Shown here piece by piece: positions 1 to 20,061 of a stretch of DNA of 20,061 bases (positions are counted from its first letter, which is position 1; every line of letters starts with the position of its first letter). The stretch is from the UHGV virus genome UHGV-0175271. The stretch is one strand, 5' to 3'. Made by a program: the position numbers and the translations under genes. The notes under the pieces were generated by a model that was given only the letters and a program-made list of their open reading frames with translations, had not been told where the DNA came from and ran no database searches. Source of the DNA: a virus.

Positions 1-19
1 GTTCACTTTTTACAACGAA

Positions 20-922
20 TTATGAAAGCTCAAACACCTTGCCTTCCTTGGGTACGACTGAACAGGGATCCTGATGAATGATGACATCTGATCCCGGGAA
101 ACGCCGTAAAATTGCCTGCTCAACCTGTTCAGCCACTAAATGCGCCTGAACGAGCGGCAGATTATCTTCCATTTCCAAATGAATCTGAATAAAGCGGGTC
201 GGCCCTGACTGCCGCGTACGGAGATCGTGAGCACCACTGACGCCCGGCCATGATGTCACGATGTCAAAAATTTCCTGACGTTCTTCATCGGGTAATGCGC
301 GATCCAGTAACGACTGCACGGCATCATAACCCATGCGTAACGCGCTATATAAAATATAGATGCCAATCCCCAAAGCAAACAACGCGTCTGCACGATGCCA
401 GCCGTACCAGGCCAGACCGAGCGCCACGAGAATCGCACCGTTCATCATAACATCAGACTGATAATGAAGCATATCCGCCCGTACTGCCTGGCTTTGCGTC
501 CGCTTCACCACCCAGCGCTGAAACGAGACCAGCACCACAGTACATATCAGGGCGATAATGGTAACCACAACCCCCACGCCGGGTTCGTTCATCGGCGTCG
601 GTGTAATCAGATGCTGGATACCCGTTAAAAATAAAAACAACGCCGAACCGGAAATAAACATGCTTTGCGCCAGCGCAGCCAGTGATTCCGCTTTGCCATG
701 ACCAAAGGTATGTTCATCATCCGCGGGCTGCAGCGAATAGCGCACCACTAACAGGTTAGTGAGCGACGCGGCAATATCCACCAGCGAGTCGACCAGGGCC
801 GCCAGAATACTCACCGACCCGGTATACCACCACGCAAAAATTTTGATCAAAAGTAACAGCGATGCCATCACTGTCGCGGCAATGGCCGCCCGACTGACTA
901 ACCGCCCATAGGATTGATTCAT
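20..922 (-). CDS. fieF: Cation-diffusion-facilitator Fe(II)/Zn(II) efflux transporter FieF (YiiP)
   Basis: 300-codon ORF with multiple hydrophobic TM segments and a cytoplasmic C-terminal domain. The N-terminus [17 protein letters not shown]... and overall sequence match my recollection of E. coli FieF closely but not identically. ATG at 922 has a GGAG Shine-Dalgarno about 8 nt upstream; the track ORF extends to an upstream in-frame ATG at 937 that lacks an RBS. Confidence 0.9.
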
Positions 923-1003
923 AAACACTCCTGCCATTTCATGCCGGTAGTATAACGGATGGTGTAAGACAATCAGTGATTATGACGATGACAATTTACA
1001 GGC

Positions 1004-1030
1004 AAAAAAAACCCCCACGTCATGTGGGGG
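1004..1030 (-). terminator. Rho-independent terminator (minus strand): CCCCCAC-ATGAC-GTGGGGG stem-loop followed by U8
   Basis: Plus strand reads A8 (1004-1011), then 7-bp GC-rich stem 1012-1018 / 1024-1030 with a 5-nt loop. On the minus strand this is hairpin plus an 8-U tract, placed about 80 bp upstream of the fieF start and downstream of the cargo operon. Confidence 0.65.
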
Positions 1031-1124
1031 AAGACAGGGATGGTGTTGTTTTACGACATGTAACATACTGAATAAATTATATTTATATTAATATCTCCGT
1101 CCACAAAACGTCCACATCGACCAT

Positions 1125-1153
1125 AAGCCCCAGAGTCAATTCTGGGGCTTTTT
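1125..1153 (+). terminator. 10-bp stem-loop (AAGCCCCAGA / TCTGGGGCTT, 6-nt loop) with T-tract on the plus strand only
   Basis: Perfect inverted repeat 1125-1134 / 1141-1150 followed on the plus strand by TTTCTC. It sits 7 nt beyond the stop of the minus-strand gene 1160-1870, where the minus-strand reading has no U-tract. Either a 3' stabilising stem for that mRNA or the terminator of an unannotated plus-strand transcript. Confidence 0.4.
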
Positions 1154-1159
1154 CTCAAC

Positions 1160-1870
1160 CTATTTTTTGAATTTATTCTGAAGATACTCGACTAAGTACT
1201 CGAAAAGTTTACTAATTGGTGTTGAGATCTGCGCCAATGTATTATTCTTCTCTTCTGCTTCTTCTTCCCTAAACAACGCCCGCATTAAAGCAATCGCAAG
1301 CGTTAACCCCACCCCAAGAATGAATGCAATGAGAGTTATCATGGGACTAATAGATAACCAGTTTGTCGTTTCCAAAAATTTTTCTATGAGGCTATTACGC
1401 TGCTGGGCTGCTTGAGTACTAAGTTCTCTAGCCGTTTCACGAGCATGATACAAACTCTCAGGGGGCGAAGGTTGAGCCGTGAAAACAAACTCACTAATTG
1501 CTTTGGGTGAAGACTCATCTACAACCCTCACCATTGCCTCTTTCACATCCTGCTTAGTTTTTAGCATATTGACAGTAAGGCATACCGACATGATTGCGCC
1601 AATAAGCAAAAACAGAGCGCTTGCCCCTACAGTAAAACGAAAGAGCCATTTACGCATATTGCGTCTATCTTCATGGTTTTCAGCACGATGACGCACATTC
1701 TCAGTACTTTCAGGTAAATTCGCTAAGGGAAATGACGGGTCTGGCGGCCCGACCACTATAGGTTCGCCAAATTTAATTGATTCTCCACCTTCATTTTTTG
1801 TCTCATTATGAGTTGGTTGAGTGCCTGATGTTGCTGTATTTGGGGAATTGTTAGATGATTCTTTAGACAT
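1160..1870 (-). CDS. Two-TM membrane protein of unknown function (second gene of the cargo operon)
   Basis: 236-aa ORF with ATG start. The N-terminal ~80 aa are hydrophilic and low-complexity (Ser/Thr/Asn/Pro/Glu-rich), followed by a basic patch RRNMRKW and TM1 (FRFTVGASALFLLIGAIMSVCLTV), a ~100-aa predicted periplasmic segment, TM2 (ISPMITLIAFILGVGLTLAIALMRALF) and an acidic/basic C-tail. Strongly AT-rich: hand counts on two 60-nt samples gave about 27% and 40% GC, against about 55% in a tail-gene sample. No family recognised. Confidence 0.6.
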   Translation of the reverse strand: MSKESSNNSPNTATSGTQPTHNETKNEGGESIKFGEPIVVGPPDPSFPLANLPESTENVRHRAENHEDRRNMRKWLFRFTVGASALFLLIGAIMSVCLTVNMLKTKQDVKEAMVRVVDESSPKAISEFVFTAQPSPPESLYHARETARELSTQAAQQRNSLIEKFLETTNWLSISPMITLIAFILGVGLTLAIALMRALFREEEAEEKNNTLAQISTPISKLFEYLVEYLQNKFKK

Positions 1871-1875
1871 AAAAA

Positions 1876-1900
1876 AGCCACCGAATTCAATTAGGTGGCT
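1876..1900 (-). promoter_or_regulatory. Intergenic stem-loop (AGCCACC / GGTGGCT, 11-nt loop) sequestering the downstream gene's Shine-Dalgarno and abutting its ATG
   Basis: 7-bp inverted repeat 1876-1882 / 1894-1900. On the minus strand the 3' arm contains GGTGG, the only SD-like sequence for the ATG at 1870, and is followed by U5-6 immediately before the ATG. It therefore looks like a partial intrinsic terminator or attenuator plus a translational block between the peptidase and membrane-protein genes. Confidence 0.4.
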
Positions 1901-1937
1901 TCATTTTAGTTTGAAAAGCATTCAGTATCTATAACTG

Positions 1938-2423
1938 TTATAGATAACCTAGATTTTTCATGCGCCAGTACATAGCTTCTTCTGATACGTCAAAGCGGCT
2001 AGCTAATGCTGAAACCGCATATACTTTTTCTCTATTGATCAACGTAGCGATCGCATCTTCTGGCATAAGAAGTTCAGCAGCGAAGCGATTAGCGTCTTTT
2101 TCTTCAACATAATTCCCATCATTCCAAGCGGGGTTTGAGTATTCCCTCAACTTCCGCCCGTTACGGGTATGCCCAAGGACATGATGCCCAAGCTCATGAG
2201 CTAGCGTAAAACGAATCCTGCTATGAGGATCTGAAGTGTTATATGAGATTACATAGCGACCTTCAGGTGTAATCTCAGCAAACCCACATTGATTTGAATT
2301 GCTTCCATCAGGAACCAACGGTGTTACTTGAATTCCCATTTTGTGTGCAATCAGGTCTGGTCGCACTGGCAAGCGACCATCCCAATGGGAATTAAGCACA
2401 GCTTTTACTGCGTTAAATTCCAT
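1938..2423 (-). CDS. ImmA/IrrE-family (M78 / DUF955 / COG2856-like) zinc metallopeptidase, stand-alone with no HTH domain
   Basis: 161-aa ORF with ATG start and an AGGGAGA SD 8-12 nt upstream. Contains the family-typical RFTLAHELGHHVLGH (HExxH) zinc motif followed by the conserved E..ANRFAAELLMP segment. AT-rich like its downstream partner. Its stop codon lies inside a 21-bp perfect palindrome (1926-1946). Confidence 0.8.
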   Translation of the reverse strand: MEFNAVKAVLNSHWDGRLPVRPDLIAHKMGIQVTPLVPDGSNSNQCGFAEITPEGRYVISYNTSDPHSRIRFTLAHELGHHVLGHTRNGRKLREYSNPAWNDGNYVEEKDANRFAAELLMPEDAIATLINREKVYAVSALASRFDVSEEAMYWRMKNLGYL

Positions 2424-2673
2424 CGTTCAAGTCTCCCTTGTCATCGGTATGATATTTGTATTAAGCCGAAACAGCTTCCGTAAAACAAAATGTACTACAT
2501 ATTTGTCCAGTAGTAACGATTTTCATGCAAAAAAACATTGACTTTTCCGTAATGAACTGAATTTTAATGATAAATATATTATTCCATTCAGACCGCCGTC
2601 TATATACACCACCCCATCTTAAATGTCAACAAAATTATCTCGTTGCTTTTAAAATTTAAGTCGCCCATCGGGA

Positions 2674-2946
2674 AACCATCACAACCATCACCTCCCTTAA
2701 AAACACAACTTAACCATATGATTATCATGAATAAATATTGTGACGGTAAAACCATCACAAAACGTAACGCAAACCATCACACCCAATAAATTCAGTAAGT
2801 TATAAAACAGAGTTGTGATGATTTAAGACCGTCACACTGTGATGCTGTTGTGATAGTTTTGTGATGGTTTCCAATACGCAAATTTAATTATATATCATAT
2901 AGATATATGCCATTTTTAAATCTTGTGACGTTTGTGATGGTTTTCC
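2674..2946. repeat. Iteron-like array: at least 12 copies of an 8-9 bp motif (TGTGAYGG, or its complement CCRTCACA) in both orientations around AT-rich cores
   Basis: Copies read as AACCATCAC/CCGTCACA on the plus strand at 2674-2682, 2683-2691 (perfect tandem), 2750-2758, 2772-2780, 2829-2836, with a degenerate copy at 2712-2718. Copies read as TGTGAYGN at 2739-2746, 2814-2821, 2838-2845, 2849-2856, 2860-2867, 2924-2930, 2933-2940. GGAAACCATCACAA (2671-2684) is the exact inverse of TTGTGATGGTTTCC (2859-2872). A very AT-rich tract lies at 2873-2920. No ORF of 60 aa or more in the region. Confidence 0.75.
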
Positions 2947-3570
2947 GATAGCCCCCATAACTTTTTGAAAAAATCAGAACTGGTCAGAAATCACCCTGAT
3001 TTGTTGGTGGTTTTGTATATCTATCTGTTAGTGACTTGGACACTGGAGCATGCATGTTAATGCAGGTATGGCGATGGTTCAGGCTGTGCAAAGTATTTCA
3101 GTTGCGCATTTCACTGCCATTCCGTGCCAGAGCACGTCAGTTAAGGCCTGGACACTTTCCCCACTTACGTGATCCCGCAGAGATTGTTCCGACAAAAGTC
3201 ACGTAATCGCTGTTAACCCCGCATGAAACCCGGCACCGGCATTTTTCACCCACAGCCGGTAATCGCACAAAAACTGAAATCCTTGAAATCTGTTTCACAT
3301 ATTTCAGTCGGTGAACTACCGCCAAAGCCCCAGCGCTGGCACAGTCTGGCGATGTGTTTTGTACCCCCAGAAAAACTGAAATCATTCTCAACACGAAAAC
3401 CGCAGGCGGGTGCGGTGTAGCGCCGTTTTCGTCACTTCCGCCGTTATTTCGTCGTGGCAGGCTGCATCAGCGCCTTGCTGTGCTTTTAAAGCTAATTAAG
3501 TTGGGATGGAGCGGGTGTAGATACTGGCGGCGCTCAGAATGCGTCTGGTGAGGTCTGGTGGGTGCGATAA

Positions 3571-3589
3571 AGCCCGCATGACGCGGGCT
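3571..3589 (-). terminator. Stem-loop (AGCCCGC-ATGAC-GCGGGCT) just downstream of the last tail-operon gene; weak U-tract
   Basis: 7-bp stem with 5-nt loop lying 11 nt past the stop of the 567-aa gene. The minus-strand downstream sequence is UUUAUCG, so it is at best a weak intrinsic terminator. Confidence 0.35.
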
Positions 3590-3599
3590 GGTTGAGAAA

Positions 3600-5303
3600 T
3601 CAGGCGATAATGTTCTGATACTTGCTCCGAGTCTGCCCGGCTTTCGTCGCCGTCTGTGTGAACGCGGCTGCATTAGTTGGAGTCCCAACTGTGGGGTGCG
3701 AATGGTTCGCACATTGCTGCGCCAGCTCTGCCAGTAAATCAATGGTGTCCAGCATCATGGTCAGGGCGTTGATACTCTCGCTGCCAATATGGACTGTTGC
3801 CCCCATGACCTGCTGACCGCCAGCGGCCACTGATTTACGCAGTGCGGCAATCTTCTCTGTCAGGCTTTCGCCAACCTCCACGGCTACAGCACCGCCCACT
3901 TTAGTGGACTGCTGTCCTGCTATGTCCGTTTCTTCGTTTCCTTCAATACTGGCCAGCCTGTTACCTTTCACCGCCTGGCTATAATCACCGGCGCTTACCT
4001 GCTGGATGGCTCCGGCCAGCAGTGTGGCGGTTCCCAGTACCGTGGTTTTGTCCGTGGCTTTCACCGTGGTTTCACGGCTGACCAGTTCGCGCTGTTCCGT
4101 ATCGGCTTTTACGGTTCGCGCCATCGATGTTTCACTGATGGTTTGATCGGTCTGCCTTACCCAGTCTCCAGCCTGAGTCACCCTCTGGGATACTTCTTCC
4201 CTCTGCTGCTGCAATTGCTCACCGGGTTTAACGTCCGGCAGGCTGGTACCATCCGGCAGCGTCTGCCTGATAAAGGGTTTATCCGGTCTGCCTCCCGTGA
4301 ATGCAACCTCAACCAGCGTCCCTTCTGGCGGAAACTGAAACATACCTGAATCATTCCCGGCCATTGGCACCGGCAGCGGCACCGCTGAGTAAACAGGCGT
4401 CTGATTGTCCGGGTTTCCGTCTGCGTCAAGCAGCTGAACGTCCACGGCATAACGTGGGCGGAATGGATCGGCAAAATTACCACTTTTCACGGGTTCAGTA
4501 TGTGCCACCACTCTGGCCATCTTTGGCAGATGAAGCCCGGAAGCCAGTTCCGGATAATGGCTCTCAATCTGTCGTTGTGTCGGTGTTTTCTGGAGGGGGC
4601 TGCCTGTGACGCGGTTCCGGGGTGTCCAGGTGATAGTCATCGTGTCATTTGTAAGATGGACTTTGGTGACCCGTTCACCGTTAAGCTCAACGCCGGGTCG
4701 TATCGTCTGGATCACCGGTAACGTTATGGTATTCCCGCCAGCAGCCCCCTGGCTGAACTCTGCCGGCACTTCGACCGGACGACCGGTAAACAGTGACTTT
4801 TCAGCACCGCCGACGTAAAGCGAACCATCAGGCAACTGGTACCAGATGTAATCCTGGATACTGAATGCCCTGCCCAGGTTGTTCAGCAACTGATAGCCGG
4901 TACCGTTATGGGTGAAATGGGGGATCGGAGTATCGCTGTAAGACACATCGGGTACACTGACACCGATCCCGCTGTTTTCCGTCAGCCAGCCGGCCACATC
5001 CCTTAATGTCGGGTGCTGAAATGAACATGGCCACATCCTTTCAAAAACACCGGCCAGCTCACGAATGAACAGACGCTGATAACCGTTTTCAGCTGGTTGT
5101 GAACGTTCAACATAACCGGTAAACCAGCGCAAAAGCAGGTCGGTATATCCCACATCCAGCCGCACCAGTTTCCCGGTATAATCAGTGGTTGTCTCTGCGG
5201 TAATAAATCCCCGACCGCAACTGTTAAGCTCCAGTACCAGGCTGGCATCAGCCAGATGCACTTCATCCGTTGAAAGGTAAAGACGTTTAACTGGTTTCAT
5301 CAT
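3600..5303 (-). CDS. Phage tail/baseplate protein, unassigned (candidate hub/gpD-like component by elimination)
   Basis: 567-aa ORF at typical phage GC. Its ATG overlaps the upstream gene's stop (TAATG), so it is translated as part of the tail operon. No motif recognised; the assignment rests only on hub, spike and tube-initiator functions being otherwise missing from the module. Confidence 0.5.
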   Translation of the reverse strand: MMKPVKRLYLSTDEVHLADASLVLELNSCGRGFITAETTTDYTGKLVRLDVGYTDLLLRWFTGYVERSQPAENGYQRLFIRELAGVFERMWPCSFQHPTLRDVAGWLTENSGIGVSVPDVSYSDTPIPHFTHNGTGYQLLNNLGRAFSIQDYIWYQLPDGSLYVGGAEKSLFTGRPVEVPAEFSQGAAGGNTITLPVIQTIRPGVELNGERVTKVHLTNDTMTITWTPRNRVTGSPLQKTPTQRQIESHYPELASGLHLPKMARVVAHTEPVKSGNFADPFRPRYAVDVQLLDADGNPDNQTPVYSAVPLPVPMAGNDSGMFQFPPEGTLVEVAFTGGRPDKPFIRQTLPDGTSLPDVKPGEQLQQQREEVSQRVTQAGDWVRQTDQTISETSMARTVKADTEQRELVSRETTVKATDKTTVLGTATLLAGAIQQVSAGDYSQAVKGNRLASIEGNEETDIAGQQSTKVGGAVAVEVGESLTEKIAALRKSVAAGGQQVMGATVHIGSESINALTMMLDTIDLLAELAQQCANHSHPTVGTPTNAAAFTQTATKAGQTRSKYQNIIA

Positions 5304-5848
5304 TAACCCAAAGCATCATTGACGGGCTTCAGCACCTTGCGTTCAAACCACGTCAGTTTTTCTTCATCTTCTCCGGCCGTCTGACCACCGGATTGTTCCG
5401 CGCTGCCGGTTGTCTGTTTTTTCGCAGTGGTTTTGCCGGTTGATCTGGCTTCCCGCTTTTCCTGCACGCTAATATGTTCCGCCAGCGTGAAAGTCACCAT
5501 CCAGGACATTTTCCCGTCCTGCTGTGGTGCATCCAGCATTCCGCTGAATGTGGCCTCACGAAAATTCACCGCTCTGGCAACCTCATGCGCAACACGGTAT
5601 GTCTGTCGTTTCCCGCTACTATCGATAGCGCTGGCCAGTTCAAAGATACGCTTCAGAATCTCCGGATTTTTGAAAGGAATTTCGCCACTGATACGCAGCT
5701 CCTTTCCCTTTGCCCCCTGCTCAGATTTTGACGTTGCGCTGGTCTGCCCTGACTGGTCTTTATCCTGAAACTGCTGTGAGACTGTCACGCGCATATTCTT
5801 CAGCTGTATGGCCTCGCCGTTAAGCGCCAGTGTCGGGATCGAAGTCAT
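5303..5848 (-). CDS. Phage tail-associated protein, unassigned
   Basis: 181-aa ORF whose ATG overlaps the last 9 codons of the upstream gene, with an AAAGGGAA SD. Hydrophilic, with a Ser/Thr/Gln/Lys-rich linker. Function unknown. Confidence 0.5.
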   Translation of the reverse strand: MTSIPTLALNGEAIQLKNMRVTVSQQFQDKDQSGQTSATSKSEQGAKGKELRISGEIPFKNPEILKRIFELASAIDSSGKRQTYRVAHEVARAVNFREATFSGMLDAPQQDGKMSWMVTFTLAEHISVQEKREARSTGKTTAKKQTTGSAEQSGGQTAGEDEEKLTWFERKVLKPVNDALG

Positions 5849-6545
5849 GAATCATTCCCTTTATTCCATCAAGATTATCGCCAACCAGCATCATGGCAGC
5901 GGTGTAAACGGCAGACTGCTGCGGAATGTCCTTCACCAGTTCCAGTAACATGGTGCCGGTGTCTCCGCTGGCAGTAAAAACCCACGCTCTGGCACTCTTC
6001 CCCTGTAAATCGTTCAGGCCGTTGGCCACATCACTGATAAGTTGGTCACGCAGCTGCGTGAACTCGCCCAGCTGTTTTTTCAGCCCTTCGATATCAAACC
6101 CGGCACCCGCCGCCTTTTGTGCCTGGCTGATTGCCGCAGCAGATAAAGCTGTCCTGCTGGTTGGTACAGACAGCGGAATGGACGCAGGTAACGCTGCGGC
6201 GGTTTTCGCAGGGATCTGCATCTTTTCAATAGCCAGCGTTGCGGCGGATTGCGCCAGCCGTTTGACCTGCGTGAATGCCGGGGCGGGGAAAATCCCGACC
6301 AGGTTATTCAGGCTGGCCATAAAGTTTTCCTGCGTCTGTCCGGTGACCATCATAATCACCACATCCGCATTCCCCCCTGTTCCGGCCAGGCGTTCAGCAA
6401 GATAGCGAACGGCATTAACCGGGCTGAGATATGCTCCGTTCGCTGTCTGCTGCCCCAGCCCATAAATCCATGGATGCGCAGGGACGATAGAACAATTCAG
6501 CGCAGCAACAGAATCCGTGAAGGCCAGACGTGCTTCACGCCACAT
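5820..6545 (-). CDS. Phage tail-associated protein, unassigned
   Basis: ATG at 6545 preceded by GGAGG, overlapping the stop of the tail fiber assembly gene (so I prefer it to the track start at 6581). 241 aa, Ala-rich. Function unknown. Confidence 0.5.
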   Translation of the reverse strand: MWREARLAFTDSVAALNCSIVPAHPWIYGLGQQTANGAYLSPVNAVRYLAERLAGTGGNADVVIMMVTGQTQENFMASLNNLVGIFPAPAFTQVKRLAQSAATLAIEKMQIPAKTAAALPASIPLSVPTSRTALSAAAISQAQKAAGAGFDIEGLKKQLGEFTQLRDQLISDVANGLNDLQGKSARAWVFTASGDTGTMLLELVKDIPQQSAVYTAAMMLVGDNLDGIKGMIHDFDPDTGA

Positions 6546-7122
6546 TTCCAGGCACCTCCGGCCACACAATTTCCGGCGCATCTTCCGGTTGAATACGGTT
6601 CAGTAAAACGCGGTATTTTTTCCATGCGGTAAGCAGCAGTGCTTCTTCTTCGGTCGCCATGTCTAAATCTACGGCATCCTGCAATGTGGCAATGGCATCA
6701 TTGGCCTGTTTAAGCAGTCTTTTCTTTTCTGCATCTGCCTCGCTGACTAATGCAGTTCGCATGGCCTCCGCATCATCCACCCACGCCTTTCCATTCCATT
6801 TTTGCCAGGCATTAGCCGGGGCTGACGTGGTTGTCCCTTCCGGGTAAGCACCTGGCTCGGTGATCACCAGTTCATTACCGTTTTCCGTGTCAAACACCAC
6901 CTCACCACGATGATCCTCACGGGAAATCCATCTTTGCTTCTCTGAATCAAAAATTGCCACAAACCCCGCTTTGATTGCCGGTGGCTTTATTGTGGTGCAG
7001 TTTGCTGGCAGTCCGGTATGCGCAGGAATAAAAGCGTCACCGGAACCAATAAATTCATTCGTATCGGAACGCAGGTTATAAACAATAACTGTTTGATCGG
7101 TTTCACTCATTTTAAAAGTCAT
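6535..7122 (-). CDS. Tail fiber assembly protein (Tfa / gpG-like chaperone)
   Basis: 195-aa ORF immediately after the fiber gene (TAATG overlap). The N-terminal region (YNL...F..PAHTGLPAN.T..KPP..K.G....FD...Q.W....DHRG..V.D..NG) is typical of phage Tfa proteins. Confidence 0.75.
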   Translation of the reverse strand: MTFKMSETDQTVIVYNLRSDTNEFIGSGDAFIPAHTGLPANCTTIKPPAIKAGFVAIFDSEKQRWISREDHRGEVVFDTENGNELVITEPGAYPEGTTTSAPANAWQKWNGKAWVDDAEAMRTALVSEADAEKKRLLKQANDAIATLQDAVDLDMATEEEALLLTAWKKYRVLLNRIQPEDAPEIVWPEVPGNVA

Positions 7123-8696
7123 TATGCGAGTCTCACTATGTAGTTAAATGCAATGTTCTTAACGGTCGTTTCTGCGTTACCCGACGCGGCGACGGTAATG
7201 GTGTGATTGTGTGCGCCAATGGCTACGGTATGAGAGTGAGCGCCAATACCTACGGTGTGATTGTGTGCGCCAATGCCTACTGTATGTGCGTGGTTTCCTG
7301 CTGAACTGGTATTTACGGTATATGCAGTACCACTTCCGCCTGCTGATCTGGCTATTCCTGAACCATCAGTGCCTCGCGTGGTAAAACCGTGTGCGTGCGC
7401 CCCTGTCGTATTTGTCGTTTTTGTGCCGTGGTCAAACGTACTCGCCGTTTTAGTACCGTAATCAAATGAGGATGTTGATTTCGTTCCCAAATCAGTACTG
7501 GATGCACTCGCAGTGTGGGCATGGGATTTATTGCCATCATCTTCAAAGGACAATACTGCGCGGCCATCTGGTTTCCCTTTGATTGTCTGGCGGCGCATAT
7601 CAGGAAGAACTCCCGATGGGTATGCAATAGCCAGTTGCGGGCAAGCCACTGGATCAAACGCCTGTCCTTGCATGATTGCGTGACGCGCCGGTGGAATATC
7701 TCTCGGCCAGGGAAGTGGCACCCCAACAGGTACAACATCACTAATGCTTAAAACCGCCAGTTCACCCAGTTCAAGATTTTTTCTGGCTTTAGCCTTGTCA
7801 TTGATATCGGCAAGGTTTGCATCCTTACGCAAAAAATCGCTGCTGGCCTGCTGTTCTCCCAGGCTACCTTTTGGCCGTAAATCCGTGATGTTGCCATCCA
7901 CATCAATGCTGGCCACAGCAAACACATAATGCTGAACCCCGTTCTGAACGTAGTCAGAAAGATTTGCAGCCACCGTGATTTTGTTCTGCACATTCCAGAC
8001 ACTGGTCAGTGTCCCTGTCCAGCACACATCCAGCCAGACTTTTACCGGCTTTGTCGTCACCGTAATATTCTGATTCGCAGCCAGTGACGCACGAAGTCCA
8101 GCCACATACCCCGTGCCTTTCGTGACAAAAAACTGATTGCCGGCCTTCCCGACCAGATAACCGCTACCAAAAAACGCCGCCGCGCCATAAATATCAATAT
8201 TTTCCAGGCGCTGGCGTTCATCCATTCCTGCCATACGCGCGGTGAAATCAATCTGCCAGGTTTCTGCCGGCGTATTGATGCCGGTTTCAGTCTGTGCGCC
8301 GTTATATTCCATCAGGAAAGAACGGGTCAGGACGTTCCCCTGCTGCCCTTCTGCAGTTTTCAGCTTCTGCTGAACAGGCGCATGAACAATCATCGCCAGC
8401 GTGCCGCTGGCCTTGTTAATCAGGCCGATCCAGTTAAACGAAAAATCGCCCACATCCGCGCCCAGCACAACGGAATGCACCACGGCATTCTCATTCACCA
8501 CACCTTTACGGCTGACCGCCTGCCGGTGAACAATCTGCGCGGCCGGTGGCAGTGTCTCGCTGCGATCAACGGGTTGTTCGGGGTTCAGCCCCGGTACGTT
8601 CGCAAAAACAAACTCGTCCAGCAGAACAGGTTCGCCAGTGGCACCCTGCAGCGCCTTCCACTGTTCAAACGCCAGTGTGATAGCTGTCTGTGACAT
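7122..8696 (-). CDS. Tail fiber protein (mosaic: P2 gpH-like N-terminal collar domain, His-box repeat C-terminal tip)
   Basis: 524-aa ORF with a GGGAGA SD. The N-terminal ~150 aa resemble the P2 gpH tail-collar domain ([19 protein letters not shown] region). The C-terminus carries four tandem HxHTVxIGA nonamers and ends ...[11 protein letters not shown], as in Stf/gp37-type receptor-binding tips. Confidence 0.85.
7185..7292. repeat. 4 x 27-bp imperfect tandem repeat inside the tail fiber gene (encodes the HxHTVxIGA units)
   Basis: Units at 7185-7211, 7212-7238, 7239-7265 and 7266-7292 translate on the minus strand to [27 protein letters not shown] and HAHTVGIGA. Confidence 0.85.
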
Positions 8697-8705
8697 AAAA
8701 TCTCC

Positions 8706-9293
8706 CTATAAACCCGCGCTGAACGTCGCGCTGTCTGTTTCCGTACTGTTTAACGCTGCCGGATACGCCACATATTCCCCCTGATCCCATCCCGCCCGGA
8801 TAGCCAGGCTTTCAGACGTGATCACCTCAAACTGATAACGGCGGCATGTTCGCCCGTACTGCCGGATTATCTGGATCAGCAACTGCGTGTTGTCCGCAAT
8901 CTGGCTGTCTGTCACGCGAACCAGTATCACGTCCCAGTCGATCCCCGGCTGGCGTTCCTGCAGCTCAACGTATCCAATTCCCAGCCGTTCAAAGATGTTG
9001 ATAAACCCCTCAACGGAACCGGCATCCCGCGCATTGACAAAGGCATATGCCACGCGCTTACGGAACAATGCCAGCGGTTCACCGTCAAAGCGGGTGATAT
9101 CCCGGTCATACGCCAGCAGGTTCAGTAATGCCGGCGTACACGTCAGCGGATCGAACTGATTCACTGGCCACGTTACCCAGCCGTAAACCTCAGCCCAGAA
9201 CCGCCGCGCCGTTTTCAGCAACTTGGCCGGCTCCCCTTTGTTCATCCAGGAAGGAAGCATCATCCCGGCCAGCTTTTTCAGGAACTCACTCAT
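8706..9293 (-). CDS. Baseplate protein (P2 gpI / Mu gp48-like position)
   Basis: ATG at 9293 overlaps the stop of the J-like gene by 8 nt; the track start at 9299 is a TTG. 195 aa, between baseplate J and the tail fiber as in P2/Mu. Assignment by synteny, not direct similarity. Confidence 0.55.
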   Translation of the reverse strand: MSEFLKKLAGMMLPSWMNKGEPAKLLKTARRFWAEVYGWVTWPVNQFDPLTCTPALLNLLAYDRDITRFDGEPLALFRKRVAYAFVNARDAGSVEGFINIFERLGIGYVELQERQPGIDWDVILVRVTDSQIADNTQLLIQIIRQYGRTCRRYQFEVITSESLAIRAGWDQGEYVAYPAALNSTETDSATFSAGL

Positions 9294-10470
9294 TTTCAAT
9301 ACCCACCGTTAACGATTTCAGGCGTGGCACACTCAGTTCGCTGGTGATGTCGCCCAGCGAAAAAGACAGTGATTCCGTCTGCGCAAATGCCTTATGGATC
9401 TCCCGCCCCAGTTGGGAAAAGGAAAACCGCGAATATGGCCACGTCTTCCTGACGTCATAATCAGCATTCTCACGAAAGGCACAGCGGATCATGTTTTCCA
9501 CCCCGTCTTTCAGGGTTTTCCTGTCCTCAACGCTGAAATTGGCCAGATTTTTGACATAAACCGTAACGGACAGATCATGAAGCGTTTCCGGCATGGGATA
9601 GCACTGCATATCATCACCGTGGCCGTGATGCCCCTGCGTGTTGATATAATCATTGACGGCATCCACGAACGGCGAAGAGGCCACCCCGCTGTCCAGCAAC
9701 AGATACGCGTTGGCGGTACCGGGTCCCCTCGGCGCTTCATGCTCAAAGAAAATCCGGTCAATACTCAGCCCCGCAACGCCGGCAATCATCGACCGGTAAA
9801 CGGCGTCAGTATGGTAATTCCCTACCAGATTGAACTGATTGCGGCAGCGTTCACGCAGTTCGTCGTCGCTTTCCTCATCCGCGCCCGGTACAGTCAGCCA
9901 GTTTTCTTCGCTGGCCACGTGGCTGATACCGTCAACGGCCACCGGCAGAATGCGGTAATATCCCGGCGCAAGGTTATATGCGCCCCCGGTGCCAGTGGCT
10001 TTCACCGGCAGTAATGCGCTGGCCGCACCGGAAGCGATCACCACATCCTCAGTGGTGGCCAGCTCGTACACACGGCCGTTAATGCGCTCTGTCTGGATAA
10101 CCGTCCCGGCTTTCACCGTCACCACACCTTTTGCATCTTCTTTGAAGAAGCGGATCACTCCCTGTGCAGCACTCGCCGGTTTTGCCGTGACGTTCACCGC
10201 CCAGGCCAGCAGACGCAACATGCTCCCGCTGGCCGTGGCCACAAACATGTTGGCCAGCACAGTGAACACCAGAACATCTTTCAGCCACATCACTGGCGCG
10301 GTCACAATGGCCGTAATCAACCGCCAGAACGGCGACATGCGTGACGTATTGGTGATGATGCCCTCCTCATCCGCAATCGCATTAAAGCGATCGCGAACCT
10401 CAGATTCCGTCACCGGCATCCCGCTGGCTTTCACCACTTCTTCAAAATCTACCTGGGGCTTTTCCGTCAT
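9286..10470 (-). CDS. Baseplate J-like protein (P2 gpJ / Mu gp47 family)
   Basis: ATG at 10470 forms an ATGA overlap with the upstream gene's stop, so I prefer it to the track start at 10524. 394 aa with a J-family-like acidic ...ESDDELRERCRNQF... segment, positioned between gp25-like and gpI-like genes. Confidence 0.7.
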   Translation of the reverse strand: MTEKPQVDFEEVVKASGMPVTESEVRDRFNAIADEEGIITNTSRMSPFWRLITAIVTAPVMWLKDVLVFTVLANMFVATASGSMLRLLAWAVNVTAKPASAAQGVIRFFKEDAKGVVTVKAGTVIQTERINGRVYELATTEDVVIASGAASALLPVKATGTGGAYNLAPGYYRILPVAVDGISHVASEENWLTVPGADEESDDELRERCRNQFNLVGNYHTDAVYRSMIAGVAGLSIDRIFFEHEAPRGPGTANAYLLLDSGVASSPFVDAVNDYINTQGHHGHGDDMQCYPMPETLHDLSVTVYVKNLANFSVEDRKTLKDGVENMIRCAFRENADYDVRKTWPYSRFSFSQLGREIHKAFAQTESLSFSLGDITSELSVPRLKSLTVGIENE

Positions 10471-10796
10471 AAGTCCACCTGATATGAAAGCGTGCCAAAA
10501 TCGTATGTGCTCGCGGTCACCCACAACCGTTTCTGGCTTTCTTCACTGATTTCCACCGTTCCCGGCACAATGCGCTCATCGTTTTCAACCAGTAATTCCA
10601 GTTGTGTAAAAATATCTGCCCTCAGTGTCGGACTGCGTTCCGCAATTAATTGCGTGGCTAATCCGCTCTCAATAATGGCGTGAATAATGTCCTGCCCGAT
10701 ACTTTTTCGGTTATTACATAACTCAGGCTCATTACCGGCATTTAATGAGAAGTCACCGCTCTCAATAAGCAGGTCAATATAAAGGGCTTCACTCAT
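10467..10796 (-). CDS. Baseplate wedge protein, gp25 / GPW-like
   Basis: 109-aa ORF with a 4-nt overlap to the tape measure stop. Size and C-terminal pattern (DERIVPGTVEISEES...TASTYDFGTLSYQV) fit the small gp25/W-like wedge subunit. Confidence 0.55.
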   Translation of the reverse strand: MSEALYIDLLIESGDFSLNAGNEPELCNNRKSIGQDIIHAIIESGLATQLIAERSPTLRADIFTQLELLVENDERIVPGTVEISEESQKRLWVTASTYDFGTLSYQVDL

Positions 10797-12760
10797 GCAC
10801 CCAGCTCCTGATATTCCATTAACTTACCGGGCGACATCATTTCAGTTGGATAAATATTCACAGTATCAATTCTTCGGCTGTTATCCGTTACTGACTTAGA
10901 ATTACTGCTTATCGTTTTACTGATACCGCCTTTATCAACGCCTTTTAATTCACTGCCAGTAGAAAGGGTATTTGTTGTCAGTGCCGGTTGAGATTCGTTC
11001 GCCAGTGAAATATCGACGCCCGGAATTTTATTGAGCTTTCCGACAATCCAGTTCCACGACTTCAGGAACCCGCCTTTGATGGTCTGCCAGACGTTATCAA
11101 AAAGGGAGACAATCCCGCTGGCCATCCCGCTTAATGCCTGTGACGGGGAAAACCCGGTCAGCAGCGCAATAAAGCTGTTCCAGCCATCCGTGATCCATTG
11201 CCACGCAGCGGAGAACACGCCTGCGAGCCATTCCACCACACCAGCCACGGCGGTAAACGCCGCCGTATTCATCACCGCCGCTTTCACATCATCCCAGTGT
11301 TTAATCAGCAGATAACACCCGGCTGCCAGCAGAGCAATCGCCCCGATAACCAGCAGAACCGGCCAGCTCATCAGGTTGATGCCAATACCGGCCATAATCG
11401 CCGCCATGCGCACGGCCAGCAGCGTACCCCGCAGGAATTTCAGCGTCAGGTTCCACGCTACGACAGCCTTTGAGGCAACCCAGACTGTGGCCGCGTAAAT
11501 CTTCGTGACCAGCGTCAGGGCGCTCCAGAGTCCCTTCAGACCCACCAGGATAAATTTTGAGACGCCCATGACAATATTTGTCACCGCGCCCGCTGCCGCC
11601 ACGCCAAAGAGCGCAAGCTGCACGTAACCAGTCACCCGCGCAATGTTGGGAAACATCTGCATCCAGCGGCCGAACGTCTGCCCCATATCGGCCAGGCGGT
11701 TCAGTACCGGGTACAGAACCGGGATCAACGTCAGTCCGATCACCGTCTGAATGGCTTTGAGGATTTGTACAAAGCGATCCCACGGCTTGACCAGCTTCCC
11801 GGCCATCTCCTGTGTACGTTTCAGCCCGTCAGAGCCGCCCAGTTCGGTGATATTACGCTGCAGTAACGCCACATTGCCGTACAGGTGCTTTATCACCGCC
11901 GAACTGTCACCAAAGGCTGCATCCAGCTCCGCCTGGGCTTTCAGGTTCCCTTCCAGACTTTTGCCGTATTTGCCCTGCAGCTTGATCAGCATTTCAGGCA
12001 TGGACAGCATTTTGCCGGTGGAGTCAGTGAAGGACAGCCCCAGCTTTTTAGCTCCCTCCATCGCGCCGGTCATGAAACCTTCGTAAGCGCTGCTGGCTTC
12101 TGTCCCCAGCGTACGGTTGAGCTGTCCCAGCACCGCCAGCTGTTCATCCAGTCCGACGCCGTAGTTGGTACCAACACCCCGCGCCCCTTCCATCAGGTCT
12201 TTGATAGTCCCCATTTCAGTACCGAAGACCTTGCGCATATACACCATTTTCCCCGCCAGCTGCTCGGCGAACTGGACTTTACCCAGCCGCGCCGCATCGG
12301 CGGAAAAGTTACCGTACATCTGCCCCATGAACTCCGCCGTGTCGGCGGATGTGGATTTCAGGGCAAATGCCAGCGTATTAGCGACCTTCGTCACTTTCGG
12401 CAGCTCGCTGGCGGTAAGGCCGGCAATGGAAGCGTTAATGTTCTCTGTGGATTTGACGAACTCCACCGCGCTGGCACCCCAGGTCATGCTGAACCGGAGC
12501 GCATCACGCTGTACGGTCTTTAATGCCTGATTATCAATCCCTTTTGCGGCGGCATCATTCAGCGCGTCGTACATTTCGATAGCCGGCGATAACGCGCCTT
12601 TTATGGCCATCCCCGTACCGGCCAGCCCCAGCACGCCGCCGCCAATCTGCGAAAAGGCCGCTTTTGATTTTTCCGCAAAGCCGGTGACGCTGCCCTGCGC
12701 CTGTTTTAACGGGCGCGTCAGCTTATCAATCAGGCTTAATGTAAAATCTAACTGTTTCAT
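10793..12760 (-). CDS. Tail tape measure protein
   Basis: 655-aa ORF, Ala/Gly/Leu-rich with long helical segments and a central hydrophobic block, directly downstream of the frameshifting chaperone gene. Confidence 0.85.
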   Translation of the reverse strand: MKQLDFTLSLIDKLTRPLKQAQGSVTGFAEKSKAAFSQIGGGVLGLAGTGMAIKGALSPAIEMYDALNDAAAKGIDNQALKTVQRDALRFSMTWGASAVEFVKSTENINASIAGLTASELPKVTKVANTLAFALKSTSADTAEFMGQMYGNFSADAARLGKVQFAEQLAGKMVYMRKVFGTEMGTIKDLMEGARGVGTNYGVGLDEQLAVLGQLNRTLGTEASSAYEGFMTGAMEGAKKLGLSFTDSTGKMLSMPEMLIKLQGKYGKSLEGNLKAQAELDAAFGDSSAVIKHLYGNVALLQRNITELGGSDGLKRTQEMAGKLVKPWDRFVQILKAIQTVIGLTLIPVLYPVLNRLADMGQTFGRWMQMFPNIARVTGYVQLALFGVAAAGAVTNIVMGVSKFILVGLKGLWSALTLVTKIYAATVWVASKAVVAWNLTLKFLRGTLLAVRMAAIMAGIGINLMSWPVLLVIGAIALLAAGCYLLIKHWDDVKAAVMNTAAFTAVAGVVEWLAGVFSAAWQWITDGWNSFIALLTGFSPSQALSGMASGIVSLFDNVWQTIKGGFLKSWNWIVGKLNKIPGVDISLANESQPALTTNTLSTGSELKGVDKGGISKTISSNSKSVTDNSRRIDTVNIYPTEMMSPGKLMEYQELGA

Positions 12761-13205
12761 TCCGTGCCTTTAAATGCAGTGCTGATTCCGTTAGCAACCG
12801 CTATTCGCATATTTTCCCAGTGGCGATTATCCAGCCAGATAGCAGCGGATATATCATCCACGGAATCCTGACCGTGTGGTAAATAATGGCGACGCAAAAT
12901 TAAATACTGTTCGAGTCCGTTCTGTTCAATTGCCCGGACTCGTTTTGTCAGTTTTTTACTTCAATTTCCAGCTCTGGCGCATAAAGCTCATTCACTTTTC
13001 CGGCAAGCTGGAGCGCTGCACCCGGACGTTTCAGAATGTCTTCCAGCGCTTCTTTACTTTCCGTTGCCACAATGCGTACAAGATAATTGTGCGCGGGTGC
13101 CACTTTATTATCCATCGCCATTTCGTTGATGAACTTATTATAAGCGGTCTGATTCGGTTCAAAGGTAATTTCTTTTTTGCATACAACCAGATTAATTTTT
13201 TCCAT
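12757..13205 (-). CDS. Tail assembly chaperone -1 frameshift fusion product (E+E' / G-T type)
   Basis: From the slippery heptamer the -1 frame stays open for 64 codons with no stop (I read every codon) and ends at a TGA at 12759-12757 that overlaps the tape measure ATG at 12760-12758. Confidence 0.65.
12948..13205 (-). CDS. Tail assembly chaperone, short zero-frame product
   Basis: 85-aa acidic ORF immediately upstream of the tape measure gene, ending ...GAA GTA AAA AAC TGA. Confidence 0.7.
   Translation of the reverse strand: MEKINLVVCKKEITFEPNQTAYNKFINEMAMDNKVAPAHNYLVRIVATESKEALEDILKRPGAALQLAGKVNELYAPELEIEVKN
12951..12957 (-). promoter_or_regulatory. Programmed -1 ribosomal frameshift slippery heptamer A_AAA_AAC
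   Basis: Minus-strand AAAAAAC spans the last two sense codons (AAA AAC) of the chaperone ORF, directly before its TGA stop. Confidence 0.65.
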
Positions 13206-13491
13206 AAATAACTTTCTCTCTTAAATTAATTTCATCAACAAGCGCGTTATGCCGTGCAGCACACTGCCCGTATAACTCCAGATAAAGTGTCAGTAATTCC
13301 GCCGCGTCTTTTCCCTGCGTTCCACTCAGGCGCGGCAGCAGCGTGGCGCATTTAGTTTTCAGGTTTTCCTGATAACGTACGTTCGGTACTGGTGACGGCG
13401 TCGTTGTACATGCGGACAAAGTCATCAGACAGACACTTATTGGTAAATACCGGCTTAACCACTTCCGTGCGGATTTCACGCGGTGGCGCAT
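13192..13491 (-). CDS. o-spanin (outer-membrane lipoprotein, Rz1-like), overlapped architecture
   Basis: 99-aa ORF that starts in a different frame inside the 3' part of the i-spanin gene and extends past it. Basic n-region, hydrophobic core and lipobox L-S-A-C (MTLSAC), followed by a Pro/Thr-rich segment. Confidence 0.65.
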   Translation of the reverse strand: MRHRVKSARKWLSRYLPISVCLMTLSACTTTPSPVPNVRYQENLKTKCATLLPRLSGTQGKDAAELLTLYLELYGQCAARHNALVDEINLREKVIYGKN

Positions 13492-13684
13492 TTTTCAGTG
13501 CCTCCAGTTTGTCTTCCAGCCGGCGACCGGATGAACCGGCAATTTCAGCCAGTTGTTCCCCGGTCGCGGTGACCGCTTTTGAGACAGTCAGATCAACACT
13601 GTCCCGCTGCCAGCCGGCCGTTTTCCAGCCGGCTATAAATGCCAGAGCAAGGGTGAATAACCAGCCTGACACGACGCGATCCAT
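13352..13684 (-). CDS. i-spanin (Rz-like, N-terminal TM anchor)
   Basis: 110-aa ORF whose ATG overlaps the endolysin stop (TGATG). N-terminal TM segment (WLFTLALAFIAGW) followed by a charged, helical periplasmic domain. Confidence 0.65.
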   Translation of the reverse strand: MDRVVSGWLFTLALAFIAGWKTAGWQRDSVDLTVSKAVTATGEQLAEIAGSSGRRLEDKLEALKNAPPREIRTEVVKPVFTNKCLSDDFVRMYNDAVTSTERTLSGKPEN

Positions 13685-14025
13685 CAGCGCACCCCGTTAT
13701 GTTCCAGGCTGAAATGATTACCATCAGGGCGGGATTTGAAGCGACCGCCCCATGAACCACCCAGCGATTCCCAGTATTCGCCCAGCGGCAGATACGCCGC
13801 GCTGTTGGTCTGATACTGGCCATTAATGAACAGATTGAAGTCCACGGCCAGACGCTGCGTGTGCAGACTATTGGAAATGCCGCTGCCTTTTTTCGCGTTC
13901 ATTGCAGCCTGTTCCGGGGTACGGTAAGCCTCACCAAACGTCAGTCGGTAGCCATGTTCTTCAGCCCACTGGATCAGATTTGCCACCATAACGGTAAAGA
14001 GTTGCTGTTTTTCGCTCAGAGTCAT
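13684..14025 (-). CDS. Endolysin, peptidase M15 family (L-alanyl-D-glutamate endopeptidase type)
   Basis: 113-aa ORF with the zinc-ligand pattern H-x6-D (SLHTQRLAVD) and a downstream H (DGNHF) typical of small M15 phage endolysins. Its start overlaps the holin stop. Confidence 0.7.
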   Translation of the reverse strand: MTLSEKQQLFTVMVANLIQWAEEHGYRLTFGEAYRTPEQAAMNAKKGSGISNSLHTQRLAVDFNLFINGQYQTNSAAYLPLGEYWESLGGSWGGRFKSRPDGNHFSLEHNGVR

Positions 14026-14318
14026 TTCCCTGTCCCTTTATCAAAAATCCCTGTAAAACCCCGCTTACGCAGCCAGGCTTCCACCGCATTCTGCCCCAGA
14101 ATACCCAGCGCGGAGCCAAATCCGGCCAGCGCGAGCGGATGAATATCCGGGACAAAGTACAGCGCCACCCCGGCAATCAGTGACAGCCCGCTGCCCACAA
14201 TGACACGCCCCGCCACCAGACGAAGGGTGATCGGTTCATCACTGTTAAGCAATTTACCCAGCGCAATCAGCGCCCCCATGACTGCCAGTGCAATGAACCC
14301 CTTTTCGTACTCCTGCAT
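14022..14318 (-). CDS. Holin
   Basis: 98-aa ORF with three predicted TM segments and a charged C-terminus (RKRGFTGIFDKGTGK), immediately upstream of and overlapping the endolysin gene. Confidence 0.65.
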   Translation of the reverse strand: MQEYEKGFIALAVMGALIALGKLLNSDEPITLRLVAGRVIVGSGLSLIAGVALYFVPDIHPLALAGFGSALGILGQNAVEAWLRKRGFTGIFDKGTGK

Positions 14319-14330
14319 CCCTGCTGCCTC

Positions 14331-14786
14331 TTATCCAATCAGGTTTTCCGTGGCTTCCGCTTCCAGATACGGCACACCGTTGATGTTGACGAACTTCGGA
14401 CTTGTCACGAAGTATTTGATTTTATGCGTGGACACACTGCCACCCTTCGGATCACCATCCAGAACGCTGTTGAGCTGCAGCTTGTTACCAAAGGTTTCCA
14501 CCTTCATTTCTTCTCTGCCGGCTTTGGCGTAAAAAAGGAAGTCAACCGGAGGAATGCCACGCCATGACCCCGCTGAACGGGCTTTGGCTGTCAGAACCTG
14601 CAGCACTTTGGAACTGACTTCAATTTCACCCTCGGCGGCAACATCACCGTCCACATACCCGTCAGGGACACCGCGCGTCTGTGCCGCCGCGCTGTTATCG
14701 GTGATATCCAGCGAAATTTTTTCAATGTGGATCAGGTCGCCGTCCAGATAGATGTCAAAGGACATCCCTGAAATACGTTTGGTCAT
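14331..14786 (-). CDS. Tail tube protein (FII-like position)
   Basis: 151-aa ORF with an ATGA overlap to the sheath gene stop. Assigned from the sheath, tube, chaperone, tape measure order; no direct similarity to P2 FII. Confidence 0.6.
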   Translation of the reverse strand: MTKRISGMSFDIYLDGDLIHIEKISLDITDNSAAAQTRGVPDGYVDGDVAAEGEIEVSSKVLQVLTAKARSAGSWRGIPPVDFLFYAKAGREEMKVETFGNKLQLNSVLDGDPKGGSVSTHKIKYFVTSPKFVNINGVPYLEAEATENLIG

Positions 14787-15910
14787 GCGCTGGCCTCCAG
14801 ACTTGCATCCAGTAACAGACTGATGGTGAGCTGCAGCGGTACTTCATACGTACGCACCACAATGTAAATATCCACCGCCTTTTTGTTCTTCCAGACAATG
14901 GTCACGTCACCGTCCTGTGGGGGTTTCACCTCGCCCGGAAATGACACGCCGTTAATGCTGGCCGCAGTGGACATTTCCCGCAACGGACGGGCAAACAGCG
15001 TCTGGTGTGCGGCAATACTGCCCGGTGTACTGTTAAGTGAGCGATCGGCAATCTTACCGATGGCCAGCAGACGGACGCGGCGTGCTGCCTTATCCACAAT
15101 ACGCAGCGTCTCGATGGACTGGTAATCACCGCCCTCAACGTCCAGCGTGCGCCCGTCAGCCCAGTAAAAGCCGTCATAGTCCGGATACCACATCGGCACG
15201 CTGTAGCGTTGAGCTTCCAGCGCCTGAAGGGTCGCCAGTTCCAGCGTTTCGCCGGCACCGTCTTTCGGCAGTTCATCGCTTCCCAGACTCAGCAACGCGC
15301 CTGTTTTCACCCGCGCCGGACTGTCGGCGATGGTGACCGCACGGTTGCAGAGACGGCCGGCCAGCACGCCCGGTTCATTCCCCCAGAGACGGGGTACCAG
15401 CTGTACCGCTTTTTCCGCGATACCTTCCTGAAGGGTGGACAGACGCACCAGATAATCCGCCTGGGCTTCATCCTGCTGCACCCCCTGAACCGCCAGAATG
15501 AACCACACCCAGCGCCCATATTTAGCAATCAGTTCAGATCGCAGCGTTGCCGCCTGGTTAATCTGCGCTTTCGCGGCCACATCATCAGACAGCACCACAC
15601 CTTCCACCGAACAGGAGACCTGTGCGGCCTTAACGGCCTCCACCCATGCCCCCGGCTCACTGTCTGCGGCCAGCACATGAACAAATCCCCACCAGTTCTG
15701 GCCGGCGTTCGCCAGTGCGGCCAGCACATCACTTTTTAACGGGCTGTCACCCTCGCCCAGCAGCGCATCAAAATCACTCTGTGCGTTAACTGCCAGCGTC
15801 TTACCTACATTTTTGGTTCCCGTACCGATAAACAGCAGCGTGCGCTCCACTTCCGTGGTTTCACCCAGCAGCTGATTTACCTGGTTTACGGTCACAATTG
15901 GCCAGGTCAT
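14783..15910 (-). CDS. Tail sheath protein (FI-like position)
   Basis: 375-aa ORF, ATGA-coupled to the flanking genes and directly upstream of the tube gene; the baseplate J gene downstream implies a contractile tail. Assigned by synteny. Confidence 0.6.
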   Translation of the reverse strand: MTWPIVTVNQVNQLLGETTEVERTLLFIGTGTKNVGKTLAVNAQSDFDALLGEGDSPLKSDVLAALANAGQNWWGFVHVLAADSEPGAWVEAVKAAQVSCSVEGVVLSDDVAAKAQINQAATLRSELIAKYGRWVWFILAVQGVQQDEAQADYLVRLSTLQEGIAEKAVQLVPRLWGNEPGVLAGRLCNRAVTIADSPARVKTGALLSLGSDELPKDGAGETLELATLQALEAQRYSVPMWYPDYDGFYWADGRTLDVEGGDYQSIETLRIVDKAARRVRLLAIGKIADRSLNSTPGSIAAHQTLFARPLREMSTAASINGVSFPGEVKPPQDGDVTIVWKNKKAVDIYIVVRTYEVPLQLTISLLLDASLEASA

Positions 15911-16611
15911 GCTCTCCCCCTGATATCCTGCGCGTTAACATCCCAGCCGAACCCGATAGCCTGCAGCTGTCGCGCCAGCGCTTTGTTAAAATCATCCTGA
16001 CCTATCCCCAGAAACGCCCTGGCAGGTAAATCAATCTGCCAGGACGTTTTGACCGGTTTGTCCTCCAGTATCCGGATAAGCAAACCTGCCTGTCTGGCGG
16101 TCATCCTTTCCTGTATTTCCTTATAACCGGGCTTACGCCAGCGCTTACCGCGCCTGACTTTATACCCGGCCTTGCGCAGGCGTTTCGCCTGTCGCAGTGA
16201 TGCAGGCTTGTCCCCCTGCTCACGGCCTTCCACCTGCTTACGGTTGACGGTCACGTTCATGCCGTTCTGCTGGACATACCCCACCACGCCGGCTGGCAGA
16301 TTTCCCTTCGCATTCCGGTAATGACCACCGGCCAGATACAGCCTGACTGACTCCGTTTCAGGCATTTCCCGGATGCGGATCAGTTTCGGCATATTGCGCA
16401 ACATTTTGCCTTTACGCCGGGTCTGTCGCCCCGGCCACTTATCCCCCTCCGGCGACTGCTGATTACGCACATTACGCTTTGCTGCAGCTTCCACGCCGTA
16501 TTTCGCCATACGCCACAACAGCCGGCGACGTTTCGCAGAAGGTAAATCCAGCTTTTTCAGCGCGTCCTGGAGCTGGCGGAACTGTTCCTTGTTCAGCTCG
16601 CCATTTATCAT
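15907..16611 (-). CDS. Phage virion morphogenesis / tail completion protein (P2 gpS-like)
   Basis: 234-aa basic ORF with family-like motifs QSPEG..W, RKGKMLR and LPARAFLGI..DD. ATGA-coupled on both sides. Confidence 0.6.
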   Translation of the reverse strand: MINGELNKEQFRQLQDALKKLDLPSAKRRRLLWRMAKYGVEAAAKRNVRNQQSPEGDKWPGRQTRRKGKMLRNMPKLIRIREMPETESVRLYLAGGHYRNAKGNLPAGVVGYVQQNGMNVTVNRKQVEGREQGDKPASLRQAKRLRKAGYKVRRGKRWRKPGYKEIQERMTARQAGLLIRILEDKPVKTSWQIDLPARAFLGIGQDDFNKALARQLQAIGFGWDVNAQDIRGRA

Positions 16612-17090
16612 TCCTGCCCCTCACTGACCGGGATCACCGTCACCTCATCAGCCGTCCAGACTTCGGGATTTGCCAGCTTCCAGCGCTGACCATCAAACGG
16701 GATCTGGCCTTTGGGATCGGGAACCAGATTCAGCTCCTCAACCATTGGCAGCGTCACCACCATAATGGCGGTTTCCTGGTCGATGGTTTCGATATCAAAT
16801 TCCGGCAGCTCGGCGTCAATGCCGGTTTCCTCAAAGAGCGTGCGTTCATCCTGGCAAAGCCACGACATAAACAAAGCCATCAGGATTTTGGGATCGTGCT
16901 CACGGTAGGGATAACGCTCCCACGTCAGCACGGCGTTATAACGGATGATGGCAATGCGGTACTGCCCCAGCCCGGTGTCCCGCTGTGCCGGGATGAACGC
17001 GATCTCGTCCATCTGGCTGTCAAAACCCTGCATTGCCCGTCTGGGCATGTTGGCAATGAGAAAATCGGTTAATTCCGTTAACTGGCTCAT
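16608..17090 (-). CDS. Tail completion protein (gpR-like position)
   Basis: 160-aa acidic ORF between the head-completion and gpS-like genes, ATGA-coupled. Assigned by position only. Confidence 0.45.
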   Translation of the reverse strand: MSQLTELTDFLIANMPRRAMQGFDSQMDEIAFIPAQRDTGLGQYRIAIIRYNAVLTWERYPYREHDPKILMALFMSWLCQDERTLFEETGIDAELPEFDIETIDQETAIMVVTLPMVEELNLVPDPKGQIPFDGQRWKLANPEVWTADEVTVIPVSEGQE

Positions 17091-17539
17091 ATCATGGCCA
17101 CCGTGATGCGTTTCAGCCCTTTGATGCGGCGTACCGCCAGTGTGGATTCAGCAATCAGGCTGGAGCGGGTTTCGTCACTTTCCTGCCCCGGATGGCTCTC
17201 ACGACGACCAACAGACGCAAATTCGCCCATCAAATCAGCTTTGGCACGGGCATACACCGCCTTGCAATAACGGGCGCACAACAGATTTTCGCCTTCAATT
17301 TCCACGCCCGGAACGTCCGCCGCGCTCTCATGGCCAGCACTGCGATACCTTGCAGCCACACTGACCAGATCATCATTGATTTCACCGGCTGCAGTCAGCA
17401 GCGCCTGACGGATGGTAGCCGCATCGATATCGACCGGAATGGTGCGCTGGGACTGAAAATCCTTCACGCTCAGGTCTGGCCAGAAGCCATCATTCATTAG
17501 AATGGCATCGTCGAAATCAATGGAAGTTCCACTAAACAT
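17087..17539 (-). CDS. Head completion/stabilisation protein (P2 gpL-like position)
   Basis: 150-aa ORF with its own SD (GAGGG), first gene after an intergenic gap following the gpM-like gene and moron. Assigned mainly by the N-M-L synteny of P2-type heads. Confidence 0.5.
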   Translation of the reverse strand: MFSGTSIDFDDAILMNDGFWPDLSVKDFQSQRTIPVDIDAATIRQALLTAAGEINDDLVSVAARYRSAGHESAADVPGVEIEGENLLCARYCKAVYARAKADLMGEFASVGRRESHPGQESDETRSSLIAESTLAVRRIKGLKRITVAMI

Positions 17540-17636
17540 GCGCCCTCACACCCGATATTGATCACAGCATTAACTTAATAATTTTTAAGGAAATAACTCA
17601 GAAAAAAAAGCTAATTACTGACTTATTGATCTGAGT

Positions 17637-17701
17637 AAAAAAAGCGGGCTGGCCGGTTTCCACGGGCAATACGCTTATGCGATCCCCTCCACCGCGCCCG
17701 C
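17637..17701 (-). terminator. Candidate intrinsic terminator downstream of the 63-aa moron (GCGGGC...GCCCGC stem with large loop, then U7)
   Basis: Minus strand reads GCGGGC, about 46 nt, GCCCGC, then TTTTTTT (plus-strand A7 at 17637-17643), 17 nt past the moron stop. The large loop makes efficiency uncertain. Confidence 0.4.
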
Positions 17702-17717
17702 TTTCGGGTCGGTAGTC

Positions 17718-17909
17718 TTACTCGCCGCGTTTTGCGGCCTGAATCTCACCTTCTTCAAACCACGCATCAGATGCGCGACCGTCAGCAGTCTGATAGTGGA
17801 TCAGATACTGATTGCAGCTGTTGGTGTACTCCGCACGGGCTTTGATATGCCCCTCTTCGCCGCTAATGGAAACTTCAACAACCTGGCCTAACTCATGCTT
17901 AAACGACAT
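17718..17909 (-). CDS. Small hypothetical protein (moron) inserted between the terminase-subunit and head-completion genes; possibly DUF2158/YodC-like
   Basis: 63-aa ORF with ATG 1 nt after the gpM-like stop and an AGGAG SD. The pattern G.VVEV.ISGEEG.I......YLIHY...DG....WFEEGEI resembles small YodC-type proteins from memory. It is followed by a terminator-like structure and about 180 bp of AT-rich spacer. Confidence 0.5.
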   Translation of the reverse strand: MSFKHELGQVVEVSISGEEGHIKARAEYTNSCNQYLIHYQTADGRASDAWFEEGEIQAAKRGE

Positions 17910-17910
17910 A

Positions 17911-18624
17911 TCAAACTCCTGTAGACTCTTTTTTCAGCGCCCGCAGACGCGCAGCGATACGCTGCAACATCGTGCCGACACCACATTTAGGGTCGAATCC
18001 CTTCGCCTGCTCCAGCAGTTCCTTCGCCCGGAGCAATACTTCCCTGTCTTCCGTTGCCGCTGCGCGTGGCTCTCCGTTTTCATCCCGCAACAGGTGCAGA
18101 CCGGCAAACTTCAGGTATTTGGCCTTAATGACCTCATACACATTCCAGTGCTGCGCCACGTTCTCCAGCGTGCGGCCGAAATACGGCTCCACATCATGTC
18201 CCTGCACGGCTTCCGCTTCCGCCCAGGACAACACCGTATCCGCCACAAACACCGGGAACGTACTGCCGAACGCGGCCGGGGTTTCCTGCCCCCGCTGGAT
18301 TGCCACATCCGCCCAGTCCAGCGCCTGGTCAAACTGGCCTGTATCAAACAGCCAGACGACACACCAGGCAAAAACGGGATTCTGTTGCACACTGTCACCT
18401 TCCAGCCAGGATTGCGCAGTCGGCATCCAGCGCGGTAACAGCACATCACGCTTAAATTCCATGCGCTCAGCGCGGCTTTCAATCGCTGCGGCCGCGGCGA
18501 CATCTTTCTCCAGCGCGACAATCTGAATATGCAGGCTGGTTTCCGTGTCCAGAGACTGCTGCTGTCGCAGTAACCGCTCCGCTTCAATTCGTGCGCTGTG
18601 GCGCTGTGCCGGTGACAGTTGCAT
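17911..18624 (-). CDS. Terminase endonuclease (small) subunit, P2 gpM-like
   Basis: 237-aa ORF with an AAGGGGAA SD. The N-terminus (MQLSPAQRHSARIEAE...) and overall layout resemble P2 gpM as I recall it; it follows the capsid gene as in P2. Confidence 0.7.
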   Translation of the reverse strand: MQLSPAQRHSARIEAERLLRQQQSLDTETSLHIQIVALEKDVAAAAAIESRAERMEFKRDVLLPRWMPTAQSWLEGDSVQQNPVFAWCVVWLFDTGQFDQALDWADVAIQRGQETPAAFGSTFPVFVADTVLSWAEAEAVQGHDVEPYFGRTLENVAQHWNVYEVIKAKYLKFAGLHLLRDENGEPRAAATEDREVLLRAKELLEQAKGFDPKCGVGTMLQRIAARLRALKKESTGV

Positions 18625-18634
18625 TCAGTTCCCC

Positions 18635-19663
18635 TTATTCCCCTGCAGGTGGCGCGACCGGTGCCCCGATAGTTACCGCACTTTCATCAAACGCGGCGTA
18701 CAGTTCCGGATACTCAACCGCATAACCTTCGTTACGCAGGTATTTGTTTTCGTACTGTTTACGGTCTTCCACAAACTCAGCCTTACGCTGGCGCGTGCCG
18801 CGCTGGGTGTAGATGTGCAGATTCGGCAGCGTGGTGACGATCATACGTTTACCCGGCATGAACGGCGGAACGTATGCCGTGCGGCCGGCGATACTGTCAG
18901 ACAGCAGCTGCGCGGCGATCTTCTCGGTTGGCTTATCCGCTTTCTGGTACAGGCGGAAAGATTCAGCCGCCACAAGGTCAGCGCCGACCAGCACCACCAG
19001 ACGCGGGTCATTACGGTACTGTGCCGGAATTTTGGCGTTGATAAGGTCGGATGCCATCGCATCGAGCGAGACATAATCGCCTTTACCGTCACCATCGAGC
19101 ACCACCGAATCGGTGATAATCTGCTGGCCGTCCTTCCACTCTTTAACGATCTGATGCCAGCCCTTGTTCACATCTTCGCCGTTCGGGTTCTGCTCGGCGT
19201 CCGTGGTTTCCGCAATGGTTTTCCCGTTAAAGCCGATACGCAGCATATCCAGCGCAAATGACTGGTTGGTAAATTCCTGCACACGCTGGAAGAACTCACC
19301 TTCATCGCCAGCATTCGCCCAGACAGAAAGCAGTTGCCAGGTCAGCGCTGCACAGGAATCGGTTTCGACCAGCTTGTAGTCATTGCCGCTCACGCCCACT
19401 TTCTTACGGAAGCGGCCATCCAGCACGCGCCCGGTATACAGGCCAGAACTGCCGACCGGAACCACCTGCCCCTGTAACTGGTCAACATCAGCAACAGTGA
19501 TCAGATTCAGGAAATCAGACTGTTCCAGCAACGCGTTGCGCAATTGGGTCTCTTTCGGGTCGGTCAGCGCAAACCAGCGGTCATCTTCATTAGCACCGTA
19601 GGATTCACGCAGTCCGGTGTGGTACTGACGCAGAAACTGACGGGCTTTTGCATTCAATTGCAT
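18635..19663 (-). CDS. Major capsid protein, P2 gpN family
   Basis: 342-aa ORF with an AAGGAAAA SD. Several segments align to P2 gpN as I recall it (GDYVSLDAMASDLINAKIPAQYRNDPRLVVLVGADLVAAESF against GDYASLDALVMDATNNLIEPWYQEDPDLVVIVGRQLLADKYF, and the LPNLHIYTQ... region). Confidence 0.8.
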   Translation of the reverse strand: MQLNAKARQFLRQYHTGLRESYGANEDDRWFALTDPKETQLRNALLEQSDFLNLITVADVDQLQGQVVPVGSSGLYTGRVLDGRFRKKVGVSGNDYKLVETDSCAALTWQLLSVWANAGDEGEFFQRVQEFTNQSFALDMLRIGFNGKTIAETTDAEQNPNGEDVNKGWHQIVKEWKDGQQIITDSVVLDGDGKGDYVSLDAMASDLINAKIPAQYRNDPRLVVLVGADLVAAESFRLYQKADKPTEKIAAQLLSDSIAGRTAYVPPFMPGKRMIVTTLPNLHIYTQRGTRQRKAEFVEDRKQYENKYLRNEGYAVEYPELYAAFDESAVTIGAPVAPPAGE

Positions 19664-19697
19664 ATTTATTTTCCTTAAAGAAAATCAGCATCATCCC

Positions 19698-20033
19698 TTA
19701 CAGGAAGTTGAAGCCTTTTTTGCCCTTGCTGAACTGCTTGTTCGGCAGCTTAGTAACCTTCTCGTTCAGCTTGCTGAAGCCCTTTACCAGCTCCGGCAGG
19801 TTGCCAACCAGACGCGCGAAATCTTCGGTATCAACCACCTCTTTCACGGTATCCACATCGTCCTGCACGTCAGACATAGCGGCTTCAATTGCGCTAACGC
19901 GATCTTCCAGCGAGGCCAGCGCATCAGCCAGTGCCTGCATGGCATCAGACGGTACCGGATCCGGGTCAGGTGTCTGCTCCGGTTCTTCGATACTGAAAAA
20001 ATGACGCCAGCCTTTTTTTGCTGTCTTAGACAT
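19698..20033 (-). CDS. Putative capsid scaffolding protein (acidic coiled-coil; gpO-like position)
   Basis: 111-aa ORF with an AAGGAAAAGGGA SD, an acidic helical core (ALADALASLEDRVSAIEAAMSDVQDDVDTVKEVVD) and a basic C-tail, directly upstream of the capsid gene. Much shorter than P2 gpO (about 280 aa as I recall), so any protease domain would have to be encoded separately outside the window. Confidence 0.4.
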   Translation of the reverse strand: MSKTAKKGWRHFFSIEEPEQTPDPDPVPSDAMQALADALASLEDRVSAIEAAMSDVQDDVDTVKEVVDTEDFARLVGNLPELVKGFSKLNEKVTKLPNKQFSKGKKGFNFL

Positions 20034-20061
20034 TCCCTTTTCCTTTTTAAATTCCCTGACT

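Follow-up and report, generated by a model that had tools for sequence, protein, structure and literature searches.

An M78 peptidase without an HTH partner and a two-TM membrane protein form a mobile accessory cassette of temperate phages

Background

What does an ImmA/IrrE-type peptidase do when there is no HTH repressor next to it? In the ImmR/ImmA (ICEBs1), DdrO/IrrE and CapH/CapP systems, the peptidase acts on an adjacent HTH repressor. The DNA analysed here, a stretch of 20,061 nucleotides from the UHGV virus genome UHGV-0175271 (the window below), encodes a peptidase that has the M78 fold and the HExxH...E zinc site in common with these proteins, but no such repressor lies beside it, and the gene that follows it encodes a membrane protein. 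The initial annotation regarded this pair as a candidate undescribed defence or exclusion module at a prophage edge. The genes concerned are:

1938..2423, minus strand: M78 peptidase gene, encoding a stand-alone ImmA/IrrE-type zinc metallopeptidase of 161 aa
1160..1870, minus strand: membrane-protein gene, downstream of the peptidase gene, encoding an inner-membrane protein of 236 aa
20-937: fieF, on the other flank of the pair
3600-5303: baseplate/spike gene (phrog_2258), on the prophage tail side

The cassette made up of the two genes is real, conserved and mobile. With an HTH-less peptidase and a two-TM partner it falls within a known design and is not a new kind of system. It is an accessory module, uncharacterised yet catalogued, whose single defence test was negative, and it most resembles the known peptidase/membrane-toxin modules of the RosmerTA type.

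The peptidase

Residues 52-155 of the peptidase match Pfam family PF06114 (Peptidase_M78) with an E-value of 4.5e-20 and 72.1 bits against a cutoff of 22. The zinc site consists of HExxH (H76-E77-x-x-H80) and E108, and all four residues are invariant in the alignment of relatives. Pfam finds no HTH family in the protein. A hidden small HTH gene beside it is also ruled out, since the nine flanking or overlapping ORFs of 48-91 aa have no Pfam match even at E<=1. Across the peptidase family, only 1-3 of 123 upstream ORFs (two upstream positions) match an HTH family, and the upstream neighbours that can be recognised are gpA, Ogr, gpD and HP1_ORF34. The peptidase is a true orphan, as had been claimed from the sequence alone, and together with the membrane gene it constitutes one unit.

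Among PADLOC models the peptidase matches capP at 7e-25, with only positions 9-153 of 242 aligned, and the RmrA models at 1e-16 over their peptidase half only (e.g. 165-291 of 380). The nearest PDB structures are CapP (7T5T, 2e-5) and IrrE (3DTE, 3e-3). These two proteins are about 290-300 aa long (291 aa for 7T5T) and have an extra C-terminal sensor domain, which the window peptidase lacks.

The membrane protein

The partner matches no model of Pfam, PADLOC (E<=1) or NCBIfam, RmrT models included. It can be assigned to phrog_8096, a phage family without assigned function (E = 1.2e-15 over residues 61-236; 3.8e-104 for the copy of the P2-like phage DC1). There is an insignificant match to phrog_689 (holins) with E = 0.0055, in which no single stretch passes alone, and the likeness to holins concerns the two-TM, N-in/C-in topology only.

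Two hydrophobic segments are evident from KD hydropathy, at about 75-105 (TM1) and about 169-201 (TM2, IAFILGVGLTL). The N-tail (residues 1-54) is acidic, is predicted by AF2 to be disordered, and carries the motif DPSFPLANLPES, which is conserved in the alignment. It is separated from TM1 by a basic juxtamembrane stretch, and an amphipathic helix at about 210-233 forms the C-terminus. The AF2 model, which is of low confidence (pLDDT 63, pTM 0.33), has helices at 55-119, 121-131, 137-203 and 210-233. The acidic disordered N-terminus and the two TM helices thus stand as first described. The periplasmic domain of about 100 aa that had been predicted between them does not: the inter-TM loop is about 63 aa long and is modelled, at the same pLDDT of 63, as helical extensions of the TM helices, while Burkholderia phage Carl1 has a loop of about 10 aa and most relatives one of 0-25 aa. 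It is a variable loop, not a conserved globular periplasmic domain, and the conserved core of the family is TM2 with the C-terminal amphipathic helix. Because of the acidic N-tail, the basic juxtamembrane stretch, the TM hairpin and the C-terminal amphipathic helix, both tails are predicted to lie in the cytoplasm, on the same side as the peptidase.

Regulatory elements

Four elements surround or separate the two genes:

2601..2629, minus strand: promoter-like site, TTGACA and TATATA with 17 nt between them, read from the sequence; the peptidase ATG lies about 180-200 nt downstream
2493..2515, minus strand: palindrome TACTAC-N11-GTAGTA in the leader, operator-like, not a canonical LexA box
1871..1902, minus strand: intercistronic hairpin with U-run, of intrinsic-terminator shape, abutting the membrane-gene AUG
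1127..1148, minus strand: hairpin GCCCCAGA...TCTGGGGC, right after the membrane-gene stop codon

The intercistronic hairpin sits in a spacer of 67 nt and folds with -15.9 kcal/mol (z = -3.1). The sole SD-like run, GGUGG, is the 3' arm of its stem, 7 nt before the AUG. The same layout of hairpin, U-run and AUG is present in 7 other loci (E. coli, Kluyvera, Dickeya, DC1, MET_P1_103_31, Pseudoalteromonas ACA1 and L038). The stems are of three sequence types (GCCACC/GGUGGC, AAUCACCAUUAU/AUAAUGGUGAUU and AGCCCUU/AAGGGCU), with compensatory changes in the alignment, and the SD-like run within the 3' arm reads GGUGG, GGUGA or AAGGG, 7-9 nt before the AUG. Given a hairpin of this kind with the SD-like run in its stem, expression of the membrane gene would need both read-through of the terminator and opening of the stem. 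The earlier proposal of co-transcription can therefore be retained only in part. The genes are indeed adjacent and on the same strand, but a terminator-shaped hairpin stands between them and the second gene would be reached by read-through only; the membrane gene does not appear to be simply co-transcribed, and damped expression is predicted from the hairpin.

The consensus scans had skipped both the promoter-like site, because the scan demands T at position 6 of the second hexamer, and the intercistronic hairpin, whose loop exceeds 8 nt; these elements were read and folded by hand. TTGACA is present in a similar context in the E. coli copy. The leader palindrome is kept in the window, E. coli and Kluyvera copies and is degenerate in Dickeya. 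A LexA box in the window promoter was considered and rejected, as there is no CTGT-N8-ACAG upstream and the best candidate lacks CAG. The hairpin at 1127..1148 is the probable end of the cassette transcript, and all related loci have an equivalent hairpin at the same place after the stop codon, in agreement with the idea that the pair has its own terminators. An Rfam search of positions 900-3700 gave nothing above threshold.

Distribution and linkage of the two genes

In every locus found to have a homologue of the membrane protein, the peptidase gene lies directly upstream, and both genes are together in 12 of the 12 IMG/VR loci found with the membrane protein. The close membrane-protein family comprises 29 clusters, of which the named ones are all from Enterobacterales, and 45 representatives were found among 1.84e9 proteins; a scan of the membrane-protein alignment against a collection of genome contigs gave no relatives. 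The peptidase, used as a query against IMG/VR, yields more than 560 loci. The best 80 of these correspond to 69 distinct modules, 62 of them with a downstream ORF, and in 60 of the 62 this is an adjacent protein of 97-252 aa with two hydrophobic segments, whose gene overlaps the peptidase gene in 39 of the 60. Common to the partners among these best 80 are an acidic N-tail that turns basic at its end and a C-terminal tail of about 23-50 aa, the latter absent in one truncated copy.

Diverged pairs are located between gpA and cos, in the tin/old hotspot, of the P2-like phage DC1 and of Salmonella phage MET_P1_103_31. Others belong to Pseudoalteromonas phage ACA1 (gp1/gp2) and Burkholderia phage Carl1 (gp1/gp2), and two are on conjugative plasmids (Enterobacter, Vibrio), beside replication genes. 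The DC1-type copy is present in about 50 of 5426 complete E. coli genomes (~1%). Across copies, the amino acid identities of peptidase and partner are 91/80, 87/73, 83/67, 64/44, 43/27 and 38/23%; the two fall together, which indicates that the genes are inherited as a unit. Conservation of the peptidase and membrane genes as a unit is strict, and temperate phages carry them where accessory genes are found, beside attP and in the P2 tin/old hotspot.

The attachment site and mobility of the cassette

The pair is located between the last prophage tail gene and fieF. It was said to be more AT-rich than its neighbours, and indeed its GC content is 0.39-0.45 versus 0.55-0.58 in the tail genes. Whether it belongs to the prophage or to the host is answered by two features on its fieF side:

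1098..1118, minus strand: direct repeats GATGTGGACG / TTTTGTGGACG, matching what is annotated in phage P2 attP as the Int-binding P arm
1003..1047 (about), minus strand: attachment-site junction, overlapping the host terminator upstream of fieF (CACCATCCCTGTCTTCCCCCACATGACGTGGGGGTTTTTTTT; terminator found by scan)

In the P2 record, 'Int P arm' is annotated on cgatgtggtcaatgtgtggacg directly after the ogr terminator, and is followed by an IHF site and the attP core. In the window, the direct repeats and an A/T-rich stretch lie between the cassette terminator and the junction block. All complete E. coli genomes (5426/5426) match the E. coli copy only from 113 bp past the membrane-gene stop onward. 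The point at which these matches begin is the block CACCATCCC...GGGGGTTTTTTTT, at about 1003-1047 of the window, which is kept in all loci. Because of the Int arm repeats and of this boundary, we place the pair within the integrated element, where a P2-type attP arm follows directly. The opposite possibility, that the pair is host DNA and a core-genome fixture beside fieF, is rejected: the E. coli genomes match only beyond the cassette and the Int arm sites. The Dickeya locus, where the pair follows ogr and there is no fieF, also counts against it.

The tail genes of the window, down to position 2655, are 96% identical to an E. coli prophage integrated at raiA, which beyond this point has an acyltransferase gene in place of the pair. 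Among themselves, the cassette copies are homologous from about 2520-2543 onward, the att arm included. As judged from these comparisons, the cassette is exchangeable cargo of about 1.45 kb which has become attached to at least three unrelated phage backbones: an HP1-like myovirus (the window and L033-L037), a lambda-like siphovirus (E. coli), and P2-like elements, namely phages in Kluyvera and a prophage in Dickeya. The Kluyvera copies always adjoin fieF, and the Dickeya copy has no fieF beside it. In Kluyvera the Int arm repeats flank the cassette on both sides, which suggests that it was acquired by recombination through the att arms.

Relation to known systems

The pairing had been presented as undescribed, and this has to be withdrawn, because it is already catalogued. 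Rousset et al. (2022) repeatedly entered 'Peptidase_M78 + hypothetical' at the P2 hotspot, and they cloned one such pair from E. coli TA280 with its native promoter, as pFR104, 'Peptidase + TM' (PMC9122126). The pFR104 peptidase is 100% identical to DC1 gp41 and 42% identical to the window peptidase. Construct pFR104 is among the additional tested systems and had no activity against the panel of eight coliphages; the same list holds two synthesised systems explicitly reported inactive, and the defensive P2-hotspot systems reported are only three others, pFR104 not among them (PMC9122126). For DC1 lysogens, which carry the cassette homologue, protection is not reported there (PMC9122126).

The P2 gpA-cos cassette (pFR104; DC1 gp41/gp42; phrog_8096) belongs to the same two-gene family as the window pair, at 42% and 26% amino acid identity. 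Both share the architecture, the intercistronic hairpin, and the conserved TM2 and C-terminal helix. They differ in that the DC1-type cassette sits in the tin/old hotspot, not at the attP-proximal end, and its membrane protein has a shorter N-tail and loop. In its annotation, the DC1-type membrane protein has a single TM and starts at a late codon.

The general design is known from RosmerTA, whose definition is a Zn-peptidase antitoxin together with a toxin of no assigned function. In Ernits et al. (2023), the ImmA domain is presented as a hub antitoxin with diverse toxin partners, and the RmrT of Gordonia phage Kita is shown to be membrane-localised and depolarising, with narrow-spectrum defence (PMC10440598). 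As in our case, an ImmA/M78 protein and its toxin or partner are encoded in a two-gene operon, often overlapping, which is carried by phages and mobile elements. The RosmerTA toxin is small and of no known family, and that of Kita is membrane-anchored. The differences are also clear. RmrA usually has an N-terminal XRE HTH, which the window peptidase does not have; the PADLOC RmrA models match this peptidase over the peptidase half only and no RmrT model matches the partner; the gene order in the cassette family is always peptidase first, unlike in RosmerTA; and RosmerTA provides narrow-spectrum defence, whereas the homologue pFR104 was negative.

The third point of comparison is the SOS operon of phage 186 (p95-tum-t95a-orf97-t95b), in which a LexA-controlled promoter is followed by tum, a partial terminator, orf97 and a terminator; Orf97 is a membrane protein of 243 aa that 'blocks 186 infection'. 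The layout is that of the cassette (a gene of antirepressor size, an internal terminator, a membrane protein of about 240 aa, a terminator), and the operon lies at the place in the genome that the P2-hotspot copies take up. LexA control is found in the 186 operon and in a subset of cassette relatives, and the window clade has no LexA box. The ACA1 paper states that gp1 of that phage is homologous to Tum. We reject homology of the pair to Tum and Orf97: BLASTP finds nothing significant, Tum resembles DinI, and in Orf97 two N-terminal TMs precede a C-terminal domain.

Hypothesis

Starting from the observed pairing, architecture, regulatory hairpin, mobility and contexts, we propose that the pair is an autonomous mobile toxin/regulator module, RosmerTA-like but with an HTH-less peptidase, which travels as accessory cargo in temperate phages and plasmids. 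We prefer this explanation, while giving it slightly less than an even chance of being correct.

Its toxicity, the proteolytic control and the trigger we infer as follows. The two-TM protein would be a holin-like, membrane-perturbing effector with both tails in the cytoplasm. The cytoplasmic peptidase would keep it harmless, most simply by binding or cutting the disordered N-tail at DPSFPLANLPES or the juxtamembrane region. The peptidase would be made in excess, since the effector gene lies behind a terminator and its ribosome-binding site is sequestered; in most relatives, the effector gene would instead be translationally coupled to the peptidase gene. The effector would then be freed by a perturbation through which the peptidase is lost or inactivated, or the hairpin unlocked. 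Candidate triggers are infection by another phage, host shut-off and loss of the element, and DNA damage in the subset with a LexA box. Once free, the effector may depolarise the membrane, abort the infection, or render the host addicted to the element.

Several observations argue for a RosmerTA-like module. The pairing is strict, and the second gene is either translationally coupled or locked by a terminator and a sequestered SD. With the predicted topology, the two tails of the membrane protein share the cytoplasm with the peptidase. The positions are those of accessory genes (the P2-type attP arm, the P2 gpA-cos hotspot, conjugative plasmids), the two proteins co-diverge, and there is no HTH partner in the window or in the family. 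Moreover, there is the precedent of ImmA antitoxins with diverse toxins, that of Kita included (PMC10440598), and the peptidase matches both the capP and RmrA models of PADLOC. On the other hand, the proposal is weakened by the lack of protection against eight coliphages with pFR104, albeit a diverged homologue (PMC9122126); by a membrane protein that matches neither RmrT nor any other PADLOC model, whose match to holins is insignificant and whose AF2 model is of low confidence; and by the canonical role of M78 peptidases, which is cleavage of repressors and not of membrane proteins. A defence or exclusion role, as initially suggested, is a reasonable hypothesis, and the single test of a homologue was negative.

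It is possible, although we are inclined to doubt it, that stand-alone ImmA-like peptidases with two-TM hairpin proteins make up a large unnamed phage and plasmid class. The substrate would be the cytoplasmic tail of the partner, and the pair would act as a protease-gated, holin-like switch, with a lock of terminator and RBS sequestration in the window clade, serving abortive infection, addiction or damage-triggered killing. If the peptidase does directly control its membrane partner, the known substrates of the ImmA/IrrE family, HTH repressors, would be joined by a membrane effector, and a function would be given to a two-gene cassette common in P2-like and other temperate phages. Attached to a P2-type attP arm across unrelated backbones, the cassette is also an example of cargo travelling with an integration site.

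Alternative explanations

The main rival to a RosmerTA-like module is a Tum-like role in prophage induction. The peptidase would be an antirepressor and cleave the immunity repressor of the phage, whose gene would lie across attP once the genome is circular. It would be a functional equivalent of Tum, with the membrane protein as an accessory factor in exclusion or lysis timing, like Orf97 of 186. We consider this unlikely, although repressor cleavage is canonical for the M78 family (ImmA, MpaR, IrrE) and the P2-hotspot copies sit at exactly the locus of the 186 SOS operon, with the same layout. Canonical LexA boxes within 300 nt upstream of the peptidase gene occur in 8 of 75 distinct relatives against a background of about 0.006 per 400 nt, there is a perfect one in Carl1, and ACA1 gp1 is annotated as 'antirepressor'. 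However, the window clade has no LexA box, and the likeness to Tum and Orf97 is not one of homology. Further, a cassette with 80-91% amino acid identity is found on HP1-like, lambda-like and P2-like backbones, and the cassette is also on conjugative plasmids; a single repressor common to all of these is not expected. Neither are HTH/S24 repressors enriched near the peptidase, and if the substrate is encoded elsewhere, the strict coupling to a two-TM partner is left unexplained.

Alternatively, the pair may serve superinfection exclusion without any toxicity: the membrane protein would block incoming phage DNA at the inner membrane, in the manner of Sie, Imm or Ltp-type proteins, and the peptidase would only tune or mature it. 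An inner-membrane protein at a prophage end, in moron-type cargo with its own promoter and terminators, fits this description well, and Orf97 is a positional precedent for an infection-blocking membrane protein. In our opinion this is nevertheless quite improbable. Conservation is lowest in the periplasmic loop, the part that an incoming phage would meet, and most relatives have hardly any loop at all; what is conserved lies in the cytoplasm or within the membrane. The tight damping at the transcriptional and translational levels suggests a harmful product; pFR104 conferred no protection, and some copies are borne by plasmids.

Finally, a switch as in CapP, in which the peptidase cleaves an unlinked HTH regulator and thereby turns on a defence operon elsewhere, is very improbable: CapP is the top PADLOC and PDB match, but the peptidase is without the C-terminal half of CapP and IrrE (161 aa vs about 290), neither a CapH-like gene nor a defence operon is adjacent to it, and the cassette moves as two genes only.

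Surroundings and possible acquisition of the cassette

The cassette of peptidase gene and two-TM membrane-protein gene is separated from the tail genes by a stretch of about 950 bp (2655-3600, downstream of the last tail gene), in which there is no convincing ORF and no Pfam match. Its sequence shows 96% conservation in E. coli prophages that occupy the raiA site, and at the same junction one such prophage, L001, carries an acyltransferase gene in place of the cassette. In the Kluyvera copy (L009), repeats matching the Int-binding P arm of phage P2 attP (GATGTGGACG...TGTGGAC) flank the cassette on both sides, at 7075-7092 and 8774-8791; their placement suggests that in this locus the cassette was acquired through recombination between attP arms.

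Three further sequence features are found around the cassette in the window:

2676-2940, both orientations: array of TGTGATGG copies
2493-2515: palindrome TACTAC-N11-GTAGTA
1004-1051 (+): Rfam match to the Hrs1 sRNA

The array comprises 11 copies within 265 bp, in mixed orientations (five exact and six with one mismatch), and lies immediately upstream of the cassette promoter, in a section matching an E. coli prophage at 96% identity. The copies may serve as binding sites of an iteron-like or arm-site-like kind, or belong to a cos or regulatory region. Likewise immediately upstream of the cassette promoter, the E. coli copy in a lambda-like prophage (L005) has about nine CAGGAGT units in tandem (~7110-7172). 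The Hrs1 match, at 28 bits, is below the gathering score of 56.4. It lies where the host terminator and the att core are, and probably represents just the hairpin.

Putative regulatory sites of the module

In Burkholderia phage Carl1 (L017) the peptidase gene, gp1, is preceded at a distance of about 167 nt by a canonical LexA box, CTGT-N8-ACAG, and such boxes are also found ahead of the peptidase gene in L058, L064, L074, L076, L079, L093, L097 and L104. Their presence implies that the module is under SOS control in these phages, which form a subset of the distant relatives. The palindrome of the window, which is kept in L005, L009 and L012, is part of the long leader that precedes the peptidase gene, some 75-95 nt upstream of its ATG. 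It resembles an operator and is a candidate site, not a canonical LexA box.

Plasmid copies

On two conjugative plasmids a third conserved gene follows directly after the pair on the same strand (L114, 4558-5472; L115, 4543-5463). The plasmid copies may thus represent a three-gene variant of the module; the additional product, of about 305 aa, is annotated as hypothetical in both.

What the first reader, a model, noticed from the sequence alone, without database searches (positions are those of the whole stretch)
1871..1946. Structured intergenic RNA inside the cargo operon: SD-sequestering hairpin with U-tract before the membrane-protein ATG, and a 21-bp palindrome over the peptidase stop codon
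The only SD-like sequence for the membrane-protein gene (GGTGG) lies in the 3' arm of a 7-bp GC-rich hairpin (1876-1900) that is followed by five or six U directly abutting the ATG. This should both attenuate transcription and block translation initiation, as expected if the downstream product is toxic. Separately, 1926-1946 is a perfect 10+1+10 palindrome (TATCTATAAC-t-GTTATAGATA) spanning the peptidase stop, which looks like a dimeric protein-binding site or an RNA hairpin.
Basis: seen in the sequence. Interest (0 to 1): 0.5.

Follow-up and report, generated by a model that had tools for sequence, protein, structure and literature searches.

The report
Terminator hairpin hiding a ribosome site
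Between two prophage cargo genes (a small metallopeptidase and a two-helix membrane protein) lies a conserved RNA hairpin that looks like a transcription stop signal and buries the ribosome-binding site of the membrane-protein gene; this is an ordinary kind of control element that should keep the membrane protein scarce relative to the peptidase.

Summary
On the minus strand, AGCCACC (1900-1894), an 11-nt loop and GGTGGCT (1882-1876) are followed by a T-run that abuts the ATG at 1870. The 10+1+10 palindrome (1946-1926) spans the peptidase stop codon (1940-1938).

The hairpin is not a chance feature. Only three hairpin-plus-T-run sites occur in the whole 20-kb window, against 0.1 in shuffles. 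The same layout (hairpin, U-run, AUG) is present in all 28 distinct intergenic variants from homologous loci. The stem comes in five sequence versions linked by compensatory changes. The G-rich SD-like motif always lies in the 3' arm and is predicted fully paired. The same stem plus U-tract acts as a generic gene-end terminator form in unrelated bacteria.

The best reading is an operon-internal intrinsic terminator that also occludes the downstream SD, which lowers membrane-protein output relative to the peptidase. A conserved -10-like hexamer just upstream leaves an internal-promoter (insulator) variant open.

The palindrome is lineage-specific. Hairpins of different sequence and spacing recur in about a third of variants, so it is not a conserved protein operator.

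The element is a new member of a known kind and of modest interest. No function was tested experimentally.

The parts
1938..2423 (-). Upstream gene: stand-alone 161-aa ImmA/IrrE (Peptidase_M78) metallopeptidase
   Evidence: ORF. Pfam PF06114 E = 4.5e-20. PADLOC capP 7e-25. No HTH domain.
1926..1946 (-). Perfect 10+1+10 palindrome over the peptidase stop codon (TAA 1940-1938). As RNA it forms an 8-9 bp A/U-rich hairpin, enclosed by a weaker outer helix UGAAAA(1960-1955)/UUUUCA(1917-1912).
   Evidence: I23. p = 0.002 against shuffled downstream sequence. It is lineage-specific in homologues. It is 100% identical in the closest relative L044.
1926..1931 (-). Candidate -35-like hexamer TAGATA (it is the end of the palindrome's 3' arm), 17 nt upstream of the -10-like hexamer
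   Evidence: Listed by the consensus scan at 9/12 matches, but such sites are no more frequent than in shuffles. T and G are conserved in near-clade loci. Unproven.
1903..1908 (-). Candidate -10-like hexamer TAAAAT, 2 nt upstream of the hairpin. The predicted start site would be about A1896, inside the 5' arm.
   Evidence: T1, A2, A5 and T6 are (near-)invariant while positions 3 and 4 vary in 14 near-clade variants. A TAnnnT hexamer is present in all 28 variants, and is TATAAT in L038. No good match in clade L053. Unproven.
1894..1900 (-). 5' arm AGCCACC of the hairpin (anti-SD-like CCACC), extended by A1901 and G1902
   Evidence: Stem conserved in all homologues.
1883..1893 (-). 11-nt loop TAATTGAATTC. 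It is variable between loci, though most near-clade loops share a TGA core (TTGAT in the commonest form). The near-clade exceptions are L006 (Dickeya) and L039.
1876..1882 (-). 3' arm GGTGGCT, which carries the only SD-like motif (GGUGG 1882-1878; GGUG is complementary to 16S CACC), 7 nt from the AUG
   Evidence: P(unpaired) = 0.00 in the read-through transcript
1871..1876 (-). Run of six U (the first is the last stem base) directly abutting the start codon. It is both the terminator U-tract and the SD-AUG spacer.
   Evidence: d-score +7.9, tail score 4.74
1160..1870 (-). Downstream gene: 236-aa protein with a disordered N-terminus, two long hydrophobic helices and an invariant second TM segment. 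It has no Pfam, NCBIfam or PADLOC family; it matches phrog_8096.
1125..1150 (.). 10-bp hairpin AAGCCCCAGA/TCTGGGGCTT just after the membrane-gene stop. A T-run follows it only on the + strand, so it is oriented against the operon.
   Evidence: (I21)
1012..1030 (-). Canonical terminator CCCCCACATGACGTGGGGG + T8 at the end of the module, inside the att-like repeat at about 1001-1049

Best explanation
The hairpin at 1876-1900 with its U-run is an operon-internal Rho-independent terminator (attenuator). It sits between a stand-alone ImmA/IrrE-type peptidase gene and a two-TM membrane-protein gene of a prophage cargo module. Its 3' arm is also the Shine-Dalgarno element of the membrane-protein gene.

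Transcripts coming from the peptidase gene either end in the U-run, right at the AUG, or read through. Read-through transcripts carry the SD locked in a stem of about -13 kcal/mol. Both effects lower synthesis of the membrane protein relative to the peptidase.

Shown here: the structure, its conservation and covariation, the terminator anatomy, and the predicted pairing of the SD.

Inferred: that termination and translational occlusion actually occur, how strongly, and that the purpose is to limit a potentially harmful membrane protein.

The 21-bp palindrome over the stop codon is most likely a lineage-specific, dispensable RNA hairpin in the peptidase 3' end, not a protein operator.
For: 1. 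The layout is conserved. All 28 distinct intergenic variants from homologous loci have a hairpin, then a U-run (mostly 6-8 U), then the AUG with no gap. Two further clades found through the peptidase have the same layout (L053, L054).

2. There are five stem versions: AAGCCACC/GGUGGCUU, AAAAUCACCAUUAU/AUAAUGGUGAUUUU, AGCCCUU/AAGGGCU, AAAAGCCACU/AGUGGCUUUU and GAAGCCACUU/AAGUGGCUUU. On the 24-sequence alignment, 90.8% of cells are paired against 31-59% when partners are slid. G-C changes to A-U and C-G to U-A between clades; A-U changes to U-G and U-A to C-G within the far clade. The two single changes (L009, L006) give G.U wobbles, which pair only on the mRNA strand.

3. RNAalifold on 14 near-clade variants returns this hairpin as the only consensus structure. 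The stem is far better conserved than the flanking spacer.

4. An SD-like G-run (GGUG or AGGG; AGUGG in the two clades found through the peptidase) always sits in the 3' arm, separated from the AUG only by the U-run (and the last stem bases), about 7-11 nt upstream. P(unpaired) is 0.00 in all 28 variants scored.

5. The d'Aubenton-Carafa-type terminator score is positive in 24 of 28 variants.

6. The identical stem plus T6 occurs in more than 120 unrelated genomes. In 65 of 81 cases it lies within 150 nt downstream of a same-strand ORF, so it is a generic terminator form. Only 12 of 81 are followed by an ORF of 60 aa or more, so the ATG being a gene start is specific to this module.

7. It is one of only three such sites in the 20-kb window; shuffles give 0.1.

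8. The peptidase stop is about 35 nt upstream of the stem, beyond a terminating ribosome's footprint, so the hairpin can fold (established ribosome footprint sizes).
Against: - There are no transcript-end or expression data.
- The near-clade loop is 10-11 nt, longer than typical terminators. The core stem is only about -9 to -10 kcal/mol, so termination may be weak.
- Four variants (E. coli L001 and L002, Dickeya L006, L041) have interrupted U-tracts and a score at or below zero while keeping the hairpin. The stem (SD occlusion) is therefore more strictly conserved than the terminator tail.
- More distant homologous pairs have overlapping or adjacent genes (gap -8 to +13) with no hairpin, so limiting the membrane protein in this way is not essential to the system.
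- A conserved -10-like hexamer just upstream suggests the downstream gene may have its own promoter.
- No alternative (anti-terminator or anti-sequestor) structure was found, so how the gene is ever expressed beyond leak is not explained.
Confidence: 0.6

Rival explanations
1. Insulator plus internal promoter. The spacer carries a sigma-70 promoter (-35 TAGATA 1931-1926, 17-bp spacer, -10 TAAAAT 1908-1903) whose start site (about A1896) lies inside the 5' arm. Transcripts from upstream form the full hairpin and are terminated and untranslatable. Transcripts from the internal promoter lack the 5' arm, are not terminated and expose the SD. This is the logic of fold-back inhibition of IS10 transposase mRNA (recalled from memory). 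The two genes would then be separate transcription units.
For: - A TAnnnT hexamer with at least 4 of 6 (mostly 5 of 6) matches to TATAAT sits just upstream of, or overlapping, the stem base in all 28 variants; it is TATAAT in L038.
- In the near clade, positions T1, A2, A5 and T6 are (near-)invariant while 3 and 4 vary, which is the conservation pattern of real -10 elements. T and G of the -35-like hexamer are also conserved, at a constant 17-bp spacing.
- The consensus scan lists this site at 9 of 12 matches.
- A transcript starting at 1896 folds no better than random (-6.3 kcal/mol, z = 0.11) against -13.5 for the full hairpin.
- Homology between loci starts only about 19 nt upstream of the peptidase ATG, so no conserved promoter for the pair is evident.
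Against: - Promoter-like sites are no more frequent in this region than in shuffles (7 found against 7.2 expected).
- In the far clade the hexamer is mostly the A-tract that pairs with the U-tract, so it is not independent evidence.
- Clade L053 has no acceptable -10.
- The -35-like hexamers are poor in several loci (TAGCAT, TAGTAT; none in L015 or L006).
- In truncated near-clade transcripts the SD is only partly freed (P(unpaired) 0.05-0.3).
- A-rich sequence upstream of terminators is expected anyway.
Confidence: 0.25
2. The hairpin is essentially a translational operator or mRNA-stability element and does not terminate transcription to any useful extent. The U-run serves as an A/U-rich spacer or S1-binding enhancer. 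The stem either throttles initiation or protects the upstream peptidase mRNA from 3' exonucleases after processing.
For: The stem and SD pairing are kept in the four variants whose U-tract is interrupted. The near-clade loop is long for a terminator. The SD is fully paired in every variant.
Against: 24 of 28 variants have an uninterrupted run of 6-8 U and a positive terminator score. The far clade, L038, L053 and L054 have textbook terminators with 4-8 nt loops. The identical stem plus tail is used at gene ends in many genomes.
Confidence: 0.1
3. The 21-bp palindrome (and possibly the hairpin) are DNA sites for a dimeric regulator, for example an operator over the -35 of an internal promoter.
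For: It is a perfect 10+1+10 palindrome, p = 0.002. It overlaps the -35-like hexamer. It is identical in the closest relative.
Against: - Arms differ in sequence and spacing between homologous loci, or are absent, although the proteins are conserved.
- Changes in the coding arm are matched by complementary, not identical, changes in the other arm (TATCTA/TAGATA, TACATC/GATGTA, TACATG/CATGTA, ATCTGT/ACAGAT). This favours base-pairing over recognition of a fixed half-site.
- The half-site is not enriched elsewhere (11 found against 7.6 expected).
- No HTH or other DNA-binding domain is encoded in the module.
Confidence: 0.04
4. The spacer encodes a 3'-UTR-derived small RNA: stem-loop over the stop codon, an A/U-rich linker, then a terminator with a U-tail. 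That is the usual architecture of Hfq-dependent sRNAs such as CpxQ.
For: The architecture is visible. The weak sub-threshold Rfam hits are all terminator-bearing sRNAs or leaders.
Against: No Rfam family reaches threshold. The 5' hairpin and linker are poorly conserved. No target or seed was identified.
Confidence: 0.04

Closest known systems
Rho-independent (intrinsic) terminators used as operon-internal attenuators, for example the palindromic terminator between the toxI repeats and toxN in type III toxin-antitoxin loci, which sets the antitoxin:toxin transcript ratio (PMC3401426)
   Same: A G+C-rich stem with a U-tract placed directly in front of the second, potentially harmful gene of a phage-related two-component module. 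The expected effect is more upstream product than downstream product.
   Different: Here the upstream product is a protein (M78 peptidase), not an RNA repeat array; no tandem repeats are present. The terminator's 3' arm is itself the SD and the U-tract abuts the AUG. The near-clade loop is unusually long (10-11 nt).
SD-sequestering mRNA hairpins: fold-back inhibition in IS10/IS50 transposase mRNA, 5' structures of type I toxin mRNAs (hok, tisB), and the sdi structure upstream of lambda holin S (all recalled from memory)
   Same: The SD of a membrane-active or harmful protein is paired with an upstream anti-SD-like sequence (CCACC, AUCACC), which limits initiation. A possible start site inside the 5' arm would reproduce the IS10 logic.
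   Different: No antisense RNA, processing step or alternative structure that would open the hairpin was found. The hairpin doubles as a terminator. The internal start site is hypothetical.
Intergenic RNA thermometer of Yersinia yscW-lcrF (PMC3280987) and fourU/ROSE thermometers
   Same: A structured intergenic spacer inside an operon whose second hairpin occludes the downstream RBS.
   Different: The stem here is G-C rich (about -13 kcal/mol) with no fourU-SD pairing or destabilising mismatches, and the U-run lies outside the stem. There is no Rfam hit.
CapP/CapH and ImmA/ImmR-type protease-repressor modules (protein context)
   Same: The peptidase matches PADLOC capP (7e-25) and Pfam Peptidase_M78. 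The module rides on prophages, in the far clade at the P2 replication-gene/portal defence hotspot (PMC9519451).
   Different: No HTH partner gene is present. The conserved partner is a two-TM protein of no known family. The pair is not in PADLOC 2.0 or NCBIfam as a system.

Membership tests
Rho-independent (intrinsic) terminator | Stable G+C-rich stem-loop | tested here: met
   7 bp with 5 G-C pairs, extended to 9 bp. Free energy -13.5 kcal/mol (extended) and -9.2 (core).
Rho-independent (intrinsic) terminator | U-tract immediately 3' of the stem | tested here: met
   UUUUUU at 1876-1871. 24 of 28 homologous variants have an uninterrupted run of 6-8 U and a positive d-score; 4 have interrupted tracts.
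Rho-independent (intrinsic) terminator | Short loop (typically 3-8 nt) | tested here: not met
   The loop is 11 nt in the window and 9-12 nt across the near clade, which is why the scan missed it. The far clade has 4-7 nt (10 nt in L020), and L038, L053 and L054 have 6-8 nt.
Rho-independent (intrinsic) terminator | Lies shortly downstream of a same-strand ORF | tested here: met
   It starts about 35 nt after the peptidase stop. The identical stem plus tail lies within 150 nt downstream of a same-strand ORF in 65 of 81 unrelated genomic hits.
Rho-independent (intrinsic) terminator | RNA 3' ends map to the U-tract, and termination occurs in vitro | not testable with these tools
   No transcriptome data are available.
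SD-sequestering translational repressor hairpin | The SD at functional spacing from the start codon is base-paired | tested here: met
   GGUGG lies 7 nt from the AUG. P(unpaired) = 0.00 in all 28 variants.
SD-sequestering translational repressor hairpin | Pairing is maintained by covariation in homologues | tested here: met
   Five stem versions with compensatory changes.
SD-sequestering translational repressor hairpin | An identifiable way to open the structure (alternative fold, processing, trans-factor) | tested here: inconclusive
   There is no conserved alternative structure. A start site inside the 5' arm is possible but unproven.
Operator for a dimeric DNA-binding protein (palindrome 1926-1946) | Half-site sequence and spacing are conserved in homologous loci | tested here: not met
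   Arms and spacers differ or are absent. Only 5 of 25 variants reach p < 0.05, and their sequences are unrelated.
Operator for a dimeric DNA-binding protein (palindrome 1926-1946) | A cognate DNA-binding protein is encoded nearby, or further copies of the site exist | tested here: not met
   No HTH domain is present. The half-site occurs 11 times against 7.6 expected in the window.
Curated RNA families (riboswitches, leaders, thermometers, sRNAs; Rfam 15) | A match at the gathering score | tested here: not met
   0 hits at gathering over the window. The best sub-threshold hit is 27.2 bits against a 59-bit cut-off.
Sigma-70 promoter (candidate internal promoter) | -10 TAnnnT and -35 TTGnnn with a 16-18 bp spacer, conserved in homologues | tested here: inconclusive
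   The -10-like hexamer is conserved in 28 of 28 variants with the expected positional pattern. The -35 is weak or variable. The motif is absent in clade L053. The scan count equals the shuffle expectation.
Type III toxin-antitoxin locus (ToxIN-like) | A tandem array of antitoxic RNA repeats upstream of the terminator | tested here: not met
   There is no tandem repeat between 1871 and 2600 apart from a 15-nt, 2-copy coding repeat. The upstream element is a protein gene.

The most novel reading that the evidence does not exclude
The peptidase and two-TM protein pair is an uncharacterised prophage-borne toxin-like or anti-phage module that moves between P2-like, lambda-like and other prophages. 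In its enterobacterial branch, the ancestral translational coupling of the two genes has been replaced by a bifunctional spacer. That spacer is a terminator whose 3' arm is the SD, combined with an internal promoter that fires from inside the 5' arm. As a result, only promoter-initiated transcripts can make the membrane effector, and all read-through from phage or host promoters is both terminated and untranslatable.
Probability: 0.15. Interest if true: 0.55.

Novelty: new member of a known kind. Interest (0 to 1): 0.33.

Why it matters
The element itself is a textbook kind of control: an internal terminator combined with SD occlusion. Its value is as a clean, comparatively well-supported example.

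It has five covarying stem versions and an invariant layout of hairpin, U-run and AUG. It is attached to a two-gene prophage cargo module that no database names. That module sits in known defence hotspots of P2-like phages and at the attR end of prophages integrated between cpxP and fieF.

It gives a concrete handle for expressing and testing that module. Removing the hairpin should de-repress the membrane protein. It also warns annotators that the conserved start codon lies directly after the U-run; one RefSeq P2-like phage record calls the start 144 nt too far downstream.

Tried and rejected
- A protein-profile scan of species-representative genomes for the membrane protein found nothing; the gene is accessory.
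- A viral-contig scan with the L038 protein found nothing.
- Rfam at gathering and at permissive thresholds gave no family.
- The AlphaFold model of the membrane protein was low-confidence (pLDDT 63.5, pTM 0.33; all-helical with a disordered N-terminus), so no fold search was run.
- The palindrome half-site is not enriched elsewhere in the window.
- I looked for a conserved anti-terminator or anti-sequestor pairing. RNAalifold gives only the terminator hairpin, and inspection by eye found at most 4 bp between the conserved UGGC in the peptidase 3' end and the 5' arm, so I rejected it.
- I rejected an RNA-thermometer reading because the stem is G-C rich and there is no fourU pairing.
- I rejected ribosome-dependent attenuation because the stop codon is about 35 nt from the stem.
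- Literature searches for the gene pair in P2-hotspot and defence papers found no description.
- The exact-pattern genome scan did not find more copies of the module, only unrelated terminators with the same stem. That result was useful as a control.
Full report
**1. What is in the sequence**

On the minus strand the region reads...GGT TAT CTA TAA CAGTTATAGATACTGAATGCTTTTCAAACTAAAATGA AGCCACC TAATTGAATTC GGTGGCT TTTTT ATG TCT AAA....

The upstream ORF (1938-2423, minus strand) is a 161-aa stand-alone Peptidase_M78 (ImmA/IrrE) protein: Pfam E = 4.5e-20 and PADLOC capP 7e-25. The downstream ORF (1160-1870, minus strand) is a 236-aa protein with no Pfam, NCBIfam or PADLOC family. It matches phrog_8096 (1e-15) and weakly a holin PHROG (E = 0.0055). 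AlphaFold gives a low-confidence model that is all-helical with residues 1-55 disordered.

- stem 1900-1894 / 1882-1876 (7 bp, extended to 9 by RNAfold);
- 11-nt loop;
- six T (1876-1871) abutting the ATG at 1870;
- GGTGG at 1882-1878;
- a perfect 10+1+10 palindrome at 1946-1926 that encloses the stop codon TAA at 1940-1938.

The ATG is the first start after an in-frame TGA (1903-1901). It is also the conserved N-terminus of the family.

**2. Is it more than chance?**

- The 111-nt region folds at -23.5 kcal/mol (z = -2.98).
- A scan of the whole window for a perfect 7-bp G/C-rich stem, a loop of 3-12 nt and a T-run finds three sites on both strands of 20 kb, against 0.1 expected from shuffles. 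These are this hairpin and two sites at the distal end of the same two-gene module.
- The built-in terminator scan missed the hairpin only because its loop limit is 8 nt.
- The palindrome is also unlikely by chance in this sequence (p = 0.002 against shuffled downstream sequence).

**3. Genomic setting**

The window is an enterobacterial chromosome. It has fieF at 20-937 and phage tail genes from 3600 onward.

Homologues of the membrane protein form a small family of 29 clusters, all Enterobacterales. In every locus recovered, the order is peptidase, then a 59-72 nt spacer, then the membrane gene.

The pair sits at the attR-proximal end of different prophages integrated between cpxP and fieF:
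- P2-like prophages, after gpD-Ogr;
- lambda-like prophages, after Lom and the tail-fibre genes;
- an HP1-like prophage;
- the myovirus-like prophage of this window.

In Dickeya the pair lies elsewhere.

A second clade, with 26-30% identity in the membrane protein, lies after the P2 replication gene A. This includes a RefSeq P2-like phage. That position is the known tin/old defence hotspot (PMC9519451).

Homology between loci begins only about 19 nt upstream of the peptidase ATG and runs to about 1001. There, a repeat of about 49 bp looks like the att site. A defence or toxin-like role is an inference from position only.

**4. The hairpin is conserved as a structure**

I collected 28 distinct versions of the spacer. 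Every one has a hairpin, then a U-run, then the AUG with no nucleotide between. A search through the peptidase added two more clades with the same layout (L053, L054).

Five stem versions exist:

| Clade | 5' arm | 3' arm |
|---|---|---|
| Near | AAGCCACC | GGUGGCUU |
| Far | AAAAUCACCAUUAU | AUAAUGGUGAUUUU |
| L038 | AGCCCUU | AAGGGCU |
| L053 | AAAAGCCACU | AGUGGCUUUU |
| L054 | GAAGCCACUU | AAGUGGCUUU |

- On a 24-sequence alignment, 90.8% of cells are paired, against 31-59% for slid partners. Double changes G-C to A-U and C-G to U-A separate the clades. A-U to U-G and U-A to C-G occur within the far clade.
- The two isolated single substitutions (L009 3' arm C to U; L006 5' arm C to U) give G.U pairs. 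These are tolerated only on the mRNA strand.
- Loops vary freely.
- RNAalifold on the near clade returns this hairpin as the only consensus structure.
- The spacer of the closest relative (95% protein identity) is identical, while the flanking codons differ.

**5. What the hairpin looks like functionally**

*(a) Terminator.* A d'Aubenton-Carafa-type score (formula recalled from memory) is positive in 24 of 28 variants. The far clade, L038, L053 and L054 have textbook stems and 4-8 nt loops.

An exact-pattern scan of 185,579 species genomes for AAGCCACC-N9-12-GGTGGCTTTTTTATG returned more than 120 unrelated hits. In 65 of 81 examined, the hit lies within 150 nt downstream of a same-strand ORF. 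Only 12 of 81 are followed by an ORF of 60 aa or more. This exact stem and tail is therefore a common gene-end terminator form, and the ATG being a real start codon is peculiar to this module.

*(b) SD occlusion.* The only G-rich motif near the AUG is in the 3' arm in every clade (GGUGG, GGUGAU, AAGGG, AGUGG). Only the U-run (plus the last stem bases) separates it from the AUG, about 7-11 nt upstream. Its predicted unpaired probability is 0.00 in all 28 variants scored. The 5' arms (CCACC, AUCACC) resemble the 16S anti-SD.

*(c) Weak points.*
- The near-clade loop is long (10-11 nt).
- Four variants have interrupted U-tracts but keep the stem.
- More distant peptidase and two-TM pairs in phages have overlapping or adjacent genes (gap -8 to +13) with no hairpin. 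The spacer is therefore a derived feature of one branch, not a requirement of the system.

**6. Most likely mechanism**

Transcripts entering from the peptidase gene either terminate in the U-run, so they end at the AUG, or read through with the SD locked in the stem. Both effects reduce membrane-protein synthesis relative to the peptidase.

The peptidase stop codon is about 35 nt from the stem, so a terminating ribosome does not interfere with folding.

This works like the internal terminator that sets the antitoxin:toxin ratio in type III toxin-antitoxin loci (PMC3401426). It is not a member of that family: the upstream element is a protein gene and there are no repeats.

I put 0.6 on this dual-action reading. 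That the hairpin is a selected RNA structure is much more certain than its quantitative effect.

**7. The main open alternative**

Directly upstream of the stem there is a -10-like hexamer in all 28 variants (TAAAAT here, TATAAT in L038).
- In the near clade, T1, A2, A5 and T6 are (near-)invariant while positions 3 and 4 vary.
- A TAG... hexamer sits 17 bp further upstream.
- The predicted start site (about A1896) lies inside the 5' arm.
- Such a transcript would lack the hairpin: -6.3 kcal/mol, no better than random, against -13.5 for the full hairpin.

That would make the element an insulator. Read-through would be killed and only promoter-initiated RNA would be translatable, as in IS10 fold-back inhibition.

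Against this reading:
- promoter-like matches are at shuffle frequency;
- the far-clade hexamer is largely the A-tract that pairs with the U-tract;
- clade L053 lacks the hexamer;
- -35 matches are poor in several loci;
- the SD is only partly freed in silico.

I give this about 0.25.

**8. The palindrome**

In the window it is perfect, but it is not a conserved element. Folding around the stop codon has a mean z of -0.6 over 25 variants. Only 5 of 25 variants reach p < 0.05 individually, and the combined p is 0.018, with non-independent data. RNAalifold does not retain it.

Where a hairpin exists, it has a different sequence and geometry:

| Locus | 5' arm | Loop | 3' arm |
|---|---|---|---|
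| L004 | TCTATAAG | tc | CTTATAGA |
| L006 | AAACTTAAA | ttatg | TTTAAGTTT |
| L007, L029 | TACATG | N13 | CATGTA |
| L039 | TACATC | tgatg | GATGTA |
| L015 | ATCTGT | aaga | ACAGAT |
| L001 | GTATCT | N8 | AGATAC |

The non-coding arm tracks the last codons of the peptidase gene. That pattern fits selection, in some lineages, for base-pairing (an RNA hairpin). It argues against a fixed dimeric-protein operator.

The module also encodes no DNA-binding domain, and the half-site is not repeated elsewhere. The role of the palindrome (mRNA stability, processing, or none) is open.

**9. Comparison and verdict**

- There is no Rfam family.
- I found no literature description of the pair.
- The element is a new member of a known kind: an intrinsic terminator that doubles as an SD-sequestering hairpin.
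- The 'toxic product' rationale and the protein-binding reading of the palindrome are not supported.
- Interest is modest. The more interesting object is the unnamed peptidase and two-TM cargo module that the hairpin regulates.

Noticed in passing
window 2424-3600, especially 2665-3014: This is an ORF-free 1.2-kb stretch. It holds at least 10 copies, in both orientations, of AAACCATCACAA / TTGTGATGGTTT, including perfect 14-15-nt inverted pairs. Region 2655-3600 is about 90% identical to E. coli prophages, where it lies between the same 567-aa spike-like tail gene and a different cargo gene (an acyltransferase next to raiA). Region 3022-2660 is 82% identical to a stretch between an antirepressor-like gene and an HTH gene in L040. 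The motifs could be iterons or operators; the function is unknown.
   Followed up: partly
window 1001-1049 (includes the terminator at 1030-1012, minus strand): This is an att-like sequence of about 49 bp at the module/host junction upstream of fieF. It is present twice in L042 (3810-3858 and 5120-5168), flanking a 1.26-kb insert with two small genes. Several unrelated prophage types use this cpxP-fieF site.
   Followed up: partly
window 1125-1150: A 10-bp hairpin AAGCCCCAGA/TCTGGGGCTT lies right after the membrane-gene stop. A T-run follows it only on the + strand, so it would stop transcription entering the module antisense from the fieF side rather than terminate the operon itself.
   Followed up: no
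L046-L125 (IMG/VR loci found with the peptidase profile): Stand-alone M78 peptidases of about 150-165 aa, followed by a protein with two TM helices and a similar C-terminal tail, are widespread in phage contigs. In the more distant pairs the genes overlap or are adjacent (gap -8 to +13), which suggests translational coupling. The 59-72-nt hairpin spacer is confined to one branch. A few peptidases are instead followed by a 345-411-aa soluble protein.
   Followed up: partly
window 1160-1870 (protein) and alignment A1: The membrane protein has a hypervariable, low-complexity N-terminus (residues 1-44). This is followed by a conserved motif DPSFPLANLPES...AENHEDRR just before TM1. The second TM segment is almost invariant (SPMITLIAFILGVGLTLAIALM). 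A cleavable or regulated N-terminal region acted on by the adjacent peptidase is conceivable but untested.
   Followed up: no
L043 (NC_070905.1, P2-like phage) 3391-3603: The RefSeq CDS for the membrane protein (gp42) is annotated to start at locus position 3603. The family-conserved ATG directly after the hairpin U-run is at 3459, so the start is probably called 144 nt too far downstream.
   Followed up: partly
Genome-contig hits L126-L205: The exact string AAGCCACC-N9-12-GGTGGCTTTTTTATG occurs in more than 120 phylogenetically scattered genomes, nearly always just after a gene. This shows how often independent terminators converge on the same GCCACC/GGUGGC stem.
   Followed up: yes

Follow-up and report, generated by a model that had tools for sequence, protein, structure and literature searches.

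A repeat array that accompanies a primase-helicase is a probable replication origin of an HP1/P2-like prophage

Replication of P4 requires two sites, ori and crr. Both are annotated in the P4 record as octamer iterons in both orientations, with crr between attP and the 3' end of the alpha gene. Recognition of the ori and crr iterons by the alpha protein is an established mechanism (Ziegelin and Lanka 1995, cited in PMC6092414). In PICI and SaPI origins, sets of iterons flank AT-rich putative melting regions and the initiator helicase is self-loading (PMC6092414). The replication of the widespread P2-like temperate phages that include phiCTX has so far been inferred from a 'DNA primase' annotation alone. 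In the searchable literature, which excludes the original phiCTX papers (Hayashi 1993; Nakayama 1999), we found no origin assigned to phiCTX-type phages and no evidence of binding or initiation for their primase family; those two papers may already suggest an origin. Here, we describe an array of short repeats that we consider, judging from sequence comparison and with a probability of roughly 0.75, to be the vegetative replication origin of a prophage, its repeats being iterons of the P4 alpha/PICI type. Iteron origins with self-loading initiators are a known kind, and what is new is the primase family and the phage clade.

The window (the whole stretch of DNA analyzed, 20,061 nucleotides of virus genome UHGV-0175271) is the right-hand part of an HP1/P2-like (Evevirus-like) prophage integrated adjoining fieF. 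Its features follow the order fieF, att, arm repeats, cargo, array, ACTGAAA block, cos and tail. The chromosomal flank, fieF (20-937), shares only about 81% identity with its E. coli counterpart, which makes the host a different enterobacterium. The prophage/host junction is a terminator-like hairpin (1012-1030) that contains the att core. Beside the core, two direct copies of the integrase arm-type repeat CGTCCACA (1098-1116, plus strand) mark the prophage end. The closest phage, Escherichia phage ESSI2_ev239 (Evevirus; ev239 below), has five copies of CGTCCACA around attP, just after int. The match of some E. coli strains (e.g., F11) to window positions 8-1131 passes fieF and ends at about 1126-1131; the inclusion of att-core and P'-arm sequence suggests that these strains harbor a relative, or a remnant, in the same place. 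Next comes a variable moron cargo (1160-2423, minus strand) that encodes a 161-aa M78 peptidase and then a 236-aa protein. The peptidase matches the PADLOC capP (E = 7e-25) and RmrA models, and no family match was found for the 236-aa protein; together they may form a defense or regulatory module. The tail operon reads leftward from the far end of the window to a terminator at 3571-3589.

A preliminary description of this DNA had reported at least 12 copies of one motif within about 270 bp, a density beyond chance. Exact TGTGAYGG occurs eight times in the 20-kb window, seven of them within 2676-2940, and 100 shuffles gave a mean of 1.78 copies per whole window, none of them reaching eight. When one mismatch is allowed, TGTGAYGGT has 12 sites in 2675-2941 (267 bp) against about 0.1 expected, so the statement holds; the remainder of the window has about 0.45 such sites per kb. 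Five of the sites are on the minus strand (2675, 2684, 2751, 2773 and 2828) and seven on the plus strand (2739, 2814, 2838, 2849, 2860, 2924 and 2933). They form a roughly dyad-symmetric, AT-rich, origin-like cassette of about 290 bp (2664-2954). Its ends are inverted: CCCATCGGGAAA and then an iteron pair form the left end, and a second iteron pair and then TTTTCCGATAGCCC the right. The array is thus where it was first placed, and the unit is slightly larger than first described. The cassette has a GC content of 35%, compared with 52.5% for the window, and its three spacers are at 24%, 28% and 20%.

From the left, the terminal tandem iteron pair (TGTGATGGT, GGTGATGGT; 2675-2692, minus strand) has a 9-bp spacing and coincides with the perfect tandem of two AACCATCAC units that had been noted before. 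AT-rich spacer 1 (2693-2738, 24% GC) is a candidate unwinding region and contains a single weak IHF-like site (12/13 match to the IHF consensus, 2711-2723). The first inner group (2739-2781) consists of a convergent pair (plus-strand 2739, minus-strand 2751) and a minus-strand site at 2773. The convergent pair is present as reported, but its spacer has five nucleotides, not four: TGTGACGG-N5-CCATCACA ends at 2759 (2739-2759) rather than 2758. The central spacer (2782-2813, 28% GC) is mostly conserved in sequence among orthologues, and both GC skew and AT skew switch sign there, at the center of the cassette. The second inner group (2814-2868) has sites at 2814 (plus), 2828 (minus), and 2838, 2849 and 2860 (all plus), the last three at 11-bp spacing. 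AT-rich spacer 2 (2869-2923, 20% GC) contains ATATAGATAT at 2897-2906, a core common to the cassettes of the relatives L110 and L462, and is the best candidate unwinding element. The right terminal tandem pair (TGTGACGTT, TGTGATGGT; 2924-2941, plus strand) again has a 9-bp spacing and is inverted relative to the left pair. Two other elements of the preliminary description were found as given: the divergent pair GTCACA-c-TGTGAT (2831-2843) and the 14-nt exact inverted pair (2671-2684 and 2859-2872), whose starts are 188 nt apart. Across five distinct orthologous copies, the iterons are kept, the Y position toggles freely between C and T, and the spacers drift. The motif cluster is unique within the 29-kb genome of ev239.

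We found no DnaA box (TTWTNCACA, at most one mismatch) within 2664-2954. This rejects a DnaA-dependent origin, and, like the presence of just one weak IHF-like site, it also counts against the origin reading. The cassette has no GATC clusters or 13-mer-like repeats. A promoter and terminator scan gave nothing above background, and an Rfam scan of 900-3700 gave sub-threshold chance matches only. Matches to the 15-mer CACCAACAAATCAGG were mostly due to chance and were in unrelated viral contigs.

Homology to ev239 and to E. coli prophages starts at 2655, which places the array in the phage backbone and the cargo outside it. The segment belongs to a phage and occurs in a virion genome; it is not the conserved chromosomal intergenic sequence that the preliminary description had allowed for. 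In place of the M78/236-aa cargo, ev239 and the E. coli prophages have an acyltransferase on the opposite strand. This bears on the proposal that the array is an operator for a transcription factor, whose target would be the cargo operon, 250 bp away, or else a phage promoter. Helix-turn-helix proteins commonly bind half-sites of the TGTGA type, and in the window the array is upstream of the M78-peptidase cargo, at the distance previously given (251-523 bp from the peptidase start codon at 2423). However, the acyltransferase gene of the relatives converges on the array, the conserved unit starts at 2655 and leaves the cargo promoter region outside, and the promoter scan stayed at background. 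In addition, the array is retained despite free divergence of the regulators C, Cox and Ogr. Relatives with the array have a different cargo in the opposite orientation, which excludes an operator for the cargo; an operator array of any kind is very improbable.

That the array is on the attP side of the phage map also raises the question of accessory sites for site-specific recombination, either integrase arms, as had been suggested, or Cox/Apl-type excisionase boxes. The array word and the arm word are close: TGTGACGG and TGTGGACG(G) differ by a single inserted base. However, the arm word is a separate one (CGTCCACA, 1098-1116) whose true repeats flank the att core, and the array is about 1.6 kb from that core with cargo genes between. 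The array is kept in phages with integrases that are about 50% identical and with other att sites (raiA/pheA). The cox-C switch region of ev239 lacks any cluster of the motif, and Cox is diverged or absent in array-bearing phages. The distance of the array from the core, the existence of a distinct arm word and the ease with which Int and Cox are exchanged exclude the arm and Cox readings, and we give recombination sites in general almost no weight.

About 460 bp from the array is the 19-mer CTACACCGCACCCGCCTGC (3402-3420, minus strand), which 67 of 69 relatives have downstream of the tail operon. The linear ev239 record is interrupted inside this 19-mer, and together these observations indicate that it is probably cos. 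P4-like satellites that lack the tail gene also carry it. If the 19-mer is cos, the genome map is HP1-like, with cos between the tail genes and attP. The ev239 record (L003, NC_049392.1) has odd ends: positions 29125-29203 are Nextera adapter and poly-A, and about 110 nt at its start (1-115) are unmatched in the window or in the other relatives compared. They look like assembly artifacts at the physical ends of the genome. The interval from the array to the probable cos holds four ACTGAAA(A/T) repeats (3096-3381), with both orientations represented. These repeats are kept in primase-type siblings, gpA-type siblings and satellites. They may be sites for the terminase small subunit (cosB-like) or a late-promoter element.

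The cassette is at most 0.5 kb from cos in at least five independent lineages, which counts against the origin reading and permits a link to packaging. As a packaging accessory (cosB-like), the array would be bound by the small terminase subunit and/or IHF and so direct terminase to the nearby cos. The distance of about 460 bp, the homologous arrays near cos in phiCTX, Smp131, a Halomonas phage and L110, and the IHF sites annotated in the phiCTX array are all consistent with such a role. Against it, gpA-type siblings have no array yet carry the same cos 19-mer and ACTGAAA repeats, and the portals of array-bearing phages are as low as about 48% identical. Moreover, the cassettes of three relatives (L458, L462 and L465) are 3' of the primase gene, with no cos 19-mer within about 1 kb of flank. 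Given the cos-sharing siblings that lack the array, the variable head modules and the cassettes beside primase genes, a packaging role is most unlikely.

The source of the window, an ENA metagenome scaffold that is 100% identical to it over 11.4 kb (L439), ends in the last 115 aa of a primase-helicase, and both a 99.4% identical prophage (L438) and ev239 encode the full 885-aa protein. This scaffold was located by its exact match to the capsid protein; in a scan of genome contigs with the primase, the nearest matches were about 92% identical. The early region of L438 consists of int, cox, a gene for a 111-aa protein, an exonuclease gene, the gene for the 885-aa Toprim protein, and ogr. The primase-helicase belongs to the phiCTX orf37 family and has Toprim and DUF5906 domains. 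Its layout is an N-terminal Cys-rich region, the Toprim primase, the DUF5906 P-loop helicase, and a C-terminal helical and winged-helix-like region. The C-terminal part of about 130 aa has stand-alone homologues in L055 and L056. The preliminary description had found no rep gene adjacent to the array. This is correct on the linear prophage map, where the array and the primase gene are at opposite prophage ends. However, in the circular phage (ev239) the primase-helicase gene is about 4.6 kb from the array, across cox, C, int and attP.

Comparison of relatives links the array to this replicase. The last tail gene is present in many prophages and the array in some only. E. coli siblings of the gpA type, with a 186-type early region and a gpA 'replication endonuclease', have no array. 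They nevertheless keep the cos block and a last tail protein that is 94-96% identical. The absence of the array where the replicase is gpA, although tail and cos are the same, links the array to the type of replicase. The 21-mer TGTGAYGGTAAAACCRTCACA from the array occurs in 18 IMG/VR contigs, and the primase gene is also on 11 of these, among them all contigs of 25 kb or more. Two further contigs are fragments of genomes whose primase gene is on a separate contig. Across array-bearing phages, the primase is 86-100% identical, compared with about 50% for Int, about 43% for C, 52-99% for Ogr and 48-100% for the portal, and Cox is about 40-46% identical or undetectable. Among mosaic relatives, the array thus appears to follow the primase only, and Int, the repressor, Cox, Ogr, the head and the cargo may differ. 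The primase is also the sole early protein with homologues in phiCTX, Smp131 and the Halomonas phage, and all three have homologous arrays. However, gp31 (111 aa, 63-100% identity) likewise co-occurs with the array in the enterobacterial group, which counts against the origin reading.

In complete E. coli genomes, the array is present in 19/19 primase-positive prophages, and three genomes (BY63, BY68 and I3) have the array only. BY63 (L427, NZ_CP090570.1, 22143-24168) is an IS1-deleted remnant: an IS1 event removed int through the tape-measure gene of a raiA prophage, and tail genes, cos, array and cargo are retained. The BY68 record has the same length and coordinates as BY63. In two contigs of 14-16 kb (L013 and L014), the primase gene, portal gene, cos and array are within about 10 kb and most structural genes are absent; these are deleted prophages or mis-bounded contigs. 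The association of primase and array is not universal, which counts against the origin reading. In a group whose primases are 61% identical, the array is missing past cos (L083, 5701-6929) and from the sequence parts examined, and none was found in RSY1. In this group, which includes L083 and L464 (IMGVR_UViG_2713896824_000001), L083 has cos and the ACTGAAA block, followed by no iterons.

The preliminary description had also named a plasmid centromere of the ParR type. This is rejected, as neither the annotated ev239 genome nor the E. coli prophage has par genes. A plasmid search found only a truncated relic of about 220 bp, on two Salmonella IncF plasmids, without the primase gene. Both plasmids are conjugative; the relic (L426, CP054717.1, 8001-8218) corresponds to the left ~220 bp of the array at 73% identity and adjoins phage-holin-like genes.

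Other members of the primase family have the same cassette with other iteron words. The flanks common to the family are C(T/A)TCGGRAAA and a tandem pair on one side and a tandem pair, TTTTCCGA and CCCCCAT on the other, with AT-rich spacers between. In four cases the cassette is directly 3' of the primase stop codon: L458 (ten copies of GGTCACA, primase 57% identical), L462 (nine of GGTTACA, 55%), L465 (nine of CCTTACA, 52%) and the L043 group (five of GATCGTGCA, 47%). In others it is between attP and cos. These are phiCTX (about 16 GGTAAT/ATTACC, primase 41% identical), Smp131 (AGGTAAC), the Halomonas phage (GGTAAC/T, with a flank, CATCGGGAAA, identical to that of the window), and L110 and L351 (11 copies of GGTTACA). 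Searches for the L110 and L351 replicase with satellite primases and primase profiles did not have their contigs among the matches. We tie these two to the primase family because L462 has the same iteron word beside a 55%-identical primase. In all, there are at least six iteron words, which track the primase lineage while other genes vary freely. The PICI arrangement, with the origin directly 3' of the initiator gene, is absent from the window and is found in L458, L462, L465 and L043.

At the array position of one relative, L122 (6300-6370), there are instead about eight tandem GGGACTCC(T) units, followed by an ORF (6420-7349). Judged from the DNA reading alone, this ORF is possibly a reverse transcriptase and hence a different cargo.

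P4-like satellites (L320, IMGVR_UViG_2833601699_000004, 1-14503; and L384-L419) carry the cos block of the phage. They encode a P2-family capsid homologue, Ash, a DUF927 primase, Ogr/Delta, a retron-type RT cargo and an integrase. Their primase, with Zn-ribbon, Toprim and DUF927 domains, is their own gene and distinct from that of the phage. Directly 3' of it are iterons with the word GGTAACA, GTGTAAC or GTACTACATGTA, which varies with primase identity.

We tentatively propose, and hold it to be a reasonable though far from settled idea, that primase-type Peduoviridae (the phiCTX clade) use a portable origin cassette of which the array is one allele. The chassis would be fixed: inverted terminal pairs flanked by C(T/A)TCGGRAAA, a ATATAGATAT-type spacer and a CCCCCAT flank. 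The 7-9-bp word would be rewritten often together with the C-terminal region of the primase, and the whole would have moved between the position 3' of the primase gene and that between attP and cos. If this is true, satellites that share cos could interact with replication of the helper.

An element with inverted ends of about 20 bp and subterminal repeats, at two different map positions in related phages, also resembles a non-autonomous transposon or MITE-like relic, and transposon subterminal repeats had been among the earlier suggestions. However, each of the 22 array-positive E. coli genomes has exactly one copy, no transposase is associated with the cassette, and it is always within phages of one replication type. 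The single copy per genome in particular makes a MITE a scarcely credible explanation.

We modeled the C-terminal region of the primase with AlphaFold from a 70-sequence alignment and compared the model by Foldseek. The nearest structures were SaPI Rep and SCCmec Cch. These matches are modest (E = 0.057) and lie amid helical-bundle noise, which counts against the origin reading. Searches of the PDB with the primase sequence and with a C-terminal profile gave nothing significant, including for the P4 alpha origin-binding domain.

Of the options offered by the preliminary description, an iteron replication origin is the one backed by evidence: the anatomy of the cassette, the exclusive association of the array with this primase family, iteron words that differ between primase lineages, and a modest resemblance in fold of the C-terminal region. 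We infer that the primase binds and melts the array and initiates there. The C-terminal region of the 885-aa primase-helicase would bind the 12 TGTGAYGGT sites, and the inverted terminal pairs and inner clusters would wrap or bend the ~290-bp cassette, perhaps assisted by IHF. The next step would be melting of one or both spacers with 20-24% GC (2869-2923 and 2693-2738). The primase-helicase would load itself as helicase and then prime, and theta replication would begin without DnaA or a separate loader.

Binding of the primase to the array could also serve replication in another way. The array may be a crr-like enhancer or copy-control element, with initiation elsewhere, or with the array handcuffing and limiting replication. 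P4 needs both ori and crr, crr adjoins attP like the array does, and the evidence ties the array to the primase rather than to an initiation site. However, the 29-kb ev239 genome has no second motif cluster, the cassette contains its own spacers of 20-24% GC, and relatives have a single cassette 3' of the primase gene. A crr-like role is thus unlikely, and we favor the array as the origin itself.

If the origin reading is true, it provides an origin and an initiator-origin pairing for widespread P2-like temperate phages, including phiCTX, Smp131, Evevirus and many enterobacterial prophages. The main interest is that one conserved chassis comes with many rewritten iteron words and in two alternative map positions. 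The swaps of specificity that occur naturally on it would be a ready system in which to study iteron reading by a winged-helix-like initiator domain, and the same swaps could be used for building orthogonal phage-derived replicons. For annotation, the reading accounts for a conspicuous non-coding block by the moron cargo and advises caution against labels such as att arm, operator or transposon end.

Among known systems, P2 and 186 belong to the same virus family, and sibling phages have tail, head and cos modules in common. The mechanism of P2 and 186 is entirely different, with a nick site inside gene A and rolling-circle replication, and the gpA-type siblings are those without the array. 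In phiCTX (NC_003278), the 'region containing R3 repeats' with its two IHF sites is the homologous element. Like the array, it is about 290 bp long with inverted ends and sites in both orientations, and is between attP and cos. It has another iteron word and no cargo between attP and the array, and the record states no function for it.

The likeness to P4 lies in 8-9-bp iterons in both orientations within a region of about 300 bp, in the proximity to attP that the array shares with crr, and in a single multifunctional primase-helicase with a C-terminal origin-recognition region, which is putative here. In contrast to P4, the primase here is of the DUF5906 type, has 885 aa and forms a separate family, and the iteron word is different. 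There is one cluster instead of ori and crr, and it is 4.6 kb from the primase gene. With PICI and SaPI origins, the array shares iterons flanking AT-rich DNA, and the predicted fold of the primase C-terminal region appears nearest to SaPI Rep and SCCmec Cch. Relatives of this phage also have the cassette directly 3' of the primase gene, as in those elements. PICIs and SaPIs are satellites, whereas the phage here is a complete myophage of the helper type, from the P2/HP1 group. Its cassette is shifted to the cos-proximal side of attP, and its primase and helicase are fused, with a Toprim domain.

Follow-up and report, generated by a model that had tools for sequence, protein, structure and literature searches.

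A probable programmed −1 ribosomal frameshift joining the tail assembly chaperone of an HP1-group prophage to a DUF6890 extension

Tail assembly chaperone frameshifts of the G/GT type, typified by G/GT of phage lambda and E/E+E′ of P2, reportedly form a class set out by Xu, Hendrix and Duda in 2004. In lambda, the −1 frameshift between G and G-T occurs at G_GGA_AAG. The two lambda products stand in a G:GT ratio of ~30:1, and long-tailed phages conserve the arrangement (PMC5009743). P2 produces E (91 aa) and E+E′ (142 aa; PMC3091744) via a −1 frameshift at T_TTT_TTG, with no hairpin downstream (Christie et al, 2002, as cited in PMC3091744). The HP1 and P2 subgroups diverge strongly in their tail modules (PMC10612066).

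The locus described here lies within a window of 20,061 nucleotides (the whole stretch of virus genome UHGV-0175271 that was analyzed), and the host element is an HP1-group Peduoviridae prophage of E. coli, Evevirus/ESSI-2-like. Genes are ordered sheath, tube, holin, endolysin, Rz/Rz1, chaperone (with extension) and tape measure, such that the lysis cassette falls between the tube and chaperone genes (as in HP1), and the chaperone with its overlapping −1 ORF sits downstream of the tube gene at 14331..14786 and immediately upstream of the tape measure gene. The coding features are as follows:

13205..12948, minus strand: zero-frame tail assembly chaperone gene, 85 aa, the counterpart of lambda gpG and P2 gpE (ATG 13205..13203, TGA 12950..12948)
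12957..12951, minus strand: slippery heptamer A_AAA_AAC (X_XXY_YYZ), covering Lys84 and Asn85, the last two sense codons, with the stop codon adjoining
12760..12951, minus strand: −1-frame extension of 64 codons (LTKRVRAIEQNG...ISTAFKGTE), the counterpart of lambda T and P2 E′, which with the upstream 85 aa would give a 149-aa fusion of about 17 kDa
12759..12757, minus strand: −1-frame TGA stop, overlapping the tape measure ATG (12760..12758) as ATGA
12757..12897, minus strand: separate 46-aa gene of public records with a TTG start, named “DUF6890 family protein” or “hypothetical protein”
10793..12760, minus strand: tail tape measure protein gene, 655 aa (Pfam PF10145, E 1.1e-21; phrog_28, E 4e-96)

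The label carried by phrog_28 is “tail length tape measure protein”; the separate 46-aa gene is found in RefSeq E. coli NZ_AP023286 and in phage ESSI2_ev239.

The 85-aa product matches Pfam PF10963 (Phage_TAC_10) across the entire model (1–82 of 82; 120.8 bits against a cut-off of 25.7), and its predicted structure adopts a tail assembly chaperone fold. Translation of 13205..12948 ends ...EIEVKN*, confirming the terminal codons GTA AAA AAC TGA that the original prediction had read, and the heptamer is in register for the proposed −1 slip, which does open 64 new codons. From the heptamer, the −1 frame reads KK and then the 64 codons (LTKRVRAIEQ...AFKGTE), and is free of stops, as claimed, up to the TGA that overlaps the tape measure ATG. 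Upstream, this frame opens only one codon ahead of A_AAA_AAC (a TGA lies just before it: AAT TGA AGT AAA AAA CTG); the zero and −1 frames hence overlap by only 13 nt, with the heptamer at the center. Two details of the prediction needed amending: the untranslated-looking gap between chaperone and tape measure genes is 187 nt (12761..12947) rather than 188, and the printed extension peptide, while holding the 64 new residues it was said to hold, runs to 65 because one heptamer lysine was kept. Termination of the fusion on the tape measure start was also part of the claim; the ATGA is present here and in 83 of 84 close loci (window included), but distant relatives do not retain it, the interval from −1 stop to tape measure start ranging from a 1-nt overlap (YenM_324) up to a 26-nt spacing. 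The ATGA overlap is ordinary operon packing.

A_AAA_AAC is a classic shifty heptamer (PMC5009743) and features among the top consensus −1 heptamers of prokaryotic frameshift clusters (PMC3711429), although in E. coli it is much less shift-prone than A_AAA_AAG (PMC5009743), hence frameshift efficiency at this site may be low and is not predictable. It is invariant in all 84 close loci (window included), each of which also retains the register, the −1 ORF and a TGA or TAA directly 3′ of the heptamer. Across four clades of HP1-group Peduoviridae, A_AAA_AAN in register ahead of a −1 ORF of 62–66 codons is present at 197 of 197 distinct intact loci; for these and 12 named distant phages alike, the arrangement is GTA AAA AAN with a −1 ORF of 62–75 codons. 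Each clade has a fixed Z base in A_AAA_AAZ: enterobacterial and Pasteurellaceae phages carry C, Vibrio phages A and Pseudomonas-type phages G. The zero frame runs 7–8 codons beyond the heptamer in the phi3, UFJF_PfPro and ACA1 lineages, indicating that the conserved element is the heptamer and not the stop codon.

Among the best 120 of 140 database homologues, all proteins are 85–99 aa with PF10963 present and PF21830 (the family of the extension, below) absent, which argues that the two-product layout is maintained; no natural in-frame fusion occurs in this set. A Vibrio prophage contig (L108) has acquired one extra A, generating a single in-frame ORF (...VKKIDAL...), and this variant shows that a single polypeptide can contain both parts. 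In the homologous gene of Pseudoalteromonas phage ACA1, the same frameshift was annotated by the depositors; it is unannotated in the records of HP1, K139, phiO18P, F108, SI7, ESSI-2 and the Evevirus phages.

The extension is a match to Pfam PF21830 (DUF6890), covering model positions 1–44 of 44 with residues 104–147 of the conceptual fusion (86.8 bits against a cut-off of 23.6, E 7.6e-25), and also matches phrog_7050. Its evolution is that of a coding sequence read in the −1 frame: entropy is 0.28, 0.18 and 0.92 at codon positions 1, 2 and 3, and in 57 distinct close relatives 61% of substitutions are synonymous in this frame, versus 11% and 7% in the other two. The 18 codons ahead of the annotated TTG display the same pattern (0.19/0.23/0.75), such that −1-frame codon periodicity sets in at the heptamer, before the first codon that could serve as a start. 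By tblastn, homology of the extension begins at its residue 1 and adjoins the chaperone match with one shared base (abutting matches in HP1, HP2, phiO18P, F108, YenM_324 and ev239, from six host genera). No conserved ATG, GTG or TTG start, nor a Shine–Dalgarno sequence, was found for the extension in 78 distinct relatives. A scan of the fusion against NCBIfam matched no family, a PDB sequence search with it gave nothing meaningful, and searches of the literature (outside the texts of Christie et al, 2002 and Xu et al, 2004) turned up nothing on DUF6890 or on a frameshift in the HP1 tail assembly chaperone.

Downstream of the heptamer, the following elements are discernible:

12943..12950, minus strand: 8-nt spacer UGACAAAA separating the heptamer from the hairpin and opening with the three bases of the zero-frame stop codon
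12912..12942, minus strand: candidate stimulatory hairpin, present in the MFE and centroid folds and in the RNAalifold consensus
12942..12935, minus strand: 5′ arm of the hairpin, CGAGUCCG
12934..12920, minus strand: 15-nt loop
12919..12912, minus strand: 3′ arm, CGGACUCG

The hairpin has an 8-bp stem (approximately −14 kcal/mol folded alone), and its position agrees with the suggestion that a structure might be sought ~5–9 nt from the heptamer, with the restriction that it belongs to this clade only. In 37 distinct sequences of the Evevirus/ESSI-2 clade, RNAalifold finds 296 of 296 cells paired; one pair covaries between G–C and A–U (13 sequences) and three further pairs undergo wobble-preserving changes, the covariation being confined to that one pair and the 37 sequences being related to each other. 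Synonymous-site entropy is 0.43 bits in the hairpin arms versus 0.99 outside them, and the gain of the 101-nt fold over shuffles is only modest (z = −1.86). Conservation of the hairpin at 8 nt is limited to the Evevirus/ESSI-2 clade: structure is weak or absent in YenM_324 and ACA1, lies further downstream (~27 nt) in HP1-like phages and is missing at canonical spacing from phi3-like phages. A family-wide conserved hairpin was considered and rejected, the consensus structures of the four clades being different; confined to one clade, the hairpin cannot be essential to a family-wide mechanism. The second stem of an H-type pseudoknot is possible but weak: the loop sequence AAUUGAA can pair with UUUAAUU 7 nt past the stem, with 90% of cells paired, yet all by A–U or G–U, two positions breaking in 7 and 15 of the 37 sequences, and a single compensatory C–G change in one sequence. 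An Rfam scan of 12700..13260 (E up to 10) returned chance-level matches only and no known frameshift element. Reading the sequence ...GAGCTGGAAATTGAAGT ahead of the heptamer by eye, rather than by a scan, we saw no upstream Shine–Dalgarno stimulator like that of dnaX.

The anatomy of the site, the two protein families, the chaperone fold, the coding signature, the lack of a start codon belonging to the extension, the conservation and the hairpin covariation together lead us to conclude that the locus very probably undergoes programmed −1 ribosomal frameshifting of the lambda G/GT or P2 E/E+E′ type, giving chaperones of 85 and 149 aa. This supports the architecture originally assigned, every sequence-level prediction of it that could be tested having held. 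Most ribosomes would read GTA AAA AAC and stop at the TGA to release the 85-aa chaperone; a minority would shift back by one base on A_AAA_AAC, through movement of tRNA-Lys and tRNA-Asn in tandem or of the P-site tRNA alone while the stop codon occupies the A site, and would then read CTG ACA AAA ... through 64 further codons to produce the fusion. Slippage would be helped by the adjacent stop codon and by the conserved 8-bp hairpin 8 nt downstream. Tandem slippage keeps residue 85 as Asn, so the junction would more likely be EIEVKN-LTKR (VKN-L) than the EIEVKK-LTKR (VKK-L) first proposed. If the pair behaves like lambda gpG/gpGT and P2 gpE/gpE+E′, the tape measure protein, its expected binding partner, would be coated by the N-terminal part common to both products, the DUF6890 domain at the C terminus of the rarer fusion would bring in the tail tube protein, and both chaperones would depart before completion of the virion. 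Since virions of lambda lack gpG and gpGT (PMC5009743), such chaperones would not be expected in virions, and virion mass spectrometry would be a poor test.

Public annotation embodies a different view, in which the extension is an independent 46-aa “DUF6890 family protein” gene starting at TTG 12897, with no frameshift involved; PGAP and a phage RefSeq record both call a separate CDS, the TTG is indeed present in the window, and the DUF6890 model of Pfam covers no more than the last 44 residues. We regard this as highly improbable. Of 78 distinct relatives, just 9 have that TTG, the position being taken elsewhere by TTA, CTT, CTC or CTA as synonymous Leu codons; the TTG is not preceded by a Shine–Dalgarno sequence, and in 55 of the 78 the first ATG, GTG or TTG comes at codon 33 or later, where initiation would remove most of the conserved domain. 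Moreover, the stretch of 18 codons from heptamer to TTG evolves as −1-frame coding sequence, and its protein-level conservation reaches HP1, K139 and Pseudomonas phages, homology running from the first residue of the extension. Read as part of a frameshift product, the span 12757..12897 would simply be the 3′ part of the extension and no independent gene. Even less credible, and effectively excluded by the coding signature, is the proposal that the −1 ORF is a remnant or a chance open frame and that the hairpin is an attenuator or terminator acting between the chaperone and tape measure genes. An open frame of such length arose in 406 of 20,000 shuffles of the gap (about 2%), which makes openness by itself weak evidence. 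Decisive are the comparative data, with heptamer, register and −1 ORF retained at all 84 close loci, in the 12 distant phages and at the 197 loci of four clades; the frame is also under strong purifying selection and matches a Pfam family. A U-rich stretch does lie a few bases past the hairpin, but it is an interrupted tract beginning 7 nt beyond the stem, and no terminator-like or promoter-like site was called in 12600..13400.

A fused product could also arise before translation, were RNA polymerase to add one A on the A6 run and so furnish a fraction of mRNAs with an in-frame ...VKK-LTKR junction. A homopolymeric run is present at the site (six A's here and seven in the Vibrio and Pseudoalteromonas clades), the extra A in the DNA of L108 yields exactly such an in-frame fusion, and transcriptional slippage is a recognized alternative route (PMC5009743). 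We nevertheless judge it very unlikely at this locus: six A's fall short of the runs generally known for efficient polymerase slippage; the run is always in exact X_XXY_YYZ register with a clade-specific Z (a partial argument, the V-K-N/K residues being conserved too); and a conserved hairpin 8 nt downstream is placed as expected for a ribosomal stimulator and not for a polymerase slippage signal.

The main value of the finding is one of annotation correction. RefSeq E. coli genomes, like the Evevirus and ESSI-2 phage records, either call the extension as a gene of its own (“DUF6890 family protein” or “hypothetical protein”) or omit it, and the 149-aa product is missing from the proteomes of these genomes and phages. 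Pfam DUF6890, listed as of unknown function, can be assigned a putative role: it would be the C-terminal domain, read in the −1 frame, of HP1-type tail assembly chaperones. For recoding, the locus offers a well-conserved bacterial case of A_AAA_AAC with an adjacent stop and a covariation-supported hairpin, for which sister clades with AAA or AAG and without the hairpin provide a convenient comparative set. Current understanding of tail assembly and of frameshifting is unchanged: the mechanism is well known in phages, the ACA1 homologue is already annotated in this way, and this is a further case. More speculatively, the frameshift site of the HP1 group might have been tuned lineage by lineage, the enterobacterial Evevirus/ESSI-2 clade, alone in combining the intrinsically weak A_AAA_AAC with both an adjacent stop and a covarying hairpin at 8 nt (possibly a pseudoknot), having gained these as compensating stimulators; it is conceivable, and similarly tentative, that they hold the chaperone-to-fusion ratio. 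Were such tuning real, DUF6890 would be a frameshift-only, tube-recruiting domain and no free-standing family, and the clades would constitute a natural series for how frameshift efficiency is set.

Comparison with described systems places the locus by degrees. Like E. coli dnaX, IS911-type A_AAA_AAG sites and the A_AAA_AAC sites of retroviruses and astroviruses, it combines an A-rich X_XXY_YYZ heptamer with a downstream hairpin at short spacing; relative to dnaX and IS911-type sites, its AAC second codon is, in E. coli, much less shifty than AAG, and the biological role is unrelated. The dnaX site also uses an upstream Shine–Dalgarno-like stimulator. Lambda G/GT differs in heptamer, belongs to different Pfam families and has no detectable sequence similarity; the phage here is a contractile-tailed myovirus with its lysis cassette between tube and chaperone genes, and its Evevirus/ESSI-2 clade has a conserved downstream hairpin. 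With P2 E/E+E′, the locus shares membership of the Peduoviridae, the position before the tape measure gene and similar product sizes (91/142 versus 85/149 aa), although the heptamer is AAAAAAC here and TTTTTTG in P2, which is without the downstream hairpin. A Pfam scan with E up to 10 found no P2-type or other chaperone family, returning only PF10963, PF21830 and two sub-threshold, unrelated matches; judged at this level, the site would work like P2 E/E+E′ but is no member of the gpE/gpE+E′ sequence families. True homologues are instead gp36/gp36a of ACA1 (GenBank OR438928) and HP1 orf26 with its relatives, which belong to PF10963 at 40–44% identity and share both the GTA AAA AAN site and a homologous −1 extension. 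The ACA1 version differs in having A_AAA_AAA, a zero frame running 8 codons past the heptamer and no comparable hairpin, and its record already describes a [quoted passage not shown].

Every gene in this part of the window lies on the minus strand, and the proposed frameshift site and its surroundings are laid out below.

13205..12948 (-), chaperone ORF, 85 aa, 3′ codons ...GAA ATT GAA GTA AAA AAC TGA
12957..12951 (-), slippery heptamer A AAA AAC, canonical X_XXY_YYZ in the zero-frame register
12760..12758 (-), tape measure ATG, opening a 655-aa ORF and sharing ATGA with the -1-frame stop
12759..12757 (-), -1-frame stop TGA

From the heptamer the -1 frame reads KK followed by 64 further codons (LTKRVRAIEQNGLEQYLILRRHYLPHGQDSVDDISAAIWLDNRHWENMRIAVANGISTAFKGTE). 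A -1-frame TGA sits two codons ahead of the heptamer's first AAA (AAT TGA AGT AAA AAA CTG), so that both frames are open together over only 13 nt with the heptamer at the center. The original prediction described this site accurately (heptamer, register, 64-codon -1 extension and a TGA over the tape measure ATG are all present in the sequence), although the gap it gave as 188 is in fact 187 nt (12761..12947), and the extension peptide it printed included one heptamer Lys. Its junction, EIEVKK-LTKR, should be EIEVKN-LTKR under tandem slippage, since residue 85 stays Asn.

The 85-aa protein matches the whole of the Pfam tail assembly chaperone model Phage_TAC_10 (PF10963, E 2.8e-35) and also phrog_1214; the 655-aa ORF is the tape measure protein (PF10145; phrog_28, E 4e-96). 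The genes upstream of the chaperone encode a sheath protein, a tube protein of HP1-Orf24 type, a holin, an M15 endolysin and spanins resembling Rz/Rz1, in the order seen in Haemophilus phage HP1. The complete lysis cassette (13192..14318, -) is situated between the tail tube and chaperone genes, as is that of HP1.

14022..14318 (-), holin
13684..14025 (-), M15 endolysin
13352..13684 (-), Rz-like spanin
13192..13491 (-), Rz1/LysC-like lipoprotein ORF, overlapping the Rz-like spanin; its 3′ end runs 14 nt into the chaperone start, counted from the chaperone ATG

At the DNA level, identity is 97.7% to Escherichia phage ESSI2_ev239 (genus Evevirus, Peduoviridae) and 99.5% to prophages carried by 13 complete E. 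coli genomes. The prophage is an integrated one, since a host cation-efflux gene (20..937, -; PF01545 and ZT_dimer) occupies the left end of the window. Beyond it (1160..2423, -) come an ORF lacking a family match and a Peptidase_M78/IrrE-like ORF, and this change from host gene probably places one prophage boundary near 940–1160. Neither ORF 1160..1870 (-; 236 aa) nor ORF 5820..6581 (-; 253 aa) has a Pfam match; the latter overlaps an HP1_ORF34-like baseplate gene and the tail fiber assembly gene.

When translated as a continuation of the chaperone, the -1 peptide scores 86.8 bits against Pfam DUF6890 (PF21830; cut-off 23.6) and also matches phrog_7050. Openness alone is little proof of coding, because ~2% of shuffles give an open frame this long; the case rests instead on coding signature and conservation. 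Among 57 distinct close relatives, entropy is 0.28/0.18/0.92 bits at -1-frame codon positions 1/2/3, and synonymous changes make up 61% of codon differences when these are read in the -1 frame, but 11% and 7% when read in either of the others. RefSeq begins a separate 46-aa “DUF6890 family protein” at TTG 12897, implying independent initiation; this is contradicted by the 18 codons between heptamer and TTG, which evolve as -1-frame coding sequence with like periodicity (0.19/0.23/0.75). Of 78 distinct relatives only 9 have TTG 12897, ahead of which no Shine-Dalgarno sequence lies, and in 55 the first ATG/GTG/TTG of the -1 ORF falls at codon 33 or later. Taken together, this marks the extension as a genuine translated domain that has no start codon of its own.

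The site is retained across relatives. In 84 close loci (80 IMG/VR relatives, three annotated or window copies, and L003) AAAAAAC is invariant and directly followed by TGA or TAA; the -1 ORF has 66 codons in 83, and ATGA is likewise kept in 83. In ev239, YenM_324, phiO18P, HP1, HP2 and F108, tblastn matches to chaperone and extension overlap by exactly one base, the signature of a -1 relationship. Zero-frame GTA/CTA AAA AAN (CTA in K139) is found in 12/12 named phages of Haemophilus, Pasteurella, Vibrio, Salinivibrio, Aeromonas, Pseudoalteromonas, Pseudomonas, Salmonella and Yersinia; their -1 ORFs span 65–75 codons, open a few codons upstream at most, and end between a 1-nt overlap with the tape measure ATG and 26 nt ahead of it. 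Three more scans brought the total to 197 distinct intact loci with the site, the last heptamer base (equivalent to window 12951) being fixed within each clade (loci L004–L258).

Table. Heptamer by clade among intact loci.
Evevirus/ESSI-2-like (enterobacterial): 63 loci, A_AAA_AAC
HP1-like (Pasteurellaceae): 36 loci, A_AAA_AAC
PV94-like Vibrio: 26 loci, A_AAA_AAA
phi3-like (Pseudomonas-type): 72 loci, A_AAA_AAG

Zero-frame reading extends 7 codons beyond the heptamer in phi3-like loci; the conserved element is thus the heptamer and not the stop codon. Five exceptional loci stand outside the 197: two truncated contigs, two identical HP1-like loci and one Vibrio locus. The HP1-like pair (L138 and L140, from IMG/VR) keep the heptamer, but an indel within the extension, ~60 nt ahead of the tape measure gene, breaks the -1 ORF; residues after it carry on in another frame, which suggests a decaying prophage or assembly error. 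In L108, a PV94-like Vibrio prophage (IMGVR_UViG_2767802213_000001, ~501–950), chaperone and extension are continuous in one frame (...LQIKVKKIDALVRAMD...AFSG*, junction ...VKKIDAL...). We attribute this to an additional A in the A run; the fused ORF is either a variant occurring in nature or a sequencing artifact of the homopolymer.

The original prediction advised looking for a stem-loop or pseudoknot about 5–9 nt past the heptamer, and a hairpin does begin at 8 nt (CGAGUCCG, 15-nt loop, CGGACUCG; 12942..12912). It folds at ~-14 kcal/mol alone and appears in both MFE and centroid folds. RNAalifold on 37 distinct clade sequences returns exactly the same helix, with standard pairs in 296/296 cells; pairing falls to 28–39% when the 3′ partner is shifted one column. 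The closing G-C becomes A-U in 13 sequences (Arg to Gln/His on one side, synonymous AAC to AAT on the other), and three other pairs change to G-U wobbles only. Third-codon-position entropy is 0.43 bits in the arms versus 0.99 outside (p = 0.013, small n). Loop AAUUGAA could pair with UUUAAUU 7 nt past the stem as an H-type pseudoknot (12884..12934, -; alignment A1 columns 39–45 and 66–72), this candidate helix being paired in 90% of cells, all A-U or G-U, with two positions often broken. The hairpin is specific to the window's clade: downstream structure is slight in YenM_324 and ACA1, HP1-like phages carry a hairpin ~27 nt downstream instead, and none was found near the site in phi3-like phages. 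No terminator- or promoter-like site was called in the region, and no Rfam family matched it.

Coding signature, conserved heptamer register and -1 ORF together make programmed -1 ribosomal frameshifting, as originally proposed, the best-supported reading. Zero-frame termination would yield the abundant 85-aa chaperone, and a -1 slip on the heptamer the rarer 149-aa fusion. A low intrinsic rate, boosted by the adjacent stop codon and hairpin, is a reasonable supposition because A_AAA_AAC shifts much less than A_AAA_AAG in E. coli (PMC5009743). Transcriptional slippage on the A6 run, the only rival that we put at more than a few percent, would make the same protein except for Lys in place of Asn at the junction. 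Of 140 homologues of the fusion from the database, the best 120 are 85–99 aa and contain PF10963 without the extension domain PF21830.

Such frameshifting is itself textbook. For one homologue it has already been projected: gp36a of Pseudoalteromonas phage ACA1, whose GenBank entry describes the shift as “analogous to that in phage P2”. The frameshift is unannotated in the records of HP1, K139, phiO18P, F108, SI7, YenM_324 and ESSI-2, as in Evevirus phage records and E. coli RefSeq genomes. The practical value is in annotation, with DUF6890 predicted to be a frameshift-only C-terminal domain of HP1-type chaperones, and, more modestly, in comparative data on the variation of shift site and stimulators between lineages. 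In a Pfam scan with E up to 10, only PF10963 and PF21830 pass threshold; at the sequence level the site is a member of neither P2 E/E′ nor lambda G/T, but of the HP1-type family. The tail module of this family has diverged deeply from its P2 counterpart (PMC10612066). P2, which shifts at TTTTTTG without a hairpin, produces E (91 aa) and E+E′ (142 aa; PMC3091744). In lambda, gpG and gpGT are produced at ~30:1; each binds the tape measure protein, tube protein is recruited by the T domain, and the virion contains neither gpG nor gpGT; the shift is 2–3 times more frequent in P2-type phages (PMC5009743).

Follow-up and report, generated by a model that had tools for sequence, protein, structure and literature searches.

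The gpM-gpL junction of the viral genome UHGV-0175271 raises the question of whether a small gene lodged between two conserved genes of a phage late region brings its own control signals with it, or whether the signals that flank it belong to the phage backbone. The junction lies in a stretch of 20,061 nucleotides, hereafter the window, which is 96% identical to the ESSI-2-like Escherichia phage ESSI2_ev239 (Peduoviridae) and which is the late region of an ESSI-2-like prophage of the P2/ESSI-2 type. The ESSI-2-like group is scarce in E. coli, with matches in 14 of 5,426 complete genomes, in agreement with the literature (PMC6969025). Reading along the minus strand, on which all the features described here lie, Pfam and PHROG scans identify the P2-type major capsid gene gpN (18635-19663), the gpM-like small terminase gene (17911-18624; Pfam PF05944 Phage_term_smal, E 2.6e-38, and phrog_74), an open reading frame (ORF) of 63 amino acids (17718-17909; PHROG 8618) and, beyond a hairpin with a U7 tract and a spacer of 97 nt, the gpL-like head completion or head-tail adaptor gene (17087-17539; Pfam PF05926 Phage_GPL, E 2.1e-44, and phrog_71), which is followed by gpR (16608-17090), gpS (15907-16611), the sheath gene (14783-15910) and the tube gene (14331-14786).

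An earlier note on this DNA had read the arrangement as a moron with its own terminator, wedged between genes that are adjacent in P2 and separated from gpL by AT-rich DNA in which a promoter for gpL had to reside. Its description of the layout largely stands. The ORF coordinates and the Pfam and PHROG calls place the small gene between the gpM-like and gpL-like genes, and its ATG (17909-17907) follows the gpM stop codon TGA (17913-17911) after a single nucleotide, with a Shine-Dalgarno (SD) sequence AGGAG, read from the sequence at 17916-17920 within the 3' end of gpM, standing 6 nt 5' of the ATG. The hairpin and U7 that were said to follow the gene are likewise legible in the sequence. The gap between the ORF stop and the gpL ATG measures 178 nt; its last 97 nt (17540-17636) are AT-rich, at 33% GC, and its first 81 nt, which hold the hairpin element, are 62% GC, as against 52.5% for the window.

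The first issue is whether the gene is a regular constituent of this junction. Two samples bear on it, the one consisting of 63 gpM-gpL junctions taken from reference phages, one-per-species genomes and IMG/VR contigs and dissected by script, the other of contigs gathered by searching for the hairpin itself, and not for gpM, of which 103 were classifiable. The gene occupies 22 of the 63 junctions, and of the 103 element-bearing contigs 85 are empty at this position, 17 carry the gene and one carries other cargo. Two relatives (L008 and L009) have a gpM that is 97% identical and yet are without the gene, and the junction of Cronobacter phage ESSI-2 likewise represents the empty state. The 63-aa gene is thus optional accessory cargo with a patchy distribution at the gpM-gpL junction, as the earlier note had supposed; a comparison of this junction among related phages, which that note had proposed as a check, shows that the gene is not universal and hence that it does not encode a universal structural component. 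It is at the same time a real, conserved protein gene: the copies in this position form two alleles with 76% protein identity, between which 16 synonymous and 15 non-synonymous codon differences are found. Two further contigs matched the element pattern in the absence of gpM and gpL (L081 and L160), and the match in L081, the one inspected, was dismissed as a chance occurrence inside a GC-rich portal gene.

Alignment of the boundaries defines the position taken by this cargo as a slot. Its left edge falls in the last few codons of gpM, which differ between cargo-bearing and empty relatives, and its right edge is an invariant (G/A)CTACCG motif, represented in the window by the anchor ACTACCG (17710-17716). 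Within it, CTACCG (17710-17715) is unchanged in all 24 distinct junction sequences and lies 8-9 nt upstream of the hairpin; its pairing with the SD region of gpL amounts to 3 bp at most. At least three states of the slot occur, namely empty, occupied by the 63-aa gene and occupied by an unrelated ORF of 83 aa. The last (MPNGQHTHSVSV...) lies between gpM and the hairpin at 2132-2383 of contig L024 (IMGVR_UViG_2035918000_000002) and also in L192, and the L024 protein has no PHROG, NCBIfam or PADLOC match.

If the slot ends at this motif, to which of the two, the cargo or the backbone, does the hairpin beyond it belong? The hairpin (17641-17704), delineated by covariation, RNAalifold and a covariance model, has basal arms AAAGCGGGC and GCCCGCTTT (17704-17696 and 17649-17641) and then a T7 run (17643-17637), the U7 tract, directly 3' of the basal stem. 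Its basal stem of 8-9 bp is surmounted by a second stem, and beyond an internal loop there follow a third stem and, at the apex, a variable hairpin; the GCGGGC/GCCCGC basal stem directly before the U7 gives it the terminator layout of a GC-rich stem with a U-tract. A simple terminator scan did not flag it, owing to its length of about 64 nt and to the internal loops that make it irregular. The hairpin is found at the gpM-gpL junction of virtually every relative, with or without the 63-aa gene, and in empty relatives it stands directly 3' of gpM. Trained on 24 distinct copies, a covariance model places a single copy in the window (17632-17716) and recovers the hairpin in four junctions missed by a regular expression. 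It detects nothing in P2, nor beside the gene where this occurs in lambdoid or other phages, and the Morganella copy of the gene has a different terminator 3' of it. A hairpin that empty junctions retain, and that the gene lacks in its other contexts, is not the terminator of the gene, and on this comparative evidence it is evidently a selected backbone element of the junction that lies outside the cargo cassette. The designation of the gene as a moron consequently retains its patchy presence at a constant junction and loses the terminator that was thought to travel with it.

The position of gpL in the relatives bears on what the hairpin can do. There, both the SD and the ATG of gpL lie within 13 nt of the U-tract, with the SD beginning 2-4 nt past the element, and because this leaves no room for a promoter, gpL and the genes downstream of it have to be transcribed through the hairpin; the spacing thereby argues, indirectly, against full termination. 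In the window a spacer of 97 nt stands in place of the native 13-nt SD segment (CCGGAGAAACAGG) upstream of gpL. It is absent from the other 62 junctions and from about 100 further element-bearing contigs, finds no counterpart by blastn among phages or E. coli genomes and no exact match in IMG/VR, resembles neither the rest of the window nor the P_O promoter region of ev239, and by consensus scans contains neither an ORF nor a sigma-70 site nor a TGT-N12-ACA activator site. The supposed need of gpL for a promoter of its own is thus unsupported on two counts, the 13-nt spacing in the relatives and a spacer in which these scans detected no promoter-like site. Since it is unique to this window, the spacer is not part of the cassette and is evidently a window-specific replacement outside it. 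The sequence GAGGG, 5 nt upstream of the gpL ATG, could serve as a new SD, and because the native SD has been replaced, the regulation of gpL in the window may differ from that in relatives. The spacer also holds GCTTTTTTT(A/T)CT(C/G)AG twice. A separate matter is the RefSeq record of ESSI2_ev239 (NC_049392; L001 4038-4077), which places the start of gpL 39 nt upstream, at a GTG inside the conserved CCGTGGA of the hairpin. An N-terminal extension of gpL from this GTG was rejected because the length of the T-run, which ranges among relatives between T5 and T7, breaks the reading frame, and the annotated start is probably wrong.

How, then, is the 63-aa gene expressed? A consensus scan of positions 14000-20061 on both strands, which weak or activator-dependent promoters would escape, gave no sigma-70-like promoter, as would be expected of an activator-dependent P2-type late operon. 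The TGA-N-ATG junction with gpM, together with an SD sequence within gpM, suggests that translation of the gene is coupled to that of gpM. In lambdoid contexts an ordinary terminator stands just 5' of the homologue, and no promoter-like site is found between this terminator and the gene, a placement which suggests that the homologues are expressed only from antiterminated late transcripts, that is, late in the lytic cycle. Expression late in infection, coupled to gpM, is the simplest and most likely reading of these arrangements. A role in lysogenic conversion, for which the gene had been proposed as typical cargo, accords poorly with consensus scans that detected no promoter of its own in any context examined and with lambdoid copies placed behind a terminator.

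These observations bear jointly on the possibility that the gene is a moron in the full sense, an autonomous unit that is equipped with a terminator and active in the prophage to bring about conversion or to modulate defence, gpL being transcribed from a new promoter in the AT-rich DNA. Each of the features that recommends it is met by another that weakens it: the hairpin and U7 do follow the gene in the window, but the hairpin also occurs in gene-free relatives and never travels with the gene; the DNA 5' of gpL is indeed AT-rich, but neither this spacer nor the region upstream of the gene holds a promoter-like site, and the spacer, being found only in this window, lies outside the cassette. 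There remains the patchy presence of the gene, which is as this explanation would have it, and against it the lack of any PADLOC match for the protein. We regard an autonomous moron as very improbable.

The homologues of the gene in other phages illuminate both its mobility and its probable function. A copy with 75% identity lies between the lysis genes and the head genes of a Morganella prophage; in E. coli lambdoid prophages, versions of 98 aa separate the lysis cassette from the DUF1441/GpA terminase; and phiP27 L33, OS31 p31 and phiBt-TXDOH_05 are near HNH and small-terminase genes. In the E. coli lambdoid and Morganella prophages, in phiP27 and in OS31 the homologues stand between lysis genes and cos or terminase. 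Others (Bcep176 gp32, PhiJL001 gp35 and a gene of Bordetella phage PBb002) are situated among small genes of the early region. The gene, which is found also in lambdoid and HK97-like prophages, evidently moves horizontally. In Yersinia phage vB_YpM_44 (P44_00065; L005 3653-4366) the barrel is the middle module of a longer protein (237 aa), which at its N-terminus shows a match to the tail-fibre assembly family Caudo_TAP.

The recurrence of such neighbours could mean that the protein is an accessory of packaging or head assembly, either a cofactor of the terminase or a protein that enters the capsid along with the DNA and is injected with it. This would account for its proximity to terminase genes in phages of the P2-like, lambda-like and HNH/HK97-like types, where in most contexts it follows gpM, as here, or precedes HNH/terS, DUF1441/GpA or ParB-like/terL genes, and would be in keeping with its apparent co-expression with late genes. 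The boundary between lysis and packaging genes is, however, a generic site for cargo, and the settings in Bcep176, PhiJL001 and PBb002 are of an early type. Moreover, the gene is dispensable, being missing in most close relatives, and proteins with 50-75% identity occur in phages whose terminases and capsids are unrelated. We therefore consider a packaging function unlikely, and because of this same combination of identity across unrelated capsids and terminases with absence from most close relatives, the protein is not a core structural component.

At the level of sequence the protein belongs to a large family. It matches PHROG 8618 (E 1.2e-35; residues 1-60 against positions 1-60 of a profile of 61), PHROG 1935 (E 2.4e-20) and PHROG 16275 (E 6.9e-09), families that include phiP27 L33 and Bcep176 gp32 and carry no functional annotation. 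Its identity with phiP27 L33 is 54%, and both L33 and the E. coli versions have an N-terminal extension of about 30 aa that the 63-aa protein lacks. At E values up to 0.001 the family comprises 1,231 clusters when sequences are grouped at 90% identity, and 1,329 representatives when the threshold is 50%. The protein itself gives no match in Pfam (E up to 0.1), NCBIfam or PADLOC; no member of the family bears a name, and 30 diverse members scanned with Pfam are without a Pfam domain, the weak matches being to Tudor-knot and SH3_4. A resemblance to YodC/DUF2158 proteins had been suggested in the earlier note; the HMM search proposed there lists DUF2158 neither for the protein (hmmscan, E up to 0.1) nor for the 30 family members (E up to 1), and the likeness is accordingly limited to a small, presumably all-beta protein. 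The longer family members contain no known domains and hence no functional clue from fusions. Very large matches (P0138, P0139 and others, of 900-5,900 aa) are Listeria-Bacteroides repeat surface proteins, with which the family profile aligns at 8-15 places each, every time over no more than one beta-hairpin, and they were discarded as spurious and not homologous.

An AlphaFold2 model calculated from an alignment of 30 sequences reaches a pLDDT of 90 and shows a five-stranded barrel, so that the protein is confidently predicted to be a single-domain SH3/Tudor-like beta-barrel that stops about 5 residues past the barrel. It is acidic (pI 5.05, net charge about -5), which suits the binding of proteins better than that of nucleic acids. 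A sequence search of solved structures returned only a marginal match, to the SH3 domain of PEX13 (E 0.02), and the viral proteins with matching folds are all uncharacterised. By two methods the top structural match of the model is HspQ, whose YccV-like barrel fold (PF08755) it shares. HspQ, which is acidic as well, activates Lon and inhibits ClpS (PMC6719616), and YccV-like domains modulate the mitochondrial CLPXP (PMC7647994), so that the phage protein might mimic the HspQ barrel and, late in infection, modulate proteolysis by a AAA+ protease of the host, either through Lon or through ClpS/ClpAP. Kinship with HspQ at the sequence level was rejected, however: aligned with hhalign, the 63-aa family and HspQ give a probability of 2.6%, and PF08755 matches none of the 30 family members and detects HspQ itself with E 1.2e-20. 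The modelled resemblance is thus structural only. Identity with HspQ (PDB 5ycq) is 18%, and the phage protein has neither the HspQ insertion, some 15 residues long, nor the regulatory tail at the C-terminus, the region around Lys96, which governs recognition by Lon (PMC6719616). Mimicry of HspQ appears to us quite improbable. The best inference, albeit a weak one because function is here read from a generic fold, is that the barrel would bind and modulate a protein partner of the host or of the phage, rather than build the virion.

We return to the hairpin, for if it is not the terminator of the cargo its conservation in the backbone calls for another account. In the alignment of its copies 98.8% of the paired cells can pair, compared with 34-56% when the partners are slid; compensatory changes occur in 5 of 14 pairs, one of which shows all four Watson-Crick types, and RNAalifold returns the same helices with one additional pair flipping between GC and CG. 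The thermodynamic z-score is unremarkable (-0.5 to -1.5), so that the structure is supported by covariation and not by stability. In a distant clade the nucleotide identity of the element is 72-76% as against 62-70% for the flanking coding DNA. A search of Rfam (cmscan of 17400-18000, both strands, E up to 1) gave no match. The reading of this GC-rich element as a P2-like cos site was rejected, since compensatory changes keep the base pairing and since the cos site of P2 lies near gene Q. In some relatives the U-tract is degraded (CTATTTC or TTCCCATTTTG) and the internal loop is nonetheless invariant, a combination suggesting that termination may not be the sole role of the hairpin.

This internal loop lies between two covarying helices and consists of an invariant GA on the 5' strand (17689-17688) opposite (G/A)UG-GA on the 3' strand (17659-17663), where in the window the bulge is GUG (17663-17661) and the following GA is at 17660-17659. 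Its positions are unchanged in 24 of 24 sequences, save that the first base of the bulge varies between G and A, being AUG in one sequence. The loop fits the kink-turn consensus at the level of sequence, having a bulge of 3 nt and tandem G.A/A.G pairs between two helices. In the L015 group the adjacent helix changes from GGG/CCC to GAC/GUC, and this fixes the register. With the register so fixed, the 3b.3n position is A.G, U.G or C.U in all variants, such that either 3n is G or 3b is C and never both. This agrees with the rule published for kink-turn folding induced by metal ions, which, like the consensus, is taken from PMC4382518.

That every variant obeys this rule is among the reasons to entertain the view that the hairpin is chiefly a site of RNase III-type processing or stabilisation, or a protein-bound kink-turn that regulates the translation of gpL, rather than an attenuator. 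The length and irregularity of the hairpin and the conservation of its asymmetric internal loop would suit such a role, as would the invariance of this loop where the U-tract has decayed and the beginning of the gpL SD only 2-4 nt past the element. However, most copies keep 5-7 U after the GC-rich basal stem, which is the classic layout of an intrinsic terminator, no kink-turn-binding partner is known in these hosts, and the element is without an Rfam match. A role chiefly in processing or translation is therefore possible and, on balance, doubtful. We hold with similar reserve a more inclusive conjecture, in which the hairpin would be an undescribed regulatory RNA containing a kink-turn, an attenuator or processing site, modulated by a protein, through which the expression of the head genes is balanced against that of the tail and lysis genes and which at the same time provides a fixed right-hand anchor for the exchange of cargo. 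Its function as an anchor for recombination of cargo, including the barrel gene, is proposed because the hairpin is more conserved than the genes surrounding it.

The explanation that we consider probable combines an optional cargo gene in a defined slot, its late expression together with gpM, a backbone hairpin that is read through and a spacer specific to this window. The slot between the gpM stop and the hairpin would take up exchangeable cargo, and the 63-aa protein would be produced, late in lytic growth, from the transcript of the scaffold, capsid and terminase genes, coupled to gpM. The hairpin, acting at the level of RNA as a partial terminator, a 3'-end stabiliser or both, would lower the expression of gpL and of the tail and lysis genes beyond it, all of which depend on read-through, below that of the head genes; more speculatively, a protein bound at the kink-turn-like loop would modulate it. 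Several annotations of this locus are thereby corrected, namely the DUF2158 label, the assignment of the hairpin as the terminator of the gene and the inferred new promoter of gpL. The analysis also delimits a discrete cargo slot, with at least three states, at the ESSI-2-like gpM-gpL junction; it assigns a confidently predicted SH3/Tudor-like barrel to a widespread family of small phage proteins of about 1,300 clusters that carries no functional annotation and could reasonably be included in screens for the binding of host factors or for anti-defence activity; and it describes a conserved hairpin, with covariation and a kink-turn-like loop, that is new to Rfam and could explain how P2-type phages set levels of expression inside a single late operon.

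Comparison with known systems places these elements more precisely. Morons are said to have been defined for lambdoid phages by Hendrix and colleagues, and the 63-aa gene resembles them in being an extra small gene between conserved neighbours, patchy in occurrence and common to unrelated types of phage. It differs from them in that no promoter is detectable, the downstream hairpin belongs to the backbone, and the gene is apparently co-translated with gpM in a late operon instead of forming an autonomous unit of the lysogen; it is, in short, an ordinary accessory gene, a moron-like piece of small phage cargo. The internal loop, a candidate kink-turn by sequence and covariation, shares with standard kink-turns of the Kt-7 type (PMC4382518) a Watson-Crick helix, a bulge of 3 nt, tandem G.A/A.G pairs and a second helix that opens with a non-Watson-Crick position, and differs from them in residing in a terminator-like hairpin rather than in a riboswitch, rRNA or snoRNA. 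Finally, P2 itself was taken in the earlier note to have gpM and gpL adjacent, and they are neighbours, although they do not abut: a gap of 99 nt (NC_001895 5901-5999; L069 2902-3000) holds a hairpin of -48 kcal/mol (z -3.9) followed by U4. The sequence of this hairpin is unrelated to that of the ESSI-2-like element, is unmatched by the covariance model and has no GA/GA internal loop. The position is nevertheless the same, in a gap of 99 nt as compared with 93-96 nt in ESSI-2-like relatives, and in both cases a long GC-rich hairpin precedes a short run of U within one late operon, the P2 record annotating a single O operon through L to S. A hairpin at the gpM-gpL junction thus seems to be general in the family.
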